Sequence record: KP869105
Length of the DNA: 64,000 nt
Reading direction: 5' to 3' (one strand)
Source of the DNA: Escherichia coli O157 typing phage 7
In this document: positions 1 to 64,000 of the stretch, one piece after another
Numbering within the stretch: the first letter of the stretch is position 1
Layout of the letters: each line of letters starts with the position of its first letter
Position numbers and translations under genes: made by a program
Notes under the pieces: generated by a model
Told to the model about the DNA's origin: nothing
What the model saw: the letters and a program-made list of their open reading frames with translations, nothing else
Database searches by the model: none

Positions 1-92
1 ATTACGTAACGGCGACTATAAGTTCTTCAACTGTCGGTATGAGAGCAGCAGTTAAAGTTATCGCTACGCAGAAAATCGGGGTGGCTCAATAA
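1..92 (+). CDS. 9: baseplate wedge protein gp9, C-terminal fragment (5' end outside window)
   Basis: Open frame from window edge ending ...ATQKIGVAQ with TAA at 90-92 overlapping the next ATG (TAATG); sits directly upstream of gp10 as in T4. Confidence 0.5.
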   Translation, partial: YVTATISSSTVGMRAAVKVIATQKIGVAQ

Positions 93-1897
93 TGAAACAA
101 AATATTAATATCGGTAATGTTGTAGATGATGGTACCGGTGACTACCTGCGTAAAGGTGGTATAAAAATAAATGAAAACTTTGATGAGCTTTATTATGAAC
201 TCGGTGATGGTAATGTTCCATATTCAGCCGGTGCTTGGAAAACTTATAATGCTTCATCTGGGCAAACATTAAAAGCTGAATGGGGAAAATCATACGCTAT
301 TAATACTTCGTCTGGAAGAGTAACACTGCAACTTCCTAAAGGAACTGTTAATGATTATAATAAAGTAATTAGAGCTAGGGATGTATTTGCAACATGGAAT
401 GTTAATCCAGTTACTTTAGTAGCCGCTTCTGGTGATACTATCAAAGGATCATCGTCATCGGTTGAAATTAACGTTCAATTTAGTGATTTAGAGCTAGTTT
501 ATTGCGCTCCGGGCCGTTGGGAATATGTCAAAAATAAACAAATTGACAAAATTATTAGTTCAGACATTAGCAATGTAGCTCGTAAAGAATTTTTAGTCGA
601 AGTTCAAGGACAAACAGACTTTTTAGATATTTTCCGTGGAACTAGTTATAATGTTAATAACATCAGAGTAAAACACCGCGGTAATGAATTGTATTACGGC
701 GATGTTTTTAGCGAAAATAGCGACTTTGGTTCTCCTGGAGAAAATGAAGGCGAATTAGTTCCTCTTGATGGATTTAATATTCGATTAAGACAGCCTTGTA
801 ATATTGGTGACACTGTTCAAATTGAAACATTTATGGATGGTGTATCACAATGGAGAAGTTCATATACAAGACGCCAAATAAAAGTATTAGATTCAAAATT
901 AACGTCAAAAACTTCTTTAGAAGGAAGTATTTACGTTACTGATTTATCAACAATGAAATCAATTCCATTCTCTGCATTTGGATTAATTCCTGGAGAACCT
1001 ATTAATCCTAATTCTCTTGAAGTTCGTTTTAATGGAATTTTACAACAACAAGCTGGAACAGCTGGATATCCTCTGTTTTTGTGTGAAGGCGCTAGTTCAG
1101 ATACGCAAGAAGGATGTATATCTCTTGGTGGTGAATGGAAAGAATCAAACACAGATTATTCTATAGAATATGAAGATGGAAAACCTACCAGTCTTTTATT
1201 TGATAGAAAATTTGAATCAGGCGATATAATCGTTATAACGTGGTTCAATAATGATTTAGGAACTCTTTTAGAAAAAGATGACATCATTGAATTGACTGAT
1301 GACCGTTATGTTAGCAAAGGATCATCTACCGAAGTTACTGGTGATGTAGCCTTAACAGATTTTGATAAAATCGGTTGGCCAAATGTTGAAAAAGTTGATT
1401 CTTATACTAGAACGTATAATTCAATATCATCTATTTTCGATAGCATTTATCCTGTAGGTTCAATTTATGAAAATGCTATAAATCCAAATAATCCGGTGAC
1501 TTATATGGGATTTGGTTCATGGAAATTATTTGGTAAAGGACAAGTTTTAGTAGGATGGAATGATGATGTTACGGATCCAAACTTTGCTTTAAACAATAAT
1601 GATTTAGATTCTAGCGGAAATCCTTCACATACTGCCGGTGGAACAGTTGGAACAACATCAGTAACGCTTGAAAACGCAAATCTTCCTGCAACTAAAACTG
1701 ATGAAAAAGTTTTAATTGAAGATGAAAACGGATCAGTTATTATTGGAGGTTGTCAATATGACCCAGACGAAACTGGTCCTATATATACAAAATATCGTGA
1801 AGACTACGCAACAACAAACTCTTCACATACTCCTCCTGCTAATATTAGTAATATTCAACCGTCTATTACTGTATACCGTTGGATAAGGATTGCATAA
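92..1897 (+). CDS. 10: baseplate wedge subunit and tail pin gp10
   Basis: 601 aa (T4 gp10 about 602 aa from memory); synteny 9-10-11-12-wac; TAATG coupling at both ends. Confidence 0.9.
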
Positions 1898-2556
1898 TGA
1901 GTTTACTTAATAATAAAGCGGGAGTTATTTCCCGCTTAGCAGATTTTCTTGGTTTTAGAACTAAGAAAAATGATATTTCGGTTATGAATAATCAGCCAGT
2001 AGGTGCTGTAACAATTTCACAAATAGCAAAAGGTTTTTATGACCCAAATGTAGAATCTGCTATTAATGATGTTAGAAATATGGCAGAGCAACAGGTTGGA
2101 GCTGTATTAGTTAATATAAGCGGCGTATCTCCTACTGGAGTGCAACAAACAGACTACTGGTCATTTGAAGGAACTGTCAATGATACTTCAGCCAAACCGG
2201 GTGACACAGTTATTGTTAACATGTTTGGTATTCCAGTTAAAGCTACTAATGGAATGACTTCAATCGAATTTACCAGTGCCGTTAGAACAGCTCTACAGGA
2301 AATGGTTGCAAAATTTATTGCAATTGATTCATTTGAAGACCATCCTACCATAGGAAATAAAATACAAGTTAAGTATTTAGATAACCAAGAACATATCTTA
2401 GAACAATACTCTGATAAAGGAATTACTTTCAAACAAGAAATAATTTCTCCTTCTAAACCTGGATACGGAACTTGGCAATTATTAGGTGCGCAAACTGTCA
2501 CGCTAGATAGTCACACACAACCTACGGTATTTTATTATTTTGAGAGAATAGCATGA
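1897..2556 (+). CDS. 11: baseplate wedge subunit and tail pin gp11
   Basis: Track ORF trimmed to the ATG at 1897 (MSLLNNKAG...), giving 219 aa as in T4 gp11; overlaps gp10 stop (TAATG). Confidence 0.9.
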
Positions 2557-4103
2557 GTAACAATACATATCAGCACGTATCAAATGAATCAAAATACGTT
2601 AAATTCGATCCTGCAGGATCGAATTTTCCTGACACTGTCACGACAGTGCAGTCTGCATTATCAAAAATAAGTAATATCGGCGTAAATGGTATTCCTGATG
2701 CAACTATGGAAGTTAAAGGAATAGCAATGATTGCGTCAGAGCAAGAGGTTTTAGATGGAACTAATAATTCTAAAATCGTTACACCAGCTACATTAGCAAC
2801 AAGATTATTGTATCCAAATGCTACTGAAACTAAGTATGGTTTAACGCGCTATTCAACAAATGAAGAAACATTAGAAGGCTCAGATAATAATTCATCAATA
2901 ACGCCGCAAAAACTGAAATACCATACTGACGATGTGTTCCAAAATAGATATTCGTCTGAGTCATCAAACGGGGTTATTAAAATATCATCTACACCTGCAG
3001 CTTTAGCTGGAGTAGATGATACTACGGCAATGACTCCGCTAAAAACACAAAAACTTGCAATAAAATTAATTTCGCAAATAGCTCCTTCAGAAGACACAGC
3101 ATCAGAATCTGTTAGAGGCGTAGTTCAGTTATCAACTGTCGCTCAAACTCGTCAAGGAACTCTTCGCGAAGGATATGCAATTTCCCCGTATACCTTTATG
3201 AATTCTGTTGCAACACAAGAATATAAGGGTGTTATACGTTTAGGAACGCAATCGGAAATTAACAGTAATTTGGGAGATGTTGCTGTAACAGGTGAAACAT
3301 TAAATGGTCGAGGAGCTACCGGTTCTATGCGTGGGGTAGTAAAATTAACGACGCAAGCCGGTATTGCCCCTGAAGGTGATAGCTCTGGAGCATTAGCATG
3401 GAACGCAGATGTAATTAATACTCGCGGTGGACAAACTATTAATGGTTCTTTAAATTTAGATCATTTAACAGCAAATGGAATTTGGTCACGCGGCGGAATG
3501 TGGAAAAATGGCGATCAACCTGTTGCCACTGAAAGATATGCGTCCGAAAGGGTTCCAGTTGGAACTATTATGATGTTTGCTGGAGATTCAGCTCCTCCTG
3601 GTTGGATTATGTGCCATGGTGGAACTGTGTCAGGAGATCAATATCCTGATTATAGAAACACAGTTGGAACGAGATTTGGTGGCGATTGGAATAATCCTGG
3701 CATTCCTGATATGCGAGGTCTTTTCGTCAGAGGAGCTGGTACTGGTGGTCATATTTTAAATCAACGAGGGCAAGATGGTTACGGGAAGGATAGACTTGGT
3801 GTAGGATGTGACGGAATGCATGTTGGCGGTGTTCAAGCACAACAGATGTCATACCATAAACATGCTGGCGGTTGGGGAGAATACCAAAGACATGAAGCTC
3901 CATTTGGCGCGTCCGTTTATCAAGGATATCTTGGAACTAGAAAATATGCCGACTGGGATAATGCTTCATACTTCACTAATGATGGATTTGAATTAGGTGG
4001 ACCGAGAGATGCCCTTGGTACACTTAATCGTGAAGGATTAATTGGTTATGAAACTAGACCATGGAATATATCATTAAACTATATTATTAAAATTCATTAC
4101 TAA
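2553..4103 (+). CDS. 12: short tail fiber protein gp12
   Basis: 516 aa; ATGA overlap with gp11; N-terminus [29 protein letters not shown] as recalled for T4 gp12; follows gp11 and precedes wac. Confidence 0.9.
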
Positions 4104-4112
4104 GGATTACAA

Positions 4113-5570
4113 ATGATTGAATTAAAAGATTTACCTTTTGTTGATAGCGTTCCTGGCGAAGGTCAGGAACGTATTTCATGGATTAAAAATGGTGAAGAAA
4201 TACTAGGAGCTAGTACTAAGTATGGAAACGATGGATCAATGAATAGACCAACTGTGTCCGTATTTAAAAATGTTGAGGTTCTTGATGAAAATATAGGAAT
4301 TCTTAAAACTGCCGTTGAAACATCACAGGAAGATATTAAAACAATTCAAGGCATTTTGGATGTATCTGGAGATATCGAAGCACTATCACAGATTAGCGTT
4401 AATAAAAATGACATATCAAATTTAAAGACGCTTACGAATGAACACACTGATATATTAAATGGTACAAATACTACGGTTGATAATATTCTTTCTGATATTG
4501 GTCCATTTAATTCGCAAGCAAATTCAGTTTATAGAACGATTAGAAATGATTTGTTATGGATTAAAAGGGAATTAGGACAATATGCTGGGCAAGATATTAA
4601 TGGTCTTCCTGTTGTAGGAAATAGCAGCACGGGGATGAAGCACCGTATCATTAATAATACAGATGCTATAACTTCCCAAGGAATACGTCTAAGTGATTTG
4701 GAAGAAAAATTTATTGAATCTGATGTAGGTTCACTGACAATTGAAGTCGGAAATCTTAGACAAGAACTTGGACAAAGACCATCTTCATTTAGTGAAAGCA
4801 TATATTCACGTGTGCATAATTTAGATCAATCACAGATTAATCTTAGTTCCGAAATTAAATCTATCAAAACTTCTATTGGATATCCAGGAAATACTTCAAT
4901 AATCACAGATGTCAATGTCAACAGTCAAGAAATTTCAGCTTTAAATGATGAACTAAATAAAAGTGGCGGCGTTAAACAGCGATTAACTGTTATTGAAACA
5001 TCGATTGGTTCAGATGATATTCCTTCTAGTATTAAAGGTCAAATTAAAGATAATACCACTTCTATTGAATCTTTAAATGGAATTGTAGGTGAAAACACCT
5101 CGTCCGGTTTAAGAGCTAACGTTTCATGGCTAAATCAGATAGTTGGAACTGATTCTAGCGGAGGTCAACCTTCTCCTCCGGGGTCTCTTTTAAATAGAGT
5201 TTCAACTGTTGAAACCTCTGTTAATAGACTTAACAATGATGTTCAAAACTTACAGGTTGAAATTGGTAATAACAATTCCGGAATTAAAGGGCAAGTTGTA
5301 ACACTAAATAAATTAGTAAATGGAACAAATCCGAATGGTTCAACTGTCGAAGAACGCGGATTGACTAATTCAATAAAAGCTAATGAGACTAACATTTCTT
5401 CAATTAATCAAGAGATTCGTAGTATTAAAGGTAATGTGTCCTCATTGCAGAGGGATGTCCAGACTTTACAAGAAGCTGGTTATATTCCTGAAGCTCCAAA
5501 AGATGGTCAAGCTTACGTTCGTAAAGACGGCGAATGGGTATTGCTTTCTACCTTTTTATCACCAGCATAA
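4113..5570 (+). CDS. wac: fibritin (whisker, neck fibre)
   Basis: 485 aa; long coiled-coil-like body and C-terminal foldon [27 protein letters not shown]. Confidence 0.95.
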
Positions 5571-5573
5571 CAT

Positions 5574-5587
5574 GGGCCGCAAGGCCC
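5574..5587 (+). other. GC stem-loop with GNRA-type loop after wac
   Basis: GGGCC-GCAA-GGCCC; no clear T-run, so not called a terminator. Confidence 0.4.
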
Positions 5588-5600
5588 TAAAGGATTTTAA

Positions 5601-7302
<1,702 letters not shown>

Positions 7303-7343
7303 TAAATATTATAAACTAATTAAAGCCCAGATTAGGAGAAATC

Positions 7344-10481
<3,138 letters not shown>

Positions 10482-10512
10482 ATATATTAAAGCATATTAA
10501 AGAGGATTAAAA

Positions 10513-12492
10513 ATGACTTTATTATCTCCGGGCATTGAGCTCAAAGAAACTACGGTTCAAAGCACCGTGGTTAATAACTCTACTGGTACAGCAGCTTTGG
10601 CCGGTAAATTCCAGTGGGGTCCTGCTTTTCAGATTAAACAGGTTACAAATGAAGTAGATTTAGTTAATACTTTTGGTCAACCAACCGCTGAAACTGCTGA
10701 CTATTTTATGTCTGCGATGAATTTCTTGCAGTACGGAAATGACTTACGAGTAGTTCGTGCTGTTGATAGAGATACCGCTAAAAACTCATCGCCAATTGCT
10801 GGTAATATTGAATACACAATTTCTACCCCGGGTAGTAACTATGCAGTTGGAGATAAAATCACGGTCAAATATGTTTCAGATGATATTGAAACTGAAGGTA
10901 AAATTACCGAAGTAGACGCAGATGGAAAAATTAAGAAAATTAATATTCCTACTGCAAAAATTATTGCTAAAGCTAAAGAAGTTGGCGAATACCCAACATT
11001 AGGTTCTAACTGGACTGCAGAAATTTCTTCATCTTCTTCCGGTTTAGCTGCAGTAATAACTCTTGGAAAAATTATTACTGATTCCGGTATTTTATTAGCT
11101 GAAATCGAGAGCGCTGAAACTGCTATGACAGCAGTTGATTTTCAGGCAAATCTTGAAAAATATGGAATTCCAGGAGTAGTAGCTCTCTATCCAGGCGAAT
11201 TAGGCGATAAAATTGAAATTGAAATCGTATCTAAAGCTGACTATGCGAAAGGCGCTTCTGCATTACTGCCAATTTATCCAGGTGGTGGTACTCGTGCATC
11301 TACTGCCAAGGCAGTATTTGGATATGGGCCGCAGACTGACTCACAGTACGCTATTATAGTTCGTCGAAATGATGCTATTGTTCAAAGCGTTGTTCTTTCA
11401 ACTAAGCGTGGTGAAAAAGATATTTACGATAGTAACATCTATATCGATGACTTTTTCGCAAAAGGTGGTTCAGAATATATTTTTGCAACTGCACAAAACT
11501 GGCCAGAAGGATTCTCTGGAATTTTAACTCTTTCTGGTGGATTATCATCAAATGCTGAAGTAACAGCAGGAGATTTGATGGAAGCTTGGGACTTCTTTGC
11601 TGACCGTGAATCCGTTGATGTTCAACTGTTTATTGCGGGTTCTTGTGCCGGTGAATCTTTGGAAACAGCATCTACTGTCCAAAAACACGTCGTTTCAATT
11701 GGTGATGCTCGCCAGGATTGCTTAGTATTGTGCTCACCACCGCGTGAAACTGTAGTTGGAATTCCTGTAACCCGTGCTGTTGACAACTTAGTCAATTGGA
11801 GAACTGCCGCAGGTTCATATACTGATAATAACTTTAATATTAGTTCAACCTACGCAGCAATTGATGGTAACTACAAATATCAGTATGACAAATATAATGA
11901 TGTGAATCGTTGGGTTCCATTAGCAGCTGATATTGCTGGTTTATGCGCAAGAACTGATAACGTATCTCAGACTTGGATGTCACCAGCTGGTTATAATCGT
12001 GGCCAGATTCTTAACGTTATTAAACTTGCTATTGAAACTCGCCAGGCACAACGTGACCGCTTATATCAAGAAGCTATCAACCCAGTAACTGGTACAGGTG
12101 GTGATGGTTACGTATTGTATGGTGATAAAACAGCTACTTCTGTTCCTTCTCCATTTGATCGTATTAACGTTCGTCGTCTGTTTAATATGTTGAAAACGAA
12201 TATCGGACGTAGTTCAAAATATCGTTTGTTCGAATTAAACAACGCGTTTACTCGTTCTTCATTCCGTACAGAAACTGCTCAGTACTTGCAAGGAATTAAA
12301 GCTCTTGGCGGAATTTATGAATATCGTGTAGTTTGCGATACAACAAATAACACTCCGTCAGTAATTGATAGAAATGAATTTGTTGCAACATTCTACATCC
12401 AACCGGCGCGCAGTATAAATTATATCCAGCTTAACTTCGTTGCGACTGCTACTGGTGCAGATTTCGATGAGTTAACTGGTCTTGCTGGTTAA
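10513..12492 (+). CDS. 18: tail sheath protein gp18
   Basis: 659 aa as in T4 gp18; synteny. Confidence 0.95.
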   Translation: MTLLSPGIELKETTVQSTVVNNSTGTAALAGKFQWGPAFQIKQVTNEVDLVNTFGQPTAETADYFMSAMNFLQYGNDLRVVRAVDRDTAKNSSPIAGNIEYTISTPGSNYAVGDKITVKYVSDDIETEGKITEVDADGKIKKINIPTAKIIAKAKEVGEYPTLGSNWTAEISSSSSGLAAVITLGKIITDSGILLAEIESAETAMTAVDFQANLEKYGIPGVVALYPGELGDKIEIEIVSKADYAKGASALLPIYPGGGTRASTAKAVFGYGPQTDSQYAIIVRRNDAIVQSVVLSTKRGEKDIYDSNIYIDDFFAKGGSEYIFATAQNWPEGFSGILTLSGGLSSNAEVTAGDLMEAWDFFADRESVDVQLFIAGSCAGESLETASTVQKHVVSIGDARQDCLVLCSPPRETVVGIPVTRAVDNLVNWRTAAGSYTDNNFNISSTYAAIDGNYKYQYDKYNDVNRWVPLAADIAGLCARTDNVSQTWMSPAGYNRGQILNVIKLAIETRQAQRDRLYQEAINPVTGTGGDGYVLYGDKTATSVPSPFDRINVRRLFNMLKTNIGRSSKYRLFELNNAFTRSSFRTETAQYLQGIKALGGIYEYRVVCDTTNNTPSVIDRNEFVATFYIQPARSINYIQLNFVATATGADFDELTGLAG

Positions 12493-12508
12493 TACGGTGC
12501 ATTCTAAA

Positions 12509-12526
12509 GGCCTGTTTCGACAGGCC
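12509..12526 (+). other. stem-loop after gene 18
   Basis: GGCCTG-TTTCGA-CAGGCC directly before the late promoter boxes. Confidence 0.4.
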
Positions 12527-12527
12527 A

Positions 12528-12535
12528 TATAAATA
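12528..12535 (+). promoter_or_regulatory. T4 late promoter box TATAAATA (upstream of gene 19)
   Basis: Exact TATAAATA in intergenic region. Confidence 0.6.
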
Positions 12536-12586
12536 CACTATATCCTTAATTCTTTAATTCTATATGCCCTAGGTTAAACATAGGGA

Positions 12587-12594
12587 TATAAATA
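12587..12594 (+). promoter_or_regulatory. second T4 late promoter box upstream of gene 19
   Basis: Exact TATAAATA about 15 nt upstream of the gene 19 ATG. Confidence 0.6.
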
Positions 12595-12608
12595 CTACAG
12601 AGGCTAAT

Positions 12609-13100
12609 ATGTTTGTAGATGATGTAACACGAGCGTTTGAATCTGGTGATTTTGCGCGACCTAACTTATTCCAAGTAGAGATTTCTTATCTTGGCCAAAA
12701 TTTTACGTTCCAATGTAAAGCTACTGCTTTACCAGCTGGTATTGTAGAAAAAATTCCAGTCGGATTTATGAACCGTAAAATTAATGTAGCAGGAGACCGT
12801 ACATTCGATGATTGGACTGTTACAGTGATGAATGATGAAGCTCATGATGCTCGTCAGAAGTTTGTTGATTGGCAAAGCATTGCTGCTGGTCAAGGAAACG
12901 AAATTACTGGTGGAAAACCTGCAGAGTATAAAAAGAGCGCTATTGTTCGTCAATATGCTCGTGATGCTAAAACAGTAACAAAAGAAATTGAAATTAAAGG
13001 TCTATGGCCTACTAACGTGGGTGAACTTCAATTAGATTGGGATTCAAACAATGAAATCCAAACATTTGAAGTAACTCTTGCTCTCGATTATTGGGAATAA
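12609..13100 (+). CDS. 19: tail tube protein gp19
   Basis: 163 aa as in T4 gp19; two TATAAATA late promoter boxes upstream. Confidence 0.95.
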   Translation: MFVDDVTRAFESGDFARPNLFQVEISYLGQNFTFQCKATALPAGIVEKIPVGFMNRKINVAGDRTFDDWTVTVMNDEAHDARQKFVDWQSIAAGQGNEITGGKPAEYKKSAIVRQYARDAKTVTKEIEIKGLWPTNVGELQLDWDSNNEIQTFEVTLALDYWE

Positions 13101-13132
13101 AATGAATGGGGAGAAATCCCCATCCTGCTTAA

Positions 13133-14757
<1,625 letters not shown>

Positions 14758-14758
<1 letters not shown>

Positions 14759-14994
14759 TGGAAGGTTTAATTGAAGCTATTAAATCAAACGACCTCGTAG
14801 CCGCTCGTAAATTATTTGCTGAAGCCATGGCTGCAAGAACGACTGATTTAATCAAAGAAGAAAAAATCACTATCGCTCGTAATTTCTTAATCGAGGGTGA
14901 AGAACCTGATGACGAGGATGACGACGAAGATAGCGATGATGATAAAGACGACAAAAAAGACAAAGACTCTGATGAAGACGAGGATGATGAATAA
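14758..14994 (+). CDS. 67: prohead core protein gp67
   Basis: 78 aa; TAATG coupling to gp20; extremely acidic C-terminal tail (D/E run); T4 position between 20 and 68. Confidence 0.85.
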
Positions 14995-15419
14995 TGATTC
15001 TAATCCCTGAAACTCATGAATTAGTTCTCGAGAATGTCGAAGCACTTATTCCTGAAGCACAGGGTCGCTTTGACGAGTTGTCTTCTGCTTTAAATAAAGA
15101 CGATATAAATAAAATTATCGAGAATATGCTTGATGATGAAACTGATTTAGCGGTTGCATTAGCTTCTATTAATGAAAATATGCCGTTAAATGAATTTATC
15201 GTTAAACATGTTTCTGCCCGTGGTGAAATTACTCGCACTAAAGATCGCAAAACCCGCGAACGTAATGCATTTCAAACTACCGGGTTGTCTAAAGCAAAAC
15301 GTAGACAAATTGCTCGTAAAGCTACCAAAACGAAGATTGCCAATCCAGCAGGTCAATCTCGTGCTCAGCGTAAGCGTAAAAAAGCTCTTAAACGCCGTAA
15401 AGCATTAGGATTAAGCTAA
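14994..15419 (+). CDS. 68: prohead core protein gp68
   Basis: 141 aa; TAATG coupling; basic C-terminus; T4 position. Confidence 0.85.
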
Positions 15420-16057
15420 TGAATGAACCCCAATTGCTAATTGAAACTTGGGGTCAACCTGGCGAAATTATTGATGGTGTGCCAATGCTTGAATCCCATG
15501 ATGGGAAAGACTTAGGTTTAAAACCTGGTTTATACATCGAAGGAATATTCATGCAAGCAGAAGTCGTCAATAGAAATAAACGTCTTTATCCAAAACGTAT
15601 ATTAGAAAAAGCGGTAAAAGACTATATTAATGAGCAAGTTTTAACTAAACAAGCTCTCGGAGAATTAAATCATCCTCCACGCGCTAATGTTGACCCGATG
15701 CAAGCCGCTATCATTATAGAAGATATGTGGTGGAAAGGAAATGACGTATACGGACGAGCTCGTGTTATTGAAGGTGACCATGGTCCTGGAGATAAATTAG
15801 CAGCTAATATTCGTGCCGGATGGATTCCAGGAGTTTCTTCTCGTGGATTAGGTTCATTGACTGACACAAATAAAGGTTATCGTATCGTAAACGAAGGATT
15901 CAAATTAACTGTAGGTGTTGATGCAGTATGGGGTCCAAGTGCTCCAGATGCATGGGTAACTCCTAAGGAAATTACAGAATCACAGACGGCGGAAGCCGAT
16001 ACAAGTGCCGATGACGCCTATATGGCTCTCGCAGAGGCCATGAAAAAAGCGTTATAA
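15419..16057 (+). CDS. 21: prohead core protease gp21
   Basis: 212 aa as in T4 gp21; TAATG coupling to gp68. Confidence 0.9.
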   Translation: MNEPQLLIETWGQPGEIIDGVPMLESHDGKDLGLKPGLYIEGIFMQAEVVNRNKRLYPKRILEKAVKDYINEQVLTKQALGELNHPPRANVDPMQAAIIIEDMWWKGNDVYGRARVIEGDHGPGDKLAANIRAGWIPGVSSRGLGSLTDTNKGYRIVNEGFKLTVGVDAVWGPSAPDAWVTPKEITESQTAEADTSADDAYMALAEAMKKAL

Positions 16058-16087
16058 ATATTATTATCTAAACAACAGGACTACAAA

Positions 16088-16897
16088 ATGCTTAAAGAAC
16101 AACTGATTGCCGAAGCGCAGAAAATTGATGCTTCCGTTGCTCTTGATAGTATTTTCGAATCAGTTAATATTTCTCCGGAAGCAAAAGAAACTTTCGGCAC
16201 TGTATTCGAAGCTACCGTCAAGCAGCACGCCGTTAAATTAGCTGAATCTCATATCGCTAAAATTGCTGAAAAAGCAGAAGAAGAAGTAGAAAAAAATAAA
16301 GAAGAAGCAGAAGAAAAAGCTGAGAAGAAAATCGCTGAGCAAGCTTCTAAATTCCTTGACCATCTTGCAAAAGAATGGCTCACTGAAAATAAATTAGCAG
16401 TAGATAAAGGTATCAAAGCCGAACTGTTTGAATCCATGCTTGGTGGATTGAAAGAGCTCTTCGTTGAACACAACGTTGTTGTTCCAGAAGAATCAGTTGA
16501 TGTTGTAGCTGAAATGGAAGAAGAACTGCAAGAACATAAAGAAGAATCAGCTCGTCTGTTCGAAGAACTCAATAAGCGTGACGCATATATCAATTATGTG
16601 CAGCGTGAAGTGGCATTGAGCGAAAGTACTAAAGATCTGACTGAGTCTCAAAAAGAAAAAGTCTCTGCTCTGGTCGAAGGTATTGATTATTCAGATGCAT
16701 TCTCAAGCAAATTGAGTGCCATCGTAGAAATGGTGAAGAAATCTAATAAAGATGAAAGCACTATTACTGAGAGTATAAATACTCCTGATACTGAAGCAGC
16801 CGGACTGAATTTCGTCACTGAAGCTGTAGAAGATAAATCTGCACAAGGTGCAGAAGATATTGTAAGTGTATATGCGAAAGTCGCATCTCGTTTCTAA
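16088..16897 (+). CDS. 22: prohead core scaffold protein gp22
   Basis: 269 aa; acidic, helix-rich (E/K rich); T4 position; carries the late promoter box for gene 23 near its 3' end. Confidence 0.9.
   Translation: MLKEQLIAEAQKIDASVALDSIFESVNISPEAKETFGTVFEATVKQHAVKLAESHIAKIAEKAEEEVEKNKEEAEEKAEKKIAEQASKFLDHLAKEWLTENKLAVDKGIKAELFESMLGGLKELFVEHNVVVPEESVDVVAEMEEELQEHKEESARLFEELNKRDAYINYVQREVALSESTKDLTESQKEKVSALVEGIDYSDAFSSKLSAIVEMVKKSNKDESTITESINTPDTEAAGLNFVTEAVEDKSAQGAEDIVSVYAKVASRF
16774..16781 (+). promoter_or_regulatory. T4 late promoter box inside 3' end of gene 22 (gene 23)
   Basis: Exact TATAAATA about 135 nt upstream of the gene 23 ATG. Confidence 0.5.
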
Positions 16898-16915
16898 TTT
16901 TAAAGGTTAACACAA

Positions 16916-18481
16916 ATGACTATCAAAACTAAAGCTGAACTTTTGAACAAATGGAAGCCATTACTGGAAGGTGAAGGTTTACCGGAAATTGCTAATAGCA
17001 AACAAGCGATTATCGCTAAAATCTTTGAAAACCAGGAAAAAGATTTCCAGACAGCTCCGGAATATAAAGACGAAAAAATTGCTCAGGCATTCGGTTCTTT
17101 CTTAACAGAAGCTGAAATCGGTGGTGACCACGGTTACAATGCTACCAACATCGCTGCAGGTCAGACTTCTGGCGCAGTAACTCAGATTGGCCCAGCTGTT
17201 ATGGGTATGGTACGTCGTGCCATTCCTAACCTGATTGCTTTCGATATTTGCGGTGTTCAGCCAATGAACAGCCCGACTGGCCAGGTATTCGCGCTGCGCG
17301 CAGTATATGGTAAAGATCCAATCGCTTCCGGCGCTAAAGAAGCATTCCACCCAATGTATGGTCCAGATGCAATGTTCTCTGGTCAGGGTGCTGCTAAGAA
17401 ATTCGCTGCTTTGAAAGCAAGTGATACTCTTGAAGTCGGAACTATTTACACTCACTTCTTCCAGGACACTGGTACTGTGTATCTGCAAGCTACAGAAGTT
17501 AAGCAAATTGATACTAGTGCAAATGATGCAGCTAAATTAGATGCTGAAATCAAGAAACAAATGGAAGCTGGTGTACTGGTAGAAATCGCTGAAGGTATGG
17601 CTACTTCTATCGCTGAACTTCAGGAAGGTTTCAATGGTTCTACCGATAACCCATGGAATGAAATGGGCTTCCGTATCGATAAACAAGTTATCGAAGCTAA
17701 ATCTCGCCAGCTGAAAGCTGCTTACTCTATCGAATTAGCACAAGACCTCCGCGCTGTTCATGGTATGGATGCTGATGCTGAACTGTCTGGTATTCTGGCT
17801 ACCGAAATTATGCTGGAAATCAACCGTGAAGTTGTTGATTGGATTAACTACTCAGCACAGGTTGGTAAATCTGGTATGACCCTGACTCCGGGTTCTAAAG
17901 CTGGTGTATTTGACTTCCAGGACCCAATCGATATTCGTGGTGCTCGCTGGGCTGGTGAATCCTTTAAAGCTCTGTTGTTCCAGATTGATAAAGAAGCAGT
18001 TGAAATCGCTCGTCAGACCGGTCGTGGTGAAGGTAACTTCATTATCGCTTCCCGTAACGTAGTTAACGTTCTGGCTTCAGTTGATACCGGCATTTCTTAT
18101 GCTGCACAGGGTCTGGCAACTGGCTTTAACACTGATACTACCAAGTCAGTATTTGCTGGTGTTCTGGGTGGTAAATACCGTGTATATATCGACCAGTATG
18201 CTAAACAGGATTATTTCACTGTAGGTTATAAAGGTCCGAACGAAATGGATGCTGGTATTTACTACGCTCCATATGTAGCTCTGACTCCACTGCGTGGTTC
18301 TGATCCGAAGAACTTCCAACCAGTAATGGGATTCAAAACTCGTTACGGTATCGGTATCAACCCATTTGCAGAATCCGCTGCTCAGGCTCCGGCTTCTCGC
18401 ATTCAGAGCGGTATGCCTTCTATCCTGAACAGCCTTGGTAAGAACGCTTACTTCCGCCGTGTATATGTTAAAGGTATCTAA
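16916..18481 (+). CDS. 23: major capsid protein gp23
   Basis: 521 aa as in T4 gp23; followed by strong hairpin terminator. Confidence 0.95.
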   Translation: MTIKTKAELLNKWKPLLEGEGLPEIANSKQAIIAKIFENQEKDFQTAPEYKDEKIAQAFGSFLTEAEIGGDHGYNATNIAAGQTSGAVTQIGPAVMGMVRRAIPNLIAFDICGVQPMNSPTGQVFALRAVYGKDPIASGAKEAFHPMYGPDAMFSGQGAAKKFAALKASDTLEVGTIYTHFFQDTGTVYLQATEVKQIDTSANDAAKLDAEIKKQMEAGVLVEIAEGMATSIAELQEGFNGSTDNPWNEMGFRIDKQVIEAKSRQLKAAYSIELAQDLRAVHGMDADAELSGILATEIMLEINREVVDWINYSAQVGKSGMTLTPGSKAGVFDFQDPIDIRGARWAGESFKALLFQIDKEAVEIARQTGRGEGNFIIASRNVVNVLASVDTGISYAAQGLATGFNTDTTKSVFAGVLGGKYRVYIDQYAKQDYFTVGYKGPNEMDAGIYYAPYVALTPLRGSDPKNFQPVMGFKTRYGIGINPFAESAAQAPASRIQSGMPSILNSLGKNAYFRRVYVKGI

Positions 18482-18496
18482 TCTTTGACGATTTAA

Positions 18497-18520
18497 GGGA
18501 CCTTCGGGTCCCTTTAGTTG
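18497..18520 (+). terminator. intrinsic terminator after gene 23
   Basis: GGGACC-TTCG-GGTCCC hairpin followed by a T-rich run. Confidence 0.65.
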
Positions 18521-18529
18521 TTTTTATGG

Positions 18530-18537
18530 TATAAATA
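18530..18537 (+). promoter_or_regulatory. T4 late promoter box (gene 24)
   Basis: Exact TATAAATA between the gene 23 terminator and the gene 24 ATG. Confidence 0.6.
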
Positions 18538-18564
18538 AATCATATAAACTGAAAGGAAAGCGCA

Positions 18565-19848
18565 ATGGCTAAAATCAACGAACTTCTGCGCGAATCAACC
18601 ACAACGAATAGCAACTCAATCGGTCGCCCAAATCTCGTTGCTTTGACTCGCGCTACCACTAAATTAATATATTCTGACATTGTAGCAACGCAAAGAACTA
18701 ATCAACCTGTTGCTGCTTTTTATGGTATCAAATACCTTAACCCAGACAATGAATTTACATTTAAAACTGGTGCTACTTACGCTGGCGAAGCTGGATATGT
18801 AGACCGAGAACAAATCACAGAATTAACAGAAGAGTCTAAATTAACTCTCAATAAAGGCGATTTATTCAAATATAATAATATCGTTTATAAAGTATTAGAA
18901 GATACACCATTTGCTGATATTGAAGAAAGTGATTTAGAATTAGCTCTTCAGATTGCAATTGTTCTTTTAAAGGTTCGTCTATTTTCTGACGCAGCGTCAA
19001 CAAGCAAATTTGAAAGCTCTGATAGTGAAATTGCGGATGCTAGATTCCAGATTAATAAATGGCAAACCGCAGTTAAATCTCGTAAACTTAAAACCGGTAT
19101 CACAGTTGAATTAGCACAAGATTTAGAAGCAAATGGATTCGATGCTCCTAATTTCTTGGAAGATTTGCTTGCAACTGAAATGGCAGATGAAATCAATAAA
19201 GATATTCTGCAGTCTTTGATTACAGTATCAAAACGTTATAAAGTTACAGGAATTACTGATACTGGATTCATTGATTTGAGTTATGCATCTGCACCTGAAG
19301 CTGGTCGTTCATTATACCGAATGGTATGTGAAATGGTTTCGCATATCCAAAAAGAATCAACTTATACAGCAACGTTTTGTGTTGCTTCAGCTCGTGCCGC
19401 TGCGATTCTTGCTGCATCTGGTTGGTTAAAACATAAACCAGAAGATGATAAATATCTTTCACAAAATGCCTACGGGTTCTTAGCTAATGGTTTACCGCTT
19501 TATTGCGATACTAACAGCCCATTAGATTATGTAATCGTTGGCGTAGTAGAAAATATCGGTGAAAAAGAAATTGTTGGATCAATTTTCTATGCTCCGTATA
19601 CAGAAGGTCTCGACTTAGATGACCCTGAACATGTAGGTGCATTTAAAGTTGTTGTTGATCCAGAAAGCTTACAACCGTCTATCGGTTTATTAGTTAGATA
19701 TGCTTTATCTGCAAATCCTTATACCGTAGCAAAAGATGAAAAAGAAGCAAGAGTAATTGATGGTGGAGACATGGATAAAATGGCGGGTCGTTCAGATTTG
19801 TCTGTTTTATTAGGTGTTAAATTACCAAAAATTATTATCGATGAATAA
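18565..19848 (+). CDS. 24: capsid vertex protein gp24
   Basis: 427 aa as in T4 gp24; late promoter box 18530-18537; paralog of gp23 by position. Confidence 0.95.
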   Translation: MAKINELLRESTTTNSNSIGRPNLVALTRATTKLIYSDIVATQRTNQPVAAFYGIKYLNPDNEFTFKTGATYAGEAGYVDREQITELTEESKLTLNKGDLFKYNNIVYKVLEDTPFADIEESDLELALQIAIVLLKVRLFSDAASTSKFESSDSEIADARFQINKWQTAVKSRKLKTGITVELAQDLEANGFDAPNFLEDLLATEMADEINKDILQSLITVSKRYKVTGITDTGFIDLSYASAPEAGRSLYRMVCEMVSHIQKESTYTATFCVASARAAAILAASGWLKHKPEDDKYLSQNAYGFLANGLPLYCDTNSPLDYVIVGVVENIGEKEIVGSIFYAPYTEGLDLDDPEHVGAFKVVVDPESLQPSIGLLVRYALSANPYTVAKDEKEARVIDGGDMDKMAGRSDLSVLLGVKLPKIIIDE

Positions 19849-19854
19849 AACAAA

Positions 19855-19877
19855 GGGACCTTTCGGTCCCTTTTTAT
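19855..19877. terminator. bidirectional hairpin terminator between gene 24 and rnlB
   Basis: GGGACC-TTTC-GGTCCC with T-rich runs on both strands. Confidence 0.65.
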
Positions 19878-20882
19878 TTAGCTCACCAACTCAATCCAAG
19901 CTGGACGAAGTACATCTTGCACCATTTTAACTAATTCCTTTTTAATCAAAGAAGGATTATCTGCTTGAGTTAGAGTAATACCTTCACGAGAAGTTTCTTC
20001 CAAAATATCTTGGACAGTTAGCCCCATCACCTTTCCAAAATCCTTTGGACCAATTTCGCCAATTTTAGAAATAACGTTATTTACTCGGTTCAGTGTAACG
20101 TAACAAGCTAAAATTCCCACCAATTTGTTATCAGCTTCTGACAATTCAACTTTAGCTTTAATAGGCTTATCAGACTTTTTCTTTTCACTAAATTTAGAAT
20201 TCTTGCATTTGATGGCTACACGATTGCGATTAGGCAGCCAAGAAGGATAACAAGGTTTCAATACATATCCTTCAGCGGTAAATACTTCGCCTTTGGCTTC
20301 GGCATTCCAAACGCATTTATTTGCATCAACTAATCCAGCATGGTCTACTGTAAAATTATAATCTTGGACGACAGAATCTAAATCATTTGGCAATTTAATA
20401 AGCTCTTCAAATTTACCGCGACCTAAAAGTGGAGCCATTTTAAATTTAAATGTATTGCAGAATGATTCCATCATATAATCATCGACATAAGTCATGTCAC
20501 CACTTTCTGTAGTGACAATAATGTCAAATACATAGAAATCTTTATCACCATAATCAACATTCTTCTGAATGCCAGGTCCAGCGAATTCGCCAAAAACTTG
20601 ATAAGATACAACCGCTGAAGTTTCCATAATATCTTGTACTGCTTTAATGGAATCAGCGTAATTCTTTAGAATAATTTCATACCCAAAGAAATCTTCAGCA
20701 GGAAGAATCGGTCCAGTACGTTTAGCGCAAGTTACTTTATCACGCTCAATAATCAATGAGAAATTTGTGCCGTGAATCTTTTCACGAGCTACCCATTCGC
20801 CGCCAGTCAATCCCAAGCTATAAAGTTTTTCAATAAATTTAGAGTTGTAATGATTTTCAAGACTGCTATACTTTTTAAACAT
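19878..20882 (-). CDS. rnlB: RNA ligase 2
   Basis: 334 aa as in T4 Rnl2; nucleotidyltransferase lysine motif EKIHGTNFS; convergent with gp24 across a shared hairpin. Confidence 0.9.
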
Positions 20883-20891
20883 AATTAATCC

Positions 20892-21170
20892 TCAAAATGT
20901 AATTTCTAACCAATCACCATCACGCTGATCACTATTGACTTTAAAATTAAATCCTTCTTTTCTCAGCCAATCACCAATTTCTTCAGTAATCAATTTATCA
21001 CGAGCAGTACAATAATAACTAAAATATGTTTTACCTTGTTCAGCTGCTTTATTAGCAAGTTCTGAAAAATCTTTAATAAAACACTCTAGCTTAAACTGTT
21101 TACTTTTTAATGCTTTTTCACGTAATTGATTAGCAAAAGATTCATTTTCATAAAGATCATACTGTTCCAT
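20892..21170 (-). CDS. hypothetical protein (position of T4 24.2)
   Basis: 92 aa ORF with AAGGTGA Shine-Dalgarno; between rnlB and hoc. Confidence 0.6.
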   Translation of the reverse strand: MEQYDLYENESFANQLREKALKSKQFKLECFIKDFSELANKAAEQGKTYFSYYCTARDKLITEEIGDWLRKEGFNFKVNSDQRDGDWLEITF

Positions 21171-21372
21171 TTTTCACCTTTTTATTAATGTGTCTTTTTC
21201 TATAGACAACTTTTTCTCGAGTCTCAAATTTATTCTTTGCAGTCATAGCTCGAGCCCATAATACAGCCACTTCTTTCGCCTGTAAGTTTAATTCACGAGC
21301 AATTTCAATGAATGACTTTCCAGACTCATGAAGTGTAAACACCACAACTTCAGTTCTCATAATCAATCTCAT
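21157..21372 (-). CDS. hypothetical protein (position of T4 24.3)
   Basis: 71 aa ORF overlapping the previous one; start uncertain (alternative ATG 12 nt downstream). Confidence 0.5.
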   Translation of the reverse strand: MRLIMRTEVVVFTLHESGKSFIEIARELNLQAKEVAVLWARAMTAKNKFETREKVVYRKRHINKKVKNGTV

Positions 21373-21426
21373 GTTATCGAGTTGGTGCCATTATATACAT
21401 CATTTTCTGATTGTGTTTTGTGTGCT

Positions 21427-21456
21427 TTCAAAATGAAGAAAGGGGCCGAAGCCCCT
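21427..21456 (-). terminator. intrinsic terminator after hoc
   Basis: AGGGGC-CGAA-GCCCCT hairpin with a T-rich run on the minus strand. Confidence 0.5.
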
Positions 21457-21461
21457 TTCGA

Positions 21462-22886
21462 TTATGGATAAGTATAGATGATACCAGTTTCTAAAGCAGT
21501 TTTATGGATGATGTATCCATTACGTGATTCTTGAACATCAACTTCTGAATAATCTTTCATCATCTTCTGAAGCGTATAACGATGCAAGTAGTACTTACTA
21601 TCTGGATCTTCAGTTTTCCAATCTTTACCTTCTTCAGTCATTTTTTGGATTTCATCCATAACCCACCAACCGCACCAGATATAAGCTGAAGTACGATGTG
21701 GAAGAGGATGAACATAAGGCAATTCACCTTCTGGTTCCGGAGCAACTTTATCAGTTACCTGAACTTGACCTGTTGTTTTAACTGTTTTACTATCATAGTC
21801 GGTTGCTGTAACGACAGCAGTAACTTCAATAGTTTGACTTCCAATAGATGAGGTGTCAACGGTGTATACGTTAGTTGACCCTTCTACAGGAGAAGAATCT
21901 TTCTTCCATGAATAAGTAATTTGTGCTGCTTCAGGTGCTCCAGTAACATTAGCCGTAAATGTAGCCGAAGCATCTTGCTGAACGTTAATAGAAGGAGGAG
22001 TCAATGTAACCTGTGGATTCATTGTCTTCTTATTAACTGTCAATGATACTTCATTAGAAGTAACTTCCTTTTCATTGTAATTTTCTGCAGTTACTTGCGC
22101 TACACATTTAATTCTTTTTACTCCACTTGTAGTTGGAGTATAGTTAAATGTAGAGTTAGTTTCTCCACCAATTTGAGAATCATCTACATACCACTTATAT
22201 GTAGCAGACGCTCCATCAGGTTGAGAAGCTAAGGCAGCAGTAAATTGAACTGGAGTTCCAATTACTCCAGCTGAAGGACTATTAGGAGTTACAACTAAAG
22301 TAGTCGCTTGGGTTTTCTTGTTAACAGTCAGCGACACTTCGTCAGAAGTAACGGTCTTTGTATCATAATCTGTCGCAGTTACTTGAGCTACACACTTAAT
22401 TTTTTTAACTCCGCTTGTGGCAGGAGTATAGTTAAATGTAGCGTCAGTTGCTTCTCCCACAGGAGAACCGTCGACGTGCCATTGATACGTAGCAGATGCA
22501 CCTGGCGGCTGTGAATCTAAGGCAGCGGTAAATTGAACAGCTGTTCCGATTACTCCTTCCGAAGGACTATCAGGAGTTACTGTTATTGTAGTAGTCTGTG
22601 TCTTATTTTGAACTGTGATAGTTGTCGTAGCTTCTGCTGTTTCAGGTTCAGATTCAGATTCTGGAACTGTATTTGTTGCAACGACTTTAATAGTCTTTTG
22701 ACCGGCAGGTCCTTTTAGTACATAACTAAAAGTTGCTTCAGCTCCATCCTGTGGAACATTATCTACACTCCAAGCATAGGTAATAGTTCCACCTTCAGTT
22801 TGACCACTGGGTGCAGCAGTAAACTGCTTGGTTTCATCAATAACTCCTGTTGGGGTTTTAGGAGTTATATCAACTGTAAAAGTCAT
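21462..22886 (-). CDS. hoc: head outer capsid protein Hoc, four Ig-like domains
   Basis: 474 aa; N-terminus MTFTVDITPKTPTGVIDETKQFTA and capsid-binding C-terminus ...YIWCGWWVMDEIQKMTEEGKDWK as recalled for T4 Hoc; internal duplicated Ig module. Confidence 0.9.
   Translation of the reverse strand: MTFTVDITPKTPTGVIDETKQFTAAPSGQTEGGTITYAWSVDNVPQDGAEATFSYVLKGPAGQKTIKVVATNTVPESESEPETAEATTTITVQNKTQTTTITVTPDSPSEGVIGTAVQFTAALDSQPPGASATYQWHVDGSPVGEATDATFNYTPATSGVKKIKCVAQVTATDYDTKTVTSDEVSLTVNKKTQATTLVVTPNSPSAGVIGTPVQFTAALASQPDGASATYKWYVDDSQIGGETNSTFNYTPTTSGVKRIKCVAQVTAENYNEKEVTSNEVSLTVNKKTMNPQVTLTPPSINVQQDASATFTANVTGAPEAAQITYSWKKDSSPVEGSTNVYTVDTSSIGSQTIEVTAVVTATDYDSKTVKTTGQVQVTDKVAPEPEGELPYVHPLPHRTSAYIWCGWWVMDEIQKMTEEGKDWKTEDPDSKYYLHRYTLQKMMKDYSEVDVQESRNGYIIHKTALETGIIYTYP
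22026..22595 (-). repeat. tandem direct repeat of about 285 bp inside hoc (duplicated Ig-like domain)
   Basis: Protein modules TVTPDSPSEGVIGTAVQFTAAL...KIKCVAQVTATDYD...SLTVNKKT and TPNSPSAGVIGTPVQFTAAL...RIKCVAQVTAENYN...SLTVNKKT are in tandem; DNA units visibly alignable. Confidence 0.7.
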
Positions 22887-22895
22887 AAGTTATCC

Positions 22896-23576
22896 TTATT
22901 TTAATGTTACGAAAGAAGAATTGCGTGTTTCACGAATTAGAACTGATCCGTCACGATTAATGTAGTAAATTAAGCTAAACAAAGTTTGATGCGCAGACGC
23001 ATGTTCAAAACTGGTTGGGCGAGATTTCCAATCTGGAGTTTCAGCAATCCATTGGTAAATCCACCAAGGAACAGTGCAGAATCCTGGATTTTTTCCAATC
23101 AGCTGAAGATTCGGGCTAAAGTTTTCCGGAAGAGTAAATACAGACGGCTTTTCAGATTCAATAATCTTATCTACAGCTTGTTCAAACTTTTCTTCAACAA
23201 AAGGAGTGTCTTCAATCAAAACATCAGTATTTTCAGGAATTTTATCCGTTTCTACCACTTCAATTTTAATATCAGATTTAACTGGAGAATCAATCAGAAG
23301 TGCTGCTTCTGGATTAACTTCTTCATCGTCATATTTTAATCCCTCTGCAGCATCAGCAGCATCAATTAAGTCTTTAATAGATAACCCATCAGTCTCTGGC
23401 ATAGGTTCACTAGCGAGCTTCTGGAGGGCTTCTTCAATATCAACAACGATATTATCAAAAGATTTATTCTTTTTGACCTTTATACCAAATTGCTCAGCAT
23501 ATTCAGCTAATTTAGCTTTAGCTTCTTTATTATCATCAAGAGCCTTTAACTCTGCAATATAATCTTTATCTATCAT
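22896..23576 (-). CDS. inh: inhibitor of prohead protease gp21
   Basis: 226 aa as in T4 Inh; immediately downstream of hoc on the same strand. Confidence 0.75.
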   Translation of the reverse strand: MIDKDYIAELKALDDNKEAKAKLAEYAEQFGIKVKKNKSFDNIVVDIEEALQKLASEPMPETDGLSIKDLIDAADAAEGLKYDDEEVNPEAALLIDSPVKSDIKIEVVETDKIPENTDVLIEDTPFVEEKFEQAVDKIIESEKPSVFTLPENFSPNLQLIGKNPGFCTVPWWIYQWIAETPDWKSRPTSFEHASAHQTLFSLIYYINRDGSVLIRETRNSSFVTLK

Positions 23577-23589
23577 AATATTTCCTCAG

Positions 23590-23597
23590 TATAAATA
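23590..23597 (+). promoter_or_regulatory. T4 late promoter box (uvsW)
   Basis: Exact TATAAATA 30 nt upstream of the uvsW ATG. Confidence 0.6.
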
Positions 23598-23626
23598 TAG
23601 ATATATTTATTACATGGTATTTAGAC

Positions 23627-25138
23627 ATGACTGACATTAAAGTACATTTTTATGATTTTAGTCACGTGAGAATTGATTGTGAAGAAAGTACATTTCATGA
23701 ACTCCGTGATTTCTTTAGCTTCGAAGCTGATGGGTATCGTTTTAATCCGAAATACAAATATGGCCACTGGGATGGACGAATCCGTCTTTTAGATTATAAT
23801 CGTCTTCTTCCATTCGGCTTAGTCGGGCAAATTAAAAAGTTCTGTGATAACTTTGGCTATAAAGCCTGGATTGACCCACAAATTAACGAAAAAGAAGAAT
23901 TATCAAGAAAAGATTTTGATGAATGGCTTTCTAAATTAGAAATCTATTCAGGAAATAAAAGAATTGAACCACACTGGTATCAAAAAGATGCAGTGTTCGA
24001 AGGATTAGTTAATCGTCGTAGAATTCTTAATCTTCCAACATCCGCTGGTAAATCTTTAATTCAGGCTCTGCTCGCTCGGTATTATTTGGAAAATTACGAA
24101 GGTAAAATTCTTATCATTGTTCCAACAACTGCTCTAACAACTCAGATGGCTGATGACTTCGTTGACTATCGTTTATTCAGTCATGCAATGATAAAGAAAA
24201 TTGGTGGCGGAGCATCAAAAGATGATAAATATAAAAATGATGCACCAGTCGTTGTTGGTACATGGCAAACTGTAGTTAAACAACCAAAAGAATGGTTCTC
24301 ACAGTTTGGAATGATGATGAATGATGAATGTCATCTTGCTACAGGAAAAAGTATTTCATCTATCATATCAGGTTTAAATAACTGCATGTTCAAATTTGGT
24401 CTATCTGGTTCATTACGTGATGGCAAAGCCAATATCATGCAGTATGTTGGAATGTTTGGTGAAATATTTAAGCCAGTAACGACTTCTAAGTTAATGGAAG
24501 ATGGACAAGTAACTGAGCTAAAAATTAATAGTATTTTTCTTCGCTATCCCGATGAGTTCACTACTAAATTAAAGGGAAAAACTTATCAAGAAGAAATAAA
24601 AATTATTACGGGGCTTAGTAAAAGAAATAAATGGATCGCTAAATTAGCTATTAAGCTTGCGCAAAAAGATGAAAACGCTTTTGTCATGTTTAAACATGTA
24701 TCACATGGTAAAGCTATTTTCGATTTAATTAAAAATGAATACGATAAAGTTTATTACGTATCAGGGGAAGTTGATACCGAAACCCGCAATATAATGAAAA
24801 CCTTAGCTGAAAATGGTAAAGGAATAATTATAGTAGCTAGTTATGGTGTATTTTCTACTGGTATTTCAGTTAAAAATCTGCATCACGTTGTTTTAGCGCA
24901 CGGTGTTAAATCAAAAATCATTGTATTACAAACAATCGGTCGTGTATTACGTAAGCATGGTTCTAAGACAATAGCAACAGTCTGGGACCTCATAGATGAT
25001 TGTGGTGTTAAGCCAAAATCTGCTAATACGAAAAAGAAATATGTTCATTTGAACTATCTTTTAAAACACGGCATTGATCGTATTCAGCGCTACGCAGATG
25101 AAAAATTTAATTACGTAATGAAAACAGTTAATTTATAA
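23627..25138 (+). CDS. uvsW: UvsW RNA-DNA and DNA-DNA helicase
   Basis: 503 aa; SF2 helicase motifs (Walker A-like PTSAGKS, DECH box); late promoter box 23590-23597. Confidence 0.9.
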   Translation: MTDIKVHFYDFSHVRIDCEESTFHELRDFFSFEADGYRFNPKYKYGHWDGRIRLLDYNRLLPFGLVGQIKKFCDNFGYKAWIDPQINEKEELSRKDFDEWLSKLEIYSGNKRIEPHWYQKDAVFEGLVNRRRILNLPTSAGKSLIQALLARYYLENYEGKILIIVPTTALTTQMADDFVDYRLFSHAMIKKIGGGASKDDKYKNDAPVVVGTWQTVVKQPKEWFSQFGMMMNDECHLATGKSISSIISGLNNCMFKFGLSGSLRDGKANIMQYVGMFGEIFKPVTTSKLMEDGQVTELKINSIFLRYPDEFTTKLKGKTYQEEIKIITGLSKRNKWIAKLAIKLAQKDENAFVMFKHVSHGKAIFDLIKNEYDKVYYVSGEVDTETRNIMKTLAENGKGIIIVASYGVFSTGISVKNLHHVVLAHGVKSKIIVLQTIGRVLRKHGSKTIATVWDLIDDCGVKPKSANTKKKYVHLNYLLKHGIDRIQRYADEKFNYVMKTVNL

Positions 25139-25163
25139 GGGCTTCGGCCCTTTGGAGAAAAAG

Positions 25164-25397
25164 ATGTTACTAGAATTTAAACAATTTCTTTATGAAGCTT
25201 CTATTGATGAATTTATGGGTAAAATTGCCTCTTGCCAAACGATAGAAGGTTTAGAAGAACTTGAAGCTTATTATAAGAAAAGAGTTAAAGAAACTGAATT
25301 AAAAGATACTGATGACATCTCTGTGAGAGATGCTTTGGCAGGAAAAAGAGCTGAATTAGAAGATTCAGACGATGATGAAGTAGAAGAAAGCTTTTAA
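25164..25397 (+). CDS. uvsW.1: UvsW.1 small protein
   Basis: Track ORF starts at TTG 25152; ATG at 25164 with GGAG 8 nt upstream gives 77 aa; directly after uvsW. Confidence 0.6.
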   Translation: MLLEFKQFLYEASIDEFMGKIASCQTIEGLEELEAYYKKRVKETELKDTDDISVRDALAGKRAELEDSDDDEVEESF

Positions 25398-25452
25398 ATT
25401 AAAAAAGGCCCAACCAAAAAGGAAGGGCCAAAACTATAGACTAAAGGTCACA

Positions 25453-25620
25453 CTATAGCAAAAGTTGTGTTTCATTTAATTGTTCTTCCGAACTTTCTGA
25501 AACTGGTAGTTCTTTAATGTAATTATAGCAAGGCCCAGGATGTACAGGACCTTTGTCTGTTTCAACAACCAATGCAGAATCGATTGGAGTTTTACAGACA
25601 ACACAAATCTTATCTGACAT
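25453..25620 (-). CDS. small Cys-containing protein (position of T4 uvsY.-2)
   Basis: 55 aa ORF not in the track (under 60 aa): MSDKICVVCKTPIDSALVVETDKGPVHPGPCYNYIKELPV...; late promoter box upstream at 25646-25653. Confidence 0.55.
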   Translation of the reverse strand: MSDKICVVCKTPIDSALVVETDKGPVHPGPCYNYIKELPVSESSEEQLNETQLLL

Positions 25621-25645
25621 GATTGTCTCCTCTGAATTATATATC

Positions 25646-25653
25646 TATTTATA
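25646..25653 (-). promoter_or_regulatory. T4 late promoter box on minus strand (small ORF below uvsY)
   Basis: Plus-strand TATTTATA, i.e. TATAAATA on the minus strand, about 25 nt upstream of the 55-aa ORF. Confidence 0.5.
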
Positions 25654-25743
25654 ACCCCATCTTAAAGCGCATTTCTTGTACAAGCTTTAAACATGCTTCC
25701 ATTTCTGCTAAAAGTCTAAATACTTCTTTATAATTTGTCATAT

Positions 25744-25971
25744 TTACCCCATATCTCTCATATGCATATCAATGCCCATATCTTTAGAATAAAAATATTC
25801 ATCAAGATATCCGGCAAATTTTCCTTTAATATAAAGGACATCTTCACCACACGGGTGGTCGGCCAGGATACGAATATCCTGACGCTTAAGATTATGCTTT
25901 TTCATTAAGAATTGAATTTCCGTTTCAAATTCTTCTTCATAATTAAAAGCGTCATCAATGTTATATCTCAT
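25744..25971 (-). CDS. hypothetical protein (position of T4 uvsY.-1)
   Basis: 75 aa; start overlaps uvsY stop (ATGA-type coupling). Confidence 0.6.
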   Translation of the reverse strand: MRYNIDDAFNYEEEFETEIQFLMKKHNLKRQDIRILADHPCGEDVLYIKGKFAGYLDEYFYSKDMGIDMHMRDMG

Positions 25972-26384
25972 TATTTTCCAGCCTCAAATGCCCGCATGTC
26001 TTGAATATGCTTAATAGCAAATCCTCGTGATTTGATAGCATCAAGAGCTCCGCTACAGAAATCTAATAAAATTCCCCAATATTGTAATGAAGTATCAACC
26101 TTTAAAACATCCTTATCAGCTGATAGAACTGTTTTCATTTCTGATTTCTCGTAACGATCCATACTAAATTCATCACCATCTCCTCGTCCCGAGTAGTAGT
26201 CTAATTTAGCTTTAAGAGCAACTTTTTTCTGTGCTTCAATTCTAAGCATTTCCTTTTTAATACTTGAATGCTTATTAAGCCATTTACTATATAACATCAC
26301 ATTATTAGCTGCTTCATACTGTAATTTAGTCGAATCTATAAACACATCTTTCTTCAATTCTTCTTGAAGATCTTCTAATCTCAT
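25971..26384 (-). CDS. uvsY: UvsY recombination mediator
   Basis: 137 aa as in T4 UvsY; MotA-type middle promoter immediately upstream. Confidence 0.9.
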   Translation of the reverse strand: MRLEDLQEELKKDVFIDSTKLQYEAANNVMLYSKWLNKHSSIKKEMLRIEAQKKVALKAKLDYYSGRGDGDEFSMDRYEKSEMKTVLSADKDVLKVDTSLQYWGILLDFCSGALDAIKSRGFAIKHIQDMRAFEAGK

Positions 26385-26424
26385 ATTGTTCTCTATTCAA
26401 TTGTTATTGGATGGACTTAGATTC

Positions 26425-26450
26425 ATTATACCACGTTTATACGTGAAGCA
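26425..26450 (-). promoter_or_regulatory. MotA-dependent middle promoter for uvsY
   Basis: Minus strand reads TGCTTCA (Mot box), 13 nt, TATAAT, ending about 40 nt upstream of the uvsY ATG. Confidence 0.6.
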
Positions 26451-26849
26451 TTATACTCTATTACTGGAAGCCAGTTGTAGTTTTATCTGCTCAATATCAT
26501 CAGGGTTATCGATGACTGAAAAGCGTATTTCTACTATCAAAGTATAATCATCATAAACCGGTATTACATTAACTGCTAATTTATCAATACGTGGCTCATA
26601 GTTTCTTACTGCGCTTTCGATATTACGCTCAACCGTGTCAGCAGTAAGAGGAGTCATATTCTCAAAAAGTTGGTCAGATAAATCGCATCCAAATTCAGGG
26701 TCAAACGGTCTTGAACCTTTTCTTGTTGTAATAATTCCTAAAAGACTATTTTTAATTGACCTTAATCCAAGTGATCTTGAAACGTCTTTGTTCCAATCCA
26801 TTTTCATCTCTGGGTCAATATCAGAATAAAGCTTATTAATATTTGCCAT
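26451..26849 (-). CDS. 25: baseplate wedge protein gp25
   Basis: 132 aa as in T4 gp25; coupled to gp26. Confidence 0.9.
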   Translation of the reverse strand: MANINKLYSDIDPEMKMDWNKDVSRSLGLRSIKNSLLGIITTRKGSRPFDPEFGCDLSDQLFENMTPLTADTVERNIESAVRNYEPRIDKLAVNVIPVYDDYTLIVEIRFSVIDNPDDIEQIKLQLASSNRV

Positions 26850-27475
26850 TACAATAGCTCAAAGAATTCTTTGAGTCCTCTTATTACATGAGCGTGGGTT
26901 TTTCCACACTCTGGGCACTTAATTGGAACAGCCAAATAAACAGTAGGCTTTAAAAGCATATCTTTTATAGCTACAATATCTGACTCTGTGATGATAGAAT
27001 ATAAATCTTCCAATTCTTTTTCATTTAAGTCTTCAACTGGAATGCTTTCACCGTTAGCATGAATCGTTTCTATACATGATACTATCATGTGGGCTATATT
27101 TTTATCATCAAAAATTTTAGGGTAATGGAATTTAATTTTAATGTCACCCAGTGTATACCAGAGGTCTTCTGGTGCATCTATTTGTGTATGTAATAGATTT
27201 ATATGGGTTGGTATTTCAGTTCCACAGGTGCACTTCCAGGAGTTTTCGTGATTAACTTCTCCAAGAGAATGCGCCCATAAATGAATCAGTAATAGTTCTG
27301 ATTCTTGGCGGTTTAAATCTTTTGCATTTGTGCAGTCTTTGATTAGCTTTTTAACAATTACTTCTACGGAACCATTATTTTTGGCAGTAATAAGTTCTAG
27401 ATATTCTTTAAGAGTAAATGCGCGACAGTTGATTATTTTAGAACCAACTCTCACGTCAAATTTGTATTCATACAT
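26849..27475 (-). CDS. 26: baseplate hub protein gp26
   Basis: 208 aa as in T4 gp26; divergent from gene 51 with overlapping late promoter boxes. Confidence 0.85.
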
Positions 27476-27496
27476 ATTTAGCTCCTTTATTTATCA

Positions 27497-27504
27497 TATT
27501 TATA
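27497..27504 (-). promoter_or_regulatory. T4 late promoter box on minus strand (gene 26)
   Basis: Plus-strand TATTTATA; overlaps the plus-strand box for gene 51. Confidence 0.6.
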
Positions 27505-27508
27505 AATA
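27501..27508 (+). promoter_or_regulatory. T4 late promoter box (gene 51)
   Basis: Exact TATAAATA 18 nt upstream of the gene 51 ATG. Confidence 0.6.
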
Positions 27509-27525
27509 GAATAAAAGGAGCATCT

Positions 27526-28278
27526 ATGGCAAACATTATTCGTTGTAAATTACCTGATGGTGTTCATCGTTTTAAACCATTTACGGTAGAAGATTATCGA
27601 GATTTTTTGTTAGTTCGAAACGATATAGAACATCGGTCACCACAAGAACAAAAAGAAGTAATTGCTGATTTAATTGCTGATTATTTTGGAGACTATCCAA
27701 AGACTTGGCAACCATTTATATTTTTGCAGGTATTTGTAGGGTCAATAGGTAAAACTAAAGTACCAGTCACATTTGTATGTCCAAAATGTAAAAAAGAAAA
27801 GACAGTTCCATTTGAAATATATCAAAAAGAATTAAAGGAACCTATTTTTGATGTAGCTAATGTTAAAATTAAATTAAATTTTCCTTCTGAGTTTTATGAA
27901 AATAAAGCAAAGATGATTACTGAAAATATTCATTCTGTTCAAGTCGATGAAATGTGGTATGATTGGAAGGAAATTAGTGAATCAAGTCAAATAGAACTTG
28001 TTGACGCCATCGAGATAGAAACATTAGAAAAAATTCTCGATGCAATGAATCCTATTAATTTAACATTGCACATGTCGTGTTGTGATAAGTACATTAAAAA
28101 ATACACTGATATAGTAGATGTGTTTAAGCTATTAGTTAATCCAGATGAGATATTTACTTTTTATCAAATTAATCACACGCTTGTAAAAAGTAATTATAGC
28201 TTAAATTCAATAATGAAAATGATTCCTGCCGAGCGCGGATTCGTATTAAAACTGATTGAGAAGGATAAACATCAATGA
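27526..28278 (+). CDS. 51: baseplate hub assembly catalyst gp51
   Basis: 250 aa (T4 about 249); CxxC...CxxC cysteine pairs; late promoter box 27501-27508. Confidence 0.85.
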
Positions 28279-29447
28279 GTATGTTACAACGTCCTGGATA
28301 TCCAAATCTCAGCGTTAAATTATTTGAGAGTTATGACGCTTGGAGTAATAATAGATTTGTTGAATTAGCTGCTACTATTACCACATTAACTATGCGTGAC
28401 TCTCTTTATGGTCGAAATGAAGGAATGCTACAATTTTATGATTCTAAAAACATTCATACAAAAATGGATGGAAATGAAATAATTCAGATTTCTGTAGCTA
28501 ATGCAAACGATATTAATAATGTTAAAACCCGAATTTATGGATGCAAGCATTTTTCCGTGTCAGTAGATTCAAAAGGCGATAACATCATTGCTATTGAATT
28601 AGGAACTATTCATTCTATAGAAAATCTTAAATTTGGTAGACCATTTTTCCCTGATGCCGGTGAATCTATAAAGGAAATGCTTGGCGTAATTTATCAAGAT
28701 CGTACATTATTAACTCCAGCGATAAATGCTATTAATGCTTATGTTCCTGATATTCCATGGACTAGCACATTTGAAAACTATTTGTCATATGTAAGAGAAG
28801 TTGCTCTAGCGGTAGGAAGCGATAAGTTCGTATTTGTATGGCAAGACATCATGGGAGTTAACATGATGGACTATGATATGATGATAAATCAAGAACCATA
28901 TCCAATGATTGTAGGTGAGCCAACTTTAATAGGTCAATTCGTCCAAGAATTGAAATATCCATTAGCATATGATTTTGTTTGGTTGACTAAATCAAACCCG
29001 CATAAACGCGATCCAATGAAAAATGCTACTATCTATGCTCATTCATTTTTAGATTCTTCATTACCAATGATTACTACAGGAAAGGGTGAAAACTCTATTG
29101 TAGTGTCAAGGTCAGGTGCTTATTCTGAAATGACTTATAGAAATGGATATGAAGAAGCTATTCGTCTTCAGACTATGGCGCAGTATGATGGTTACGCTAA
29201 ATGTTCTACTGTCGGTAATTTTAACTTGACTCCTGGCGTTAAAATTATTTTTAATGATAGTAAAAACCAATTTAAAACAGAATTTTACGTTGATGAAGTT
29301 ATTCACGAATTATCAAATAATAATTCCGTAACTCATCTTTATATGTTCACTAATGCAACGAAACTGGAAACAATCGACCCAGTTAAGGTTAAAAATGAAT
29401 TTAAAACTGATACTACCACTGAAGAAAGTAGTTCTTCCGATAAGTAA
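28275..29447 (+). CDS. 27: baseplate hub protein gp27
   Basis: 390 aa (T4 about 391); ATGA overlap with gp51. Confidence 0.9.
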
Positions 29448-29928
29448 TAAAGAGGTTTCTATTCCTAAGATGGGTCTTAAACATTATAACATTTTAAAAG
29501 ATGTTAAAGGTCCTGATGAAAATTTAAAGCTTCTTATTGATTCTATTTGTCCAAATTTATCACCGGCAGAAGTTGATTTCGTTTCTATTCATTTGCTAGA
29601 ATTTAATGGAAAGATTAAATCTCGTAAAGAAATAGATGGTTATACTTATGATATTAATGACGTTTATGTATGCCAAAGATTGGAATTTCAATACCAAGGA
29701 AATACATTTTATTTTAGACCTCCTGGAAAATTTGAACAATTTTTAACTGTAAGCGATATGTTATCCAAATGCTTGCTTAAGGTCAATGATGAAGTTAAAG
29801 AAATTAATTTTCTTGAGATGCCAGCATTTGTTTTAAAATGGGCAAATGATATTTCTACAACTTTAGCAATTCCTGGCCCTAATGGTCCAATAACCGGAAT
29901 TGGCAATATTATTGGATTATTTGAATGA
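29395..29928 (+). CDS. 28: baseplate hub distal protein gp28
   Basis: Track ORF trimmed to the ATG at 29395, giving 177 aa (T4 gp28 length as recalled); overlaps the 3' end of gene 27 in another frame. Confidence 0.7.
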
Positions 29929-31697
29929 AAAAGCCACAAGAAATGCAAACGATGCGTAGAAAAGTTATTTCAGATAATAAACCAACACAGGAAGCGGCTA
30001 AATCCGCTTCTAATACTTTATCTGGTCTTAATGACATTTCTACAAAATTAGATGATGCTCAAGCTGCTTCTGAATTAATAGCTCAGACTGTTGAAGAAAA
30101 ATCAAATGAAATAGTTGGAGCAATTGATAACGTTGAAAGCGCAGTAAGTGATACTACTGCCGGTTCTGAGTTAATTGCTGAAACTGTTGAAATTGGAAAC
30201 AATATTAATAAAGAAATCGGTGAATCGCTCGGAAGCAAATTAGATAAATTAACAAGTTTACTGGAACAAAAAATTCAGACAGCTGGAATTCAGCAAACTG
30301 GAACGAGTTTAGCAGTAGTCGAAAATGCTATTCCTGTTAAAGTCGTCGAGGATGATACAGCTGAATCTGTGGGTCCTTTATTACCGGCTCCTGAAGCAGT
30401 TAATAATGATCCTGATGCTGATTTTTTCCCTACTCCTCAGCCAATTGAACCAAAACAAGAGTCTCCAGAAGAGAAGCAAAAAAGAGACGCATTTAACTTA
30501 AAATTATCTCAAGCTTTAGATAAATTAACAAAGACAGTTGATTTCGGATTTAAGAAATCTATTTCAATTACTGATAAAATATCTAGTATGCTATTTAAGT
30601 ATACCGTCAGTGCTGCTATTGAAGCTGCTAAAATGGTTGCATTGATAATGGCTGTTGTTATTGGAATAGACCTGCTGATGGTTCATTTTAAATACTGGTC
30701 AGATAAATTTTCAAAAGCCTGGGATTTATTTAGCACTGATTTTACTAAATTCTCTAGCGAAACCGGAACATGGGGTCCTTTATTACAGAGCATCTTTGAT
30801 TCTATTGATGAAATTAAAAAGTTCTGGGAAGCTGGAGATTGGGGCGGATTAACAGTAGCTATTATTGAAGGGCTTGGAAGTGTTCTTTATAATTTAGGAG
30901 AGCTTATTCAATTAGGTATGGCTAAATTATCTGCAGCAATTCTTCGAGTCATTCCTGGCATGAAGGATACTGCTGATGAAGTAGAAGGAAGAGCATTAGA
31001 AAATTTCCAAAATTCTACTGGAGCATCTCTTAATAAAGAAGACCAAGAAAAAGTAGCAAATTATCAAGATAAACGAATGAATGATGATCTTGGCCCAATA
31101 GCAAAAGGATTAGACAAAATTGCGAACTGGAAAACTCGTGCATCTAACTGGATTCGTGGTGTAGATAATAAAGAAGCATTGACTACTGACGAAGAACGTG
31201 CAGCAGAAGAAGAAAAATTAAAACAACTTTCACCGGAAGAAAGAAAAAATGCTTTAATGAAAGCTAATGAAGCTCGTGCTGCGATGATTCGTTTTGAAAA
31301 ATACGCTGATTCAGCTGATATGAGCAAAGACTCGACAGTTAAATCAATTGAAGCTGCTCATGAAGACCTTAAAAAACGAATGAATGATCCGGATTTAAAT
31401 AATTCACCAGCAGTTAAAAAAGAACTTGCTTCTAGATTTGCTAAAATTGATGCCACTTATCAAGAGCTCAAGAAAAATCAACCTGAAGCAAAACCTGAAA
31501 CTTCTGCTAAATCACCAGAAGCAAAACAGGTCCAGGTGATTGAAAAGAACAAAGCACAACAAGCTCCTGTTCAACAAGCATCTCCTTCAATCAATAATAC
31601 TAATAATGTTATTAAGAAAAATACTGTCGTTCATAATATGACACCTGTCACAAGCACAACTGCTCCTGGTGTATTTGGTGCGACGGGAGTTAATTAA
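29925..31697 (+). CDS. 29: baseplate hub protein and tail length determinant gp29
   Basis: 590 aa as in T4 gp29; ATGA overlap with gp28. Confidence 0.9.
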   Translation: MKKPQEMQTMRRKVISDNKPTQEAAKSASNTLSGLNDISTKLDDAQAASELIAQTVEEKSNEIVGAIDNVESAVSDTTAGSELIAETVEIGNNINKEIGESLGSKLDKLTSLLEQKIQTAGIQQTGTSLAVVENAIPVKVVEDDTAESVGPLLPAPEAVNNDPDADFFPTPQPIEPKQESPEEKQKRDAFNLKLSQALDKLTKTVDFGFKKSISITDKISSMLFKYTVSAAIEAAKMVALIMAVVIGIDLLMVHFKYWSDKFSKAWDLFSTDFTKFSSETGTWGPLLQSIFDSIDEIKKFWEAGDWGGLTVAIIEGLGSVLYNLGELIQLGMAKLSAAILRVIPGMKDTADEVEGRALENFQNSTGASLNKEDQEKVANYQDKRMNDDLGPIAKGLDKIANWKTRASNWIRGVDNKEALTTDEERAAEEEKLKQLSPEERKNALMKANEARAAMIRFEKYADSADMSKDSTVKSIEAAHEDLKKRMNDPDLNNSPAVKKELASRFAKIDATYQELKKNQPEAKPETSAKSPEAKQVQVIEKNKAQQAPVQQASPSINNTNNVIKKNTVVHNMTPVTSTTAPGVFGATGVN

Positions 31698-31705
31698 GGA
31701 ATAAT

Positions 31706-32800
31706 ATGGCAATTGTTAAAGAAATAACTGCTGATTTAATTAAAAAGTCCGGTGAAACAATTTCAGCCGGACAGAGTACTAAATCAGAAGTAGGAACTAA
31801 AACATACACAGCCCAGTTTCCAACTGGGCGTGCTAGTGGTAATGACACTACAGGGGACTTCCAGGTAACAGATCTATATAAGAATGGATTATTATTTACT
31901 GCATACAATATGTCATCTAGGGATTCTGGAAGTCTTAGAACGATGAGATCTAACTACTCTTCTTCATCTTCGAGTATTTTACGTACAGCCAGAAACACTA
32001 TCAGTAATACAGTATCAAAACTATCAAATGGACTAATATCAGATAATAATTCAGGAACAATAAGTAAAGTTCCTGTTGCAAATATTCTTTTACCTAGATC
32101 TAAATCTGACGTCGATACGTCATCACATAGATTTAATGATGTTCAAGATAGTCTTATTACAAAAGGCGGAGGTACTGCTACTGGTGTGCTAAGTAATATG
32201 GCTTCAACTGCAGTATTTGGTGCGCTTGAAAGTATAACACAAGGAATAATGGCTGATAATAATGAACAGATCTATACAACAGCTAGAAGTATGTATGGCG
32301 GTGCTGAAAATAGAACAAAAGTGTTCACCTGGGATTTGACTCCGCGCTCAACAGAAGATTTAATGGCTATTATTAATATCTATCAGTATTTTAACTATTT
32401 TTCTTACGGTGAAACTGGTAAATCTCAATATGCTGCTGAAATAAAAGGATATTTAGATGAGTGGTATCGTTCTACATTTATTGAACCATTAACGCCAGAA
32501 GACGCGATTAAAAACAAGACGTTATTTGAAAAAATGACATCGAGTTTAACGAACGTTCTTGTAGTTTCAAACCCGACAATTTGGATGGTGAAAAACTTTG
32601 GTGCAACTTCTAAATTTGATGGAAAGACTGAAGTATTCGGTCCATGCCAAATACAGAGTATTAGATTTGATAAAACACCAAATGGTAACTTTAATGGATT
32701 AGCTATTGCTCCTAACCTTCCAAGTTCTTTTACACTCGAGATTACTATGAGAGAGATTATTACGTTAAACCGTGCTTCTTTATATACGGGGACTTTCTAA
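31706..32800 (+). CDS. 48: baseplate tail tube cap gp48
   Basis: 364 aa as in T4 gp48. Confidence 0.9.
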   Translation: MAIVKEITADLIKKSGETISAGQSTKSEVGTKTYTAQFPTGRASGNDTTGDFQVTDLYKNGLLFTAYNMSSRDSGSLRTMRSNYSSSSSSILRTARNTISNTVSKLSNGLISDNNSGTISKVPVANILLPRSKSDVDTSSHRFNDVQDSLITKGGGTATGVLSNMASTAVFGALESITQGIMADNNEQIYTTARSMYGGAENRTKVFTWDLTPRSTEDLMAIINIYQYFNYFSYGETGKSQYAAEIKGYLDEWYRSTFIEPLTPEDAIKNKTLFEKMTSSLTNVLVVSNPTIWMVKNFGATSKFDGKTEVFGPCQIQSIRFDKTPNGNFNGLAIAPNLPSSFTLEITMREIITLNRASLYTGTF

Positions 32801-33765
32801 TGTATTCTTTAGAGGAATTTAATAATCAAGCAATAAACGCAGACTTCCAACGTAATAATATGTTCAGCTGTGTTTTTGCTACAACTCCATCAACTAAAAG
32901 CTCATCGTTAATAAGCTCAATTAGTAACTTTGCTTATAATAACTTGGGTCTAAATTCAGATTGGTTGGGATTAACTCAAGGTGATATTAATCAGGGAATT
33001 ACTACGCTAATTACCGCTGGCACACAAAAACTGATAAGAAAATCAGGGGTTAGTAAATATCTTATTGGTGCCATGAGTCAACGTACAGTTCAAAGTTTAT
33101 TAGGCTCATTTACAGTTGGTACATATTTAATTGACTTCTTTAACATGGCATATAACTCATCTGGATTGATGATATATTCTGTAAAAATGCCAGAGAATAG
33201 ATTATCCTATGAAACTGACTGGAACTATAATTCTCCTAATATTCGTATAACTGGAAGAGAATTAGACCCTTTGGTTATTTCATTTAGAATGGATTCAGAA
33301 GCTTGTAACTATCGTGCAATGCAAGACTGGGTTAACGCTGTTCAAGACCCAGTAACTGGATTGCGTGCTTTACCGCAAGATGTCGAGGCAGATATTCAGG
33401 TCAATCTTCATTCTCGCAATGGATTACCACATACTGCGGTGATGTTCACTGGCTGTATTCCAATATCTGTGAGTGCTCCTGAGTTATCATATGATGGAGA
33501 TAACCAAATAACTACATTTGATGTTACTTTCGCTTATAGAGTCATGCAGGCTGGAGCAGTTGATAGACAAGCTGCCCTTGAATGGCTTGAATCTGCTACT
33601 ATAAATGGTATTCAAAGCGTTCTCGGAAATAGTGGAGGTGTTACTGGACTATCTAATTCGCTTTCACGACTTAGTAGATTAGGGGGAACTGCAGGAAGCA
33701 TTTCAAATATTAATACTATGACAGGAATTGTCAATTCGCAAAGTAAAATATTAGGAGCAATATAA
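32800..33765 (+). CDS. 54: baseplate tail tube initiator gp54
   Basis: 321 aa (T4 about 320); TAATG coupling to gp48; followed by bidirectional terminator. Confidence 0.9.
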   Translation: MYSLEEFNNQAINADFQRNNMFSCVFATTPSTKSSSLISSISNFAYNNLGLNSDWLGLTQGDINQGITTLITAGTQKLIRKSGVSKYLIGAMSQRTVQSLLGSFTVGTYLIDFFNMAYNSSGLMIYSVKMPENRLSYETDWNYNSPNIRITGRELDPLVISFRMDSEACNYRAMQDWVNAVQDPVTGLRALPQDVEADIQVNLHSRNGLPHTAVMFTGCIPISVSAPELSYDGDNQITTFDVTFAYRVMQAGAVDRQAALEWLESATINGIQSVLGNSGGVTGLSNSLSRLSRLGGTAGSISNINTMTGIVNSQSKILGAI

Positions 33766-33769
33766 CAAT

Positions 33770-33795
33770 GGGGACCGAAAGGTCCCCATATTTTT
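33770..33795. terminator. bidirectional hairpin terminator between gene 54 and the minus-strand early block
   Basis: GGGGACC-GAAA-GGTCCCC followed by ATATTTTTATTT. Confidence 0.65.
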
Positions 33796-34084
33796 ATTTA
33801 CGGAATGAAATAAAAGCAGCAACTGAAGCAACAGAGGTTTCTTCAATATAAACCTCAATTTTTACCGGAGCTTCTGACTCAAATTTACCTGTTACTACAC
33901 CTTGGAAAATACTTTCAGTCTGTTCTGGCTTTGAAAAATTTTCAGAAGGAAAAATTCCGAACTTTTTATCTGTTCCAAAAATTTTGATAAATTCATCGTA
34001 AACTGCTTCATTGAAAGCGTTATCAGCGGGAATAACGCCTTCAACGACGAGTTCTTGACCTAAAAAGCGCAAAGAAGATTTCAT
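33794..34084 (-). CDS. hypothetical protein downstream of the alt genes
   Basis: 96 aa; GAGGA Shine-Dalgarno; own early promoter/stem-loop cassette upstream. Confidence 0.55.
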   Translation of the reverse strand: MKSSLRFLGQELVVEGVIPADNAFNEAVYDEFIKIFGTDKKFGIFPSENFSKPEQTESIFQGVVTGKFESEAPVKIEVYIEETSVASVAAFISFRK

Positions 34085-34092
34085 TTTGTGTT

Positions 34093-34145
34093 CCTCATGT
34101 TATGTCAGTAAGACTACTATAACACAACATGAGGGACTTGTAAAC
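34093..34145 (-). promoter_or_regulatory. T4-type early promoter with stem-loop (PeSL-like cassette), copy A
   Basis: Minus strand: GTTTAC, 17 nt, TTATAG-type -10; 9-bp inverted repeat CCTCATGTT/AACATGAGG around the -10; GAGGA Shine-Dalgarno follows. Confidence 0.6.
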
Positions 34146-36202
34146 TACATTTTGAACTTTTTAGACATTCCGTTGATGTTAACCAAAGAAGCTAAGATTT
34201 GAGAAACTTCGTTTTCCTCTTCTTTTGATTCTTCTACAAGGAATTGATTAAATCCAGCCATTGGACGAACTTCACCAGTTTCCATTAGATGGTCGCCATC
34301 ATATACTGATTCTTCTAATTGTTCAGAAGGAGGAACGATTGTACCTTCGATTAGATACTTGTTATAAGCAGTTTCTTTCATAAAGTAAGTACTTACTTTA
34401 TTAATCTTCAGTAAAATTCCACGTGGTAGAATAACTTCAGCTTCTGATGGAAATCCTGACAAATGACCTGGAACGATAACTTTAACTCGTTCAGCTCCTT
34501 TAATTACCATACCCACGCTAGTTTCAGCATCTTCATTAGCATATGTAGAATGACTACCCATATGCATCAAATCTTCTGCATCAACGGAACCTTCTCCTTC
34601 ACCAGAAAATACTGCTCCGGAATTATCTAAGGCCATATAATTTTTACCATACTCACCAAAGATATTTGGTTTAAGTGATGTCGATACGAAGTTCTTGAAA
34701 TAGAACATTTTATTTTCAATGTTATGACGCAAAGTTTTAAAAGTAACTTCTTGTCCACGGTAAAGTGTAGTTCCTGGAGGAAGAACTGAACCTTTAGCGA
34801 ATGCAGAATCCAGCGTCTCAATATGTTTAATAGCTCGTTCCATATATTCTTCACGTGTAGAATCAGGTTTACCTAAAAGGAATGAGTTCATTTCAACATA
34901 CGAATCTGCGCAATAATCTTCAATTACATCAGACTCAGCCTGAGTCAATCCTTTTGGAGTTACTTCAGTGCTTGCATATTCATACGCCTGAGCAGCGGAT
35001 TCATCAATTAATTTATAAATGCCATTCATGACAAATTGAATAATAGCTGTCTTTTCATCTGGCGTAGCTTTAGAACCTTTAACTAAATCATTGACAATTT
35101 TCTTAATAACATCAAAGCTATTAGAAATATTAATGTCAGCAAGATCGCTTAAAATTTTATCAGTTTTATAATCAAAAAATTCTTTATTCTTTAAATATTC
35201 TTGAGAACTTTGATATGTTATATCGCTCTGCAACTTGATAGATGGATCACGTAAACGTGCATGGGCTAATGCAATATGATTTCGGAAGCTTTCTAGTTCA
35301 TAATCGTTAGATTTAAAACGAGAAGCACTTCTCATACCACCGATAGCTCCTTTGCTGAAGTTTGAACCAATCTGAATAACGCCAGAGTTCATTGGTCCTT
35401 CTGCTTTATATACCGGAACTTTAGATTCAAACTCTTGATATTTCTTAGCAGCGAAGCTATCACCCTGAAGTGAAGCATCAACAGTAGAATATTGAGCTTG
35501 TGCTGCTAATCGACGGCTAATTTTAGTTTTCTGAATAACAGCTTGATCCGTACGCTTATCATTTTCTAAAGCAATAGAAGCAGCAACTGCGACAGCTTTA
35601 GGAACAGCATTACCTGTTTTAACGTCTACATAAACATCACCAACCTTTGATTCAACTTTTGTGAATAACTCAGTTGAAATAGGAGGTACACCTGGAATGT
35701 CTTCTAAATTGGCATTTTTACGGTAAACCATAATATATGCATATTTCTTATCATAGTCCCAGATTTCCTTTAAAAGAACATATCGACCTGCTCCTTTAGT
35801 ACGTACTAAACGGTCAGCAATAACTTGCATTTGACGAGCAGCGCCGTTTGTTTTACTTTTTAGTACGCGGAATAGGCATGCATCAATTTTATACTGTTTC
35901 ATTGTTTGAAGAGCAGTATCAAAAACCGCATTAATGACGCCAATTGGATTTCCACCCAAGTTTTTAAGCTTAACTAACGATAATTTCTCGTTGACGCCTA
36001 TCATTACGATATGCATCATTTTGTCGCCTGGCTTAACGTTTTTATTCGTATCACCGCCAGAGGTGTATGTACAAAATCTAAATCCAGGAAGCACGCTTTC
36101 TTCACCGGCTTGAATAGCAAAAATTTGTGGTATTTTATGCTTAGGATTTAAGTTAACAACCGGCGCCGAAGCGCCGTCAAATAATTCTGTAATAAGTTCC
36201 AT
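34145..36202 (-). CDS. Alt-family ADP-ribosyltransferase, paralog A (candidate alt.-1)
   Basis: 685 aa; N-terminus MELITELFDGASAPVVNLNPKHKIPQIFAIQ parallels the upstream paralog; R-S-E ART motifs (LYRGQE, FVSTSL, SEAEVILPRG). Confidence 0.85.
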   Translation of the reverse strand: MELITELFDGASAPVVNLNPKHKIPQIFAIQAGEESVLPGFRFCTYTSGGDTNKNVKPGDKMMHIVMIGVNEKLSLVKLKNLGGNPIGVINAVFDTALQTMKQYKIDACLFRVLKSKTNGAARQMQVIADRLVRTKGAGRYVLLKEIWDYDKKYAYIMVYRKNANLEDIPGVPPISTELFTKVESKVGDVYVDVKTGNAVPKAVAVAASIALENDKRTDQAVIQKTKISRRLAAQAQYSTVDASLQGDSFAAKKYQEFESKVPVYKAEGPMNSGVIQIGSNFSKGAIGGMRSASRFKSNDYELESFRNHIALAHARLRDPSIKLQSDITYQSSQEYLKNKEFFDYKTDKILSDLADINISNSFDVIKKIVNDLVKGSKATPDEKTAIIQFVMNGIYKLIDESAAQAYEYASTEVTPKGLTQAESDVIEDYCADSYVEMNSFLLGKPDSTREEYMERAIKHIETLDSAFAKGSVLPPGTTLYRGQEVTFKTLRHNIENKMFYFKNFVSTSLKPNIFGEYGKNYMALDNSGAVFSGEGEGSVDAEDLMHMGSHSTYANEDAETSVGMVIKGAERVKVIVPGHLSGFPSEAEVILPRGILLKINKVSTYFMKETAYNKYLIEGTIVPPSEQLEESVYDGDHLMETGEVRPMAGFNQFLVEESKEEENEVSQILASLVNINGMSKKFKM

Positions 36203-36205
36203 GAT

Positions 36206-38302
36206 TTATCCTTGAACGAACTTGTAAGGCATGTTTGTAATATCTATGCAAGACGCAATAATTCCAAGAGATGATTCTACTTTCTGTTTAACATTTGATG
36301 AAACAAATGATGCAAAGTCAACTCTGTCTTCTATTTCAATATCACCTGTCATTGCAACCAATTCACCAGTTTCCATTAAATGGTCTCCGTCATAGATTAC
36401 CGATTCGGTGAGCTCTTCCGTGGTCATAACTTCAGCTTGAATGAGTTTTGTATTATTAGATGTTGTTCCGTCATTATTAGAAGCATCAGTTATTTTATTA
36501 ACTTTGACCATCAATCCACGCGGTAGAATAACTTCAGCTTCTGTTGCTATTCCGAGACTTCCTGGATATACAACATTAACTTTATGAGCTCCATCAATTG
36601 CCCATCCTATTTGAACTTTAACGTATTCAGGATTTTCTTTATACGCTCTTATTTCGTTTGGATTAATAGTTATTCCTTCTTCATTTTTATCAACTGTTAA
36701 TTCATTGCGAGCTTCTGGTTCTAAAAGACCAATACCAGCATGTGTGATTCCAAAACGTCCAAAAATGATAGGAGTTAAAGAAGTAGATACAAAATTTCTG
36801 AAGTAGAACACTTTATTTTTAACTAACGCTTCATATATAGGAGCAGTCATACTTTGAGCACGATAAACTGTGATGCCTTCCGGTATGCGGTCACCATTTT
36901 CAAAAGCTGAATCTAAGTTATTTATAGCAGATTCAATTTCTTTTTCACTCATTACATCATATCGTTCTGGATTGTAACGACCTAAAAGAAGATTATTGAT
37001 GTCAGTATATCCTGAACCGCAATATTCTCTAATGCCACGCTTTTGTGATGGAGTATATTTAGAACCATCGCGGGCAATAGTAATATCAATCATTGGACCA
37101 GCACCAATTCCAGAAAAACTGTAAATCATTCGTTTGAGGAATTTAGTTTTTGCTGCGTTCCAGGAATTTTTAGTTATTTCTTCCCAGACTTCATCTGGTT
37201 GTCCTTTACGATTTTTATTATGATTAGCAAGCCATTTATCTTTATAATCTTCAAAGAATTGATTTACAGCTGCTGCGTATTTCTCTAAACATTTTATTGA
37301 AGTAGTTGGTTCATTTTTAATTGCATTAAAAATTACTTCTTTAATTTTTTCTGAAACTTCACCGACTTGACTCATTGGAAAGAATTTATAATCATAGTGA
37401 AGTTCATCTGCCGTTCCTTCAGCAATAATTTTTGCTGCCTTTGTTTTAGAAGCTAATGAATTAATTCCAATTTTCATTTCTTCTGCTTCGGGAATTAAAG
37501 GTGCAGTAGCTGGTTTATTAAAATTAGCTGCTGTAGATTCATACTTCTGGAATAATTCACTTTCAAATCTAGAAGATTCCAATGACTGACTTTGTGCAAT
37601 TGCTCTACGGGAAATTTTAACTTTAACGATTACGGCTTGGTCAGAACGTTTATCATTTTCTTGTGCAATAGATGCAGCAATTGCCTCATTTTTGGTTACT
37701 TGAGCTCCAGTATCTTTATTGATATAAACATCACCGACCTTCGATTCAACTTTAGTAAAGAGCTCGGTGCTAATTTCTGGAACTCCTGGAATGTCTTCTA
37801 GTGATACATTTTTACGATGTATAAGAATATATGCATACTTTTTATCGTAATCCCAGAGTTCCTTAAGAAGGACGTATCTGCCACCTGAACGACTACGGAT
37901 AAGTCTATCAGCAATAACTTGAATTTGTCGAGCTTGGCCAGCAGTTTTAGACTTAAGAATACGAAGCATACAAGCATCAATTTTATATTGACGCATTGTT
38001 TGCATTGCAACAGTAAAAACTGAATTGATATAATTAATTGGGCTTGGACCAAGACCTTTTAATTTAGCAATTGAACCTTTAGCAGTTAATGTAAAAGGAA
38101 CAATGTGCATCATTTTGTCGCCCATTTTTAAATCGCGATTAGTATCACCTCCAGATGTATATGTACATAAACGAAAGCCTGGTTGTTCAATTGCATCATC
38201 AACATGAACTGAAAAAATTTGTGGTATTTTCTTCTTTGGATTTAAGTTTGTAATCGGAAGAGTAGTATCTTCGTCAAATAATTCTGTAATAAGTTCCATC
38301 AT
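36206..38302 (-). CDS. alt: Alt ADP-ribosyltransferase (packaged, modifies host RNA polymerase in T4)
   Basis: 698 aa from first ATG (second ATG at 38299); N-terminus MELITELFDEDTTLPITNL as recalled for T4 Alt; R-S-E motifs (VYRAQS, FVSTSL, TEAEVILPRG); late promoter box upstream. Confidence 0.9.
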   Translation of the reverse strand: MMELITELFDEDTTLPITNLNPKKKIPQIFSVHVDDAIEQPGFRLCTYTSGGDTNRDLKMGDKMMHIVPFTLTAKGSIAKLKGLGPSPINYINSVFTVAMQTMRQYKIDACMLRILKSKTAGQARQIQVIADRLIRSRSGGRYVLLKELWDYDKKYAYILIHRKNVSLEDIPGVPEISTELFTKVESKVGDVYINKDTGAQVTKNEAIAASIAQENDKRSDQAVIVKVKISRRAIAQSQSLESSRFESELFQKYESTAANFNKPATAPLIPEAEEMKIGINSLASKTKAAKIIAEGTADELHYDYKFFPMSQVGEVSEKIKEVIFNAIKNEPTTSIKCLEKYAAAVNQFFEDYKDKWLANHNKNRKGQPDEVWEEITKNSWNAAKTKFLKRMIYSFSGIGAGPMIDITIARDGSKYTPSQKRGIREYCGSGYTDINNLLLGRYNPERYDVMSEKEIESAINNLDSAFENGDRIPEGITVYRAQSMTAPIYEALVKNKVFYFRNFVSTSLTPIIFGRFGITHAGIGLLEPEARNELTVDKNEEGITINPNEIRAYKENPEYVKVQIGWAIDGAHKVNVVYPGSLGIATEAEVILPRGLMVKVNKITDASNNDGTTSNNTKLIQAEVMTTEELTESVIYDGDHLMETGELVAMTGDIEIEDRVDFASFVSSNVKQKVESSLGIIASCIDITNMPYKFVQG

Positions 38303-38322
38303 AGCCTCTCTAGTGTTTATTC

Positions 38323-38330
38323 TATTTATA
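38323..38330 (-). promoter_or_regulatory. T4 late promoter box on minus strand (alt)
   Basis: Plus-strand TATTTATA about 20 nt upstream of the alt start. Confidence 0.6.
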
Positions 38331-38351
38331 AAATTAAAGGCCCGAAGGCCT

Positions 38352-38540
38352 TTAGTAATCTAGTGGTAAGAGAGTACGATATATTTCAAACTTTGGTCCT
38401 TTTTCATAGGCATCAAATGTTTCTGTAAATTTATTGTAAGCATATGCATCTACAAATTCGAGAATGACTTGTGATACAGAAGTAGAAACATCTCCACCTT
38501 CTTTTTGAGCAATGACAATTGTTTCTAAGTAAGCTTTCAT
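38352..38540 (-). CDS. hypothetical small protein
   Basis: 62 aa; start overlaps DNA ligase stop (ATGA). Confidence 0.5.
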   Translation of the reverse strand: MKAYLETIVIAQKEGGDVSTSVSQVILEFVDAYAYNKFTETFDAYEKGPKFEIYRTLLPLDY

Positions 38541-40000
38541 AAACCAGTTACCTCATGAAAATCGCCAAATACATCCTCGAATGTATTAGCTTTAGTTTTA
38601 TCTTCACGTAAACGAATCGCAATCGGAAGAAATAATTTAACGTAATCAGTGCGGCCATCAGATTTTAACCAACCGTTGCATTCGCACTCTAGAATTTTTC
38701 CAATATAATAATTTTGGTTTTCCATAATGCGAGTACGGTCAAGTTCATGCGATTTTACACCAGCTTTATCTTTTAAGCCTGAACCAGCATTTACTTTAAT
38801 TTTTCCACACTCTGACTCAAGAATAAATCCACCCGCTTTAGTAGGGTCTTTACGGTGAGGATAAATTCCTACAATTTTTAAATCAACATCAATTACTTCT
38901 TTAAATTTATAAAGATTTTTTGAACGAGCATTTTCCCATAATCCATCGATATTTTTGAGAATAATACCTTCAAGACCTTGGTCAATATACTTTTTATAAA
39001 TTACCTTAGCTTCATCTAGGTTATTTACTACCTGGTTTTCAATTAAAATTACTTTATCATAACCTGATGTCATTTGTTCTAGTTTAGAAAAACGTACATC
39101 ATATTTCAAACGAAATGCAGGAAGACCGTATATTTCTACCAACGGGACATAATCCCAGACCTGAAACTTCATGCATTGAGCTTCTTTTTCAGAAATGGTT
39201 CCCTTTAAAGATTTATTAGCGATTCCATTAGAAGTAGTACGTGATTCAGCTACTTCGGCGAATTCTTTAGCTTTACTAATTTCAGGATAAGCATCAAAAA
39301 GAAAATCTAGGCCTTCTGGTTCCTTTTCAACTTGCTCATGGTATACCAATTCGCCATCAATTAACACACCTTCTGGATGAATCTGGCGAGCTTCTGCAGT
39401 CATTTTGATTAACTCTTCCTTGAGAAGATCTAATCCTAGATATTCATTACCAGCTCGTGATAAAAGACGAACATCATCTAATTCATCACCTCTGACTTCA
39501 GCAAAGCACCGAGCTCCATCAGCTTTTAACTGCGCAAAAGCTGGAAACTTGATATTCTTACTAATGCCTTTTTCATCATAAGAACTTGCCAGCATTTGAG
39601 GTTGTTCAGGAATTAAACCTGGCCAAACTTTGTTTGCAATAGATACTGAAGCACCGCATTCAAGGTCTCGCATCATCACCCGACGCAAAACTTCAACATC
39701 ATCTTTTTTACCGTCAGCAATATATCCAGTTAATTCCTCAATTGCCGCATTTCCGGTCAATTTCCGAGTAGCTAACGTGAATTCAATGAAGTCAAGCATA
39801 TCGGTAAGAGTCAACATTCCAAAACTCTGGGTAGCAATACCAGGTTTAGGCCATTTCTTGATATAATACTGTAACCCACGAGAATAAGTCAGACGATATA
39901 CTCGTTTAAGCAATTCATTATCTTTATTCTTTTCAAGAATTGCTTGCTTCTGCTTAGTTGAACCAATAGATGCTATTTCGTTCAGAATTTTAAGAATCAT
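38537..40000 (-). CDS. 30: ATP-dependent DNA ligase gp30
   Basis: 487 aa as in T4 ligase; adenylation motif KADGAR. Confidence 0.95.
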   Translation of the reverse strand: MILKILNEIASIGSTKQKQAILEKNKDNELLKRVYRLTYSRGLQYYIKKWPKPGIATQSFGMLTLTDMLDFIEFTLATRKLTGNAAIEELTGYIADGKKDDVEVLRRVMMRDLECGASVSIANKVWPGLIPEQPQMLASSYDEKGISKNIKFPAFAQLKADGARCFAEVRGDELDDVRLLSRAGNEYLGLDLLKEELIKMTAEARQIHPEGVLIDGELVYHEQVEKEPEGLDFLFDAYPEISKAKEFAEVAESRTTSNGIANKSLKGTISEKEAQCMKFQVWDYVPLVEIYGLPAFRLKYDVRFSKLEQMTSGYDKVILIENQVVNNLDEAKVIYKKYIDQGLEGIILKNIDGLWENARSKNLYKFKEVIDVDLKIVGIYPHRKDPTKAGGFILESECGKIKVNAGSGLKDKAGVKSHELDRTRIMENQNYYIGKILECECNGWLKSDGRTDYVKLFLPIAIRLREDKTKANTFEDVFGDFHEVTGL

Positions 40001-40266
40001 TGTTCATCCTTTAGAGTTTGGTTTACAGCTCTATTATAAATCAATTCATCATTAAGCTCAGTCAAAGACTTGTGGTACGTGGTTCTAACTTTATTTCCTT
40101 GCATCCAGTGCTTGACGTAAATGAAACCTTGCTCTACACATTTTTTAAAAATTCGTTCGTCTTTTTGAGCTCGGAATTCTGGATTGCATCTAAAAAATTG
40201 ATTTACGTGACCGTAATCACGTGTAGTATTACCTTCATTTTCATAAATAGTATGAACAACAAACAT
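39997..40266 (-). CDS. hypothetical protein (30.1 position)
   Basis: 89 aa; ATGA-coupled between 30.2-position ORF and ligase. Confidence 0.6.
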   Translation of the reverse strand: MFVVHTIYENEGNTTRDYGHVNQFFRCNPEFRAQKDERIFKKCVEQGFIYVKHWMQGNKVRTTYHKSLTELNDELIYNRAVNQTLKDEQ

Positions 40267-41102
40267 TAGAATGCTCCTTGGAAAATATTATCACCACTAG
40301 TAGGTCTATTATACAAATACTCTATGCCACCGGGTTTAATATAGTTCCATGTCTGAAACGGATGCGTCTGATATGGATGATATAGATTATAAGGATTAAA
40401 TCCAGGAGTTCTCCAGGTAGTGTTCCAAGGAAAAGAATCGTTTTTAATCATCTTTTCAATTACATCTTTTATAGCTTTTTCACTATCAAAACTTTCTTTA
40501 TTTTCCTTCGATGGAAAAAGCTTATTCTCTACATCATTCCATGTATAAACTCGCTGCGCAGTTTTTGGAATACTGTCACGCTCCCCTCGAGCCATCCAAT
40601 AAACAGGAACATTTAATATTTCACTCGCGTGATCGCAGTGGTGAGCGAGATCGTCAATATAACAAATTACGTTATATTTCTCTTTTGCCTTTTTGAACAA
40701 CTCTTCTTTTGAAGAATCATGACCACACATCAATACTTCTGAGAAGGCACCAGGAAAAAGAGCATTCAAATTAAATTGACGATTTAGCAGAGCGTCAATA
40801 GAATCACCCAATGCTGTAACAGCTACAAAATTATAATCTTCTTTTAATTTGTTAATTACACACAGGGCATCTTTATACGGAGACAAGTAACGAATAAAAT
40901 CTGAACGATTATACTTTTCGATTAATTTAACACCAAGTTCTTCATCGCAATTAAAGAGCTTACCAGGAGAAATAAATTTTTCGTCCTGAATCATTTTTAA
41001 AATATGTTCCAACGGAAGATTATATTTTTGGGCAAAATAAGGAAGGCCCGATTGCCAGCTTAAACACACCCCGTCAATATCAGTCAAAATAGTAGGCTTC
41101 AT
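40266..41102 (-). CDS. HAD-like hydrolase-fold protein (30.2 position)
   Basis: 278 aa; N-terminal LTDIDGV (HAD motif I-like DxDG) and later YIDD. Confidence 0.6.
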   Translation of the reverse strand: MKPTILTDIDGVCLSWQSGLPYFAQKYNLPLEHILKMIQDEKFISPGKLFNCDEELGVKLIEKYNRSDFIRYLSPYKDALCVINKLKEDYNFVAVTALGDSIDALLNRQFNLNALFPGAFSEVLMCGHDSSKEELFKKAKEKYNVICYIDDLAHHCDHASEILNVPVYWMARGERDSIPKTAQRVYTWNDVENKLFPSKENKESFDSEKAIKDVIEKMIKNDSFPWNTTWRTPGFNPYNLYHPYQTHPFQTWNYIKPGGIEYLYNRPTSGDNIFQGAF

Positions 41103-41563
41103 AGAGAGTCTCTTAATAGGTTTAACACATCAATAAATTCAGCTTCGGTTAGTATTGTATCATCTTTTGTTAGACCACTAGCCATGCTATGCTTCAAAAC
41201 TTTTCCTTTCGAGGCTAGTAATGCATCACGAAAGCCCTTGTTTTGAATCGCTGCTTCAAAATATGCATTTGTGTACAACTCTTTCCACGCTGGTGAGTAT
41301 CTTGAAAACGGAACTCCAAGCCAGAAGAGGGTCCCACGGTCCTGAGCTCTTGCATAAGACCTTCCAGCTTGTTGGGCGGCAAGTCCGGATAACCCAAATA
41401 TACGTCTTTGCTGCTCAACATTTTTCACCTTGCACCCTTGGAGAAATCCTTCAAGACCTCCAAATTGGATACCATCCATAACAAAAGGCCATTGAGCGAA
41501 ATTACTTAATGCACACGATGGCCATCTAAAATTGCTTCTAATCTCTAACTCAGGCATTTTCAA
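41099..41563 (-). CDS. NADAR/YbiA-like (DUF1768) protein (30.3 position)
   Basis: 154 aa; segment FRWPSCALSNFAQWPFVMDGIQFGGLEGFLQGCKV resembles the SNF...WP...DG core of E. coli YbiA-family proteins as I recall it. Confidence 0.6.
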   Translation of the reverse strand: MKMPELEIRSNFRWPSCALSNFAQWPFVMDGIQFGGLEGFLQGCKVKNVEQQRRIFGLSGLAAQQAGRSYARAQDRGTLFWLGVPFSRYSPAWKELYTNAYFEAAIQNKGFRDALLASKGKVLKHSMASGLTKDDTILTEAEFIDVLNLLRDSL

Positions 41564-41756
41564 TGCTTATAATTTCAACATCAGCCCAATGACCATAGCA
41601 AGGAAGACGAAATTCAACTGGCCAGTTAGGGTCCTTTTCTAATATAATAGACTTAACTTGTGGTTCTTCATGTTCATCAGTATATGGATTTTTATCTGTT
41701 ACTTTATATGTGACCTTAATGTACTGAATTCCAAAAATCTTATTAATTATATTCAT
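41550..41756 (-). CDS. hypothetical small protein
   Basis: 68 aa, overlapping neighbours by a few nt. Confidence 0.5.
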   Translation of the reverse strand: MNIINKIFGIQYIKVTYKVTDKNPYTDEHEEPQVKSIILEKDPNWPVEFRLPCYGHWADVEIISIENA

Positions 41757-41950
41757 ACTAATTCCTTTAATCCGTAAATAGGAGATAATTCATCACCCAT
41801 ACGAAGGTCTTCATTTCCATCTACCCAGGAAACAATATAAGCCTCTTTTATTTGAACACCACTCCATTTAAATGGAGGTAGAACCTTAGAAATTAATCCA
41901 GGTATACCAACTCCCTTTAATTCAACAGTTTGACCTAAAAAGAATTTCAT
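41753..41950 (-). CDS. hypothetical small protein
   Basis: 65 aa, ATGA-coupled. Confidence 0.5.
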   Translation of the reverse strand: MKFFLGQTVELKGVGIPGLISKVLPPFKWSGVQIKEAYIVSWVDGNEDLRMGDELSPIYGLKELV

Positions 41951-42237
41951 CAGAACCTCATCTGAAAGCCATGTGATTTAACATTACCGCCGCCAATATC
42001 AGAAATATTAATTTCACGCGCAATTGAAGGGTCAATGTCAATTTCACGATTAAGTTTAGCGATAGCTAAAGTATCACGCCCATTTACTGTACGGAATTCT
42101 AAAGGACAAACCACATCAACATAATTTTTAATCGATTCACTGGTAGGTTGCAAATGAGCAGGAAGGTCTTTAGGCGCCTTAGAGAAAACAACTTCACAGA
42201 AATTTTTGCGGGTATCAAAATAAGTAGTCATAAACAT
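41950..42237 (-). CDS. hypothetical protein
   Basis: Track ORF (to 42288) trimmed to ATG at about 42237 (MFMTTYFDT...), preceded by GAGGAAA; the longer form would read through a GC hairpin. Confidence 0.5.
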   Translation of the reverse strand: MFMTTYFDTRKNFCEVVFSKAPKDLPAHLQPTSESIKNYVDVVCPLEFRTVNGRDTLAIAKLNREIDIDPSIAREINISDIGGGNVKSHGFQMRF

Positions 42238-42252
42238 AGTATTTTCCTCAGT

Positions 42253-42268
42253 AAGGGGCCGAAGCCCC
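42253..42268 (-). other. intergenic GC stem-loop
   Basis: AGGGGC-CGAA-GCCCCT between two small ORFs, just upstream of a GAGGAAA ribosome binding site. Confidence 0.4.
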
Positions 42269-42277
42269 TGTTTTATT

Positions 42278-42643
42278 TTAAATATCAAATTCGTTAAGAA
42301 CTACATCAAAGATTGCTTCAAGATGCTCAGGTTTAGCTCTGTTACTCAGAATATGACGAATCCAAGTTTTAACCAAAAGCTTGCGATTATCACCATTCCA
42401 GCAAGGATGAGTCCCTAAATCGCGTTGACGAAAATCATCATCCAGAGCGATTTTGAAGTTTGAACCTTCCATTGTGATTGAAACCGTGATGCCATTTTCA
42501 AATCGCATATAAACGTAGTTAGGAGTCATATACTGTTCAATTTCGCATACTGATCCATTTTGATGTTTCCAAAGGCAGATAGTATCAATAGAACCTGCAA
42601 TACCATTAGAAACATATTTACGTTCAAAGTTGATGTAGTTCAT
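42278..42643 (-). CDS. hypothetical protein
   Basis: 121 aa; early promoter/stem-loop upstream. Confidence 0.55.
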   Translation of the reverse strand: MNYINFERKYVSNGIAGSIDTICLWKHQNGSVCEIEQYMTPNYVYMRFENGITVSITMEGSNFKIALDDDFRQRDLGTHPCWNGDNRKLLVKTWIRHILSNRAKPEHLEAIFDVVLNEFDI

Positions 42644-42669
42644 TTTTATTCTCCGAGATGTTTAATTGC

Positions 42670-42709
42670 GGTACAGGTATATAATATCATATCCTGTACC
42701 AAAGTAAAC
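42670..42709 (-). promoter_or_regulatory. T4-type early promoter with stem-loop
   Basis: Minus strand: GTTTAC, 17 nt, TATTAT; inverted repeat GGTACAGG/CCTGTACC flanks the -10. Confidence 0.5.
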
Positions 42710-42711
42710 AA

Positions 42712-43044
42712 TTATTTTACTACTTTCCAGTGCTTCATGTCAAGTTTACCAACTTTTTTCATCTTCTCAATCAAACGTTCGGCACGTTGGCGAGCTGTAA
42801 CATAATACCATTCGCCTAATTCATTTTGTTCAATTTTTCCAACGATTACTGTATTCAATTCATAAATCCAACCAGTAAAGAAATTATGAACTTGAATTGT
42901 AAAGGTGAAATCTGTTCCCATACCTTCTGTTGTTTCTACTTCAATAATATCACCTTCAACTGCCATTAAGAACCACATAGTTTCATCATATTTACCATTG
43001 AAGCATTTAGTTTTAACTGCAGCGTTCAGATTAATCGTTTTCAT
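42712..43044 (-). CDS. hypothetical protein
   Basis: 110 aa; early promoter/stem-loop upstream; Shine-Dalgarno AAGGAG. Confidence 0.55.
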   Translation of the reverse strand: MKTINLNAAVKTKCFNGKYDETMWFLMAVEGDIIEVETTEGMGTDFTFTIQVHNFFTGWIYELNTVIVGKIEQNELGEWYYVTARQRAERLIEKMKKVGKLDMKHWKVVK

Positions 43045-43070
43045 TTTATTCTCCTTTGTTTGTGTAAGAT

Positions 43071-43110
43071 AATACTATCACAAAGGAACCATACTGTAAA
43101 CAACTTTGTG
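43071..43110 (-). promoter_or_regulatory. T4-type early promoter with stem-loop
   Basis: Minus strand: GTTTAC, 17 nt, ATAGTATTAT; inverted repeat CACAAAG/CTTTGTG. Confidence 0.5.
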
Positions 43111-43118
43111 CAATCTTT

Positions 43119-43150
43119 GGAAAATAAAAAAGGACTCCCGAAGGAGTCCT
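43119..43150 (-). terminator. intrinsic terminator after the basic small protein gene
   Basis: AGGACTCC-CGAA-GGAGTCCT hairpin with T-run on the minus strand. Confidence 0.6.
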
Positions 43151-43154
43151 CAAC

Positions 43155-43331
43155 TTATGCTTTCTGCTTACCAAAACGAGAAGCATCATCTCGAAGAACC
43201 GCACGTGCTCGGCGCATGATCTTCTCAACAGTTTGATTGATACGAGAGTTCGACCCACGCTTGTAACCAGCGCGTTTAGAATCACCAACTTTCTTTTCAA
43301 CTGCTTTCTTTGCTTTAACTTGTTTTGCCAT
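43155..43331 (-). CDS. small highly basic protein, likely nucleic-acid binding
   Basis: Track ORF trimmed to MAKQVKAKKAVEKKVGDSKRAGYKRG... (58 aa, K/R rich); followed by hairpin terminator 43131-43150. Confidence 0.5.
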   Translation of the reverse strand: MAKQVKAKKAVEKKVGDSKRAGYKRGSNSRINQTVEKIMRRARAVLRDDASRFGKQKA

Positions 43332-43620
43332 TATAAATTCTCTTTTAAATGAAAATGCAGGACTTATTGGCATTGCCTGCGCAAGCCCTCAAGGGGGAAC
43401 ATAGGTTTTGTATATTTACCGACAGGATAACCATAAACCTCGTCAACATACCACCAAGACTTACACAGATAACACTTTTCTGACGCATGATAGTAACATT
43501 CAAGAGGTACACCATAAAACTGCCGGGGTCTTAAAACTATAATGATTCGCAAATCATTAATCAGACAGTTCGATGGCTCCTCGATTTTAGCTCACACTAA
43601 GGCAGTGAATCTCCAATAAA

Positions 43621-43869
43621 TTACTTCAGTGTTACCACAAAGTGACGAACTGCTTTTCGTGCAGCAGAAGCCAGAGGCTTAGCATACTTAAGTTCATCTT
43701 TTTCCTGAAGCTCAGCAGCTAATGCAGTTTGAGCAGGATTTAGATGTTTGAAATAACGCAGGATTTCAAGAGCTTCGGCTTCAACATCAATAGATGCGCC
43801 ATAGTTTTCGTGACCATTATTCCATGCGTTTCGTTGCAGTTCAAGAGCGTGTTGTAATTGTTTAATCAT
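43621..43869 (-). CDS. rIII: rIII lysis inhibition accessory protein
   Basis: 82 aa as in T4 rIII; adjacent to gene 31 as in T4. Confidence 0.7.
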   Translation of the reverse strand: MIKQLQHALELQRNAWNNGHENYGASIDVEAEALEILRYFKHLNPAQTALAAELQEKDELKYAKPLASAARKAVRHFVVTLK

Positions 43870-44008
43870 TTAAAAATTCTCGTTAGAGATTAAAACTCGG
43901 TAGTCACGTTCTTCTGAATTTCATCTTCTTTCGACAGATCTCTCAGTTGTAGACTACCACATAGAATTGTTCGGTTAACTTATTATTCCGACACCCAATT
44001 CATATTAT

Positions 44009-44016
44009 TATTTATA
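44009..44016 (-). promoter_or_regulatory. candidate late promoter box on minus strand (rIII)
   Basis: Plus-strand TATTTATA immediately after the gene 31 stop, about 140 nt upstream of rIII. Confidence 0.4.
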
Positions 44017-44352
44017 TCACTTATAAAGACACGGAATAGCTTTATAGTGACAGGTAACGAATTTTTGTTTAATTTCTTTTGGCTGCTTAAGACCCAGAGC
44101 TACAAAAGGATGCGGAACGTTTCGAATTTGACCAACTGGAAGAGAAGTCAAATCACCAACTTCGCAGAAACCTTCAGGAACATCAGGACCGACAGAGTGA
44201 ACTACACATAGTTCAGGAACTTCACCTTGAACACGTTTACCGATAATAAGTCCTGATTCTGTAACTTCTTCATCACCGGCTTGTGCAGGTTCAGAAACTA
44301 AAATAACATATTCACCGACAGCACGAATTGGTAGCTGTTGTACTTCAGACAT
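44017..44352 (-). CDS. 31: co-chaperonin gp31 (GroES analogue for capsid folding)
   Basis: 111 aa; sequence [29 protein letters not shown]... as recalled for T4 gp31; MotA-type middle promoter upstream. Confidence 0.95.
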
Positions 44353-44382
44353 CGTTTTTCCTTTTTGTTAACAGATGAATTA

Positions 44383-44407
44383 ATAATAACAAATAATTCT
44401 TAAAGCA
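44383..44407 (-). promoter_or_regulatory. MotA-dependent middle promoter for gene 31
   Basis: Minus strand reads aaTGCTTTA, 12 nt, TATTAT, then leader to the gene 31 ATG. Confidence 0.55.
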
Positions 44408-44408
44408 T

Positions 44409-44717
44409 TTATTTACCAATAAATTGGAGTAAATGCTCAACTTTCATACCATTAACAGAAATCAATTTGTCAATAGAAAAACCTCGCCACTCGCCAAGCT
44501 CAACATCAAATACTGGAATCATATCAGTAGATTCTTTCCGAGCAGATTCAGTCAATTTACCAGTTTGCATGGTTGGCATAAAGTCAGCATCGCGAGTACC
44601 TTTCATAGTACGAATAGTACCATCAGACTTTTCAAAAACTACGTTTGAAATACCCATGGACAATTTAGTTTTCAAAATTTCACGAATTGCTACTTTCTGT
44701 TCAGTTATCAGTTTCAT
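44409..44717 (-). CDS. hypothetical protein (31.1 position)
   Basis: 102 aa between cd and 31. Confidence 0.6.
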   Translation of the reverse strand: MKLITEQKVAIREILKTKLSMGISNVVFEKSDGTIRTMKGTRDADFMPTMQTGKLTESARKESTDMIPVFDVELGEWRGFSIDKLISVNGMKVEHLLQFIGK

Positions 44718-44954
44718 TTATTTACCTATTACAGTTTTAATATGAGTTATTCCACGTTCTTTAAGGGTGGAAAGTAATTTTTGACATTTTTCTAAATCAG
44801 ATTTCCAACTATATGGTCTATCTATACTAGTCCAATCAGTTTTATAATACTGTTTCCATTTAGAGAAAAAATATTTCTTATACTCTACAGCAAACGAGAT
44901 GTTCTCGTTAGAATAAGAACTAATTGCTGTAAGCTTTACCAAACGAAATTTCAT
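44718..44954 (-). CDS. hypothetical protein (31.2 position)
   Basis: 78 aa. Confidence 0.55.
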   Translation of the reverse strand: MKFRLVKLTAISSYSNENISFAVEYKKYFFSKWKQYYKTDWTSIDRPYSWKSDLEKCQKLLSTLKERGITHIKTVIGK

Positions 44955-45535
44955 TATTCACCACAGAATTCGTTGATATTTTCCCAGTTTAACTTATTCA
45001 AGTTTTTCTTAGGAACATTAAACACTTCAATACCTGCATTTCGCAGAATATCATCCCAGCCAGGTTTATTTTTATCGTATGTTTCGCAATAAACCAGTTT
45101 TTTAATACCAGATTGAGCTATCGCTTTTGCACAATCTGGACAAGGAGAAAGTGTTACATACATAGTAGCACCTTCAATAGAAGAACCATTTCGTGCAGCA
45201 AACAAAATTGCATTTAGTTCAGCATGAATTTCATTTTTAGACGACCATTCAGAGTGAGCGCTCCGGTGTTCTTTTGCCAAGACAAAACGATCAGTTGAAC
45301 CAAATGATACACATTCGGGCTTATGACCTTGGATGATAGTATGTTTAGGCTTATTCAGCAACCAACCTTGCTCAGCAGCATAATCACAACAGTTCACACC
45401 ACCAGCAGGTGAACCATTATATCCGGTAGAAATAATACGTCCATTCTTTTCAATTACTGCTCCTACCTTCCAGGAGCAACATTTTGATTCCTGCGATACT
45501 AAATATGCAATTTGAAGTACTGTACTCGCTTTCAT
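44954..45535 (-). CDS. cd: dCMP deaminase
   Basis: 193 aa as in T4 Cd; zinc-binding deaminase motifs HAELNAI and SPCPDCAKA. Confidence 0.9.
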   Translation of the reverse strand: MKASTVLQIAYLVSQESKCCSWKVGAVIEKNGRIISTGYNGSPAGGVNCCDYAAEQGWLLNKPKHTIIQGHKPECVSFGSTDRFVLAKEHRSAHSEWSSKNEIHAELNAILFAARNGSSIEGATMYVTLSPCPDCAKAIAQSGIKKLVYCETYDKNKPGWDDILRNAGIEVFNVPKKNLNKLNWENINEFCGE

Positions 45536-45870
45536 TTCATAATCACCAGATAAGCAGATTTAGCAGTTTCAACACGATAAATTTCGTGACGAAGTTTAGT
45601 TATACTTTTAATAACAGAACTAATTATATTCTGCCCATCTTTAAAGCGGTTTTTCTTATCAATAAAAATTGCGCCAACCATCTTTTTGTGAAGCTCAACT
45701 GGATACTTCGTCACAATAATAGCATCATATACGGAAGGATGAATACTATTTACTAGAGTGTCATTCATTAAAGTTATTCTAATGAACTGTGCTGTTTCAG
45801 AGTCAAGCGCTCTATGATCGCCAGTATCATTTTCAAGACAATTATCAATTATATCAGTTAAATTCATCAT
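45532..45870 (-). CDS. hypothetical protein (cd.1 position)
   Basis: 112 aa, ATGA-coupled. Confidence 0.5.
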   Translation of the reverse strand: MMNLTDIIDNCLENDTGDHRALDSETAQFIRITLMNDTLVNSIHPSVYDAIIVTKYPVELHKKMVGAIFIDKKNRFKDGQNIISSVIKSITKLRHEIYRVETAKSAYLVIMK

Positions 45871-46106
45871 AGTACGCCATACACCCTTTGTGCTTCAACT
45901 AATCCATCAAAATCTAATTTAAGATGCGATATTTGATCGCCATCACCTGGATTCACAATTACTAATACTGAACGAGGAGTTTCAGTAATAACACGAACCG
46001 ATGTTTCAGGAAATCGTTCAGAAACCTTATTTACCAATTCCTGTGCAAATAGCTTAACTTTTTCTTGGAATTCTTTAACAGTAATCGGTTTTTCACTTAG
46101 CAGCAT
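45867..46106 (-). CDS. hypothetical protein (cd.2 position)
   Basis: 79 aa; early promoter/stem-loop upstream. Confidence 0.5.
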   Translation of the reverse strand: MLLSEKPITVKEFQEKVKLFAQELVNKVSERFPETSVRVITETPRSVLVIVNPGDGDQISHLKLDFDGLVEAQRVYGVL

Positions 46107-46127
46107 TTTGTTTTCCTCATTTGTTTT

Positions 46128-46166
46128 GGTAGAGCTATAATATCACAACTCTACCGTAAAGTAAAC
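46128..46166 (-). promoter_or_regulatory. T4-type early promoter with stem-loop
   Basis: Minus strand: GTTTAC, 17 nt, TATTAT; inverted repeat GGTAGAG/CTCTACC flanks the -10. Confidence 0.5.
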
Positions 46167-46168
46167 TA

Positions 46169-46474
46169 TTAAATTGCTTTGAATTCTGATGTCTGTGATT
46201 CAAAACGAATGTCGCCTTTGATAACTAGCTCAGCATCAAGACCGAATACAACAATGATATGCGCGGAACCTGGATACAACGTGATGGCAACAGAATCCAC
46301 CTGGTCTGGAAGCAAAGTGTTCAATACATGAGTCACTTGAGCATGAATTCGAAGCTCGGCTGCGTTATCAAGCTTTTCAAACATATTATTAGCGATAATT
46401 TGACTAAACACTACTTCTACAATTTTAGAATAAGTCGGAAACATATTTACCTCACATAATTTTCTTCGAGCCAA
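46169..46474 (-). CDS. hypothetical protein
   Basis: 101 aa. Confidence 0.5.
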   Translation of the reverse strand: MARRKLCEVNMFPTYSKIVEVVFSQIIANNMFEKLDNAAELRIHAQVTHVLNTLLPDQVDSVAITLYPGSAHIIVVFGLDAELVIKGDIRFESQTSEFKAI

Positions 46475-46647
46475 TCAATAACATCCAACGCATTATCAAA
46501 AGTTGAACCATCTACTTTGTCTTCTGTTTCATAATCAAGAACATCTAAACCTACTCTTCCATCAACAATAGGCCATAAACAAAATAGATATTTCTTTTCT
46601 TTTTCAATTTTATCACAAAGACGATAAATCTTTTCTATGTTATTCAT
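46447..46647 (-). CDS. hypothetical protein
   Basis: 66 aa. Confidence 0.5.
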   Translation of the reverse strand: MNNIEKIYRLCDKIEKEKKYLFCLWPIVDGRVGLDVLDYETEDKVDGSTFDNALDVIDWLEENYVR

Positions 46648-46836
46648 AAGTTTTCCATGGTAAAGGCAGTTTAGTTTTCTTTACTGTTAGTTCAACATCA
46701 GGATTCTTTTCTCTTAATTTAAGGCATTCCTCCCAAGCTCTGATTTCACTAGTGAATACACAAAATTGCCCATTACTAGTACCGACTAAACCACTATTTA
46801 CAATAATAATAGCCCAAGTTTCATGATGCCACGCCA

Positions 46837-46837
<1 letters not shown>
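46640..46837 (-). CDS. hypothetical protein
   Basis: Track ORF trimmed to ATG at 46837 (MAWHHETW...), which overlaps the pseT stop by one base. Confidence 0.45.
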
Positions 46838-48037
<1,200 letters not shown>

Positions 48038-48041
<4 letters not shown>

Positions 48042-48268
48042 TTATTTTTCTCAACCAATGATTGAATATAATCATGCAGGTCTTTAGATGCTTTACCCCA
48101 CTTATTTTGATATTCATTTTTGAGATTAGCGCGTGATTGAGCTAATAAAACATCATTAGTTGGAGGTAAAGATTCTAATCGTTGAATCTGTCGTCCATAA
48201 ATCATTGCAGCCATCTCGGATTCATAAATTAATCCTTTTAGATGTTCAAATTGATACCATGAAATCAT
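48038..48268 (-). CDS. hypothetical protein
   Basis: 76 aa. Confidence 0.5.
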
Positions 48269-48564
48269 TTACATTTATCCTCTTTTAGCTCTTGACGATA
48301 ATAACATATCATAGTTTTCTGGTCATGTACATATCGTTTTACATCATTAAGCCAAATACGAAATTCCTGAGAATCTTCAAATGGCATACCTACCCAAGCT
48401 TTACCATCAATAACTTTAACTTGCCAAGATAGTTTAGCTTCGTCATATGACTTTATTTGCACAGGCCAATTAGGATGAACTGTTTCTTTCTTTACTTCTA
48501 GAGGCTTTGTCGAACAACCAACTAGAAGACCAATAGATAATATTACTGCAGATAATTTAATCAT
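48265..48564 (-). CDS. o-spanin (outer-membrane lipoprotein lysis protein; T4 pseT.2 equivalent)
   Basis: 99 aa; signal peptide with lipobox LLVGC; directly follows and overlaps the i-spanin gene. Confidence 0.7.
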   Translation of the reverse strand: MIKLSAVILSIGLLVGCSTKPLEVKKETVHPNWPVQIKSYDEAKLSWQVKVIDGKAWVGMPFEDSQEFRIWLNDVKRYVHDQKTMICYYRQELKEDKCK

Positions 48565-48914
48565 TTAGAAAGGTCCTGGATGTCTTCTGCGAACTTGTTG
48601 AAGGAGTTGTTGATTTGTTTTTCAACCAATCCTGGCTTACGAGCCACCACATCCGCCTTCTTTGCATCTTTGCGCAGTTTTTCATTTTCACGCTCAATAG
48701 CAGCAATCGCCTCACGATTTTTATTATTCATCGCATCAATATAATTATACTGAATTCGCAAATTATTTAATGCTAAGGCGTTTTCATTGGCCGTTTTTGT
48801 AATTTCTACAACAGACGTTTCTAATCTTTCTACCTTATTTTTTAAAATAATAGATGTTCCGCCAAATGCTATTACAAGTAATAGCAATCCAGCTGTAAAA
48901 TTACTTACATGCAT
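48561..48914 (-). CDS. i-spanin (inner-membrane lysis protein; T4 pseT.3 equivalent)
   Basis: 117 aa; N-terminal transmembrane helix FTAGLLLLVIAFGGTSIIL followed by charged helical region. Confidence 0.7.
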   Translation of the reverse strand: MHVSNFTAGLLLLVIAFGGTSIILKNKVERLETSVVEITKTANENALALNNLRIQYNYIDAMNNKNREAIAAIERENEKLRKDAKKADVVARKPGLVEKQINNSFNKFAEDIQDLSK

Positions 48915-49411
48915 AAAGTTTTAATAACCTCTATAATATCGTCTTGAGAAAGACCGTTAATTAAAATATGATGTTCAGCCGGAGATTTAGAAATTTTAAA
49001 GCACGCCGCAACATCTTCTGCCATATCCGATGCGCTACGATTTGGATTACTAATTCCAAGACGATGCTTTCCTGTCAAAGGATTAACGATGATATAGCAT
49101 TTGCAGCTATTGATATGAACATTAGGTTGAGTCTGATTAATAAACACTTCACAATCATACTTAGCGAGTTGATTTTCTAAAAAGACTTTCATCTCCTCAA
49201 CCGCATCAGGAAGCATATCACGGGCTTGCTCAAGACGACGATTTCGATATTCTTTAATGGTCGTTTTCCGCTTGACTTGCTTAGCTAAATCTTTCTTAAG
49301 ATCGGTGATATATCCAACTCGACGATTTCCTTTGAATACAGAAATCCCATCTGTAGTATCACCGTATGCTTCAACGACCATTTCAGTAGTAATAAGCTGC
49401 AAATCCATCAT
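48905..49411 (-). CDS. alc: Alc (unfolds host nucleoid, blocks host transcription)
   Basis: 168 aa from first ATG (167 from second, matching recalled T4 Alc length); position between spanins and rnlA. Confidence 0.75.
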   Translation of the reverse strand: MMDLQLITTEMVVEAYGDTTDGISVFKGNRRVGYITDLKKDLAKQVKRKTTIKEYRNRRLEQARDMLPDAVEEMKVFLENQLAKYDCEVFINQTQPNVHINSCKCYIIVNPLTGKHRLGISNPNRSASDMAEDVAACFKISKSPAEHHILINGLSQDDIIEVIKTLCM

Positions 49412-49416
49412 AAAGT

Positions 49417-49469
49417 CCTCATGTTATGTCAGTAAGATTACTATAACACAACACGAGGGACTTGTAAAC
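49417..49469 (-). promoter_or_regulatory. T4-type early promoter with stem-loop (PeSL-like cassette), copy B, upstream of alc
   Basis: 51 of 53 nt identical to copy A, including GTTTAC, -10 and leader. Confidence 0.6.
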
Positions 49470-49472
49470 AGC

Positions 49473-51060
<1,588 letters not shown>

Positions 51061-51090
51061 AATAAAATGGGCCTTGCGGCCCACTCCTTA
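51061..51090 (-). promoter_or_regulatory. hairpin-bridged ribosome binding site of denA
   Basis: Minus strand reads AAGGAG-T-GGGCC-GCAA-GGCCC-ATTTTATT-ATG; folding the hairpin would place the SD about 9 nt from the ATG. Confidence 0.45.
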
Positions 51091-52266
51091 AAAGTATTTT
51101 TTAAAACTCATCATAACTTTATCATCAACATCATTATCAATCTGTGCAACAAGATAAGATGACAGTTCTACTTCTTGCGGCGCGGATTGAACATTATCAG
51201 AATTAAGGTATTCACGAATCCAAGGATATGGATGTTTAACCGGAGCATCGGTAATCGGGCATGGAAGACCACACTGTTTCATACGAGATACAGTTAAGTA
51301 ATCAATAAAGCTCCACATGCTATTTGTATTTAATCCAGGAACATCGCCATCTTTAAATAAATGAACTGCCCAATCTTTTTCTTGGCGGTTAACTTCCATG
51401 AAAATATCAACTGCTTCTTGTTCACACTCTTTGGCAATTTTAACCCATTCATCACCATCAGTGCCAAGTTGAAGTTGACGAATAATATATTGTGTACCTT
51501 TAAGATGAAGCTGCTCATCACGTGCAATGAACTTCATAATCTTGGCATTACCTTCCATGATTTCCATGTTTTTATGGAAGTTAAAGGTACACGCAAATGA
51601 TACATAAAAACGAATAGCTTCTAATGCATTAATAACGTGCAGACAGAGATAAAGCGACTTCATCAGGTCTCGTTTACATTCTTCCAAATGAGTGAGACTG
51701 TTTGAATATGCTTCTAAATCATATTCATTTTCAGCAAAATAACTAAAGTTTTCTTTGGCGTTTTCCCAAATACGTGTCTTGTCCAGAACATCATCATAAT
51801 AACGACCAATAGATTCAGCACGTTTCATGATAGCTTTATCTAATACAATCTCATCAAATACCTTTGACGGATCAGCATAAAGATTTCGCATAATATGAGT
51901 GTATGAACGACTGTGAATAGTTTCACTAAAAGTCCATGTAGCAACCCATGTATCAAGGCTTGGGTCTGAAATCAATGACATAAGTACAGCAGACGGTGCA
52001 CGACCCTGAATGCTATCTAGAAGTGATTGATACTTCAGATTATTAGTAAAAATATTCTGCTGATATTGAGGAAGCTTATTAAACTGTGCAGCATCCATCA
52101 TTAAGTTTACTTCTTCAGGACGCCAGAAAAATGACAACTGCTTTTCGGTTAAATCTTCAAAAACTTTATGACGTTGAATATCATAACGCGCAATACCAAG
52201 ACCTGAACCAAAAAACATAGGTTCTTTTAAAACATCAACTGGATTTGTATTAAAAACTGTGCTCAT
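51088..52266 (-). CDS. nrdB: ribonucleotide reductase small subunit, uninterrupted
   Basis: 392 aa continuous ORF with di-iron RNR beta features; no intron-like interruption. Confidence 0.9.
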   Translation of the reverse strand: MSTVFNTNPVDVLKEPMFFGSGLGIARYDIQRHKVFEDLTEKQLSFFWRPEEVNLMMDAAQFNKLPQYQQNIFTNNLKYQSLLDSIQGRAPSAVLMSLISDPSLDTWVATWTFSETIHSRSYTHIMRNLYADPSKVFDEIVLDKAIMKRAESIGRYYDDVLDKTRIWENAKENFSYFAENEYDLEAYSNSLTHLEECKRDLMKSLYLCLHVINALEAIRFYVSFACTFNFHKNMEIMEGNAKIMKFIARDEQLHLKGTQYIIRQLQLGTDGDEWVKIAKECEQEAVDIFMEVNRQEKDWAVHLFKDGDVPGLNTNSMWSFIDYLTVSRMKQCGLPCPITDAPVKHPYPWIREYLNSDNVQSAPQEVELSSYLVAQIDNDVDDKVMMSFKKYF

Positions 52267-52318
52267 AAATTTTCCGCTTAGTTAATAGTTTGGTGACTCG
52301 TCCGTGAGTCAAATTATA

Positions 52319-54583
52319 TCATAATTTACAGGATGAACAATCTTCAGCTTTTGGAGTTTCTATTTCATAATCATCAGTACCAGAACCATCACGGGTATTA
52401 TGATAATAGAAATTTTTTCCGCCAAAATACCAAAAATACAAAAGGTCATCAATCATTATTGACATTGGAACCTTTCCTTTTGGAAAAATCTGCGGGTCAT
52501 AATATGTATTCGCTGAAGCTGATTGACATACCCATTTCAGCATAATAGCTACCTGCGTAAGATAAGGTTTATTACCTTTCTTAGCTAATTTCCATGTATA
52601 ATCATATAGGTCTATGTTATGTTCAATATTGGGCACGACTTGATTAAAGGAACCCTCTTTTGATTCTTTAACAGAGACTGGTCCACGTGGAGGCTCGATA
52701 CCGTTTGTACTGTTAGAAACTTGGGAAGATGACTCACATGGCATAAGTGCTGATAATGTGCTATTACGGATGCCAAAGAGCTTAAGGTCTTCCCGCAGCG
52801 ACGACCAGTCACAAACGTATTTTGGAGATGCGATTTGGTCAATCTTTTTATTGTACCAGTCGATAGGTAATTCGCCTCGAGACCAACGAGTGTCTGAATA
52901 ATATTCACAAGGTCCTTTTTCTTTGGCGAGTTTAATGGATGCTTTAATGAGTCCATACTGTAATCTCTCAAATAGTTCATGTGTTAAATCGTTAGCATCT
53001 TCATAAGAAGCAAAGTTACTTGCCAACCAAGCTGCATAGTTAGTAACACCTACACCGAGGTTACGACGCTTTTTAGCTTTTTCTGCTTCAGGAACTGGAT
53101 ATCCTTGGTAATCCAAAAGATTATCAAGAGCACGAACCTGGACTTCTGCCAATTCATTAATTTTATCTTGGTCTTGCCAGTCAAAATTATCCAGTACGAA
53201 TGCAGAGAGAGTACACAATCCAATTTCAGCATCAGGACTATTCACATCATTTGTTGGAATAGCAATTTCACAGCACAAGTTACTCTGACGAATAGGTGCC
53301 TTTTCACGAATAAACGGAGTATAGTTATTCGTATTATCAATGAACTGTACATAAATCCTTGCTGTTCCTGAGCGTTCAGTCATGAGCAATTCAAATAGTT
53401 CACGAGCTTTAATACGCTTTTTACGAATATTAGGGTCTTTTTCTGCGGCTTCATACAATTCACGGAAACGGTCTTGGTCTTTAAAATAAGAATAATAAAG
53501 CTCTCCGCCCATTTCATGGGGACTGAACAAAGTAATGTAATCGTTCTTTCCAAAACGTTCCATCATCAAATCATTCAGTTGAACACCATAATCCATATGA
53601 CGAATGCGGTTTTCTTCTACGCCTTTGTTATTTTTCAAAACAAGAAGATTTTCAACTTCCAAATGCCAAATAGGATAATAAGCAGTAGCAGCGCCGCCAC
53701 GAATTCCACCCTGTGAGCATGATTTAACAGCAGTCTGAAAATGTTTCCAAAAAGGAATAACACCAGTATGGCGTACTTCACCCATGCCAATCTTAGAACC
53801 TTCAGCACGAATCATACCAACGTTAATACCAATTCCAGCGCGTTTAGAGATATATTCAACAATTGAAGCGGAAGCCTTATTGATAGACTTTAATGAATCA
53901 CCTGCCTCAATAACAACGCATGAACTAAACTGCCGGGTTGGAGTACGGCAACCAGCCATAATAGGAGTTGGCAATGAAATCTGTCGAGTAGATACTGCTT
54001 CATAAAAACGGATAACGTGTTTTAATCTATCAACAGGTTCATCTTGATGCAATGCCATTCCAATAGTCATAAATGCAAACTGTGGAGTTTCATAAATTTG
54101 ACCAGTGGTTTTATCTTTAACTAGATATTTTTCTTTTAATTGCATCGCCCCGGAATAAGTAAATTCCATATCCCGCTCGTGCTTAATTTTTGATTCTAAA
54201 AATGTAATTTCTTCTGCAGAATATTTTGACAACAATTCAGGGTCGTATTTACCTTCATTTACACAGTAAGAAATATGGTCAATAAATGAACGTGGTTCAT
54301 ACTGCCCATAAACATGCTTACGAAGAGCAAACATTAAACAGCGTGCAGCTACATATTGATAATCAGGTTCTTCAACCGAAATAGAATTCGCAGCGGCCTT
54401 AATGACAATAGTCTGAATATCATCAGTTGTCATTCCATCACGGAGATAAGATTTAATATTTTCATATAATTCATAAGGATCTACTGATGTTCCTTCAGCT
54501 GCCCAAGATAAAACTTTAATAATTTTTTGTGGGTCAAAGCTCTGAGAAACACCACTACTTTTGATAACATTAATTAATTGCAT
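52319..54583 (-). CDS. nrdA: ribonucleotide reductase large subunit
   Basis: 754 aa as in T4 NrdA; C-terminal CSSCKL-type redox cysteines. Confidence 0.95.
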   Translation of the reverse strand: MQLINVIKSSGVSQSFDPQKIIKVLSWAAEGTSVDPYELYENIKSYLRDGMTTDDIQTIVIKAAANSISVEEPDYQYVAARCLMFALRKHVYGQYEPRSFIDHISYCVNEGKYDPELLSKYSAEEITFLESKIKHERDMEFTYSGAMQLKEKYLVKDKTTGQIYETPQFAFMTIGMALHQDEPVDRLKHVIRFYEAVSTRQISLPTPIMAGCRTPTRQFSSCVVIEAGDSLKSINKASASIVEYISKRAGIGINVGMIRAEGSKIGMGEVRHTGVIPFWKHFQTAVKSCSQGGIRGGAATAYYPIWHLEVENLLVLKNNKGVEENRIRHMDYGVQLNDLMMERFGKNDYITLFSPHEMGGELYYSYFKDQDRFRELYEAAEKDPNIRKKRIKARELFELLMTERSGTARIYVQFIDNTNNYTPFIREKAPIRQSNLCCEIAIPTNDVNSPDAEIGLCTLSAFVLDNFDWQDQDKINELAEVQVRALDNLLDYQGYPVPEAEKAKKRRNLGVGVTNYAAWLASNFASYEDANDLTHELFERLQYGLIKASIKLAKEKGPCEYYSDTRWSRGELPIDWYNKKIDQIASPKYVCDWSSLREDLKLFGIRNSTLSALMPCESSSQVSNSTNGIEPPRGPVSVKESKEGSFNQVVPNIEHNIDLYDYTWKLAKKGNKPYLTQVAIMLKWVCQSASANTYYDPQIFPKGKVPMSIMIDDLLYFWYFGGKNFYYHNTRDGSGTDDYEIETPKAEDCSSCKL

Positions 54584-54900
54584 AAGTCCTCAACTTGAAA
54601 ATCGTCTTTAAACAATCGGTTAACTATATGAGCTATTATATCACCATGACACGGCTTTGGTTTACATGTGCATCCTAGCCTCATTCCACGTAAAGGCTCT
54701 AAATGTGCTTTAGTTATTTCTCCGGATTTAATTCGACGTATAAAATCTTTTTTGAATAATTCAATGGCAGCCTCCCGGCTGCCAGCATCTTTACCGACGT
54801 AATTTCCCCAAAATGTACCACGGTGAATATTAACATCAAAGTCGGATTTATATTTATTCACTACTCGGCATATACGGCCTGCGCGGTTGTAAGTGTTCAT
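54574..54900 (-). CDS. hypothetical protein with Cys/His cluster (nrdA.1 position)
   Basis: 108 aa; [12 protein letters not shown] motif. Confidence 0.55.
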
Positions 54901-55129
54901 ATTGTTCTTCCGTTAAAACAGTAATATCGTAGTAACAGTCAGAAGAAGTTTTAACTGTGGAAATTTTATTATCAAAATACTCACGAGTCATTTTATGAGT
55001 ATAATATTTTTTGCCATAAATGATAATAGGCTGATTTGGTCCTGGAACTTCTAACTCACTTGGATTAGGAAGTGTAAAAAGAACTACACCAGAAGTATCT
55101 TTAAATCGTAAAATCATATATCCTCGCAA
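54854..55129 (-). CDS. hypothetical protein (nrdA.2 position)
   Basis: 91 aa. Confidence 0.5.
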
Positions 55130-55137
55130 TAATAAAA

Positions 55138-55998
55138 TTACACCGCCATCTTTCCTTTAATAGGAGGATGTGATTCATAGTTGTTAAGAACAAAATTATG
55201 AGGCTTTGCAAATTGACTCAACCAAAATACCTGCGATTCTGTGTCCCATTCATCAAATTCATCTGGAAATTTTAATTGTAATTCGCATAAATCCATAGGT
55301 TCACGACATAAAATTTCTTTACATTGTTCTACGTGATTCATATAGATATGAGTATTACCACCAGAAAATATCAAATCTCCCGGAATAAGATTACACATCT
55401 TAGCTACAATATGAACTAACGTAGCATATGATGCAATATTAAATGGAAGACCGAGGAAAACATCTACCGAACGTTGATACCACTGAAGGTCAAGGTATCC
55501 ATTACGCACATTAAACTGATAGAACATATGACAAGGCGGTAATGCCATATATTTAAGTTCAGCTGGATTCCACGCAGAAACAATTTGACGCCTATCATTT
55601 GGCAGTTTTTTAATACGATCAATAACTTCTATAATTTGATCTACACCGCCAAAATCACGCCACTGTTTTCCATAAATTGGACCAAGTTCACCGCTATGGT
55701 ATCCTAAATCTTTTGCTTGATTTTCGTAATTTTCATCCCAGACTGTTTTGCCTTGAATTAATGAATCATGTTGAATTAATCGCAAATCATTGACATTTGT
55801 GCTTCCTGATAAAAACCATATTAGCTCAGCAATGCATGCATTCCAGGCGAGCTTTTTAGTTGTTACTGCAGGAAAACCTTTGGTTAAATCCCAACGCAAT
55901 TTAGTACCGAACAAAGCAATTGTTCCTGTGCCCGTTCGGTCATCGGTTTCATAGCCATTTTCAAAAATGTCTTTAATTAAATCTTGGTATTGTTTCAT
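55138..55998 (-). CDS. td: thymidylate synthase, uninterrupted
   Basis: 286 aa continuous ORF; TS active-site region [11 protein letters not shown]; no intron. Confidence 0.95.
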
Positions 55999-56043
55999 TT
56001 AGTACCTTATATAAATTATAATACATTTTATGAAGCTAAATAA

Positions 56044-56391
56044 TCAATACGGTTTAGCATCAAATTTTCTCTCAATTTCAGGCGTGAAATATAATTCTTT
56101 ACCGCGTTTGGAAAAGCGACCAATAATATGATAATTATTCTCATCAAACGTGATATTACCAATATCCATAGCTTTCAACCAAATATCGATATTTCTATCC
56201 AGCTTTATGTCAAAATTCCAATACGGAGAACTATTACCGAAAATACTACAAGCGGATTCAGTGAAACAACTGCTATAAATCTTGTCTTTAGGAACTACTA
56301 ATTGATAGACACCTTTAATAAACTGAGGACCCTGCCACTTTGGCTGTTTCTCATCTTTTTCTAATAGAATAGGGTAATAATTAAAATTCAT
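56044..56391 (-). CDS. hypothetical protein inserted between frd and td
   Basis: 115 aa ATG-initiated ORF with no recognisable motif; occupies a site where T4 frd and td overlap. Confidence 0.5.
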   Translation of the reverse strand: MNFNYYPILLEKDEKQPKWQGPQFIKGVYQLVVPKDKIYSSCFTESACSIFGNSSPYWNFDIKLDRNIDIWLKAMDIGNITFDENNYHIIGRFSKRGKELYFTPEIERKFDAKPY

Positions 56392-56410
56392 ATTTCCGCC
56401 GCGCGTTATT

Positions 56411-57369
<959 letters not shown>

Positions 57370-57422
57370 TTTTTAAAGCATTGCATAATAGAATTCATCA
57401 TTCATAAACTCAAATACAAAAA

Positions 57423-57782
57423 TTATATTATCTCCCATCGAAAAGGGTCAGGAGCATATCCGATAGAGTTAATCATTTTAACTAAAGTTACCATTCCTTT
57501 GTTAACTGCTTGTGCGATTTCATCAAAAACTTCATCGCTATCATCATAAAGGTCATTAAAAAGTTCTAACACGTTCTTCTGAACTTTTAATTTATGACCA
57601 ACAATCTCGCCTACAGTAAATTCGTTTCCGCCGATTCCAGTGTAAAACGTAATTACACCAGTTAACAGACTTTCGCGAGAATCTAGGTCATGTGATAAAT
57701 TAATATAAGCCATCCCGGGTGCAGTTTTAAGTTGGCAACGAATTCTTACTTGGGTAATTCCGGTTACATGAATGTCGGACAT
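57423..57782 (-). CDS. hypothetical protein
   Basis: Track ORF trimmed to ATG at 57782 (MSDIHVTGITQV...), preceded by GAGGAAA; 119 aa. Confidence 0.5.
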   Translation of the reverse strand: MSDIHVTGITQVRIRCQLKTAPGMAYINLSHDLDSRESLLTGVITFYTGIGGNEFTVGEIVGHKLKVQKNVLELFNDLYDDSDEVFDEIAQAVNKGMVTLVKMINSIGYAPDPFRWEII

Positions 57783-57792
57783 ATTATTTTCC

Positions 57793-58032
57793 TCACGCTT
57801 TCTTAGCGACTTTCCAGTCAGCTTTAAATTGGTCAACGTCAGAGTGATGAATCCAGAAACCAGATGAGCTACCATCTTCATAAAGAGGACAACCATCACA
57901 CTCATCTTCCCATCCCATATCACGTAAAAGATGTTCAGCTTTTTCAATGAGTTCAGAATCTTTACCGATGATATTAAAATACCATTTACCTCTAACTTCT
58001 GAATCTTTGATGCTCTGGCGTTGTAATCTCAT
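57793..58032 (-). CDS. hypothetical protein
   Basis: Track ORF trimmed to ATG at 58032 (MRLQRQSIKD...), preceded by GAGGAG; 79 aa; early promoter/stem-loop upstream. Confidence 0.5.
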   Translation of the reverse strand: MRLQRQSIKDSEVRGKWYFNIIGKDSELIEKAEHLLRDMGWEDECDGCPLYEDGSSSGFWIHHSDVDQFKADWKVAKKA

Positions 58033-58053
58033 TTTATTCTCCTCAAGTTGATA

Positions 58054-58088
58054 GGGTAATAGTATCACACTACTACCCTGTTGTAAAC
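58054..58088 (-). promoter_or_regulatory. T4-type early promoter with stem-loop
   Basis: Minus strand: GTTTAC, 17 nt, ATACTA; imperfect inverted repeat GGGTAGTAG/CTATTACCC. Confidence 0.45.
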
Positions 58089-58090
58089 AA

Positions 58091-58351
58091 TTATTTTTGA
58101 ATTTTATCGAGCCACTTACCAAGCTTAATCATTTCTTTAGTAGCCTTTTCCATACTTCTGAACTTAACCAATAGAGGATAGGTATCGACACCCATAACTA
58201 AACTGGTTACAAGACTGTGTTCACCCACAAGCCATAACGAATACGTTTGAATATCGAGTCCGTAATTTCTGTCTTTATGGACCCGTACACCCATCACTTC
58301 AAATTTCTCACTAGCTTTTTCTACCGCATCCAGGAAATCATCTTTAGTCAT
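58091..58351 (-). CDS. hypothetical protein
   Basis: Track ORF trimmed to ATG at 58351 (MTKDDFLDAVEK...), 86 aa. Confidence 0.45.
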   Translation of the reverse strand: MTKDDFLDAVEKASEKFEVMGVRVHKDRNYGLDIQTYSLWLVGEHSLVTSLVMGVDTYPLLVKFRSMEKATKEMIKLGKWLDKIQK

Positions 58352-58352
58352 A

Positions 58353-58739
58353 TTAGGCCTTAAAAGTTTTTCGCAAAAGTTCAATGATTTCATCTACATT
58401 GTTTTCGTCAACAATGCAGTGAATTTTTGTTACGCCAGAAACTATACCTTCATTAGCGGATTGAGGCTTTTCTAAAGTTACCTCAGTAAAGTATTTGAAT
58501 TCTTCAGAGTAAATCTCAAAATACGTCTCAAGTGGGCCACCCGCCATGTATTCAGTGCCGTCTTCCATAGTTACACGTACCACACAGTCACCAGCACAAT
58601 CATCACTTTCCATTTCATCTACAACAAAACTAGGTCCGTGCTTCTCTATTAAATTTAGCATCATTACATTGCAACGGCACTCGTTAGCAAAGTCATTTTT
58701 AAATAAAGGGTTAATGATATAAGTTTTTCCAACTTCCAC
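58353..58739 (-). CDS. hypothetical protein, GTG start
   Basis: 128 aa; GTG start with GAGGAAA 7 nt upstream. Confidence 0.5.
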   Translation of the reverse strand: MEVGKTYIINPLFKNDFANECRCNVMMLNLIEKHGPSFVVDEMESDDCAGDCVVRVTMEDGTEYMAGGPLETYFEIYSEEFKYFTEVTLEKPQSANEGIVSGVTKIHCIVDENNVDEIIELLRKTFKA

Positions 58740-58785
58740 TTTGATTTCCTCATTTTAACGGGGCTATCAAATAGCCCCTTGATAA

Positions 58786-59016
58786 TTATTGTTCAATCAG
58801 TCCCATGTAAAATTCTGCGTCTTCAGAATCCATGCCATCGCAATATTCATTAGCCATAAAGCGGGTAAGGTCTTCAAGAGGACCTTCAATGACAATAGAA
58901 AAATTGCAATAATTGGGATCATCATGAATACTTGTGATACTAAGTTCAGGATAACGATTACGAATAATCTCTTCAATATATTCAAAATCAACGATGTCAA
59001 TATCAACTTTAGCCAT
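58786..59016 (-). CDS. hypothetical protein
   Basis: Track ORF trimmed to ATG at 59016 ([13 protein letters not shown]...), preceded by AAGAGGAAA; 76 aa. Confidence 0.5.
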
Positions 59017-59108
59017 ATTATTTTCCTCTTTAATCATCAGCAGTATTGCCGATAGTTGTATAGTACCATGGAAGGACAAGGATGTAAACAGTTTTGTGAA
59101 AAAATTTT

Positions 59109-59139
59109 TGAAAATAAAAAAGGGGACCTCTAGGGTCCC
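59109..59139 (-). terminator. intrinsic terminator after gene 32
   Basis: GGGGACC-CTCTA-GGGTCCCC hairpin with TTTTTTATTTT on the minus strand. Confidence 0.65.
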
Positions 59140-59163
59140 CAATTAATTAGTAATTATAATCTA

Positions 59164-60072
59164 TTAAAGGTCATTCAAAAGGTCATCCAGGTCCGTGTCA
59201 TCAGCACTAGATGAACTACCAGAGCTTGAGCTCATAAAATCATCTTCAGTTTTTGTATTGAAGTCATCAACATTGAATGCATCCAAATCATCAGCAACTT
59301 TATCAGCTTTCTTAGCAGCAGTTGCAGCGGCACCGCCCATCACAGCAGTTCCCATAACTTGACCGAATTTAGTATTCAGTTCTTCAAACGATTTGAATTT
59401 ATCTTTAGAAGTCATTTCAGAAAGGTCAACCATTTGTTCGAACAGTTCTTTCTGGAAAGATTCATCGTCAATGTTTGGAATCGCAGATTGATTCAGGAAT
59501 TTAGATTCGTCGTAGTTACTAAAACCAGAAACTTGTTTAACTTTCAGTACAAAGTTAGCACCTTCCCACGGACAAGTTACATCAACCGGAGTTTCACCCA
59601 TTTCAACATCAACTGCAATCATTGCATTGATTTTATCCCAGATTTTCTTACCGAAACGGTATTTAAATACTTTACCTTCATTTTCTGGAGCAGCTGGGTC
59701 TTTTACTACAAGAATGTTAGCCCAGTAAGAAGTTTTACGTTTAACAAGACCGTACTCTTTATTGTCAGTGTTGTATAAATCATTTTTACTGATGTATTGA
59801 CATACTGGGCAAGAATCGTAATCACCGTGGGTAGATGAACAGTTTTCAATATACCATTTACCATTTTTCTTGAAACCGTGATTTACAAGAATTGCGAATG
59901 GTGCTTGTTCATCATTTTTAGACGGAAGAAAACGAATTACTGCTTGACCGTTACCCGCATTGTCGAGTTTCAGTTTCCACTCGCCTTTATCTTCAGAAGA
60001 AAAACCACCTTTATTTCCAGCCAGTTTAGCCATTTGTGCAGCGAGTTCAGCAGTAGATTTACGTTTAAACAT
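59164..60072 (-). CDS. 32: single-stranded DNA-binding protein gp32
   Basis: 302 aa; N-terminus [17 protein letters not shown] and acidic Ser/Asp-rich C-terminus as in T4 gp32; leader with pseudoknot-forming repeats. Confidence 0.95.
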
Positions 60073-60140
60073 TTTTATTTCCTTTTTAATTTAATTAACA
60101 GTTGGTGCTATGACGATGTATGACCTCATAGCTGGTCAGT
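60073..60140 (-). promoter_or_regulatory. gene 32 mRNA leader with pseudoknot-forming inverted repeats (autoregulatory operator)
   Basis: Interleaved stems 60107-60113 with 60126-60132 (GCTATGA/TCATAGC) and 60121-60125 with 60134-60138 (TGACC/GGTCA), 35-66 nt upstream of the gene 32 start, then an AT-rich tract. Confidence 0.55.
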
Positions 60141-60165
60141 GAGATAATTATAATCTATTTATAAT

Positions 60166-60173
60166 AAGCAATT
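60166..60173 (-). promoter_or_regulatory. T4 late promoter box on minus strand (gene 32)
   Basis: Plus-strand TATTTATA overlapping the gene 59 stop. Confidence 0.5.
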
Positions 60174-60825
60174 AATACTTGCAAGATTTCACAGTTTCAA
60201 TGAAAACATTTTTAGCTTTCTGTGAATCAATATTTAAAATTTTTCTATAAGCCTTTAACTTTATAGAATAATTATTCCAGACTAAATTATCAGTCTGTTC
60301 ATCATGTTTATCAATTATATTTAAAAATGAATCAAGCAAGATAAACGTTTCAAACGAAATTATGTTCGACTGAAGCAGTTTAAAAATATAACTTGATTGA
60401 ACCTTTGGATTATATTCAAAGATTTCTTTAAAAGCAGAAACTTCAACTTTTTTACTAAAATAATAAATGTTGCGAATATCTTCTTCAAACTTAAATTTAA
60501 TTTGCTTTAAGCGTCCGATATATTCACGATAAAACACAAGTGCATCAGCGTCAGAGATGTCACCAATCCAAGCATCTTGGTTAGCAACCAAATTGCTTAT
60601 AAAGATTAAAGCAAGTTCCTTTAATTTATATTTTTCTGATAACTTCTGGAAAAAATACTTATCCCTTCGCTTTTGATAAGCGGCATCAGACACCCGCATG
60701 CACCAATTATACTTAATAACATCATACTTTCCATTCATATGTTGTTTTATCATTAAGTATAATTTATAAACTGATTTACCATCAATGTATCTTTCACCAC
60801 CAGCAGGCATGCGGAGTTTAATCAT
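60172..60825 (-). CDS. 59: gp59 helicase loader
   Basis: 217 aa as in T4 gp59; between 33 and 32. Confidence 0.9.
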   Translation of the reverse strand: MIKLRMPAGGERYIDGKSVYKLYLMIKQHMNGKYDVIKYNWCMRVSDAAYQKRRDKYFFQKLSEKYKLKELALIFISNLVANQDAWIGDISDADALVFYREYIGRLKQIKFKFEEDIRNIYYFSKKVEVSAFKEIFEYNPKVQSSYIFKLLQSNIISFETFILLDSFLNIIDKHDEQTDNLVWNNYSIKLKAYRKILNIDSQKAKNVFIETVKSCKY

Positions 60826-61160
60826 AGTAGAAAATCTAATGTATTAGTTTTTTCACAACGAACAACAGAAGGACGTAAAAGATTTTCGTCAATAGCTTCT
60901 GACTGAATTTTTTCAATTATACCCGAAGGAATAAATTTAGCAAATTGAGTTTCAGGAATAGAATTTTCTTCCAAGAATGCTGTCGTAGCTTCAAGATAAC
61001 TCATTCCAAACTCTTCTACCATTTTTTCAATAATAAATCCATTTTCTTGGCGGTCAAGAAGCTTTGCAATTTCATCCTTTTCTTTCTTAATTGAAAGTTC
61101 TTTTTCTGAAAGCCCGGCCTCATCGACCGGGCGAATATCATTTAGAGAAAACTGTGTCAT
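60822..61160 (-). CDS. 33: gp33 late transcription co-activator
   Basis: Track ORF trimmed to MTQFSLNDIRPV..., about 112 aa; ATGA-coupled to gene 59. Confidence 0.85.
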   Translation of the reverse strand: MTQFSLNDIRPVDEAGLSEKELSIKKEKDEIAKLLDRQENGFIIEKMVEEFGMSYLEATTAFLEENSIPETQFAKFIPSGIIEKIQSEAIDENLLRPSVVRCEKTNTLDFLL

Positions 61161-61407
61161 AAAGTTCAACTACCTCTTCAGTTTCAGCTTCAAACACATC
61201 ACGGTTATCTTTATGATATAGAGCCAAAAGACGATTAAACATCTTGCCATCAACACCAAGTTCATCTTTGGCACGAATTCGAATATCTTTAATCAATTCA
61301 TTATAACCGGAAATTTTCAGTTTATGATCAGATGCTTCTTTAATAAATTTAGCCAAGTCTTCGCCGTGGATAGCTTCATCAAATTCAACCATTTCTTTTT
61401 TAGCCAT
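61138..61407 (-). CDS. dsbA: DsbA double-stranded DNA-binding protein
   Basis: 89 aa as in T4 DsbA; between rnh and 33. Confidence 0.8.
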   Translation of the reverse strand: MAKKEMVEFDEAIHGEDLAKFIKEASDHKLKISGYNELIKDIRIRAKDELGVDGKMFNRLLALYHKDNRDVFEAETEEVVELYDTVFSK

Positions 61408-61415
61408 TATTCACC

Positions 61416-62333
61416 TCAAAATTCATTAATGCTATTAGTTAATTTAGAAAGACCCGCTTTTACAAAATATGAATAAATTTTGCCACGCGGTGGTAATTTA
61501 TATGAATTATAGTAATTCACAATGTTTGAAGCAATATTATCAGGAATATAATCAAAATCAATTAGAACTAAATTTTCTTTATAACGATTATATTCAGATT
61601 CTGTTAGAAGCACCTTAGCTTGCTCACGGTCATTAGCAATAGCTTCAACGATTGAAGTTTTCATTGAAGGGGTTCGTTCACCTTCAACTTTGGTAAACCA
61701 AAAGTCAGATCGTACTTTAACTGAAGCAACGTTATCCTTTTTGTCGCCTTTAAGGATTTTAGTCATACAGTCAATTTCAGCAGAACCGCTTTTAATTTTA
61801 ACCCATTTCTTGTGCATCGGTGACCATTGCTTAACATTTGGATATTTGTGAAGTTGAGTAAAGTCACCATCAGATGAAATGATTAAAATCTTGTGTCCTT
61901 CTAAAGAGAACTTTTTAACAAGAACAGCAATGTGGTCATCTGCTTCATACTTATCGATATCCATAACAATGTATGGCATATAAGCTTTCAATTCATCTAT
62001 AACTTTATGACTGGATTCAAAATAACCTTCCCAGTCCCAAGTAGATTCTTCTCGTGCTTTTCCACGGTTTTTCTTATAATAATACGCGAAATCACGACGC
62101 CAATATCCAGATTTCGCATTATCAATACACAGTACAATTTTAGTGTATCCAAGAGTTTTTGCTTTTTTGACATTAAACTTAATTGAGTTCAATATCAAAT
62201 GACGAACCATTGATAAATTAATTTTTTCTTTATCTGGAAAGTTTACCAAAGCAGTTGAAAGCGCAATTTGACTAAAGTCAATAAAGCAAATTCCTTCTTT
62301 GTAATCTTCATCCAGCATCATTTCTAAATCCAT
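61416..62333 (-). CDS. rnh: RNase H (5'-3' exonuclease, FEN-1 family)
   Basis: Track ORF trimmed to ATG at 62333 (MDLEMMLDEDYKEG...) giving 305 aa as in T4 RNase H. Confidence 0.9.
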   Translation of the reverse strand: MDLEMMLDEDYKEGICFIDFSQIALSTALVNFPDKEKINLSMVRHLILNSIKFNVKKAKTLGYTKIVLCIDNAKSGYWRRDFAYYYKKNRGKAREESTWDWEGYFESSHKVIDELKAYMPYIVMDIDKYEADDHIAVLVKKFSLEGHKILIISSDGDFTQLHKYPNVKQWSPMHKKWVKIKSGSAEIDCMTKILKGDKKDNVASVKVRSDFWFTKVEGERTPSMKTSIVEAIANDREQAKVLLTESEYNRYKENLVLIDFDYIPDNIASNIVNYYNSYKLPPRGKIYSYFVKAGLSKLTNSINEF

Positions 62334-62395
62334 ATGAACCTCGTTCAATTAGTGAGATTTCTATTATATACCATCCAAATCTTAAAGTAAACAAG

Positions 62396-62403
62396 TATAA
62401 ATA
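62396..62403 (+). promoter_or_regulatory. T4 late promoter box (gene 34)
   Basis: Exact TATAAATA about 35 nt upstream of the gene 34 ATG. Confidence 0.65.
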
Positions 62404-62437
62404 CTTATTATTGAAAACACAATAGGAGCCCGGGAGA

Positions 62438-62851
62438 ATGGCCGAGATTAAAAGAAAGTTCAGAGCAGAAGACGGTCTGGACGCAGGTGGTGATAAAATA
62501 ATCAACGTAGCTTTAGCTGATCGTACCGTAGGAACTGACGGTGTAAACGTTGATTACTTAATTCAAGAAAACACAGTTCAACAATATGATCCAACTCGTG
62601 GATATTTAAAAGATTTTGTAATCATTTATGATAACCGCTTTTGGGCTGCTATAAATGATATTCCAAAACCAGCAGGAGCTTTTAATAGCGTACGATGGAG
62701 AGCGTTACACACTGATGCAAACTGGACAACTGTTTCGTCAGGACCCTATCAATTAAAATCAGGCGAATCGATTTCAGTTAACACCGCAGCGGGTAATGAC
62801 ATTACATTTACTTTGCCATCTTCTCCAATTGATGGTGATACTATCGTTCTC
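62438..62851 (+). CDS. 34: long tail fiber proximal subunit gp34, N-terminal part (sequence then breaks into gapped fragments)
   Basis: MAEIKRKFRAEDGLDAGGDKIINVALADRTVGTDGVNVDYLIQ... N-terminus; late promoter box 62396-62403; continues in 63168-63404 after collapsing duplicates. Confidence 0.8.
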
Positions 62852-62861
62852 NNNNNNNNNN
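62852..62861. other. assembly gap (10 N)
   Basis: Run of n in the sequence. Confidence 0.95.
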
Positions 62862-63004
62862 GCACTGATGCAAACTGGACAACTGTTTCGTCAGGACCCT
62901 ATCAATTAAAATCAGGCGAATCGATTTCAGTTAACACCGCAGCGGGTAATGACATTACATTTACTTTGCCATCTTCTCCAATTGATGGTGATACTATCGT
63001 TCTC
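62862..63004 (+). other. redundant copy of gene 34 sequence 62709-62851 (unmerged overlapping fragment)
   Basis: Identical to the preceding about 143 nt except the first base; bounded by N runs. Confidence 0.85.
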
Positions 63005-63014
63005 NNNNNNNNNN
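63005..63014. other. assembly gap (10 N)
   Basis: Run of n. Confidence 0.95.
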
Positions 63015-63157
63015 ACGAATCGATTTCAGTTAACACCGCAGCGGGTAATGACATTACATTTACTTTGCCATCTTCTCCAATTGATGGTGATACTATCGTT
63101 CTCCAAGATATTGGAGGAAAACCTGGAGTTAACCAGGTTTTAATTACAGCTCCGGTA
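63015..63157 (+). other. overlapping gene 34 fragment (repeats 62764-62851, then extends 55 nt)
   Basis: Sequence identity with the earlier fragment, then new in-frame gp34 sequence QDIGGKPGVNQVLITAPV. Confidence 0.85.
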
Positions 63158-63167
63158 NNNNNNNNNN
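63158..63167. other. assembly gap (10 N)
   Basis: Run of n. Confidence 0.95.
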
Positions 63168-63404
63168 CAAGATATTGGAGGAAAACCTGGAGTTAACCAG
63201 GTTTTAATTACAGCTCCGGTACAAAGCATTGTAAACTTTAGAGGTCAACAAGTACGCTCAGTACTAATGACTCATCCAAAATCACAGATAGTTTTAATTT
63301 TTAGTAATCGTCTGTGGCAAATGTATGTTGCTGATTATAGCAGAGAAGCGGCAGTTGTAACACCGGCAAGTCTTTATCAAGCGCAATCAAACGATTTTAT
63401 CGTG
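63168..63404 (+). CDS. 34: gp34 internal fragment (overlaps previous fragment by about 52 nt, then extends)
   Basis: Continues the gp34 reading frame: ...QSIVNFRGQQVRSVLMTHPKSQIVLIFSNRLWQMYVADYSREAAVVTPASLYQAQSNDFIV. Confidence 0.7.
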
Positions 63405-63504
63405 NNNNNNNNNNNNNNNNNNNNNNNNNNNNNNNNNNNNNNNNNNNNNNNNNNNNNNNNNNNNNNNNNNNNNNNNNNNNNNNNNNNNNNNNNNNNNNNN
63501 NNNN
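63405..63504. other. scaffold gap (100 N)
   Basis: Run of 100 n, the usual unknown-length gap placeholder. Confidence 0.95.
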
Positions 63505-63592
63505 AAACCAACATCGCTGTTAAAGCCAACTGGATTTAATGCTGCTTCGTCAAGCTGCTGATTCTGGTTTACTGGATTAAGGCCAAAGTAAC

Positions 63593-63943
63593 TCATTGCG
63601 GAATATCTCCGGAGAATCTCTGACGCTTCTGTGTCAGATCAAGAACAACGGGAGAACCATCATCTTTTAGCAGATAACCAGTACCAAGTTTCACCAGGTA
63701 CTGACTATCGCCGTAACTTTGCAAACCATACTGACCAGGCGGTGTTTTTATCCCTGTGCCAACAACTTGTTCATTCCAAGCCTGATTAACCTGCTTATCG
63801 AATTGCTCTGCAGACATTCCCCACGGCAAAAGAACATTCCCCATTCCGTTATAGTCATGCACGCCACCTGTAGCTACGTTAACAGCCTGTTTCCAGATAT
63901 CATTGTCAATTTCGCCTGATACCACGCCTTTTTTCGCCATCAC
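63593..63943 (-). CDS. unidentified protein on a higher-GC segment, probably not part of this phage locus
   Basis: 116 aa ORF (GTG then ATG start), ATGA-coupled to a downstream ORF running into the N gap; base composition visibly richer in G+C than the rest of the window. Confidence 0.3.
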   Translation of the reverse strand: MMAKKGVVSGEIDNDIWKQAVNVATGGVHDYNGMGNVLLPWGMSAEQFDKQVNQAWNEQVVGTGIKTPPGQYGLQSYGDSQYLVKLGTGYLLKDDGSPVVLDLTQKRQRFSGDIPQ

Positions 63944-63965
63944 ACCAGCGTAATAGTCCTTTGCG

Positions 63966-63989
63966 ATCTCGTATGCCGTCTTCTGCTTG
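63966..63989 (+). other. Illumina P7 adapter, reverse complement
   Basis: ATCTCGTATGCCGTCTTCTGCTTG is the exact reverse complement of CAAGCAGAAGACGGCATACGAGAT. Confidence 0.9.
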
Positions 63990-64000
63990 AAAAAAAAAAA
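63990..64000 (+). other. terminal poly-A run (sequencing or read-through artifact)
   Basis: 11 A residues directly after the adapter at the sequence end. Confidence 0.85.

Follow-up and report, generated by a model that had tools for sequence, protein, structure and literature searches.

The hoc gene of Escherichia coli O157 typing phage 7 is very probably the ordinary hoc of phage wV7, a four-Ig allele in which the two central modules (M2 and M3) are old paralogues, the number of such modules changes through recombination, and the four-Ig form has collapsed repeatedly within the wV7 clade. The gene lies in a 64,000-nt stretch of sequence record KP869105, hereafter the window. Our analysis yields corrections more than novelty: Hoc with four Ig modules is a common and old form, this form does not reflect a recent event, and in the wV7 clade it has a tendency to lose one module and become three-Ig. 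We consider this a small addition to knowledge and not a discovery; the gene is a common allele of a known protein.

The gene product matched PHROGs 21694 and 1149, Hoc-like head decoration, and the hoc region is 100% identical to that of Escherichia phage wV7 (HM997020 / NC_019505) and 99.6% identical to that of AR1; the wV7 hoc sequence is already deposited and annotated. The surroundings show the T4-type synteny rnlB, 24.2, 24.3, hoc, inh, uvsW. Homologues of 24.3 and 24.2 and RNA ligase 2 lie downstream of hoc, and the UvsW helicase gene is on the opposite strand. PHROG matches identified the neighbours as Inh, RNA ligase and helicase, and the genes are laid out as in the T4 record X14869. 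A preliminary description of this DNA had called the reading frame hoc, an identification confirmed by the PHROG match, by a C-terminal domain 97% identical to that of T4, and by the T4 synteny. T4 also has a putative terminator annotated after hoc at the same place as the terminator-like hairpin listed in Table 1. No copy of the T4 late-promoter motif TATAAATA was found immediately before hoc or inh on the minus strand.

Table 1. Features of the hoc region, in positions of the window.
Feature	Position	Strand	Remarks
hoc CDS, 474 aa + stop	21462..22886	-	ORF list; PHROG 1149 Hoc-like head decoration, E = 6e-145
Module 1 (M1), distal Ig-like domain, aa 1-95	22602..22886	-	T4 Hoc domain 1 orthologue, 92% aa identity
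(TTCAGA) x3.5 hexanucleotide repeat	22641..22661	.	encodes the ESESEP loop of M1; site of a 2-aa insertion relative to T4
Module 2 (M2), domain-2-type Ig/PKD cassette, aa 96-191	22314..22601	-	first repeat unit; absent from T4
Module 3 (M3), domain-2-type Ig/PKD cassette, aa 192-287	22026..22313	-	second repeat unit; T4 Hoc domain 2 orthologue, 86% aa identity
Module 4 (M4), Ig_3/I-set-like, aa 288-382	21741..22025	-	T4 Hoc domain 3 orthologue, 87% aa identity
C-terminal capsid-binding domain, aa 383-474	21465..21740	-	97% identity with T4 Hoc 285-376
Terminator-like hairpin GAAAGGGGC-TTCG-GCCCCTTTC, then T-rich run	21438..21459	-	2 nt past the hoc stop
inh	22896-23576	-	upstream neighbour; inh stop 9 nt from the hoc ATG

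Decomposition of the protein gave four Ig-like modules followed by a conserved C-terminus, in agreement with the preliminary description, whose coordinates for modules 2 and 3 are 3-6 nt off the module frame defined here. Pfam matches to PKD, Ig_3, Ig_2 and I-set cover Hoc residues 109-358. An AlphaFold2 model, for which 30 four-Ig homologues served as input, consists of all-beta modules over residues 1-380 (mean pLDDT 77-96 per 10-residue block), and the C-terminal domain was poorly modelled (pLDDT < 50). In Foldseek, the top PDB matches to this model were four-Ig strings (Dscam1, ICAM-5 D1-D4). A further match, with E = 3.9e-10, was 3SHS, the crystal structure of RB49 Hoc; whole-model TM-scores were low (0.15-0.25), since the inter-domain geometry is arbitrary and the domain-level matches alone are meaningful. 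The N-terminal part of Hoc is predicted to form a linear string of Ig-like (PKD/Ig/I-set) domains.

We compared the protein to T4 Hoc (PDB 5vf3 chain Z; a model is given in PMC10385173), which is 376 aa long and has three Ig-like modules, as the preliminary description had stated. T4 Hoc has the same plan, with an Ig-like string and then a capsid-binding C-terminal domain, and its gene occupies the same position. The alignment falls into two blocks, wV7 residues 1-109 corresponding to T4 1-107 and residues 192-474 to T4 94-376, showing that wV7 Hoc differs by one extra 96-aa domain-2-type module plus 2 aa. T4 thus has one module fewer. The extra module is M2, which sits between the counterparts of T4 domains 1 and 2, and the 2 aa are an SE insertion in the domain 1 loop. 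Both M2 and M3 resemble T4 domain 2, which is nearer to M3 (86% at the protein level) than to M2 (77%). M2 is a tandem paralogue of that domain, added in frame.

When the Hoc protein was compared with itself, one diagonal, displaced by exactly 96 aa, dominated the plot (59/80 identities). At the DNA level, a repeat search found a 288-nt direct repeat (22024-22311 and 22312-22599, 75% identity, spacing 288). Tandem Repeats Finder, run with a minimum score of 30, did not report it. Aligned ungapped and in frame, M2 and M3 share 217/288 nucleotides (75.3%) and 71/96 amino acids (74%). Their BLASTP score is 144 bits, when all other module pairs score 43-56 bits at 31-41% identity; judged by these comparisons, the likeness of M2 and M3 is far beyond chance. 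The two had been described as very similar in protein and DNA. This is right in that they stand far above the other module pairs, but 75% nucleotide and 74% amino acid identity make it an overstatement.

How old is the split between M2 and M3? The 71 nucleotide differences are distributed 19/12/40 over the three codon positions, and the Nei-Gojobori method gave a dS of ∼0.96, a dN of 0.17 and an omega of 0.17. For comparison, dS between wV7 and T4 is 0.19 for M1, 0.31 for M3 and domain 2, 0.43 for M4 and domain 3, 0.45 for the C-terminal domain and 0.34 for the tail of inh. The dS between M2 and M3 is thus two to five times that separating the other Hoc modules of wV7 and T4 (0.19-0.45), which makes the M2/M3 split several times older than the wV7-T4 split. 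The low omega points to purifying selection on both M2 and M3, so both copies look functional. Consistent with an old split, each unit is more like a domain 2 that stands alone in another Hoc than like the unit beside it (75% DNA, 74% protein identity): M2 matches the only domain 2 of the three-Ig phage GiZh at ∼90% DNA identity, and for M3 the protein identity is 86% with T4 domain 2 and 95% with that of the three-Ig IMG/VR Hoc L008. Domain 2 of phage ESh25 is 97% identical to M3, but it is a collapse product (see below) and gives no independent evidence on age. A megablast search with M2 alone retrieved 13 records from ten phages at 99.7% identity or above; the next relatives, GiZh included, were at ∼90%. 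M2 and M3 are therefore old paralogues, both under purifying selection.

These figures bear directly on the proposal of a recent duplication made in the preliminary description, taken here as an in situ duplication of domain 2 in the wV7 lineage. The two units do lie next to each other, in frame, without gaps and at 288 nt each, and no other pair of modules comes close to them in similarity. Yet copies of a recent duplicate should be near-identical with a dS below that of close relatives, they should be restricted to a single lineage, and each copy should be nearest to its neighbour. Instead, we found 75% nucleotide identity with a dS of 0.96 (against 0.19-0.45 between wV7 and T4), a four-Ig form present in ∼30% of the sampled relatives, and modules in other phages, three-Ig phages among them, to which M2 and M3 are each much closer than to one another. 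The order of an M2-like module followed by an M3-like module is also common to a whole family of 472-aa Hocs (see below). We asked whether any multi-module Hoc contains a recent duplicate: among 42 adjacent domain-2-type pairs, identities ranged from 73 to 85%, none exceeded 85%, and no recent duplicate was found. The divergence between M2 and M3 thus rules out the proposal, which we consider highly improbable.

An even less probable explanation is that the assembler expanded a repeat of which the phage has one true unit. Tandem repeats carry this risk in general, and nothing further speaks for it here. The units differ at 71/288 positions, and their longest in-register shared run is 19 nt; reads from units this different would not be joined wrongly. 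M2 is at least 99.7% identical in wV7, AR1, ES26, ESh32, EPIMAM01, Sf21, PYps32T, PYps47T, REP2 and REP3, always in the same arrangement; the reading frame is intact, and the omega of 0.17 indicates selection on both copies. An identity of 75% combined with the agreement of ten separately sequenced phages excludes assembly expansion.

We wondered how common the four-Ig form is and scored 60 evenly spaced records out of 678 matching phage records. Hoc has three Ig modules in 32 of them (span 1116-1134 nt) and four in 18 (1418-1425 nt), while two, five and six modules were each found once, in KIT06 (852 nt, 283 aa), CCU7 (1704 nt, 567 aa) and slur03 (1995 nt, 664 aa), respectively; the other 7/60 were partial or from other genera. 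The four-Ig form thus accounts for ∼30% of the sampled Tequatrovirus-type records, so it is common and not special to the wV7 genome. The lengths of the proteins fall into matching classes: among the best 120 of 899 protein matches (clusters), 81 are 375-378 aa long, 30 are 468-472 aa and nine are 567-570 aa. In a scan of IMG/VR covering 21 loci, mostly from other genera, a length ladder with steps of ∼95 aa extends from 179 to 668 aa in more distant T4-like phages.

Module decomposition located this variation. T4 Hoc has one domain-2-type cassette, wV7 has two, UGKSEcP2 three and slur03 four, showing that the varying part of Hoc is mostly the number of domain-2-type cassettes. The KIT06 protein is built differently and consists of M1, domain 2 and the C-terminal domain without M4. 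The 472-aa four-Ig family of Tequatrovirus phages (PP01, CAM-21, NBG2, HP3, BF15) has the same order as wV7 (M1, M2-like, M3-like, M4, C-terminal domain) and 83-94% overall protein identity with wV7 Hoc. Its members lack the 2-aa SE insertion of wV7, and their first domain-2 cassette belongs to another sub-cluster, ∼80-86% identical to wV7 M2. Average-linkage clustering of 172 domain-2-type modules gave four clusters. Owing to the mosaic nature of the cassettes, the clusters are fuzzy (∼90% identity within, ∼80% between) and informative only in part. In four-Ig Hocs, 29/32 of the second-position modules fell in cluster 2 and 22/29 of the third-position modules in cluster 3. wV7 M3 belongs to cluster 3 and wV7 M2 to the small cluster 1.

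Close relatives of wV7 with three Ig modules showed how the two forms are related. The hoc genes of ESh25 and OE5505 are near-identical in DNA to that of wV7 save for one clean 288-nt gap. M2 and M3 differ at 71 nucleotide positions, and we typed the relatives at each of these as M2 or M3, which gives a much clearer picture than clustering. The single domain 2 of ESh25 is M2-type through position 9 of 71 and M3-type thereafter; that of OE5505 changes from M2-type to M3-type after position 14 of 71. The crossover intervals in the two phages contain few identical nucleotides, 9 nt or less. All nine 378-aa Hocs with a wV7-like M1 (at least 97% identity) among the best 120 of 899 protein matches carry a domain 2 that starts as M2 and finishes as M3, and none of the 378-aa Hocs in that set has an M2-type tail. 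Together with OE5505, these nine proteins display at least six distinct simple breakpoints and two mosaics. The 378-aa Hocs of the wV7 clade (ESh25, OE5505 and clusters P0070, P0072, P0083, P0088, P0089, P0092, P0093 and P0096) are 97-100% identical to wV7 in M1, M4 and the C-terminal domain, and they share its SE insertion. They differ in having one chimeric domain 2 with a breakpoint that varies by phage, and are collapse products of a wV7-type gene.

A domain that begins as M2 and ends as M3 is the outcome to be expected of in-register unequal crossing-over, or of slippage, between two diverged repeats that already existed, and does not look like the parent of a duplication. Four Ig modules are thus ancestral in the wV7 clade, and the three-Ig form has arisen there repeatedly by loss of one cassette. 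The mildly new element of this work is this sequence evidence for repeated M2/M3 recombination that loses one wV7-type cassette.

Could the array instead have been assembled from separate alleles? Co-infecting phages with three-Ig alleles and diverged second domains may have recombined unequally and stacked their cassettes, with no duplication within a genome. Among the best 120 of 899 matches, three-Ig Hocs with an M2-like (47) or an M3-like (39) domain 2 both exist, and the modules are joined by conserved linkers, NK(K)TQ.TT, through which alleles could pair out of register. That recombination does swap cassettes is indicated by UGKSEcP2, in which M1, M4 and the C-terminal domain are 97-99% identical to wV7 yet the domain-2 cassettes differ (∼81%). 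However, the near-constant order of M2-like then M3-like modules in four-Ig Hocs suggests one old event, and the three-Ig relatives in the wV7 clade are all derived chimeras and not candidate parents. We consider stacking an unlikely route; it bears on the ultimate origin of the array only and leaves the identity of the gene unaffected.

Taken together, these results strongly favor an ordinary wV7 hoc gene whose 288-nt cassettes change in number when they recombine unequally but in register, or when slippage occurs between them. By this mechanism the four-Ig gene of the wV7 clade has collapsed to three Ig modules on several independent occasions. Three-Ig Hocs with a purely M2-like or a purely M3-like domain 2 also exist, and cassettes are mosaic; the first four-Ig gene could equally have arisen by duplication within a genome or by unequal recombination between two diverged alleles.

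In T4, one Hoc molecule stands at the centre of each gp23 hexamer, making 155 per head, and the protein is dispensable for growth. Hoc of T4 binds the hexamer centre via its C-terminal domain (PMC10385173, PMC9958956). Given 97% identity in this domain, wV7 Hoc would be anchored in the same way, and the extra mid-fibre module would push M1 about one Ig domain beyond the 180-Å fibre of T4. We read an SLT motif in the sequence at the end of M2 (185-187) and again at the end of M3 (281-283), so that wV7 Hoc would present the domain-2 surface, including this motif, twice.

Hoc of T4, PNJ-6 and PNJ-9 is known to attach to mucin glycans or cell surfaces by its Ig-like domains, as in the BAM model, and mucin or fucose binding maps to different Hoc domains in different phages (PMC11150434, PMC11853027). 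In PNJ-6, binding lies in Hoc domain 1 (PMC11150434); in PNJ-9, S183-L184-T185 at the end of Hoc domain 2 are implicated in MUC2 binding (PMC11853027); for T4 Hoc, a passage of PMC11853027 cites D246, in domain 3, as a binding residue. By analogy with this published work on Hoc and mucus binding, an adaptive role of Ig-domain number is plausible. A bolder reading, which we offer tentatively as a possibility, is that the domain-2 array serves to switch the length of the capsid fibre: old, diverged 288-nt cassettes, present in one to four copies, would be gained and lost repeatedly by in-register unequal recombination at very short homologies (9 nt or less at the two breakpoints mapped in DNA), and selection, not drift affecting a dispensable gene, would maintain the resulting two- to six-Ig polymorphism in Tequatrovirus populations. 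If so, the agents of selection might be differing mucus or cell-surface environments, or escape from antibody against a highly immunogenic protein. Of this reading, the chimeric genes establish the recurrent collapse from four to three modules in the wV7 clade; that selection maintains the variants is our conjecture. In practice, differences in Ig number between hoc alleles matter when therapy phages are compared, and several of the four-Ig phages are biocontrol phages of E. coli O157:H7.

In the literature we covered, which is incomplete, neither the four-Ig allele of Tequatrovirus nor its collapse products were described, and no relevant paper on Hoc of wV7 or AR1 was found. That the number of Ig modules in Hoc varies is already known. 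Fokine et al. (2023) described 650 Hoc homologues, most with Ig-like strings, including two from Serratia phage Muldoon, one of which has 10 Ig-like domains and the other 2 (PMC10385173), and Fu et al. (2024) reported a PNJ-9 Hoc that lacks domain 3 (PMC11853027), the architecture that we found in KIT06. The PNJ-9 and Muldoon proteins follow the same principle as wV7 Hoc: the capsid-binding C-terminal domain is constant, and the Ig-like modules vary in number. They differ from it in the modules concerned: in those phages, other modules have been lost or many divergent ones added, whereas wV7 Hoc carries one extra domain-2 cassette.

The longer Hocs of related phages differ in how their Ig-like cassettes are made up. 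We compared them with the Hoc of wV7, which is 100% identical to the window over hoc. CCU7 Hoc (601-2304 in its locus) has 567 aa, and its two middle modules show just 40-50% identity to any wV7 module. Its domain 3 is also divergent (48%), yet its C-terminal domain is still 96% identical. The middle cassettes of CCU7 Hoc seem to come from a source outside the Tequatrovirus domain-2 family. The UGKSEcP2 Hoc (protein cluster P0001, 570 aa) has wV7-like ends, with 97% identity in module 1, 99% in module 4, and 99% in the C-terminal domain, while each of its three domain-2-type cassettes is only ~81% identical to those of wV7. Its cassette array appears to have been swapped by recombination, with the flanks retained. 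A Hoc homologue from a T4-like genome of ~167 kb in a distant genus (IMGVR_UViG_2706796453_000001, 44-2050 in locus L020) is one more long form: it has 668 aa, 37% identity, and a different N-terminus (MKELPGKTITFKITNV...).

A smaller length difference lies in module 1. The 6-nt (2-aa) indel that separates this gene from T4 hoc falls at a hexanucleotide repeat, and the same 2-aa indel at ESESEP sets the Hoc length classes of 474, 378, and 570 aa apart from those of 472, 376, and 568 aa. This looks like slippage within a surface loop. The assignment of UGKSEcP2 Hoc to the 570-aa rather than the 568-aa class suggests that it shares the SE insertion with wV7.

Sequence features within and next to hoc
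Feature	Window position	Strand	Description
(TTCAGA) x3.5 hexanucleotide repeat	22641-22661		in hoc module 1; codes for ESESEP
Antisense ORF	22308-22514	+	68 aa, within hoc
Antisense ORF	22533-22718	+	61 aa, within hoc
Terminator-like hairpin, GAAAGGGGC-TTCG-GCCCCTTTC, then T-rich run	21438-21459	-	strong; 2 nt past hoc stop codon

Among the matching phage records, several relatives carry an interrupted hoc. The OE5505 gene is broken into two CDS (301-978 and 1177-1437 in its locus), the FriedrichMiescher gene carries a two-part annotation (Hoc part 1, Hoc part 2), and in some relatives the gene span is 1418 or 1420 nt. The interruptions mean either that hoc, which is dispensable, is decaying in these phages or that the sequences contain errors. 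The hypothetical protein ar1_183, annotated under hoc in the AR1 GenBank record, is probably a spurious call of an antisense ORF like those tabulated.

Among the database hits, many four-Ig phages (AR1, CAM-21, BECP11, and JY01) were isolated on E. coli O157:H7. This could be due to relatedness or sampling and not to biology.

The inh stop codon is separated from the hoc ATG by 9 nt only (22887-22895, minus strand), and a motif search found no exact T4 late-promoter motif (TATAAATA) on the minus strand from hoc to 25646. Both genes are probably co-transcribed from one promoter. At the other end of hoc, the position of the hairpin is matched in T4 by an annotated putative terminator after the gene.

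Follow-up and report, generated by a model that had tools for sequence, protein, structure and literature searches.

Why should a phage genome carry two almost identical promoter regions some 15 kb apart, in front of two non-homologous genes? The question is raised by a 64,000-nt stretch of Escherichia coli O157 typing phage 7 (KP869105; hereafter the window), in which positions 34093–34145 and 49417–49469 had been read from the sequence alone as copies of one early promoter/stem-loop cassette that differ at 2 of 53 positions. We reproduce this count on the minus strand, and a repeat finder adds one base, giving a 54-nt repeat at 34092–34145 (site A) and 49416–49469 (site B). The window regions around both sites are 100% identical (megablast) to Escherichia phage wV7 (HM997020/NC_019505), a member of Tequatrovirus; the window coordinate plus 85,054 gives the coordinate in the wV7 record. 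Site A reads GTTTACAAGTCCCTCATGTTGTGTTATAGTAGTCTTACTGACATAACATGAGGA on the minus strand, and site B is the same except for A16G and G32A. The two sites are direct repeats, 15,324 nt apart, and all genes at both of them lie on the minus strand.

At each site, the cassette makes up the whole intergenic gap. Site A is bounded by the stop codon of an Alt-like ADP-ribosyltransferase paralog on one side and by alt.-3 (33794–34084, minus strand; 96 amino acids, Pfam DUF5498) on the other, and site B lies between the rnlA stop codon (TAA, 49473–49475) and alc (48905–49408, minus strand; 167 amino acids, Pfam ALC), so that the downstream genes had been named correctly as a 96-aa ORF and alc. Pairwise alignment gives sharp limits to the identity, from GTTTAC to GAGGA: Upstream, the flanks are coding DNA with no relation to each other, and the 8-nt spacers between Shine-Dalgarno (SD) sequence and AUG are unlike (AACACAAA at site A, ACTTTATG at site B). 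The next-best match to the 54-mer in the window has 24 mismatches, and we found no further repeat of this kind in the window beyond this pair. Against seven further promoter-like sites of the GTTTAC type in the window, the cassette shows differences at 25–38 of the 54 positions, and the A/B identity therefore goes far past the promoter consensus, running through the 5′ UTR to the SD as the sequence-only reading had held. With no match to the 53-nt repeat expected from 100 dinucleotide shuffles, these differences also rule out a chance or consensus-only similarity.

The promoter itself, which had been called T4-type and early, is borne out by a promoter scan: Both sites have TTTACA, a 17-nt spacer, and TATAGT with an upstream TG (10 of 12 consensus matches). 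The −35 hexamers lie at 34139–34144 (site A, where the T4 form GTTTAC occupies 34140–34145) and 49463–49468 (site B), and the extended −10 elements (TGTTATAGT; TGn plus TATAGT) at 34116–34124 and 49440–49448, all on the minus strand. The fifth base of the −10 is G, not A, in most genomes; some have TATAAT. From sigma-70 geometry, the predicted transcription start at site A is an A 7 nt after the −10 (34109, minus strand), and that at site B is 49433 (minus strand). The upstream stop codons are very close: The G of the TAG at site A is the G of GTTTAC, and the TAA at site B sits 3 nt upstream of GTTTAC. At the other end, both sites have GAGG followed by 8 nt and ATG. The A-rich upstream regions are not common to the two sites; at about −44 to −41, site A has AAAA and site B has ACTAAGCT with a more distal A-tract, in both cases inside coding DNA. 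The cassette thus resembles generic T4 early promoters (UP/GTTTAC/TGn/−10) in its −35, 17-nt spacing, TGn, and −10, but the shared spacer, loop, and 5′ UTR belong to no promoter consensus.

In the sense RNA, the cassette is predicted to form a 14-bp stem (cassette positions 12–25 with 40–53), a 2-nt bulge, a 4-bp inner stem, and a GUCU loop, with three G-U pairs. The 9-bp inverted repeat described earlier (CCTCATGTT/AACATGAGG) is real, with its length understated; at site B it amounts to 8 of 9 positions at the DNA level because one position is G-T (G-U in RNA). The arrangement of hairpin and promoter is particular: The promoter spacer is the 5′ arm, the SD is the end of the 3′ arm, and the −10 (positions 25–30) and the predicted start (position 37, 3′ of the 5′ arm) are near the apex. 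On the minus strand at site A, the 5′ arm (CCCUCAUGUUGUGU-U) occupies 34121–34134 within the spacer, the extended −10 falls at the internal bulge and inner stem, and the 3′ arm (GACAUAACAUGAGG) occupies 34093–34106, ending in the SD (GAGG, 34093–34096). The hairpin has 18 bp at site A and ∼22 bp at alc, where the stem adds six pairs of AAGUCC (positions 7–12) with GGACUU. The ACUU of this outer stem is not part of the shared 54 nt, and alt.-3 has nothing equivalent to it. Site B accordingly has longer arms (minus strand), the 5′ arm at 49445–49463 (core 49445–49458) and the 3′ arm at 49413–49430, the latter including the SD (GAGG, 49417–49420) and the site-B-specific ACUU. No Rfam family matches the cassette.

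Folding of read-through RNA, as it would arrive from upstream genes, gives −23.7 kcal/mol at site A (z = −3.7) and −31.4 kcal/mol at site B (z = −4.4), and none of 200 shuffles folds as well at either site. RNAs that start after the −10 have no significant structure (z = −0.1 and −1.0). In partition-function calculations, the probability that the SD is unpaired is 0.001–0.008 on read-through RNA and 0.21–0.71 on RNA from the cassette's own promoter; opening the region from SD to AUG is predicted to cost ∼13 kcal/mol on the former versus 2.8–4.5 on the latter. The antisense fold (−12.5 to −16.9 kcal/mol) is 5–10 kcal/mol weaker than the sense hairpin (−22 kcal/mol) because of the G-U pairs. A terminator scan of both cassettes finds no terminator-like T-run after either hairpin (the sequences that follow are AACACAAAAUG and ACUUUAUGAUG), and transcriptional read-through is therefore expected. 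We thus reject an intrinsic (rho-independent) terminator, that is, a G+C-rich hairpin with a U-run, which has no match at either cassette.

These predictions point to a gate on translation that depends on where a transcript begins. The cassette would act as a strong sigma-70 early promoter of the T4 type (−35 GTTTACA, 17-nt spacer, TGn, −10 TATAGT). Transcripts arriving from upstream (from rnlA into alc, and from the Alt-like gene into alt.-3) would hold both arms, fold, and bury the SD. The 5′ arm sits in the promoter spacer and so should be absent from transcripts started at that promoter; these would begin inside the hairpin, with the SD free. Efficient synthesis of Alc and Alt.-3 would in this way depend on each gene's own early promoter being active, in the first minutes of infection. 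We regard efficient translation of only those transcripts that begin at the embedded early promoter as the most likely function of the cassette, judging from the modeled RNA structures. The explanation as a whole, in which alc had such a gate from the start and alt.-3 received a copy of it, seems to us the best available (probability roughly 0.6).

Hairpins of a related kind are known in T4. For the T4 genes e, soc, 49, and I-TevI, the SD is described as buried in a helix on long transcripts, and a promoter in or beside the DNA of the 5′ strand gives translatable transcripts without that strand (PMC3014915). The alc and alt.-3 cassettes are like these hairpins in the predicted burial of the SD on read-through RNA, in a probable start site past the 5′ arm (a layout found in seven other genera), and in the conservation of the arrangement among relatives, here eight genera with covarying arms. 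They differ in that the embedded promoter is a sigma-70 early promoter and not a late gp55 promoter (TATAAATA); with an early in place of a late promoter, the gate would restrict translation to the early period. The hairpin examples given in the part of PMC3014915 that treats these T4 genes do not include alc or alt.-3, and in the literature searched, the T4 genome review (PMC150520) and the 2014 PeSL supplements aside, we found no description of an alc-promoter hairpin.

To ask whether the design is older than the pair, one can look at alc in other genera, for which we took the rnlA–alc intergenic regions via tblastn matches to Alc. The same layout is present in eight genera (Tequatro-, Gelderland-, Jiaoda-, Dhaka-, Kanagawa-, Karam-, Braga-, and Winklervirus): GTTTACA, directly followed by the 5′ arm, a loop with the −10 and start region, a 3′ arm with the SD, and the ATG. 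The arm sequences vary by genus while complementarity is kept (TCTCCGTTTAGTT/AACTAAACGGAGA, TCCTCATCAG/CTGATGAGGA, AACCTCTCATTTTTA/TGAAAATGAGAGGTT, and TCCTCATTTCGTT/AACGAAATGAGGA). Fold z-scores at alc range from −3.2 to −5.7 in the seven non-Tequatrovirus genera, and that of wV7 alc is −4.4. A MAFFT alignment of the eight leaders places the 3′ arms out of register, and a covariance-model alignment misplaced some rows (e.g., Karamvirus); we therefore used an arm-swap test of duplex energies in place of per-column pair counts across genera. Duplexes of a genus's own arms have a mean energy of −19.9 kcal/mol versus −10.7 for arms swapped between genera, and of all 40,320 permutations, none has a total energy as low as that of the true assignment of arms. 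The alc arms of the eight genera are thus a case of compensatory evolution.

Not all genera follow this layout. In Mosigvirus, alc has another spacer without a 5′ arm and forms no hairpin (z = +0.68), and the hairpin design is therefore dispensable in at least one genus; its 3′ region is still complementary to the Tequatrovirus 5′ arm. In Gaprivervirus, rnlA and alc are separated by an additional ORF. What follows the stem varies from one of the eight genera to another, with no consistent U-tract when judged by eye.

Within Tequatrovirus, the pair is fixed. With a 66-nt query, blastn matches 1074 places in 576 phage records; query coverage is 80% or more in 499 of them. Each Tequatrovirus record listed, that of T4 among them (AF158101, in which the copies differ at one of 53 positions), has two such places, and the genes alc and alt.-3 themselves occur in essentially all records of the genus. 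Since T4 and ∼500 genomes hold the same pair, an assembly artifact, a possibility that the earlier reading had named, is ruled out. About 77 records of other genera (Mosigvirus and others) give one partial match each. In JS09 the matching stretch is found upstream of ndd.1 and runs from the −10 through the AUG, including AACACAAAATG, which is otherwise specific to site A.

For variation within the genus, we assembled 37 cassettes: both sites of 16 genomes, plus three single A sites and two single B sites from further contigs. Pattern scans of IMG/VR and metagenome contigs gave 8 and 11 stretches (a few of them unrelated promoters), which are of use for variants and too few for population-level tests; searches for related loci with Alc and Alt.-3 gave five loci each. 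There are 19 distinct sequences among the 37 cassettes, in which 97.4% of stem cells are paired. We find one double compensatory change (C15-G50 to U-A, at site A of SHFML-26) and six pairs that change solely via wobble-preserving transitions. Five pairs are broken, all at site A (e.g., in REP4, ECP52, and ZN18); one such change, G29A, breaks an inner pair and turns the −10 into TATAAT. All four stem substitutions at the alc site keep pairing. The pair-breaking changes at site A make the constraint at alt.-3 look weaker. Covariation within the genus alone does not reach significance (the observed score is equaled or exceeded in 104 of 500 shuffles), since there is so little variation.

How, then, did alt.-3 come by its copy? 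The alt.-3 homologs of Mosig-, Marfa-, Kagamiyama-, Gapriver-, and Kanagawavirus have GTTTACAA promoters upstream with a short hairpin inside the spacer (e.g., CACCACAAGGATGTGG) and no pairing between spacer and SD. Because the design is lacking at alt.-3 outside Tequatrovirus, alt.-3 probably received a copy of the alc cassette in the stem lineage of that genus. A covariance model of the Tequatrovirus cassette scores the alc regions of other genera at 14–26 bits and their alt.-3 regions at 6.5–9.7 bits, and AAGU of the cassette (positions 7–10) finds its complement ACUU only downstream from the alc copy; from these two results we infer that the hairpin-promoter design is ancestral at alc and derived at alt.-3. 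GTTTACAA is found at the 5′ end of both promoter types and (C)ATGAGGA(A) at their SD end, and the limits of A/B identity fall at GTTTACAA and CATGAGGA, motifs common to both types. The copying may have proceeded by recombination at these short motifs, GTTTACAA on the 5′ side and CATGAGGA at the SD, which would explain why the identity begins at the −35 and stops at the SD.

The cassette had been likened to the PeSL elements of T4-type phages, and the likeness is partly right. PeSLs (for promoter-early stem-loop) are cassettes found in T4-type phages, as set out in two published accounts (Arbiol et al. 2010, PMC2839356; Comeau et al. 2014, PMC4122927). They are ordered as upstream stop codon, sigma-70 early promoter, stem-loop, SD, and ATG, and their stem-loops fall into five positional subclasses, one of which overlaps the −10, with G-T pairs occurring (PMC2839356). 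The promoter consensus in PST/T4 is TTTACW-N17-TAYWAT (PMC4122927). PeSLs are reported in many copies per genome, in hyperplastic clusters with variable ORFans adjoining (PMC2839356; PMC4122927), and are proposed to recombine at shared motifs, giving indels, replacements, and mini-circles with breakpoints inside the cassette (PMC2839356). The present cassettes match this description in their upstream stop, sigma-70 early promoter, and SD and ATG at the 3′ end; in a promoter (TTTACA-17-TATAGT) close to the consensus; in a stem-loop that overlaps the −10 and has G-T pairs; in conservation that extends past the promoter core; and in signs that the cassette took the place of another promoter at a non-homologous gene, alt.-3. 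Unlike PeSLs, they occur as two near-identical copies per genome, 13–16 kb apart, and not in many clustered copies; they adjoin genus-conserved genes and not ORFan-rich hyperplastic clusters; and we find no indel or mini-circle evidence for the A/B pair. Their stems are A/U- and G-U-rich, in contrast to the polyG/polyC stems of PeSLs, and they carry no terminator signature, the 3′ arm being the SD, which makes gating a likelier role than termination. What stands of the PeSL identification is therefore the architecture and the probable replacement at alt.-3, and what does not is the copy number, the genomic context, and a terminator-like module. Taken together, the cassette is a well-supported case of an already published class of mechanism (the SD-hiding hairpins of T4) joined to an already published class of cassette (PeSL), with an origin-dependent translation gate as its most likely function given the modeled folds.

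The copies had also been proposed to be mobile or recombining, and to be a potential site of deletion between the alt and alc regions. As to mobility, the alt.-3 copy probably replaced a different promoter, but we see no present-day recombination between A and B: The A–B distance within genomes (2.5) is not smaller than that between genomes (2.68; permutation P = 0.24). The A–B interval is 13.2–15.9 kb and is kept in all 10 genomes with both sites on one stretch, and no deletion between the repeats was seen in the 10 genomes measured. Small ORF indels and the truncated alt.-1/alt.-2 of T4-type genomes account for the size differences. The interval holds the DNA ligase gene 30 and gene 31, both essential in T4, so an A–B deletion should not be viable. 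It might still be supposed that ongoing ectopic gene conversion, and not an old single copying followed by purifying selection, keeps the copies nearly identical. The two sites have the same consensus sequence (54 of 54), polymorphic positions 15, 16, 27, 32, and 34 have the same alleles at both sites, three whole haplotypes are seen at A in some genomes and at B in others, and T4 recombination works with homologies of ∼50 bp. But the shared polymorphic positions are those that the structure tolerates (loop, bulge, or wobble), so recurrent mutation can explain them, and the A–B distance is near that predicted by orthologous divergence, lying between A–A (3.46) and B–B (1.48). Flanking coding DNA has much the same nucleotide diversity as the cassettes (0.064 at A, 0.028 at B). 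We thus think it rather unlikely that ongoing conversion maintains the identity; occasional conversion between the sites may occur, and one copying event shortly before the radiation of the genus, followed by structurally constrained independent drift, is enough to explain the data.

The function of the hairpin can be read in other ways as well. As PeSLs were first interpreted, the stem-loop would be a terminator or attenuator that insulates the early gene, and the cassette mainly a recombination substrate for shuffling. The architecture agrees with the published description, a PeSL stem-loop lowered downstream lacZ expression like a strong terminator in the reported experiments (PMC2839356; PMC4122927), the replacement at alt.-3 implies recombination, and inverted repeats surround the −10 of several other early promoters in the window. 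We nonetheless judge this unlikely: The trait conserved at these leaders is that the 3′ arm is the SD, which with the absence of a T-run points to translational gating and not to a terminator-like module, and the stem composition, the variable post-stem sequences, the two copies per genome, and the genus-conserved neighbors all run against it. Another thought is translational coupling, in which the hairpin blocks free ribosome entry and ribosomes ending at the upstream stop melt the base of the stem, so that Alc and Alt.-3 are made in proportion to translation of the upstream gene and are not silenced. The stop codon lies 0–4 nt before GTTTAC in nine out of nine cases (wV7 A and B and seven other genera), the 5′ arm lies ∼7–14 nt past it, and sequestration of the SD is predicted for read-through RNA. 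However, the proximity may merely reflect genome compaction, with the gap being the promoter alone; no more than the first few nucleotides of an 18- to 22-bp stem would be within reach of a terminating ribosome; and the apex position of the −10 and start is explained by gating through promoter origin instead. Coupling as the main mode is accordingly improbable, though terminating ribosomes could open the stem base and permit some coupled translation, and silencing of read-through RNA may then be incomplete. A DNA-level element, either a cruciform or a site for a protein that co-regulates both promoters, would fit an inverted repeat that brackets the −10 and the fact that both genes adjoin genes for RNA-polymerase-modifying functions (Alt and Alc). 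It is very hard to reconcile with the rest: The three G-U pairs are specific to the sense RNA and leave the antisense or DNA form mismatched, most stem substitutions keep RNA wobble pairing, and the arms change freely across genera while remaining complementary, as expected of a structure and not of a sequence-specific site.

If the gate operates as proposed, Alc synthesis would be limited to own-promoter transcripts in the first minutes of infection, and the cassette moved onto alt.-3 would impose the same timing there. Alc ends transcription on cytosine-containing DNA, and its dose and timing therefore plausibly matter; a gate would explain a brief early burst from a gene inside a long transcription unit with multiple promoters. 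The known T4 gates serve late-only genes, and alc and alt.-3 would be early-only cases, such that T4-type phages would use one RNA trick in both temporal directions. The A/B pair offers a clean case, found in nature, of a regulatory cassette that passed from one gene to a non-homologous one, and its breakpoints at the −35 and SD motifs support the idea of PeSL shuffling in the T4 genus itself. At 54 nt, the cassette is a compact, portable unit of promoter, leader, and insulator that could serve phage engineering.

The broader proposition, that hairpin-embedded early promoters are conserved origin-dependent translation gates in at least eight Straboviridae genera and portable by recombination (as at alt.-3), has in our view about an even chance of being right. 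Elsewhere in the window, the gene 31 promoter (43101 to 43044, minus strand) has a spacer that likewise pairs with its own SD; together with the inverted repeats around the −10 of several other early promoters in the window, this makes the design a recurrent one.

Two Mosigvirus leaders share features with the 54-nt cassette, which in Tequatrovirus wV7 combines an early promoter with a predicted RNA hairpin upstream of alc and of alt.-3. The ndd.1 leader of JS09 (positions 1483-1546 of the fetched stretch, L015, local coordinates) resembles the 3' half of the alt.-3 cassette: the match runs from TATAGTAGTC to the ATG and includes the alt.-3-specific AACACAAAATG, while the spacer forms a hairpin (GTAGGA/TCCTAC) unlike that of the alt.-3 copy. 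About 77 non-Tequatrovirus records each contain a single partial copy of this kind. The second leader lies upstream of alc in PhAPEC2 (positions 441-503 of its own stretch, L038). Its 3' region has retained complementarity to the 5' arm of Tequatrovirus (-20.6 kcal/mol), but its spacer, CACCAAGGAAGGTG, is similar to the alt.-3 promoters of other genera. This combination suggests that promoter halves have been swapped in Mosigvirus alc, in the direction opposite to the probable alc-to-alt.-3 copying.

Within the window, the layout of the cassette recurs on the minus strand in an early promoter at 43044-43101, ahead of a 110-aa ORF that, by position, is gene 31. The spacer arm TTCCTTTGT, 3' of GTTTACAGTATGG, is complementary to ACAAAGGAG, which contains the Shine-Dalgarno sequence, and the loop holds the -10. 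Three further minus-strand GTTTAC-type promoter-like sites, at 58088, 46166, and 42709, also have the -10 bracketed by inverted repeats (arm pairs GGGTAGTA/TATTACCC, GGTAGAG/CTCTACC, and GGTACAGG/CCTGTACC, respectively). In these three the 3' arm ends close to the start site, not at the Shine-Dalgarno sequence as in the alc and alt.-3 cassettes; they resemble the class of PeSL-type promoters whose stem-loop overlaps the -10.

On the minus strand of wV7 (~34146-38300), two Alt-like ADP-ribosyltransferase genes, both full-length, follow one another in tandem, with repeat families spaced ~2094 nt apart, whereas the second Alt-like copy of T4 is present only as the fragments alt.-1 and alt.-2. Cassette spacing differs by 2 kb between the two phages, mostly owing to this reduction in T4. 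Between the convergent alt.-3 and gene 54, a 9-bp G+C-rich hairpin (33768-33789) is called as a terminator on each strand, the clearer T-run (ATTTTTATTT) following the plus-strand copy; the alt.-3 transcription unit ends at this predicted terminator.

Other tandem repeats occur elsewhere. A 288-nt repeat of 75% identity (22024-22599) suggests, by genome position, the repeated domains of hoc. Gene 34, encoding the proximal tail-fibre subunit, has plus-strand repeats at 62710-63221: two perfectly identical 152-nt copies with a third at 68%, and a second set of two perfectly identical 54-nt copies.

Follow-up and report, generated by a model that had tools for sequence, protein, structure and literature searches.

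Two adjacent full-length Alt-family genes in an Escherichia coli O157 typing phage and the remnant of the second gene in T4

The 64,000-nucleotide stretch of Escherichia coli O157 typing phage 7 analyzed here (record KP869105, hereafter the window), which shows 100% identity to Escherichia phage wV7, carries the alt gene and, next to it, a full-length paralogue (copy 1 and copy 2, respectively), and both genes are intact and show conservation under purifying selection. Alt is a textbook enzyme injected with the phage DNA, and nearly all that is known of it comes from T4. An intact alt gene together with its paralogue is the norm: T2, T6 and about 80% of the close relatives of T4 (sequenced Tequatrovirus records) have both, and T4 is the exception; the full-length two-gene arrangement is also present in RB14 and, in all, in about 400 phage records. 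As a genome-scan result the pair is ordinary. It was correctly recognized in a first-pass annotation of the window, which left room for its being novel, but it is already annotated in hundreds of genomes, T2 and T6 included, and in the RefSeq record of wV7, where both genes bear the name "Alt-like RNA polymerase ADP-ribosyltransferase". Duplications of Alt were published in 2006 and 2014; a literature search returned just two genomic remarks on them and no study of the function or proteomics of the second paralogue.

The two ORFs are adjacent on the minus strand, as first annotated, at 36206..38302 (copy 1, the T2/T6/wV7-type alt allele, 698 aa from the first ATG) and 34145..36202 (copy 2, 685 aa, named alt.-2 in RB14 and T6). 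The RefSeq start of copy 1 is the second ATG, at 38299, which gives a protein of 697 aa opening with MELITELFD. The wV7 pair is flanked by gene 30/alt.1 on one side and alt.-3/gene 54 on the other; it is encoded on the opposite strand from the baseplate genes, and the gene order is that of T4. Upstream, the alt.1 homologue (38352..38540, minus strand, 62 aa, Pfam Phage_blade) delimits the alt locus on its conserved left side. Downstream, the alt.-3 homologue (33794..34084, minus strand, 96 aa, DUF5498) has its own early-type promoter-like site (34144..34116) and is probably outside the late alt operon.

A T4-type late promoter box, TATAAATA (38323..38330, minus strand), is located 21 nt 5' of the first copy 1 ATG (38302) and directly after a terminator-like hairpin, TAAAGGCCTTCGGGCCTTTA plus a T-run (38335..38354, minus strand), that separates alt.1 from the late promoter of alt; a rho-independent terminator is annotated at the place of this hairpin in phage DalCa. 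The same late box was found in T4, T2, T6, RB14, KIT03 and PhiZZ23, and T4 alt shows late-gene behaviour in omics data (PMC9697503). The first-pass annotation had placed both this box and the start of copy 2 correctly: 3 nt (ATC) separate the stop codon of copy 1 from the ATG of copy 2, which is preceded by the Shine-Dalgarno sequence AAGGA 6 nt upstream. No promoter for copy 2 was found in the 3-nt gap, and because the gap is so short copy 2 is presumably co-transcribed with copy 1, whose late expression would start from TATAAATA. A second TATAAATA at 36926..36919 was considered as a separate late promoter of copy 2 and set aside, since it falls inside the coding motif A-I-N-N and the window contains 18 such boxes versus 9 expected.

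The two proteins show 41% identity over 719 columns (BLASTP, E 1e-161), far beyond chance, and both match phrog_802 (Alt-like) over their full length (residues 1-696 of copy 1, 2.6e-273; residues 1-685 of copy 2, 1.7e-256). The common N-terminus and diverged centre noticed in the first pass are borne out by the regional values, which are 68% for the N-terminal aa 1-238 and 17% for the centre (aa 239-415), with 37% in the ADP-ribosyltransferase (ART) domain (aa 416-625) and 42% in the C-terminal tail. The N-terminal 238 residues are 100% identical to those of T4 Alt in copy 1 and 67% identical in copy 2. Both are members of the Alt family, its specific N-terminal domain included. On the minus strand, copy 1 comprises an N-terminal propeptide MELITE (38282-38299), N-domain (37586-38299), helical centre (37064-37585) and ART domain (36416-37063), and copy 2 the same propeptide (36185-36202), N-domain (35489-36202), helical centre (34958-35488) and ART domain (34328-34957). 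A cluster representative 98% identical to copy 2 contains PF03496 and PF26846, and NCBIfam returned no model for either protein. The central domain of copy 2 (aa 239-415) gave 0 matches against protein representatives, a search that also missed expected close relatives.

Pfam PF03496 (ADPrib_exo_Tox) was matched by the two proteins at 1e-37 and 7e-20, and the matches span all three ART motifs. The motif set is complete in both: the beta-1 Arg, Ser-Thr-Ser, and the Q/E-x-E motif in its arginine-specific version, Glu-x-Glu. Copy 1 shows VYR480AQ (R480 at 36860-36862), FVS505-T-S507L (STS at 36779-36787) and E587-A-E589-VILPRG (ExE at 36533-36541), and copy 2 LYR482GQ (R482 at 34757-34759), FVS507-T-S509L (34676-34684) and E587-A-E589-VILPRG (34436-34444). 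All five catalytic residues are invariant in an alignment of 17 Alt relatives reaching down to 42% identity. Motif mapping and this alignment confirm that the three motifs are intact in both ORFs and, with PF03496 and phrog_802, support their first-pass assignment to the Alt-family ADP-ribosyltransferases. T4 Alt catalyzes the NAD+-dependent ADP-ribosylation of protein arginine (PMC11404850, PMC5512222). Its ExE Glu is essential, the enzyme being inactivated by the mutation 'E577A' (PMC11404850), which corresponds to E576 when counted from the RefSeq start, since the T4 gene, too, opens with ATGATG; this residue is kept in copy 1 and copy 2. We infer that both are arginine ADP-ribosyltransferases of the R-S-E clade.

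Structure prediction on both proteins gave like architectures, with helical central domains and an ART fold. The AF2 model of copy 2 (pLDDT 75) shows a C3/Vis-like transferase fold, and the model of copy 1 agrees with it in architecture, so the predicted structures point to the ART fold in both. The models were built on the shallow 17-sequence alignment, and the STS-ExE loop is poorly predicted in them (pLDDT <50 at residues 516-519 of copy 2 and at 516-520 and 528-537 of copy 1). No solved Alt structure came up in a sequence search of the PDB, which gave only weak CDTa/iota matches for copy 1 and none for copy 2. The known relatives of the wV7 ART domains are the R-S-E ADP-ribosylating toxins of the C3/VIP2/iota/Vis type (PF03496). 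T4 ModA and ModB belong, like the wV7 proteins, to the Alt/VIP2 R-S-E clade of phage ARTs, but do not enter the cell from the phage head as Alt does (PMC5512222); copy 1 and copy 2 have the Alt architecture, not that of Mod.

Cleavage of T4 Alt after ITE-6 and LTE-619 yields a 68.2 kDa protein (PMC5694885), and our site mapping on T4 Alt again gave 68.2 kDa. Aligned with these sites are gp21-type sites at ITE-6 and LTE-632 of copy 1 (L-T-E motif 36404-36412, C-terminal propeptide 36209-36403, minus strand) and at ITE-6 and LEE-631 of copy 2 (L-E-E motif 34310-34318, C-terminal propeptide 34148-34309, minus strand). As judged by this alignment, both proteins keep the two L/I-x-E motifs that the prohead protease gp21 cuts in T4 Alt. 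E631 of copy 2 and the subsequent YDGD..E.GE are invariant among the 17 sequences, and the segment after the cleavage site is disordered in both models.

When both ORFs were aligned to T4 Alt and its neighbours, copy 1 proved to be the orthologue of T4 Alt (gpAlt, NP_049811), the head-packaged, injected mono-ADP-ribosyltransferase, and copy 2 a paralogue that is intact here and broken in T4. Copy 1 and T4 Alt have the same locus, late promoter, R/STS/ExE residues and both gp21 sites, and their N-terminal 250 and C-terminal approximately 65 residues are near-identical. They are nevertheless different alleles with 72% overall identity: the flanks are 97% identical in nucleotides, whereas the centre and ART domain are 47-69% identical in nucleotides and the ART domain 66% in amino acids. 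The wV7 copy 1-type allele occurs in 318 records versus 173 for the T4 type. Copy 2 resembles T4 Alt in architecture, motifs and processing sites but its overall identity is only 41%, and its central domain (9% identity) is unrelated.

The first-pass annotation had left unsettled whether T4 has the second copy, and had considered that the two ORFs might be near-identical to T4 alt and alt.-1. Neither holds: reference T4 is without an intact second copy and contains instead the fragments alt.-1 (NP_049810) and alt.-2 (NP_049809), near-identical to the N-terminal ~118 codons of copy 2. The damage consists of a 1-bp deletion in an A-run, AATAAAAACG (36037..36046, minus strand; one A fewer in T4), which shifts the frame so that the remnant reads as two pieces, alt.-1 and alt.-2, and of a 1699-bp deletion, with mapped junction, between two 9-bp direct repeats, CTAAAAAGT, located on the minus strand at 35855..35863 (upstream copy) and 34156..34164 (downstream copy). 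Copy 2 scores about twice as high as copy 1 with phrog_23015 (residues 1-56) and phrog_15247 (62-117), which cover the parts kept by T4 alt.-1 and alt.-2. The note in the T4 record, which takes these for a duplicated first part of alt, is rejected by the wV7 comparison and by the PHROG scores; alt.-1 and alt.-2 are the remnant of a decayed full-length copy 2.

Tandem Alt-like genes at the alt locus have been described in other T4-like phages (PMC1524935; PMC4177764). 44RR, JS98, Bp7, ZZ1, Ac42 and Dhakavirus QL01 (three copies) resemble wV7 in having them at the same locus, but the copy number of such loci varies from 1 to 3, their N-domains are genus-specific (42-47% identity across genera) and a third lineage of QL01, QL01_b, is absent from wV7. 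Copy 2 appears to represent an old paralogue lineage whose positional orthologues adjoin alt.-3 in Dhakavirus, another genus. Its identity to the alt.-3-proximal genes of QL01 and dhabil is 45% in the centre, 60% in the ART domain and 61-66% in the tail, versus 17, 37 and 42% to copy 1. Copy 2 is closer to QL01_c than to the gene beside it. Copy 1 of wV7 and QL01_a are 95% identical in the amino acids of the ART domain (84-93% in nucleotides) and 47% in those of the N-domain (41-60% in nucleotides). SCS4 has one chimeric gene at the locus, further chimeras are P0003, P0005 and P0007, and such natural chimeras exchange the N-domain between copies with the ORF kept. The sampling behind a putative exchange of cassettes and a putative concerted evolution of N-domains comprised 12 loci.

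Copy 2 was found full length, with at least 90% amino-acid identity, in 401 phage records. Among four phages its dN/dS was 0.012-0.067 (0-0.04 for copy 1), which indicates strong purifying selection. Since T4 and 91 records are without copy 2 and alt is non-essential (PMC5694885), its selective value must be conditional.

The explanation that we consider likely is that of two late, coupled genes whose products are both packaged, injected arginine ADP-ribosyltransferases with partly different substrates, built of recombining modules and reduced in T4 by loss of copy 2. Both genes would be transcribed together from the promoter at 38330, and the 3-nt gap and the Shine-Dalgarno sequence of copy 2 would allow its translational coupling to copy 1. 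Each protein would consist of an Alt-specific N-terminal alpha/beta domain behind the 6-residue propeptide, a helical central domain, a C3/VIP2/Vis-like R-S-E ADP-ribosyltransferase domain and an acidic, disordered C-terminal propeptide. Both would enter the prohead core, be shortened by gp21 to products of about 70 and 69 kDa, respectively, and be injected with the DNA, to mono-ADP-ribosylate arginines of host proteins with NAD+. The common N- and C-terminal modules may act as recombination substrates, leading to chimeric single-gene loci and to exchange of ART cassettes; separately, T4 lost copy 2 by frameshift and repeat-mediated deletion. From its sequence, copy 2 is most likely a second packaged and injected arginine ADP-ribosyltransferase, and its targets probably differ from those of copy 1 because the central domains are unrelated in sequence. 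The residues before ExE also differ consistently, being [FY]-P-x-E-x-E in the copy 2 lineage and non-aromatic in that of copy 1. As central domain and pre-ExE loop both differ, the substrates would be at least partly different, and the expanded or different target range proposed in the first pass is plausible, with central domains unrelated and ARTT-loop residues different.

It is unlikely, by comparison, that copy 2 is redundant and serves for dose or as a reserve, being packaged and active on Alt's own substrates (RNA polymerase alpha and others) and adding only more injected enzyme. Architecture, catalytic motifs, propeptides and operon are indeed common to both copies, and a single ART body, of one type or the other, is enough for the viability of T4-type phages and of SCS4 with its one chimeric gene. 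However, the divergence of the central and ART domains and of the pre-ExE residues speaks against it, and so do lineages kept apart across genera, which are unexpected for a simple dosage duplicate. Still less probable is that copy 2 stays out of the virion and acts late inside the producing cell, in the manner of a late-acting Mod-type enzyme, or modifies phage proteins. Its packaging is deduced from motifs alone, and we found in the literature neither virion proteomic data for copy 2 nor support for its production, packaging, processing, injection or activity. Nonetheless, copy 2 has the MELITE propeptide and the first ~240 residues in common with Alt (68% identity), its L-x-E site and propeptide at the C-terminus are conserved, the ORF stays intact in natural chimeras in which the N-domain is swapped between the copies, and copy 2 lies in the late operon together with alt. 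Finally, the frameshift and deletion by which T4 and 91 records lost copy 2 might suggest a decaying or catalytically dead paralogue, but this is strongly disfavoured as very improbable, a pseudogene being rejected by dN/dS and ORF conservation.

Going beyond the two-enzyme explanation, we tentatively propose, as a possible wider reading, that in T-even phages the alt locus forms a recombining array of effectors for injection, in which a constant packaging scaffold (N-terminal domain and both propeptides) would be combined with "central domain + ART" cassettes that can be exchanged among alleles and even across genera. Copy 2 would then be a second injected enzyme with host targets of its own, possibly defence or stress proteins. 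If so, T4, which has the minority alt allele and lost a conserved full-length paralogue, would be a natural copy 2 knockout, and a picture of host takeover drawn from T4 would miss something in T2, T6 and most of the relatives. Should copy 2 be packaged and act on substrates of its own, T4 and its relatives would modify different sets of host proteins during the first seconds of infection.

Over the 4.9 kb tested, the window is 100% identical to Escherichia phage wV7 (HM997020 / NC_019505, Tequatrovirus). It carries two alt genes on the minus strand, flanked by alt.1/DNA ligase and alt.-3/gene 54, the same placement as alt in T4. Counted from its first ATG, copy 1 (36206..38302) encodes 698 aa; RefSeq starts at the second ATG, for a protein of 697 aa beginning MELITELFD. 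ATGATG stands at the alt start in both T4 (L001:7503-7509) and wV7 (window 38299-38302). Copy 2 (34145..36202), a full-length paralogue, encodes 685 aa. Both genes are intact, with exactly the coordinates and sizes of the first-pass annotation, which had also reported a late promoter box and a 3-nt spacing between the genes. The box, TATAAATA, was found at 38330..38323 (-), directly 3' of a terminator-like hairpin that closes alt.1, the gene upstream of copy 1. The coupling signals are the gap, measured as 3 nt, and a Shine-Dalgarno sequence (AAGGA) placed 6 nt 5' of the copy 2 ATG. Copy 1 itself contains a second TATAAATA (36919-36926, -; codons A-I-N-N), 717 nt before the start codon of copy 2; it falls within a conserved coding motif, and all six alleles of the T2/T6/wV7 type that were examined have it, whereas the T4 allele lacks it. 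The alt.1 homologue itself (62 aa; 38352-38540, -) matches a recent Pfam family, PF24647 'Phage_blade' (E 2e-29).

The two proteins share 41% identity (BLASTP, E 1e-161), highest in the N-domain (68%) and lowest in the centre (17%), with 37% for the ADP-ribosyltransferase (ART) domain and 42% for the tail, which agrees with the shared N-terminus and diverged centre described initially. The earlier reading of the pair as Alt-family enzymes was real and correctly interpreted. Copies 1 and 2 match Pfam PF03496 (ADP-ribosyltransferase exoenzyme; 1e-37 and 7e-20) and, at full length, the Alt family phrog_802 (2.6e-273 and 1.7e-256), and every one of the quoted Arg, Ser-Thr-Ser and Glu-x-Glu motifs is present in both ORFs. 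An alignment of 17 sequences, with identity down to 42%, revealed no disrupted catalytic residue in either copy; R482, S507-T-S509 and E587-x-E589 (copy 2 numbering) were invariant. T4 Alt is inactivated by a Glu mutation named 'E577A' (PMC11404850), which affects the second Glu of this ExE motif, E589 in both wV7 copies; because T4 alt opens with two ATG codons, the residue numbered E577 from the first Met corresponds to E576 of RefSeq. Surveys of ARTs have assigned Alt to the Alt/VIP2 R-S-E clade (PMC5512222, PMC9503650). The AlphaFold2 model of copy 2 (pLDDT 75) shows four parts: an alpha/beta N-domain (about residues 12-225), a helical centre (about 250-415), the ART domain (about 420-625) and a disordered tail (629-685).

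The first-pass annotation left open whether alt.-1 of T4 is equivalent to the second copy, and whether that copy is novel. After alt, T4 has a pair of small ORFs, alt.-1 and alt.-2 (L001:5066-5451), described as partial alt duplicates by Nolan et al. 2006 (PMC1524935). The note in the T4 record, in which they are an old duplicate of the beginning of alt, is rejected on their near-perfect match to the initial ~118 codons of wV7 copy 2, and not of alt. The small-ORF families phrog_23015 (residues 1-56) and phrog_15247 (62-117) likewise score about twice higher on copy 2 than on copy 1. Compared with wV7, T4 lacks one A from AATAAAAACG (window 36037-36046), and the resulting frameshift splits alt.-1 from alt.-2; a further 1699 bp are absent between two copies of CTAAAAAGT (window 35855-35863 and 34156-34164). 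The match, the frameshift and the deletion together show that T4 holds the wreck of a full-length copy 2 paralogue, a broken remnant only.

As to novelty, the tandem pair is already annotated and widespread. Both wV7 genes are named "Alt-like RNA polymerase ADP-ribosyltransferase" in RefSeq (YP_007004937, YP_007004936). T2 and T6 each carry the 697 + 685 aa pair, the second gene being labelled 'apparent insertion in alt.-2' in the T6 record. Copy 2 occurs at full length with at least 90% amino-acid identity in 401 records, and the T4-type deletion junction in 91 of the 497 matching phage records. Among wV7, RB14, KIT03 and PhiZZ23, dN/dS was 0.012-0.067 for copy 2 and 0-0.04 for copy 1, values of purifying selection; both genes are maintained. 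Two records with copy 2 at 98% amino-acid identity, PV654520.1 and OL741432.1, are labelled 'Pseudomonas phage vB_PSGBLB0006' (142 kb) and 'Proteus phage Isf-Pm2'; these host labels look doubtful, since both appear to be E. coli-type Tequatroviruses. A HMMER search of the copy 2 central domain (34958-35488, -) against 1.84 billion cluster representatives gave zero matches despite the existence of close and 45%-identical phage relatives, probably a clustering or representative artefact.

Full-length duplication of alt has been described in 44RR (ORF187c; PMC1524935), and alt duplications in ZZ1, Ac42, JS98 and Bp7 (Jin et al. 2014, PMC4177764). The literature searched yielded no work on how the second paralogue functions, whether it is packaged or what it targets, and no virion proteomics covering it. 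The gp21 prohead protease trims T4 Alt at ITE-6 and LTE-619, taking off 6 residues from the N-terminus and 63 from the C-terminus and leaving a mature protein of 68.2 kDa (PMC5694885). Cutting the T4 sequence in silico at these sites reproduced 68.2 kDa, and the mapping of the cleavage sites is therefore right. The corresponding sites are ITE-6 and LTE-632 in copy 1 (predicted 70.1 kDa) and ITE-6 and LEE-631 in copy 2 (predicted 69.2 kDa). The Glu of the C-terminal site and the subsequent S-x-YDGD..E.GE are invariant across the 17 aligned sequences, and what follows the cut is an acidic stretch, disordered in the models of both copies. Mainly because both propeptides and the Alt-specific N-domain are retained, copy 2 is probably packaged like Alt.

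Both genes would be co-transcribed late in infection, and their products would be incorporated into the prohead, trimmed by gp21, ejected with the DNA and used for arginine mono-ADP-ribosylation of host proteins with NAD+. The two enzymes may well have different substrates, since their central domains are unrelated in sequence and the residues preceding ExE are lineage-specific: [FY]-P-x-E-x-E in the copy 2 lineage, with no aromatic there in that of copy 1. In C3/iota-type toxins an aromatic at that place of the ARTT loop contributes to substrate recognition. Nothing connects the neighbouring alt.-3 with the ART genes in function. An early-type promoter of its own seems to precede it (34116-34144, -; GTTTACA, 17 nt, TATAGT, with TG), a site that begins directly after the copy 2 stop, and a bidirectional terminator hairpin (33768-33789) lies between alt.-3 and gene 54. 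C-terminal extension mutants of T4 Alt.-3 escape the CmdTAC defence system (PMC11618068).

Copy 2 is nearer to the alt.-3-proximal genes of Dhakavirus QL01 and dhabil (centre 44-45%, ART domain 60%, tail 61-66% and a common ...KFKM end) than to copy 1; the duplication is therefore older than the split of the genera. The N-domains instead cluster by genome, with 42-47% identity between genera whichever paralogue is compared and 89% between QL01_b and QL01_c, two of the three tandem Alt genes of QL01, a pattern that suggests concerted evolution or else co-adaptation with the head. The single alt gene of Escherichia phage vB_EcoM_SCS4 (L006:3001-5061; 686 aa) joins a copy 1 N-terminus to the centre, ART domain and tail of copy 2, a chimera that apparently arose when the two genes recombined in their common N-domain. 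Such recombination is directly visible here and in three chimeric database proteins, P0003, P0005 and P0007, whose breakpoints lie near residues 45, 190 and 220. Copy 1 has two alleles, a wV7/T2/T6 type (318 records) and a T4 type (173), with nucleotide identities of 97% in the flanks and 47-69% in the centre and ART domain. Copy 2 and the copy 1 alleles assort independently: DalCa combines a T4-type alt with an intact copy 2. Between wV7 copy 1 (window 36416-37063) and QL01_a (L003:864-2948) the ART domains share 95% amino-acid identity (84-93% at nucleotide level), but the N-domains only 47% (41-60%), which suggests that an ART cassette was exchanged between genera.

The alt locus behaves like a modular array in which effector cassettes recombine on a constant putative packaging scaffold. 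T4 amounts to a natural knockout of copy 2, for which the deletion mechanism is defined, and the classical phages T2 and T6 carry both enzymes together with an alt allele unlike that of T4.

Follow-up and report, generated by a model that had tools for sequence, protein, structure and literature searches.

Gene 30.3 of the T4-like phage wV7 very probably encodes an orthologue of the T4 anti-DarTG1 protein AdfN

The gene 30.3 locus

The window analyzed in this work is a 64,000-nucleotide stretch from Escherichia coli O157 typing phage 7 (KP869105), and its segment 40000-42400 displays 100% identity to Escherichia phage wV7, a T4-like phage of the genus Tequatrovirus; hence we refer to the sequence as wV7. 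All genes of the region of interest are located on the minus strand. Gene 30.3, designated adfN in the recent literature, is annotated as gp30.3 in the wV7 RefSeq record, with an ATG start and 152 aa; the T4 RefSeq record likewise gives 152 aa and an ATG start (NP_049816). The gene, its relevant codons and its immediate neighbors are listed below.

40266..41102, minus strand: gene 30.2, immediately downstream of adfN (ATGA overlap), with a HAD-superfamily phosphatase fold (motifs and profile)
41099..41557, minus strand: adfN (gene 30.3) coding sequence, 152 aa, NADAR fold, predicted DNA ADP-ribosylglycohydrolase (RefSeq and homology)
41105..41146, minus strand: C-terminal helix, residues 138-151, intact in wV7 (AlphaFold2 model)
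41189..41191, minus strand: CAT codon of His123, a clade-specific swap for the acidic catalytic residue of the last beta-strand (invariant, n=70)
41429..41431, minus strand: AAG codon of the catalytic Lys43 (at least 90% conserved; aligns with the Lys of YbiA "AQKF")
41450..41452, minus strand: GAA codon of the catalytic Glu36 (invariant, n=70; aligns with the Glu of YbiA "SEHYF")
41558..41563, minus strand: two extra codons (TTG AAA) of a longer reading frame, probably untranslated (RefSeq start and E36/K43 numbering)
41550..41756, minus strand: gene 30.4, immediately upstream of adfN, its stop overlapping the adfN start, ATGCCTGA (open reading frame list and RefSeq)

The initial annotation had described a minus-strand open reading frame of 154 aa at 41099..41563, a length obtained if a TTG start is counted. 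This reading frame is real, and the string quoted from it, FRWPSCALSNFAQWPFVMDGIQFGGLEGFLQGCKV, is present exactly, from residue 10 onward in ATG numbering; however, translation most likely begins with the ATG at 41557, giving 152 aa, and not the TTG at 41563, because the RefSeq records of wV7 and T4 both use this ATG, the ATG overlaps the 30.4 stop codon in ATGCCTGA, and the published residues E36 and K43 land on Glu and Lys under ATG numbering only. The 30.4-adfN overlap suggests translational coupling, and at the other end of the gene the adfN stop overlaps the 30.2 start (ATGA).

The wV7 and T4 gp30.3 proteins are identical at 149 of 152 residues (98%) over their full length (152/152), and the three substitutions from wV7 to T4 (P2S, L114Q and M125I) fall outside the conserved catalytic positions. 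The two genes differ at 22 nucleotides, 19 of these differences being synonymous and 3 non-synonymous. Homologues were found in 1,510 phage records, in 1,504 of which at least 80% of the protein is covered. Judged from the 19:3 ratio and from this wide distribution, wV7 adfN is a real gene under purifying selection.

Within adfN, the T4 annotation contains an additional frame, 30.3' ("internal translation in a different reading frame"), corresponding to window positions 41215..41421 on the minus strand. Over this stretch wV7 and T4 differ at 11 nucleotides, each change being synonymous in the 30.3 frame and non-synonymous in the 30.3' frame; in addition, 30.3' of wV7 stops 7 codons earlier than that of T4 (68 vs 75 aa). 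Thus, 30.3' was rejected as a second product of the locus, as the comparison of both phages revealed no coding constraint on it, and it probably does not encode a functional protein.

Family assignment, fold and active site

The initial annotation had assigned the protein to the NADAR/YbiA-like family and proposed a search with the Pfam NADAR/DUF1768 profile and a structure prediction as checks. Pfam NADAR (PF08719) did not match the wV7 sequence at E<=10, below its gathering threshold, and the protein was instead matched by PF08010 (Phage_30_3) with E=2.7e-70, 235 bits against a cut-off of 36, along model positions 1-138 of 138. The NCBIfam YbiA-type model TIGR02464 gave E=0.17 for residues 16-52, with 12.2 bits against a cut-off of 73.7; a single-sequence phmmer search of PDB sequences retrieved only a chance match (3RJZ, E=0.37), and none of the PADLOC defence models matched AdfN. 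PHROGs places it in a family of unknown function, PHROG 652, whose profile has 296 positions, AdfN matching positions 128-272; longer relatives therefore exist. The "T4 gp30.3" construct used in the Toxins 2024 paper (PMC11125620) comprised residues 1-208, as opposed to the 152 aa of NP_049816 and wV7.

The searches with the family profile and the structure model were decisive. From 114 collected homologues, the 70 full-length ones were aligned (alignment A1), and the resulting profile reached E. coli YbiA (2B3W) with E=0.0059, pairing E36 and K43 with the YbiA Glu and Lys; conversely, PF08719 matched 27 of the 70 homologues individually at E<=1, with a best value of E=1.5e-7. The AlphaFold2 model built on A1 (mean pLDDT 93.3, pTM 0.89) displays the NADAR-type alpha+beta fold, that is, core helices flanked by small beta-hairpins, in clear agreement with the fold expected from the initial annotation. 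The Glu and Lys of the NADAR E-G-F-x-Q-x-x-K segment are present in the wV7 copy as E36 and K43; among the 70 homologues, E36 and H123 never vary, while K43 is conserved in at least 90%. H123 adjoins strand 120-122 of the model and constitutes the gp30.3-clade variant of the last-strand residue; YbiA has Glu at this place and BC4488/DarG1 has Asp, whereas the gp30.3 NADARs carry His (PMC11125620).

As profile and fold evidence place AdfN in the NADAR superfamily, we set aside the literal failure of the Pfam search: the fold and the active site are those of a NADAR protein, and sequence models put AdfN in a sister family of PF08719. The original family call thus held for the fold, the profile match to YbiA and the catalytic residues, and failed for the Pfam NADAR match. 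Given the His in place of an acidic residue, the substrate range of AdfN could differ from that of other NADARs.

Published function of the T4 orthologue

The function of adfN is already known, having been published in 2024-2025. Johannesman et al. [quoted passage not shown] Deletions in T4 and T2 showed the gene to be necessary for DarTG1 resistance, and it was also sufficient, rescuing phage RB69, whose own adfN is frameshifted so that the protein ends 15 residues early and lacks the terminal helix, a defect that correlates with DarTG1 sensitivity. In the same study, truncated T4 AdfN had reduced activity, the E36A and K43A substitutions each impaired or weakened the protein, and purified T4 AdfN stripped ADP-ribose from DarT1-modified DNA in dot blots; DarTG2, which ADP-ribosylates thymidine, was not countered. 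AdfN-T4 was fully effective only during T-even infection, giving weak help to non-T-even phages (PMC11825919). In vitro, phage gp30.3 NADAR hydrolyzed guanosine-linked but not thymidine-linked ADP-ribose, and uninfected E. coli were not relieved of DarT1 toxicity by T4 AdfN (PMC11125620).

A transposon screen of T4 reported in the HIDEN-SEQ preprint, whose DarTG1 table is considered here for the genes "26" to "rnlA" in alphabetical order, provides independent confirmation: 30.3 is non-essential on K-12, with insertions at 27 of 28 sites and loss without cost, whereas its insertions vanish under DarTG1 (log2FC -7.25, adjusted p 0).

Taking into account the 149/152 identity, the conservation of the catalytic residues and of the C-terminal helix, and the 19/22 synonymous differences, wV7 AdfN can safely be expected to behave like T4 AdfN. 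The suggestion of the initial annotation that the protein might counter host ADP-ribosylating defences has been demonstrated experimentally for a 98%-identical protein (PMC11825919, and the part of the HIDEN-SEQ preprint table considered here). Since T4 AdfN does not relieve DarT1 toxicity in the absence of infection and is of little help to non-T-even phages, its in vivo mechanism needs a further T-even factor.

Transcription units and the alt genes

The features that delimit the transcription units around adfN are the following, in the direction of transcription.

43151..43130, minus strand: terminator just before the 30.8 promoter-like site (annotated in the wV7 record)
43072..43100, minus strand: early-type promoter-like site GTTTACA-17-TAGTAT, upstream of 30.8 (consensus match only)
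42681..42708, minus strand: second early-type promoter-like site GTTTACT-16-TATTAT, upstream of 30.7 (identical in T4)
38352..38540, minus strand: alt.1, a small gene between the ligase gene and alt (Pfam PF24647 "Phage blade protein", E=1.9e-29)
38335..38354, minus strand: terminator-like hairpin AAAGGCC-TTCG-GGCCTTT with a T-rich tail, overlapping the alt.1 stop (conserved in T4)
38323..38330, minus strand: T4 late-promoter box TATAAATA (conserved in T4)
34145..36202 and 36206..38299, minus strand: two tandem Alt-like ADP-ribosyltransferase genes (PF03496, E=9.8e-38 and 6.9e-20)

The promoter-like site upstream of 30.8 is nearly identical in T4, with one spacer substitution, and that upstream of 30.7 is the likely source of a 30.7-to-alt.1 early transcript including adfN. 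As the overall sigma-70 promoter scan was not enriched over shuffles (44 found vs 51 expected), both sites were assigned from their T4-type GTTTAC sequence, from where they lie and from their retention in T4. The hairpin at 38335..38354, in which the alt.1 stop codon is embedded, is predicted to separate the early unit that includes adfN from the alt genes, and the TATAAATA box is situated about 20 nt ahead of the GAGG Shine-Dalgarno sequence and the ATG with which the first alt gene starts. In published T4 time courses, the transcripts of 30.4-30.7, 30.3, 30.2, 30.1, 30 and alt.1 are classed as early, whereas alt is a late gene, its product being packaged in the virion (published time courses and T4 record). 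In addition, a perfect hairpin with a 9-bp stem, ATGGGGACC-GAAA-GGTCCCCAT, is found at window positions 33768..33789, at the meeting point of the converging genes alt.-3 (minus strand) and 54 (tail tube, plus strand); it scores as a terminator on both strands.

The initial annotation had placed two upstream ADP-ribosyltransferase genes in the same early operon as adfN. Both alt genes (34145..36202 and 36206..38299, minus strand) are in fact downstream of 30.3 in the direction of transcription, with 30.2, 30.1, gene 30 (ligase) and alt.1 in between, and a single early operon is unsupported in view of the terminator-like hairpin (38354..38335) and late-promoter box between alt.1 and the first alt, and the temporal classes, T4 alt being late and the 30.3 transcript early. 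The two Alt-like proteins, both full length, are 71% and 41% identical to T4 Alt. In the former, the resemblance to T4 Alt is mosaic: the N- and C-terminal parts are almost the same, and the middle, catalytic part has diverged. The latter occupies the site of the decayed duplicate remnants alt.-1/alt.-2 of T4.

Conservation of this neighborhood in more distant phages was also considered. An Alt-like gene lies on the strand opposite to the gp30.3 homologue in Aeromonas phage phiAS5 and Acinetobacter phage vB_AbaM_3014, and is absent within 6 kb of it in Klebsiella phage Roth27 and Rhizobium phage RL38J1. The order 30.3, 30.2 homologue and DNA ligase on the same strand persists in the three Straboviridae phages. 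In the part of the HIDEN-SEQ preprint table considered here, T4 insertions in alt (log2FC -0.01), modA (+0.11) and modB (+0.13) were neutral under DarTG1, as were those in alt.1 and alt.-1/-2/-3.

Adjacent genes 30.2 and 30.4

The gp30.2 protein had no match in Pfam; it keeps the four HAD phosphatase motifs (D8-x-D10-G11, T96, K132 and D150-D151), and its profile weakly reaches the 5'(3')-deoxyribonucleotidase 2JAO (E=0.066). As the product of a translationally coupled neighbor of adfN, gp30.2 was considered as the T-even co-factor required by AdfN and rejected, T4 30.2 insertions being neutral under DarTG1 (log2FC -0.12, p 0.61) in the HIDEN-SEQ genes covered here; Alt, ModA and ModB were rejected as co-factors by the same screen, in which all three were neutral. 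These data argue against Alt, gp30.2, ModA and ModB as single required co-factors, in a transposon screen to which essential or redundant genes are invisible.

Insertions in T4 30.4 were mildly depleted under DarTG1 (log2FC -1.79, adjusted p 0.014), this being the only other significant DarTG1-dependent gene among the preprint table genes "26" to "rnlA". As the 30.4 stop overlaps the adfN start, this depletion is likely due to polarity on adfN, and 30.4 may also make a real contribution under DarTG1.

Comparison with known NADAR proteins and counter-defence systems

The closest relative is T4 AdfN (gp30.3, NP_049816), with the same length, 149/152 identical residues, E36/K43/H123 and an intact C-terminal helix, as well as 30.4 upstream and 30.2 downstream, both overlapping, and shared promoter and terminator landmarks; it differs from the wV7 protein only by the three substitutions P2S, L114Q and M125I. 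The distinctive traits of the AdfN group, i.e., near-identity to T4, the 30.4-30.3-30.2 order and the C-terminal helix lost in RB69, are all found in wV7.

The NADARs associated with DarG1/DarT1 (BC4488 family; Geobacter lovleyi NADAR, PDB 8BAT) carry Asp in the last strand, in contrast to the His of AdfN, and possess an adjacent DarT toxin and an N-terminal extension, whereas AdfN is an orphan that starts directly at the NADAR core. Unlike DarG1-type antitoxins, T4 AdfN does not protect uninfected cells from DarT1. The wV7 gene is thus distinct from a DarTG1 system, its neighbors being 30.4 and the HAD-like 30.2 without an ADP-ribosyltransferase domain, and His123 standing for Asp. E. coli YbiA (PDB 2B3W, TIGR02464) has Glu in the last strand, unlike the His of AdfN, shares about 20% sequence identity with it, and has been linked to an N-glycosidase activity on riboflavin intermediates and to a LexA-controlled operon; His123 and the 12.2 vs 73.7 bits place AdfN outside the YbiA family.

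AdfN-Bas32 (T5-like) and AdfN-Bas60 (Vequintavirinae) are orphan phage NADARs that neutralize DarTG1 and are specific for guanine adducts; unlike T-even AdfN, they belong to other NADAR clades, were independently acquired and are active without T-even infection (PMC11825919). AdfM (T4 Tk.4) acts against DarTG2 by the same counter-defence logic, that of a phage copy of the hydrolase domain of an antitoxin; however, it is a macrodomain with an unrelated fold, and the system that it counters modifies thymidine. The removal of ADP-ribose from DNA by AdfM was deduced by the authors of the HIDEN-SEQ preprint from the analogy with AdfN and is not a measured result.

Discussion

Taken together, the evidence indicates that the studied open reading frame is, with high confidence, the wV7 orthologue of T4 adfN, encoding a stand-alone 152-aa NADAR-fold hydrolase that undoes the DNA modification introduced by DarT1. 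According to the proposed mechanism, in a host carrying the toxin-antitoxin defence DarTG1 the DarT1 toxin attaches ADP-ribose to guanines of single-stranded phage DNA and thereby blocks replication; AdfN, produced from the early transcript during T-even infection, would cleave the N-glycosidic bond between ADP-ribose and guanine by means of the Glu36/Lys43 pair and the clade-specific His123, and the DNA thus restored would allow replication. AdfN would hence act as an "orphan antitoxin", having the fold and the reaction of the DarG1 antitoxin in the absence of a toxin partner.

Two alternatives concern the activity of the product itself. AdfN could be an N-glycosidase of the YbiA type whose main substrates are riboflavin intermediates, or else small immune signals derived from NAD or ADP-ribose, as the weak TIGR02464 match might hint; we regard this as very unlikely, since the T4 orthologue displays direct in vitro de-ADP-ribosylation of DNA and a DarTG1-specific phenotype, and the last-strand Glu that defines YbiA is His in AdfN. 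A secondary small-molecule activity may nevertheless exist beside the activity on DNA. That the frame is open by chance, or is a decayed gene without function, is refuted by the conservation pattern: decay does occur among adfN relatives, as in the frameshifted RB69 copy, but the wV7 copy retains its full length and matches the active T4 protein at 98% identity, its differences are synonymous to non-synonymous in a 19:3 ratio, at least 80% of the protein is covered in 1,504 of 1,510 phage records, and the structure model is confident.

The neighborhood of adfN and alt, on which a contextual remark was made earlier (PMC9503650), deserves separate consideration, as the initial annotation read it as an ADP-ribosylation writer with its eraser. 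On this account AdfN would be co-expressed with Alt and would reverse or limit protein ADP-ribosylation by Alt, as a control of self-modification; two Alt-like genes on the same strand, 2.8 kb from adfN, and the full effect of AdfN-T4 only in T-even infection, which implies that some T-even factor matters, speak in its favor. Nevertheless, alt is set apart from the early genes by the hairpin and the late promoter, in T4 the alt gene belongs to the late class and 30.3 RNA to the early one, and Alt is not consistently linked to gp30.3 homologues in the four distant phages, being encoded on the opposite strand (phiAS5, vB_AbaM_3014) or absent within 6 kb (Roth27, RL38J1); neither co-transcription nor a conserved hydrolase-transferase linkage was therefore found. 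Furthermore, among the HIDEN-SEQ genes covered here, T4 alt, modA and modB insertions are neutral under DarTG1 and loss of 30.3 is tolerated on K-12, a host in which Alt, ModA and ModB are active, and the NADAR substrates tested are guanine adducts in DNA, thymidine adducts remaining uncleaved. A pairing of this kind is thus extremely improbable and already largely refuted: given the hairpin and late promoter, the temporal classes, the distant phages and the T4 genetics, the adfN-alt neighborhood is T4-type synteny and not a functional pair. There is also a slim chance that T-even AdfN, which carries His for the acidic catalytic residue and reaches full activity only in T-even infection, has a second, phage-internal job, such as removing nucleic-acid ADP-ribose adducts made by phage Alt-family enzymes, with the 41%-identical Alt paralogue, intact in wV7, as candidate source. 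T4 data (30.3 loss free on K-12, no alt phenotype) do not bear on this, because T4 has lost the second paralogue; if true, the neighborhood would be a genuine writer/eraser pair in wV7-type phages.

Additional observations were made around the homologous genes of other phages. In Acinetobacter phage vB_AbaM_3014, the co-directional cluster with the NADAR gene also includes, about 2.5 kb upstream of it, a gene annotated as a putative ADP-ribose pyrophosphatase (L003, 2913..3440, plus strand), whose product could dispose of the ADP-ribose freed by the NADAR protein; T4 nudE insertions were neutral under DarTG1 among the HIDEN-SEQ genes covered here. In Klebsiella phage Roth27, the region from gene 31 to the NADAR gene contains two tRNA genes and an annotated anti-CBASS gene, acb2 (L006, 2682..2972, plus strand), whose presence suggests that the variable stretch between these two genes collects counter-defence genes in T4-like phages.

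With regard to annotation, the "NADAR-like" call, made from sequence motifs, was correct for a gene that the wV7 and T4 records (RefSeq, GenBank) still list as a "hypothetical protein", and the label could be upgraded to AdfN / anti-DarT1 DNA ADP-ribosylglycohydrolase in many phage records (1,510 matched). As already published, adfN represents the borrowing by a phage of the enzyme of an antitoxin in order to undo a DNA-modifying defence.

Follow-up and report, generated by a model that had tools for sequence, protein, structure and literature searches.

The DNA analysed here is a 64,000-nucleotide stretch of Escherichia coli O157 typing phage 7 (KP869105), which we call the window. It is Tequatrovirus DNA, and the junction that concerns us lies between two of its minus-strand genes. 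The gene for the small subunit of ribonucleotide reductase, nrdB, occupies 51088..52266 (-), as given by the open reading frame list and by the annotation of matching records. It is followed by denA at 50650..51060 (-), an open reading frame of 136 aa that encodes the GIY-YIG enzyme endonuclease II (EndoII) and matches PDB 2WSH at 1.5e-87. Around the junction, an 801-bp stretch matches phage wV7 at 100% identity, and its identity to RB51, RB68 and many others exceeds 99%. T4 has the same sequence as the window at the hairpin site described below, and this site is held at 95% identity or higher in 502 Tequatrovirus records, 269 of which reach at least 99%.

Upstream, in the region 51088-54583 (-), nrdB is uninterrupted (392 aa) and begins after a 52-nt gap behind nrdA; the group I intron with I-TevIII, nrdB.1 and mobE, all found in T4, are absent from the window phage. 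Downstream, between the denA stop codon and the rnlA start, the MotA-box-like sequence TGCTTCCACATGGAGTGTGGTACTAT at 50624-50649 (-) may be a middle promoter of rnlA; across the window, this pattern is about as frequent as chance predicts.

The mRNA of the junction, read from the minus strand, is AAA UAC UUU UAA GGAG UGGGCC GCAA GGCCCA UUUUAUU AUG AAA GAA. Positions 51061-51090 span exactly the nrdB stop codon, the Shine-Dalgarno (SD) sequence, a 6-bp hairpin with a GNRA tetraloop and a U-rich spacer. The stop codon UAA (51088..51090, -) overlaps the denA SD AAGGAG (51084..51089, -), and together they form UAAGGAG, which is complementary over 7 nt to the 3′ end of 16S rRNA. The hairpin at 51068..51083 (-), identified by folding, covariation and RNAalifold, consists of the 5′ arm UGGGCC (51083-51078), the loop GCAA (51077-51074) and the 3′ arm GGCCCA (51073-51068). 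It is followed by the spacer UUUUAUU (51061..51067, -), which may also be a terminator U-tract, and by the conserved start codon AUG of denA (51060-51058, -). From the last G of GGAG to the A of AUG the linear distance is 23 nt. With the 16-nt hairpin looped out it falls to 7 nt, or to 9 nt if the closing U-A pair is not counted. A preliminary description of this DNA had placed a hairpin between the SD and the denA ATG, with spacings of about 25 nt linear and about 9 nt folded; the exact minus-strand sequence confirms the hairpin, and our counts agree with both figures.

The same description named AAGGAG as the only good SD for denA. This claim held, because the anti-SD duplex energy in the window is -8.0 to -8.7 kcal/mol for the upstream flank vs +2.6 kcal/mol for the spacer, and the sole further AAGG near the denA start lies within the hairpin loop and 3′ arm. 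Folding prediction, which had been suggested as a check, returned a stable fold: the 71-nt region reached -18.0 kcal/mol (z = -3.1), and none of 200 shuffles folded equally well. The core hairpin by itself accounts for -11.6 to -12.2 kcal/mol. In a comparison with Rfam, the single match was L20_leader, the ribosomal protein L20 leader, which covered 51053-51179 (-) and reached 24.4 bits vs a gathering score of 58.7 (E = 0.11). As this is below threshold, we treated it as chance.

Junctions for comparison were taken from 14 annotated phages that span the DenA identity range and from 36 IMG/VR viral contigs. These gave 43 loci and 25 distinct nrdB-denA junctions, in which at least 10 genera of Tevenvirinae are represented (Tequatro-, Mosig-, Dhaka-, Gelderland-, Winkler-, Gapriver-, Jiaoda-, Karam- and Roskildevirus, together with unclassified relatives). 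All 25 junctions, which are related by descent so that their conservation is in part inherited, show one order: a TAA stop, an SD-like motif, a GC-rich hairpin, a U-rich spacer of 6-10 nt and ATG. nrdB ends with TAA in every case, and the SD-like motif (AAGG, AGGA, GGAG or AGAG) always begins 0-5 nt after this stop and stands 0-4 nt 5′ of the stem. The hairpin loop is UUCG in most junctions and GCAA in the T4 type, with UUUG, UUAG and CUUGA in single lineages. The stems differ by compensatory changes, for instance GGGCC/GGCCC, GGGAC/GUCCC, GGGGC/GCCCC and GGGAGAC/GUCUCCC.

To assess covariation, 23 distinct sequences were aligned on their loops, without gaps. In this alignment 90% of the stem cells were paired and both sides had changed in five of the seven pairs; the observed covariation was reached by none of 500 shuffles, and slid registers scored far lower. 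RNAalifold, run independently on the longer junction, found the same 6-bp stem and no other, with compensatory changes at four of six pairs. Its consensus leaves the SD, the spacer and the AUG unpaired. These results suggest that the denA hairpin is almost certainly an RNA structure under selection.

The distances are conserved as well. Across the 25 junctions the linear spacing between SD and AUG, counted from AAGG, is 22-29 nt (median 25), and folding reduces it to 6-14 nt (median 9). Stems range from 4 to 7 bp, and the loop nonetheless stays 12-16 nt from the ATG, mostly 13. The median anti-SD energy is -5.3 kcal/mol in the 12 nt upstream of the stem and +2.4 kcal/mol in the spacer. Among the 24 distinct junctions that were scored, no SD was found at normal spacing, and no spacer was below -0.1 kcal/mol. 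The upstream motif itself is weak in two lineages, AAAGAG in L013 (-2.4 kcal/mol) and AAGAG in L044 (-1.7 kcal/mol). In two others, L045 (TAAATTAGGAG) and L011 (TAATAAGG), a GG-containing SD motif outside the stem lies away from the stop codon and has stayed next to the stem. As the motif adjoins the stem in these cases too, it is not simply the context of the stop codon.

Some relatives are organized differently. In Krischvirus (RB49-like phages; L014, L050, L052 and L056) several small overlapping ORFs lie between nrdB and denA. Just 5′ of denA (L014 430-500; L050 and L052 625-700; L056) there is a GGCGGGA-GAAA-TCCCGCC hairpin followed by TTTGTTG and then by a conventional SD, GAGGAAAGGA. 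A hairpin upstream of denA thus either predates the split arrangement or has a wider distribution. L049 lacks a hairpin and shows a TAATG stop-start overlap.

We also considered whether the GGAG could be a target of RegB. The RegB target is an 11-nt, single-stranded, A-rich sequence, GGAGRAYARAA, and structured GGAG motifs are resistant (PMC1702504). The denA site, GGAGUGGGCCG, has a GC-rich stem directly after GGAG and does not fit this motif. Nor is the GGAG conserved, as other genera have GGAC, GGAA or GGUA. We therefore rejected this candidate.

Which start codon denA uses decides whether the hairpin is untranslated at all. The T4 records AF158101.6 and NC_000866.4 (at 137951) start denA at a GTG and give it 144 aa; in the window this GTG lies at 51082..51084 (-), is in frame with denA and would extend the gene to 50650-51084 (-). 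If translation began there, the hairpin would merely be coding sequence. In Dhakavirus an ATG stands at the position equivalent to the GTG, and one record, that of Dhakavirus WG01 (L005 477-914), starts denA at this in-frame ATG at -24. However, the first G of the GTG is also the last G of GGAG, which leaves an SD spacing of zero, and the codon is buried in the -12 kcal/mol stem. An in-frame start at -24 is confined to 6 of the 25 distinct junctions, from four lineages (the T4 type, Dhakavirus, Serratia phage 92A1 and L039). The other 19 have no in-frame upstream start, and four of them carry an in-frame stop at -24 or -27. Moreover, the eight extra codons consist of the hairpin and the U tract, and their variation is RNA-like, not protein-like.

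Data on the protein agree with the shorter form. Most other records of Tequatrovirus and its relatives that we fetched start denA at the ATG and give 136 aa. The construct crystallized in PDB 2WSH is a tag followed by MKEIA, that is, from the ATG, and this 136-aa construct crystallizes as a folded EndoII tetramer. Biochemical work on EndoII has used constructs of 136-aa size, and residues M1, F10 and Y13 of DenA are conserved across genera. The native N-terminus of EndoII was not found in the literature that we searched. On grounds of spacing, structure and non-conservation we reject the GTG start, which we regard as very improbable, and conclude from the comparison that the ATG at 51060 is very likely the start of denA. 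The GTG annotation in the T4 reference is probably wrong, and the -24 start of Dhakavirus WG01 likewise looks mis-annotated. The preliminary description had spoken of a T4-length protein of 136 aa. Our evidence favours the ATG and the 136 aa, but the GenBank and RefSeq entries for T4 itself annotate a GTG and 144 aa. It had also named initiation at the upstream GTG as the case that would overturn its proposal, and this codon is not conserved.

With the start codon placed at 51060, the SD is beyond the functional distance of about 15 nt, no alternative SD is available, the stem brings the spacing into the functional range, and the stem is conserved through compensatory changes. These are the features of a split ribosome binding site. 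As the hairpin is conserved across many phage genera, it most likely folds out and joins the SD and the AUG. We lean towards the view that the upstream SD of denA works through hairpin bridging, and that denA is probably a third T4 case of such a site. We infer that the upstream SD is in actual use and that the hairpin favours expression instead of impeding it. The proposal that denA has a split site of the kind known from genes 38 and 25 is thus supported by comparative and structural evidence. The literature that we searched yielded no denA reporter, structure-probing, N-terminal, ribosome-profiling or 3′-end data, and no earlier account of the denA initiation region; key older papers lie outside it, so a prior mention is possible.

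A hairpin at this position could also be inhibitory. A potentially harmful GIY-YIG nuclease might be kept at a low level, as at T4 e, soc, 49, I-TevI and other nuclease genes, by an extended helix (GGAG:UUUU together with CUUUUA:UGAAAG) that hides the SD along with part of the AUG. In the T4 type, the minimum-free-energy structure does pair the SD as well as the last two bases (UG) of the start codon (-18.0 vs -12.2 kcal/mol for the core). The weak extensions contribute -5.8 kcal/mol and reach over the SD and into the AUG; in this naked-RNA prediction the SD is mostly paired, its GAG bases having P(unpaired) values of 0.00-0.04. About 10 other junctions also have predicted extensions, and inhibitory initiation-region structures are listed for several T4 nuclease genes (PMC3014915). 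Taken by itself, the predicted extension would allow the element to reduce translation rather than increase it. Yet the extension is made of G-U and A-U pairs that lie outside the consensus structure, and the conserved, covarying part (51068-51083) includes neither the SD nor the AUG. An inhibitory hairpin would be expected to hold the SD or the start codon inside a conserved helix, and here only weak, non-conserved extensions touch them. Such a role also leaves unexplained why an SD at normal distance is never found. Finally, the element of gene 25, which is experimentally enhancing, has an equally large predicted extension. Because this validated element shows a similar extension, at -5.2 kcal/mol, predicted occlusion of the SD does not discriminate between the two roles, and folding prediction cannot decide the sign of the hairpin effect. 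Overall, we consider an inhibitory hairpin improbable.

A more substantial alternative is that the hairpin mainly serves transcription, as an intrinsic terminator or attenuator, or as a 3′-end protector that closes the nrdA-nrdB transcription unit. AAGGAG would then be only stop-codon context and the A-tract of a terminator, and the hairpin would give no help to denA, which would be expressed at a low level from read-through RNA. Initiation might, for example, be SD-independent, relying on S1 and the U-rich leader, or occur through reinitiation by ribosomes terminating at the nrdB stop. The preliminary description had noted that the hairpin sits right after the nrdB stop and might act in processing or attenuation. 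The hairpin does adjoin this stop, and such a role is plausible from terminator annotations and from the sequence of the T4 type. The 6-bp GC-rich stem is followed by UUUUAUU, the purine-rich 5′ and U-rich 3′ flanks also fit the appearance of an intrinsic terminator, and AAGG at the 5′ edge of a stem is common among T4 hairpins. The T4-type tail has 6 U in 8 and a tail score of 3.94. Its discriminant after d'Aubenton-Carafa (1990) is +24.7, vs +26.9 for the best terminator-like hairpin of the window (43151-43130); the formula was combined with ViennaRNA energies, and these values are no more than indicative. In the records of phages Ac3, DalCa and others, the hairpin is annotated as a rho-independent terminator. 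In Krischvirus a hairpin and U tract precede denA together with an ordinary SD, which means that such a hairpin can exist without a bridging role. In addition, experiments have confirmed a weak terminator nearby, within T4 mobE, so such attenuators do operate in the nrd region (PMC2790892).

These observations have to be set against the comparative data. The discriminant is above zero in only 10 of the 25 lineages, whereas every one of them retains the SD-hairpin-AUG geometry. Several U tracts are poor (Mosigvirus -43, L044 -38), and in L045 and L011 a separate GG-containing motif is retained outside the stem though displaced from the stop. The hairpin is not listed by the built-in terminator scan, presumably because the G-T-tolerant stem extension of the scan uses up the T tract. 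Furthermore, the gap between stem and AUG is 7 nt and leaves no room for a promoter; an efficient terminator would silence denA. A pattern scan of nrdB on the same strand (51090 to 52266) found no MotA-box, and sigma-70-like matches inside nrdB were at chance level (23 vs 23.4 expected). On these simple scans we rejected a denA promoter inside nrdB, although one is still possible. Since denA transcripts must pass through the hairpin, given the 7-nt gap and the lack of a MotA-box in nrdB, any termination must be partial; and since the discriminant is passed in only 10 of the 25 lineages, termination appears to be a secondary role that is not conserved. We found no T4 3′-end maps in the literature that we searched. 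As the main function of the hairpin, termination seems rather unlikely to us. It is, however, compatible with a split ribosome binding site: termination or attenuation is likely an additional role in T4-type phages, and the bridging geometry is, in our reading, the feature that is universally conserved within Tevenvirinae.

We rejected a terminator on the opposite strand, as annotated in phage Ac3, because CTCCTTAAAAG, the sequence after the hairpin on the + strand, is not a T tract. Elsewhere in the window, GC-rich tetraloop hairpins of 8-9 bp with GAAA or UUCG loops, flanked by A/T tracts, resemble terminators, and some are apparently bidirectional (33768-33789, 21438-21459, 19852-19873, 43130-43151 and 13104-13125, both strands).

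Based on this evidence, we propose a model for the initiation of denA by hairpin bridging. As denA has no room for an adjacent promoter, it would be read from transcripts that pass through nrdB. On such transcripts the 16-nt, GC-rich tetraloop hairpin would fold and loop out most of the 23 nt between SD and AUG. The 30S subunit could then pair with the SD (UAAGGAG), which would now lie effectively about 7-9 nt from the AUG, and position this AUG in its P site; initiation there would produce the 136-aa EndoII. In T4-type phages the hairpin and UUUUAUU are probably also a leaky intrinsic terminator or a stabilizer of the 3′ ends of nrd transcripts. If the terminator is active, denA would be carried on read-through RNA alone.

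In a stronger form of this model, one hairpin would have two interdependent jobs: it would stop most nrd transcripts and, on read-through RNA, be needed to assemble the denA initiation site. We think this form possible but doubtful. If it were true, EndoII output would be the product of read-through and folding, and the junction would be a transcription-translation attenuator inside a ribosome binding site, present in at least 10 Tevenvirinae genera. To our knowledge, a terminator within the ribosome binding site has not been described for the gene 25 and gene 38 cases.

If the split site is real, denA would be a third and phylogenetically broader case in which folding makes a distant SD usable, and one in which an extra-stable tetraloop doubles as a terminator-like element. 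On the sequences compared, its phylogenetic spread is broader than that reported for gene 25 in the literature that we searched. The junction also argues that the denA start in the T4 reference (GTG, 144 aa) is wrong. Gene callers that need an SD 5-10 nt upstream will mis-start or under-score denA in hundreds of T4-like genomes. In addition, the arrangement gives a simple and testable account of what sets the dose of a nuclease that degrades host DNA. The natural covarying stems, with GCAA and UUCG loops and 4-7 bp, amount to a ready allelic series in which to examine how the ribosome copes with structure between SD and AUG. We expect T4 specialists to find the proposal plausible and unsurprising; its practical value would be a corrected start for a reference gene and a clean regulatory element that can be tested.

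How does denA compare with the known systems? In a review from 2010, the split sites named are those of genes 38 and 25 and no others (PMC3014915). Folding is reported to reduce the SD-AUG distance from 22 to 5 nt in gene 38 and from 27 to 11 nt in gene 25, and both cases have reporter and DMS-probing support, as summarized there (PMC3014915). The gene 26-25 site, split or accommodated, was described by Nivinskas et al. (1999) and by Malys and Nivinskas (2009), as summarized in PMC3014915. The denA spacing, 23 nt reduced to 7-9 nt, falls between the published values for genes 38 and 25.

The gene 26-25 site is intact in the window at 26886-26847 (-), and as an experimentally validated element it served as our positive control. 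It reads UAAUAA-GAGGA-CUCAAAG-AAUU-CUUUGAG-CUAUUGUA-AUG, a layout equal to that of denA within the same window. In both, the stop codon is fused to the SD, the stem-loop begins 0-1 nt after the SD, and a pyrimidine-rich spacer of 7-8 nt leads to the AUG. The linear spacing is 27 nt in gene 25 and 23 nt in denA, the folded spacing is 9-11 and about 7-9 nt, and the weak predicted extensions are similar (-5.2 vs -5.8 kcal/mol). Both stems are kept in T-even relatives and missing from more distant T4-like phages. There are differences as well. The denA stem is GC-rich, has a GNRA or UUCG tetraloop, reaches -12.2 kcal/mol and is followed by a terminator-like U tract, whereas the gene 25 hairpin is AU-rich and reaches -7.5 kcal/mol. 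denA is a prereplicative nuclease gene, whereas gene 25 is a late baseplate gene. Finally, the gene 25 site has been validated by experiment, whereas the denA site is put forward here from comparison. Gene 38, which lies outside the window, resembles denA in principle and in linear distance (22 nt), but its context is different: the 37-38 junction on a late mRNA.

A scan of all 64 kb for an SD, a hairpin with at least three GC pairs, a gap of 3-12 nt and then an ORF start (50 codons or more) returned denA, gene 25, a match at +3570 inside gene 12 and a weak GTG match at +32186. The match at +3570 is a false positive, being inside gene 12.

The denA hairpin can also be compared with other T4 intercistronic hairpins, which likewise have a short GC stem and an extra-stable C(UUCG)G or GNRA tetraloop. 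About a dozen such hairpins occur in the window, and Tuerk and co-workers reportedly associated them with T4 intercistronic regions in 1988. In three others that precede genes (5574+, 25137+ and 42269-), the order is hairpin, SD and ATG. Thus, the SD lies 3′ of the hairpin in these junctions but 5′ of it in denA. A second copy of GGGCC-GCAA-GGCCC is found at 5574-5587 (+), just 3′ of wac (fibritin), and is followed by the SD AAGGA and an ATG.

Lastly, the T4 nuclease and lysis genes e, soc, 49, I-TevI and segB resemble denA in having RNA structure at the initiation region, and the predicted denA extension touches both the SD and the AUG. In those genes, however, the SD, the AUG or both lie within the conserved helix, whereas in denA the conserved helix lies between the SD and the AUG and excludes both.

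Follow-up and report, generated by a model that had tools for sequence, protein, structure and literature searches.

In phage T4 the dihydrofolate reductase gene frd runs directly into the thymidylate synthase gene td, and the question raised by the present locus is why a further open reading frame stands between the same two genes in Escherichia coli O157 typing phage 7. The DNA analysed was a stretch of 64,000 nucleotides from this phage (sequence record KP869105), hereafter called the window, and the additional reading frame is referred to as X. An earlier note on this DNA had taken X for an accessory gene (moron) inserted at the frd-td junction. The T4 overlap from which that reading started was confirmed: it amounts to 4 nt, with td at 4236-6113 and frd at 6110-6691 of the T4 locus (L009). 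The coordinates of X, the 115-aa protein and the GC-rich nonamer upstream of it, all of which had been described before, proved correct on re-checking, and the non-coding flanks, previously put at about 65 bp, were measured as 64 nt in total (19 nt + 45 nt). The features of the interval are collected in Table 1.

Table 1 Features of the frd-td interval, in positions of the whole window
Feature	Position	Strand	Basis
frd, dihydrofolate reductase, 193 aa	56411..56992	-	ORF list; annotated frd in RB51 and T4
Upstream copy of the 9-bp direct repeat, TAAATGAAA	56409..56417	-	Repeat scan, spacing 416
frd-ORF spacer, 19 nt, AATAACGCGCGGCGGAAAT	56392..56410	-	
ORF X, 115 aa, ATG start, protein begins MNFNYYPILLEKDEKQPKWQGPQF	56044..56391	-	ORF list
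ORF-td spacer, 45 nt	55999..56043	-	
Downstream copy of the 9-bp direct repeat, TAAATGAAA, holding the td start codon	55993..56001	-	Repeat scan
td, thymidylate synthase, 286 aa, intronless	55138..55998	-	ORF list

The frd gene of the window was 96-99% identical to frd of RB51 and T4. Its TGA stop falls within the upstream copy of the 9-bp repeat. When this copy is extended to 12 nt with one mismatch it reads TAAATGAAATAA (56406-56417), and it includes the frd stop together with a two-codon relic, ATG AAA TAA. The frd-ORF spacer contains a weak Shine-Dalgarno-like GGCGGA and the GC-rich run GCGCGGCGG (56396-56404, minus strand), the latter being variable (GCGTGGCGG) among other Tequatrovirus copies. 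Downstream of td, in minus-strand order, come nrdA.2, nrdA.1 and nrdA. The I-TevI intron that interrupts td at codon 183 in T4 and Bas37 is absent from td of the window. The 601 bp around X were found to be 100% identical in the Tequatroviruses wV7, Sf23, ESH35 and 4E10. X is the equivalent of the genes RB32ORF229c, RB51ORF234 and bas37_0070, and its family is PHROG 1928.

Codon-level comparisons indicate that X is, almost beyond doubt, a genuine protein-coding gene under selection. The dN/dS values were 0.02-0.07 (about 0.05) at dS values of 0.3-0.9. Between the window and the Mosigvirus Shf125875, dS was 0.63 and dN 0.036, while for the window and locus L017 the values were 0.34 and 0.007, respectively. 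Purifying selection of this strength rules out a chance ORF, and X was likewise rejected as a decaying relic. The protein matched the PHROG 1928 profile with E = 3.1e-36 over residues 4-111 of 115 (profile positions 2-125 of 126); the family is labelled 'unknown function'. A tblastn search detected X in 563 phage records; identity was 90% or more in 362 of these and below 60% in 201. The earlier note had allowed that the ORF might turn out not to be conserved or expressed, and as regards conservation this large set of records speaks otherwise. No second copy of X was detected when the family HMM was run against all six-frame ORFs of the window. X is not a new gene and is not restricted to this phage: it is already known, being annotated in hundreds of public genomes, assigned to a PHROG family and dispensable in a close relative, and the window holds another copy of it.

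About 360 Tequatrovirus and Mosigvirus records were found to carry X, including those of T2, T6, RB14 and RB51. RB32ORF229c, RB51ORF234 and bas37_0070 are the same gene as X (97-100% identity, position and flanks shared), and copies with this common position and these flanks were seen in wV7, Sf23, RB51, RB68, T2, T6, RB14 and Bas37. The RB51 and RB14 records annotate X as 'RB32ORF229c hypothetical protein', and in RB51 the GenBank note on the gene adds 'flanked by 9 bp repeat'. For the survey of the junction, the phage collection was probed with the T4 junction, and 60 of the matches were sampled at even rank steps. X was present in about 41 of the 60 (span about 717 bp), T2, T6, RB14 and RB51 among them. 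Another 12, including YUEEL01, held only a 68-aa ORF (span about 507 bp), which belongs to PHROG 9550 and is unrelated to X. Five were empty junctions of the T4 type (T4 isolates, vB_EcoM_112, HY03 and G28), and the remaining 2 were partial td records. The empty slot of T4 is thus one of three Tequatrovirus junction states, the other two being the 68-aa ORF only and X only.

Beyond these phages, homologues of X with 30-47% identity were found in the same frd-td slot of at least 7 other T4-like genera. The slot is occupied in Mosigvirus, Kanagawavirus (PEi20, Entb_45), Moonvirus (Merlin), Gelderlandvirus (UTK0003), Karamvirus (CC31), Roskildevirus (Cronus) and Bragavirus (Pm5461), in the Klebsiella T4-like phages Mexia and CP-p-KP-21072, in IMG/VR contigs and in two metagenomic contigs. 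At each of the 23 fetched loci with a homologue, frd immediately precedes it and td comes after it; Cronus, Pm5461, CC31 and two metagenomic contigs share this arrangement. The placement in Straboviridae is an empirical trait of the family and no curated definition. Most slots of other genera contain two tandem family members, a short X-like form and, directly after it, a longer second paralogue, X2 (PEi20 ORF-252, CC31p238, Merlin gp259). X2 shares the PHROG and the motifs QKxW, HG(I/L)Y and GRFxKxG...F with X, and is distinguished by its length of 115-139 aa and by a conserved PTIxxYKxxP stretch inserted behind the Trp. In some phages X2 is followed by a copy of the 68-aa ORF, and within the slot the stop codon of one gene overlaps the start codon of the next. 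X2 was absent from the window and from every Tequatrovirus/Mosigvirus locus examined. The number of extra genes in the slot ranges from 0 in T4 to 1-3 in other phages and up to 5 in one metagenomic contig. The frd-td interval can be described as a small variable slot.

A HMMER search of 1.84 billion representative proteins returned 40 matches, corresponding to about 37 real clusters. Two matches were repeat-protein artefacts and one was a fragment; the rest were small stand-alone proteins of 95-139 aa. The PHROG 1928 family is confined to T4-like phages and, wherever this could be checked, to this one slot.

The divergence of the genes was compared for 28 pairs drawn from eight genera. Identity was 27-44% for X, 43-66% for frd and 68-82% for td. 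X was less identical than frd in every one of the 28 genus pairs, so that no sign of recent transfer between genera can be recognized. In a Mantel test over the eight genera the co-divergence of X with frd and td was weak (rho 0.24-0.27, p about 0.1), the identities of X being saturated. Since the slot is occupied across genera, the occupied state appears to be ancestral and the T4 overlap derived, and the constant position of the homologues, together with the identities between genera, makes it very probable that X is native to the frd-td slot of T4-like phages infecting Enterobacterales. The ancestral order would have been frd, X (short form), X2 (longer paralogue), sometimes the 68-aa gene, and td, with overlapping stop and start codons. 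Different lineages would then have dropped different members of the slot, Tequatrovirus and Mosigvirus retaining only X.

When the T4 junction was aligned to the window, it was found to be the window minus 416 bp, as a clean difference. The flanks are the same in both, and many X-bearing phages match an 80-nt T4 probe at 100% in two pieces. The 416-bp segment is bounded by copies of TAAATGAAA, which agree at 11 of 12 nt when extended, and T4 retains exactly one copy. T4 classically loses DNA by deletion between short direct repeats, and the alignment suggests that the T4 state was probably derived by deletion. This direction is favoured because the empty junction is the minority state (5 of the 60 sampled), because the upstream spacer, with ATGAAATA and GGCGGAAAAT, is shared by Mosigvirus, because the closest outgroup contig has the arrangement frd-X-X2-td with overlaps, and because X shows no sign of recent movement between genera. 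In that contig X is 66% identical, and the GC-rich spacer of the window aligns to the overlap between the frd tail and the X start. T4 and a minority of its relatives would also have lost X, the most likely event being a deletion of 416 bp between the repeats that gave rise to the textbook frd/td overlap. Read in this way, the overlap is a lineage-specific deletion scar and not the T4-like ground state, which is a mildly new point.

In lambdoid phages the term moron denotes an additional gene that brings a promoter and a terminator of its own and lies between genes adjacent in relatives. X resembles such genes in that it is additional and dispensable and separates two genes which adjoin each other in one well-known relative. 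It differs from them in having neither a terminator nor an upstream promoter-like site nor a compositional shift; moreover, most relatives and other genera too carry it at this position. No terminator-like sites were found in 55000-58000, and between frd and X no sigma-70-like site scored above chance. G+C was 0.28-0.34 across X compared with 0.30-0.41 in the flanks. The GC-rich stretch upstream of X had been regarded as atypical; it corresponds by homology to the old overlap between the frd tail and the ORF start in the closest outgroup and does not represent foreign DNA. The flanking genes are not adjacent in most relatives, 5 of the 60 junctions being empty and the slots of other genera being occupied. 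The proposal of an inserted moron is not supported, as T2, T6, RB14 and RB51 carry X at exactly the same position and phages of other genera have homologues in the slot. What survives of the proposal is that X is dispensable and that it is absent from T4 and other Tequatroviruses. The earlier note had also reasoned that a homologue of known function at this very position in the reference T-even genomes would count against it; homologues do lie there, and no published function was found for any of them.

The protein itself gave few leads from sequence searches. Pfam, NCBIfam and PADLOC yielded no match for X or for any of the 43 family members (for X, with E up to 1 in Pfam and PADLOC), which agrees with the previous impression that it has no recognisable motif. 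A PDB sequence search with two profiles returned noise only (E at least 0.046). An AlphaFold2 model based on the 43-sequence alignment reached a pLDDT of 91.8 and a pTM of 0.85; the pLDDT of a previous model from a 12-sequence alignment was 84. In the predicted fold, four strands (residues 6-12, 27-34, 48-50 and 62-64) are followed by a helix (68-77), a further strand (80-82) and a long hairpin (86-96/99-104). Structure comparison of the model revealed no significant neighbour, the weak best matches being mostly OB-fold nucleic-acid binders. Among structural classes the OB-fold nucleic-acid-binding domains (SSB, RPA, S1, Stn1, HIN), which are five-stranded closed beta-barrels with a helix between strands 3 and 4, come closest, with a weak likeness to the predicted protein, and the modelled fold is possibly a very divergent OB-like barrel. 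The family is phage-only, strongly constrained and without a structural relative in the PDB.

Across the 43 sequences W19, G91, K95 and G97 are invariant and Q16, G27, Y29, F93 and F102 nearly so; none of the conserved residues is an Asp, Glu, His, Cys or Ser. The family is mildly basic, with a median pI of 8.8, and this value and the conserved W19, F93 and K95 are no more than indirect hints of the binding of single-stranded nucleic acid or oligosaccharide that is typical of OB-fold proteins. On the model and the alignment, a non-enzymatic binder is the moderately favoured description of X, and nucleic acid specifically is a doubtful candidate for its ligand. X would be a mildly basic protein of about 13 kDa with a compact beta-rich fold and one helix, serving as a non-enzymatic binding module. 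Its QxKW loop and GRFxKxG hairpin might form a conserved aromatic/basic surface that binds nucleic acid or protein, an assignment of low confidence. A role as DNA mimic was rejected, the protein being basic and not acidic. The annotation 'glucose-1-phosphate adenylyltransferase', which X bears in one record, was also discarded, as the protein has no such domain and is of the wrong size. A search of the literature for RB32ORF229c, phrog_1928 or the T-even frd/td overlap found no reports, and the Petrov 2010 review and a 2025 accessory-gene paper contained nothing relevant to X.

Experimental data bearing on X come from Bas37 (phage KarlGJung), whose gene bas37_0070 is 99% identical to it. In the HIDEN-SEQ transposon study (bioRxiv, doi 10.1101/2025.11.20.689424), 34 of the 36 TA sites of bas37_0070 were disrupted on E. 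coli K-12 and the gene was classed as 'Non-essential'. Relative to K-12, its log2FC was +0.40 on CFT073, +0.18 on CFE299, -0.09 on CFE303 and +0.16 on CFE331, with an adjusted p of 1 in each case. Insertions in td of Bas37 were depleted on K-12, with a mean count of 29-31 compared with 372 for X. This depletion was relieved on CFT073, CFE299 and CFE331; frd showed the same trend and X did not (doi 10.1101/2025.11.20.689424). No phenotype was evident for X on K-12 or on any of these four uropathogenic strains. Since the insertions in X were neutral and did not track td or frd, these data indicate that td and frd can function without X in the conditions of the study, which in turn weighs against an obligate role in thymidylate synthesis. 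The non-essentiality of bas37_0070 is the sole experimental datum found on the family.

Deletion in T4 has to be weighed against another history of the same repeats. The ancestor of Tequatrovirus and Mosigvirus may have lost the X/X2 array and then regained X from a related phage into a T4-like junction, by illegitimate recombination that duplicated 9-12 bp of the target (TAAATGAAACAA); T4 would then have retained the older empty site or lost X again. Such a local re-insertion, the nearest surviving form of the insertion idea of the earlier note, is considered rather unlikely. The repeat flanks the 416-bp segment exactly. Its upstream copy sits in 16-18 nt that are missing from the closest outgroup, between the frd end and the GC-rich stretch, and resembles a disabled td start (ATG AAA TAA versus ATG AAA CAA, with ATGAAACAA turned into ATGAAATAA); a duplication at insertion is a simpler account of this copy than a chance pre-existing repeat. 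However, ATGAAA is a common gene start in these phages, and the 68-aa ORF, through its start (ATGAGCAATAAA), is an equally good source of the relic, while the downstream copy is homologous, position for position, to the native X2-td junction of the outgroup. Both junctions of the window have spacers, in contrast to the overlapping genes of all other genera, and BYEP02 provides an example of sloppy recombination at the frd-td junction. Within Tequatrovirus the dS of X was 0.03-0.10 compared with 0.18-0.22 for frd and 0.4-1.1 for td, which could reflect a more recent spread of the X segment. Nevertheless, the block of high identity is not limited by the repeats, covering about 80 nt of frd on one side and about 100 nt of td on the other; the G+C of X is unremarkable as well. 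The donor would still be a T4-like phage with X at the same locus and not the source of a foreign gene, so that even under re-insertion X would be no moron in the usual sense. The short repeats around the segment and the patchy presence of X among close relatives would also fit a free-standing homing endonuclease or another selfish mobile gene. Genes of this kind abound in T4-like phages, I-TevI in the adjacent td being one of them, and the GenBank records of the BASEL phages label bas37_0070 and its relatives as 'putative homing endonuclease'. This identity is most improbable: no GIY-YIG, HNH, LAGLIDADG, PD-(D/E)xK or other Pfam match was found in the 43 members, which have no conserved acidic or His residue and, at 95-139 aa, are too small. 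The fixed position in all genera and the deep divergence between them also speak against it, as does the conserved block, which extends past the repeats into frd and td and does not form a discrete cassette. The label 'glucose-1-phosphate adenylyltransferase' on the same protein elsewhere shows that annotations of this gene are unreliable.

The constancy of the position also bears on a functional alternative, in which X is a working partner of the frd and td enzymes, acting as an adaptor or regulator of both, of the dNTP-synthesising complex, or of their translation. The gene lies invariantly between frd and td across at least 9 genera, mostly with overlapping start and stop codons that imply translational coupling, and the family is restricted to phages with both enzymes at this locus. 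Gene order is, however, conserved genome-wide in T4-like phages, so position is weak evidence. T4 and about 30% of the sampled Tequatrovirus junctions do without X, which moreover diverges much faster than td (27-44% versus 68-82% identity). In Bas37, insertions in X were neutral on K-12 and the four uropathogenic strains and independent of the td and frd trends. A partnership of this kind is hence judged improbable. Also improbable is the proposal that PHROG 1928 is a new fold family whose old placement between the dihydrofolate reductase and thymidylate synthase genes, often in duplicate, reflects a functional link. X might, for example, sense or sequester a nucleotide or a folate-related ligand, or shield the dTMP supply from a host system that neither K-12 nor any of the few uropathogenic strains tested possesses. 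If a functional link of this type were true, T4, the defining model of the dNTP-synthesising complex, would be missing a native component.

The overall reading that we prefer, with moderate confidence, is that X is a small binding protein without enzymatic activity, ancient and dispensable, whose gene is expressed together with frd and td. It would act as a conditional accessory factor of the host-specific or condition-specific fitness or counter-defence type and would not be required for thymidylate synthesis. An advantage limited to certain hosts or conditions would explain its strong conservation together with its repeated loss; the suggestion that X is conditionally useful comes solely from the conservation of its sequence. 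X is a reasonable and unexceptional candidate among the T-even unknowns that are screened for host-specific or counter-defence roles.

As to expression, X would be made pre-replicatively from frd-td-nrdA transcripts, by analogy with T4 and given that no terminator was found. The 45-nt ORF-td spacer was identical in all 8 Tequatrovirus loci compared, even where the dS of X was 0.34. It contains the td ribosome-binding site AAGG and, at 56013-56036, a MotA-type middle-promoter-like site facing td (GCTTCA-N10/12-TATAAT/TAATTT). Motifs of this type are over-represented in the window (22 versus 8.9 expected). From its sequence, the spacer probably provides td with a MotA-type middle promoter and a ribosome-binding site of its own. 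The RNA folds of both spacers were no better than those of shuffled sequences (z = +1.2 for the 19-nt frd-ORF spacer), and Rfam and tRNA scans of 55000-57500 gave no matches. The strand opposite X holds short ORFs of 33-57 aa and nothing longer.

X, the 115-aa ORF between frd and td, was not the only departure from T4 in this region. The T4 frd.1-frd interval consists of a 71-nt gap only, whereas two ORFs occupy it in the window; their counterparts are RB51ncORF236c and RB51ncORF237c. Between gene 32 and td, the window therefore differs from T4 in several small genes, X being one of them. A 68-aa ORF, instead of X, was the sole occupant of the frd-td slot in roughly one fifth of the Tequatrovirus records sampled. 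This ORF (PHROG 9550, MSNKLKVKDVP...) was also found directly ahead of td in Kanagawavirus and in one Klebsiella phage. Identity among loci L010, L013, L003 and L008 of related phages was 69-100%, a conservation far above that of X. Inserted between frd and X, Escherichia phage BYEP02 carries a second copy of the 3' end of frd, which has been annotated as an ORF of 32 aa. This copy is a Mosigvirus-like sequence variant and forms a visible recombination scar at the same junction.

Features of the frd-td region (L-numbers: loci of related phages, locus-internal coordinates)
Feature	Location	Strand	Remark
td	55138-55998	-	window
X-td spacer, 45 nt	55999-56043	-	motif at 56013-56036
ORF between frd.1 and frd	56989-57369	-	no T4 counterpart
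Second ORF between frd.1 and frd	about 57460-57820	-	no T4 counterpart
68-aa ORF	L010:448-654; L013:1648-1854; L003:2173-2379; L008:2148-2354
Duplicate of frd 3' end, 78 nt	L012:304-403		BYEP02; between frd and X
X, variant 3' end	L014:3340-3350; L017:3340-3350		Tequatrovirus alleles

The X-td spacer showed no variation among eight Tequatrovirus loci, and it contains a MotA-box-like GCTTCA followed by TATAAT/TAATTT. In Mosigvirus this spacer measures just 13 nt, and the MotA-box-like motif is missing from it. An I-TevI group I intron interrupts td after codon 183 in T4, in phage KarlGJung (Bas37) and in two IMG/VR relatives, whereas td in the window has no intron. Bas37 carries both X and the intron, T4 the intron only and the window X only; the two occur independently of each other.

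The HIDEN-SEQ transposon-insertion data for bas37_0063-0071 (Extended Data Table 7; doi 10.1101/2025.11.20.689424) include the nucleotide-synthesis genes of Bas37. In these rows, insertions in td were depleted on E. coli K-12, those in frd, nrdA and nrdB less so. On the uropathogenic strains CFT073, CFE299 and CFE331 the depletion eased significantly (td log2FC +1.7 to +2.6). This suggests that the need for these phage genes varies with the host.

In some Tequatrovirus alleles the last codon of X is short by 2 nt, so that the protein ends in ...AKPLII* instead of ...AKPY* and the reading frame reaches 6 nt further into the spacer. The extreme C-terminus is thus not constrained. The sole multi-domain match to X was P0012, an NCBI protein of 195 aa in which an unrelated 145-aa N-terminal region is joined to the 50 C-terminal residues of an X homologue from a Klebsiella phage. 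This is no meaningful domain fusion; P0012 probably represents a deletion or assembly chimera.
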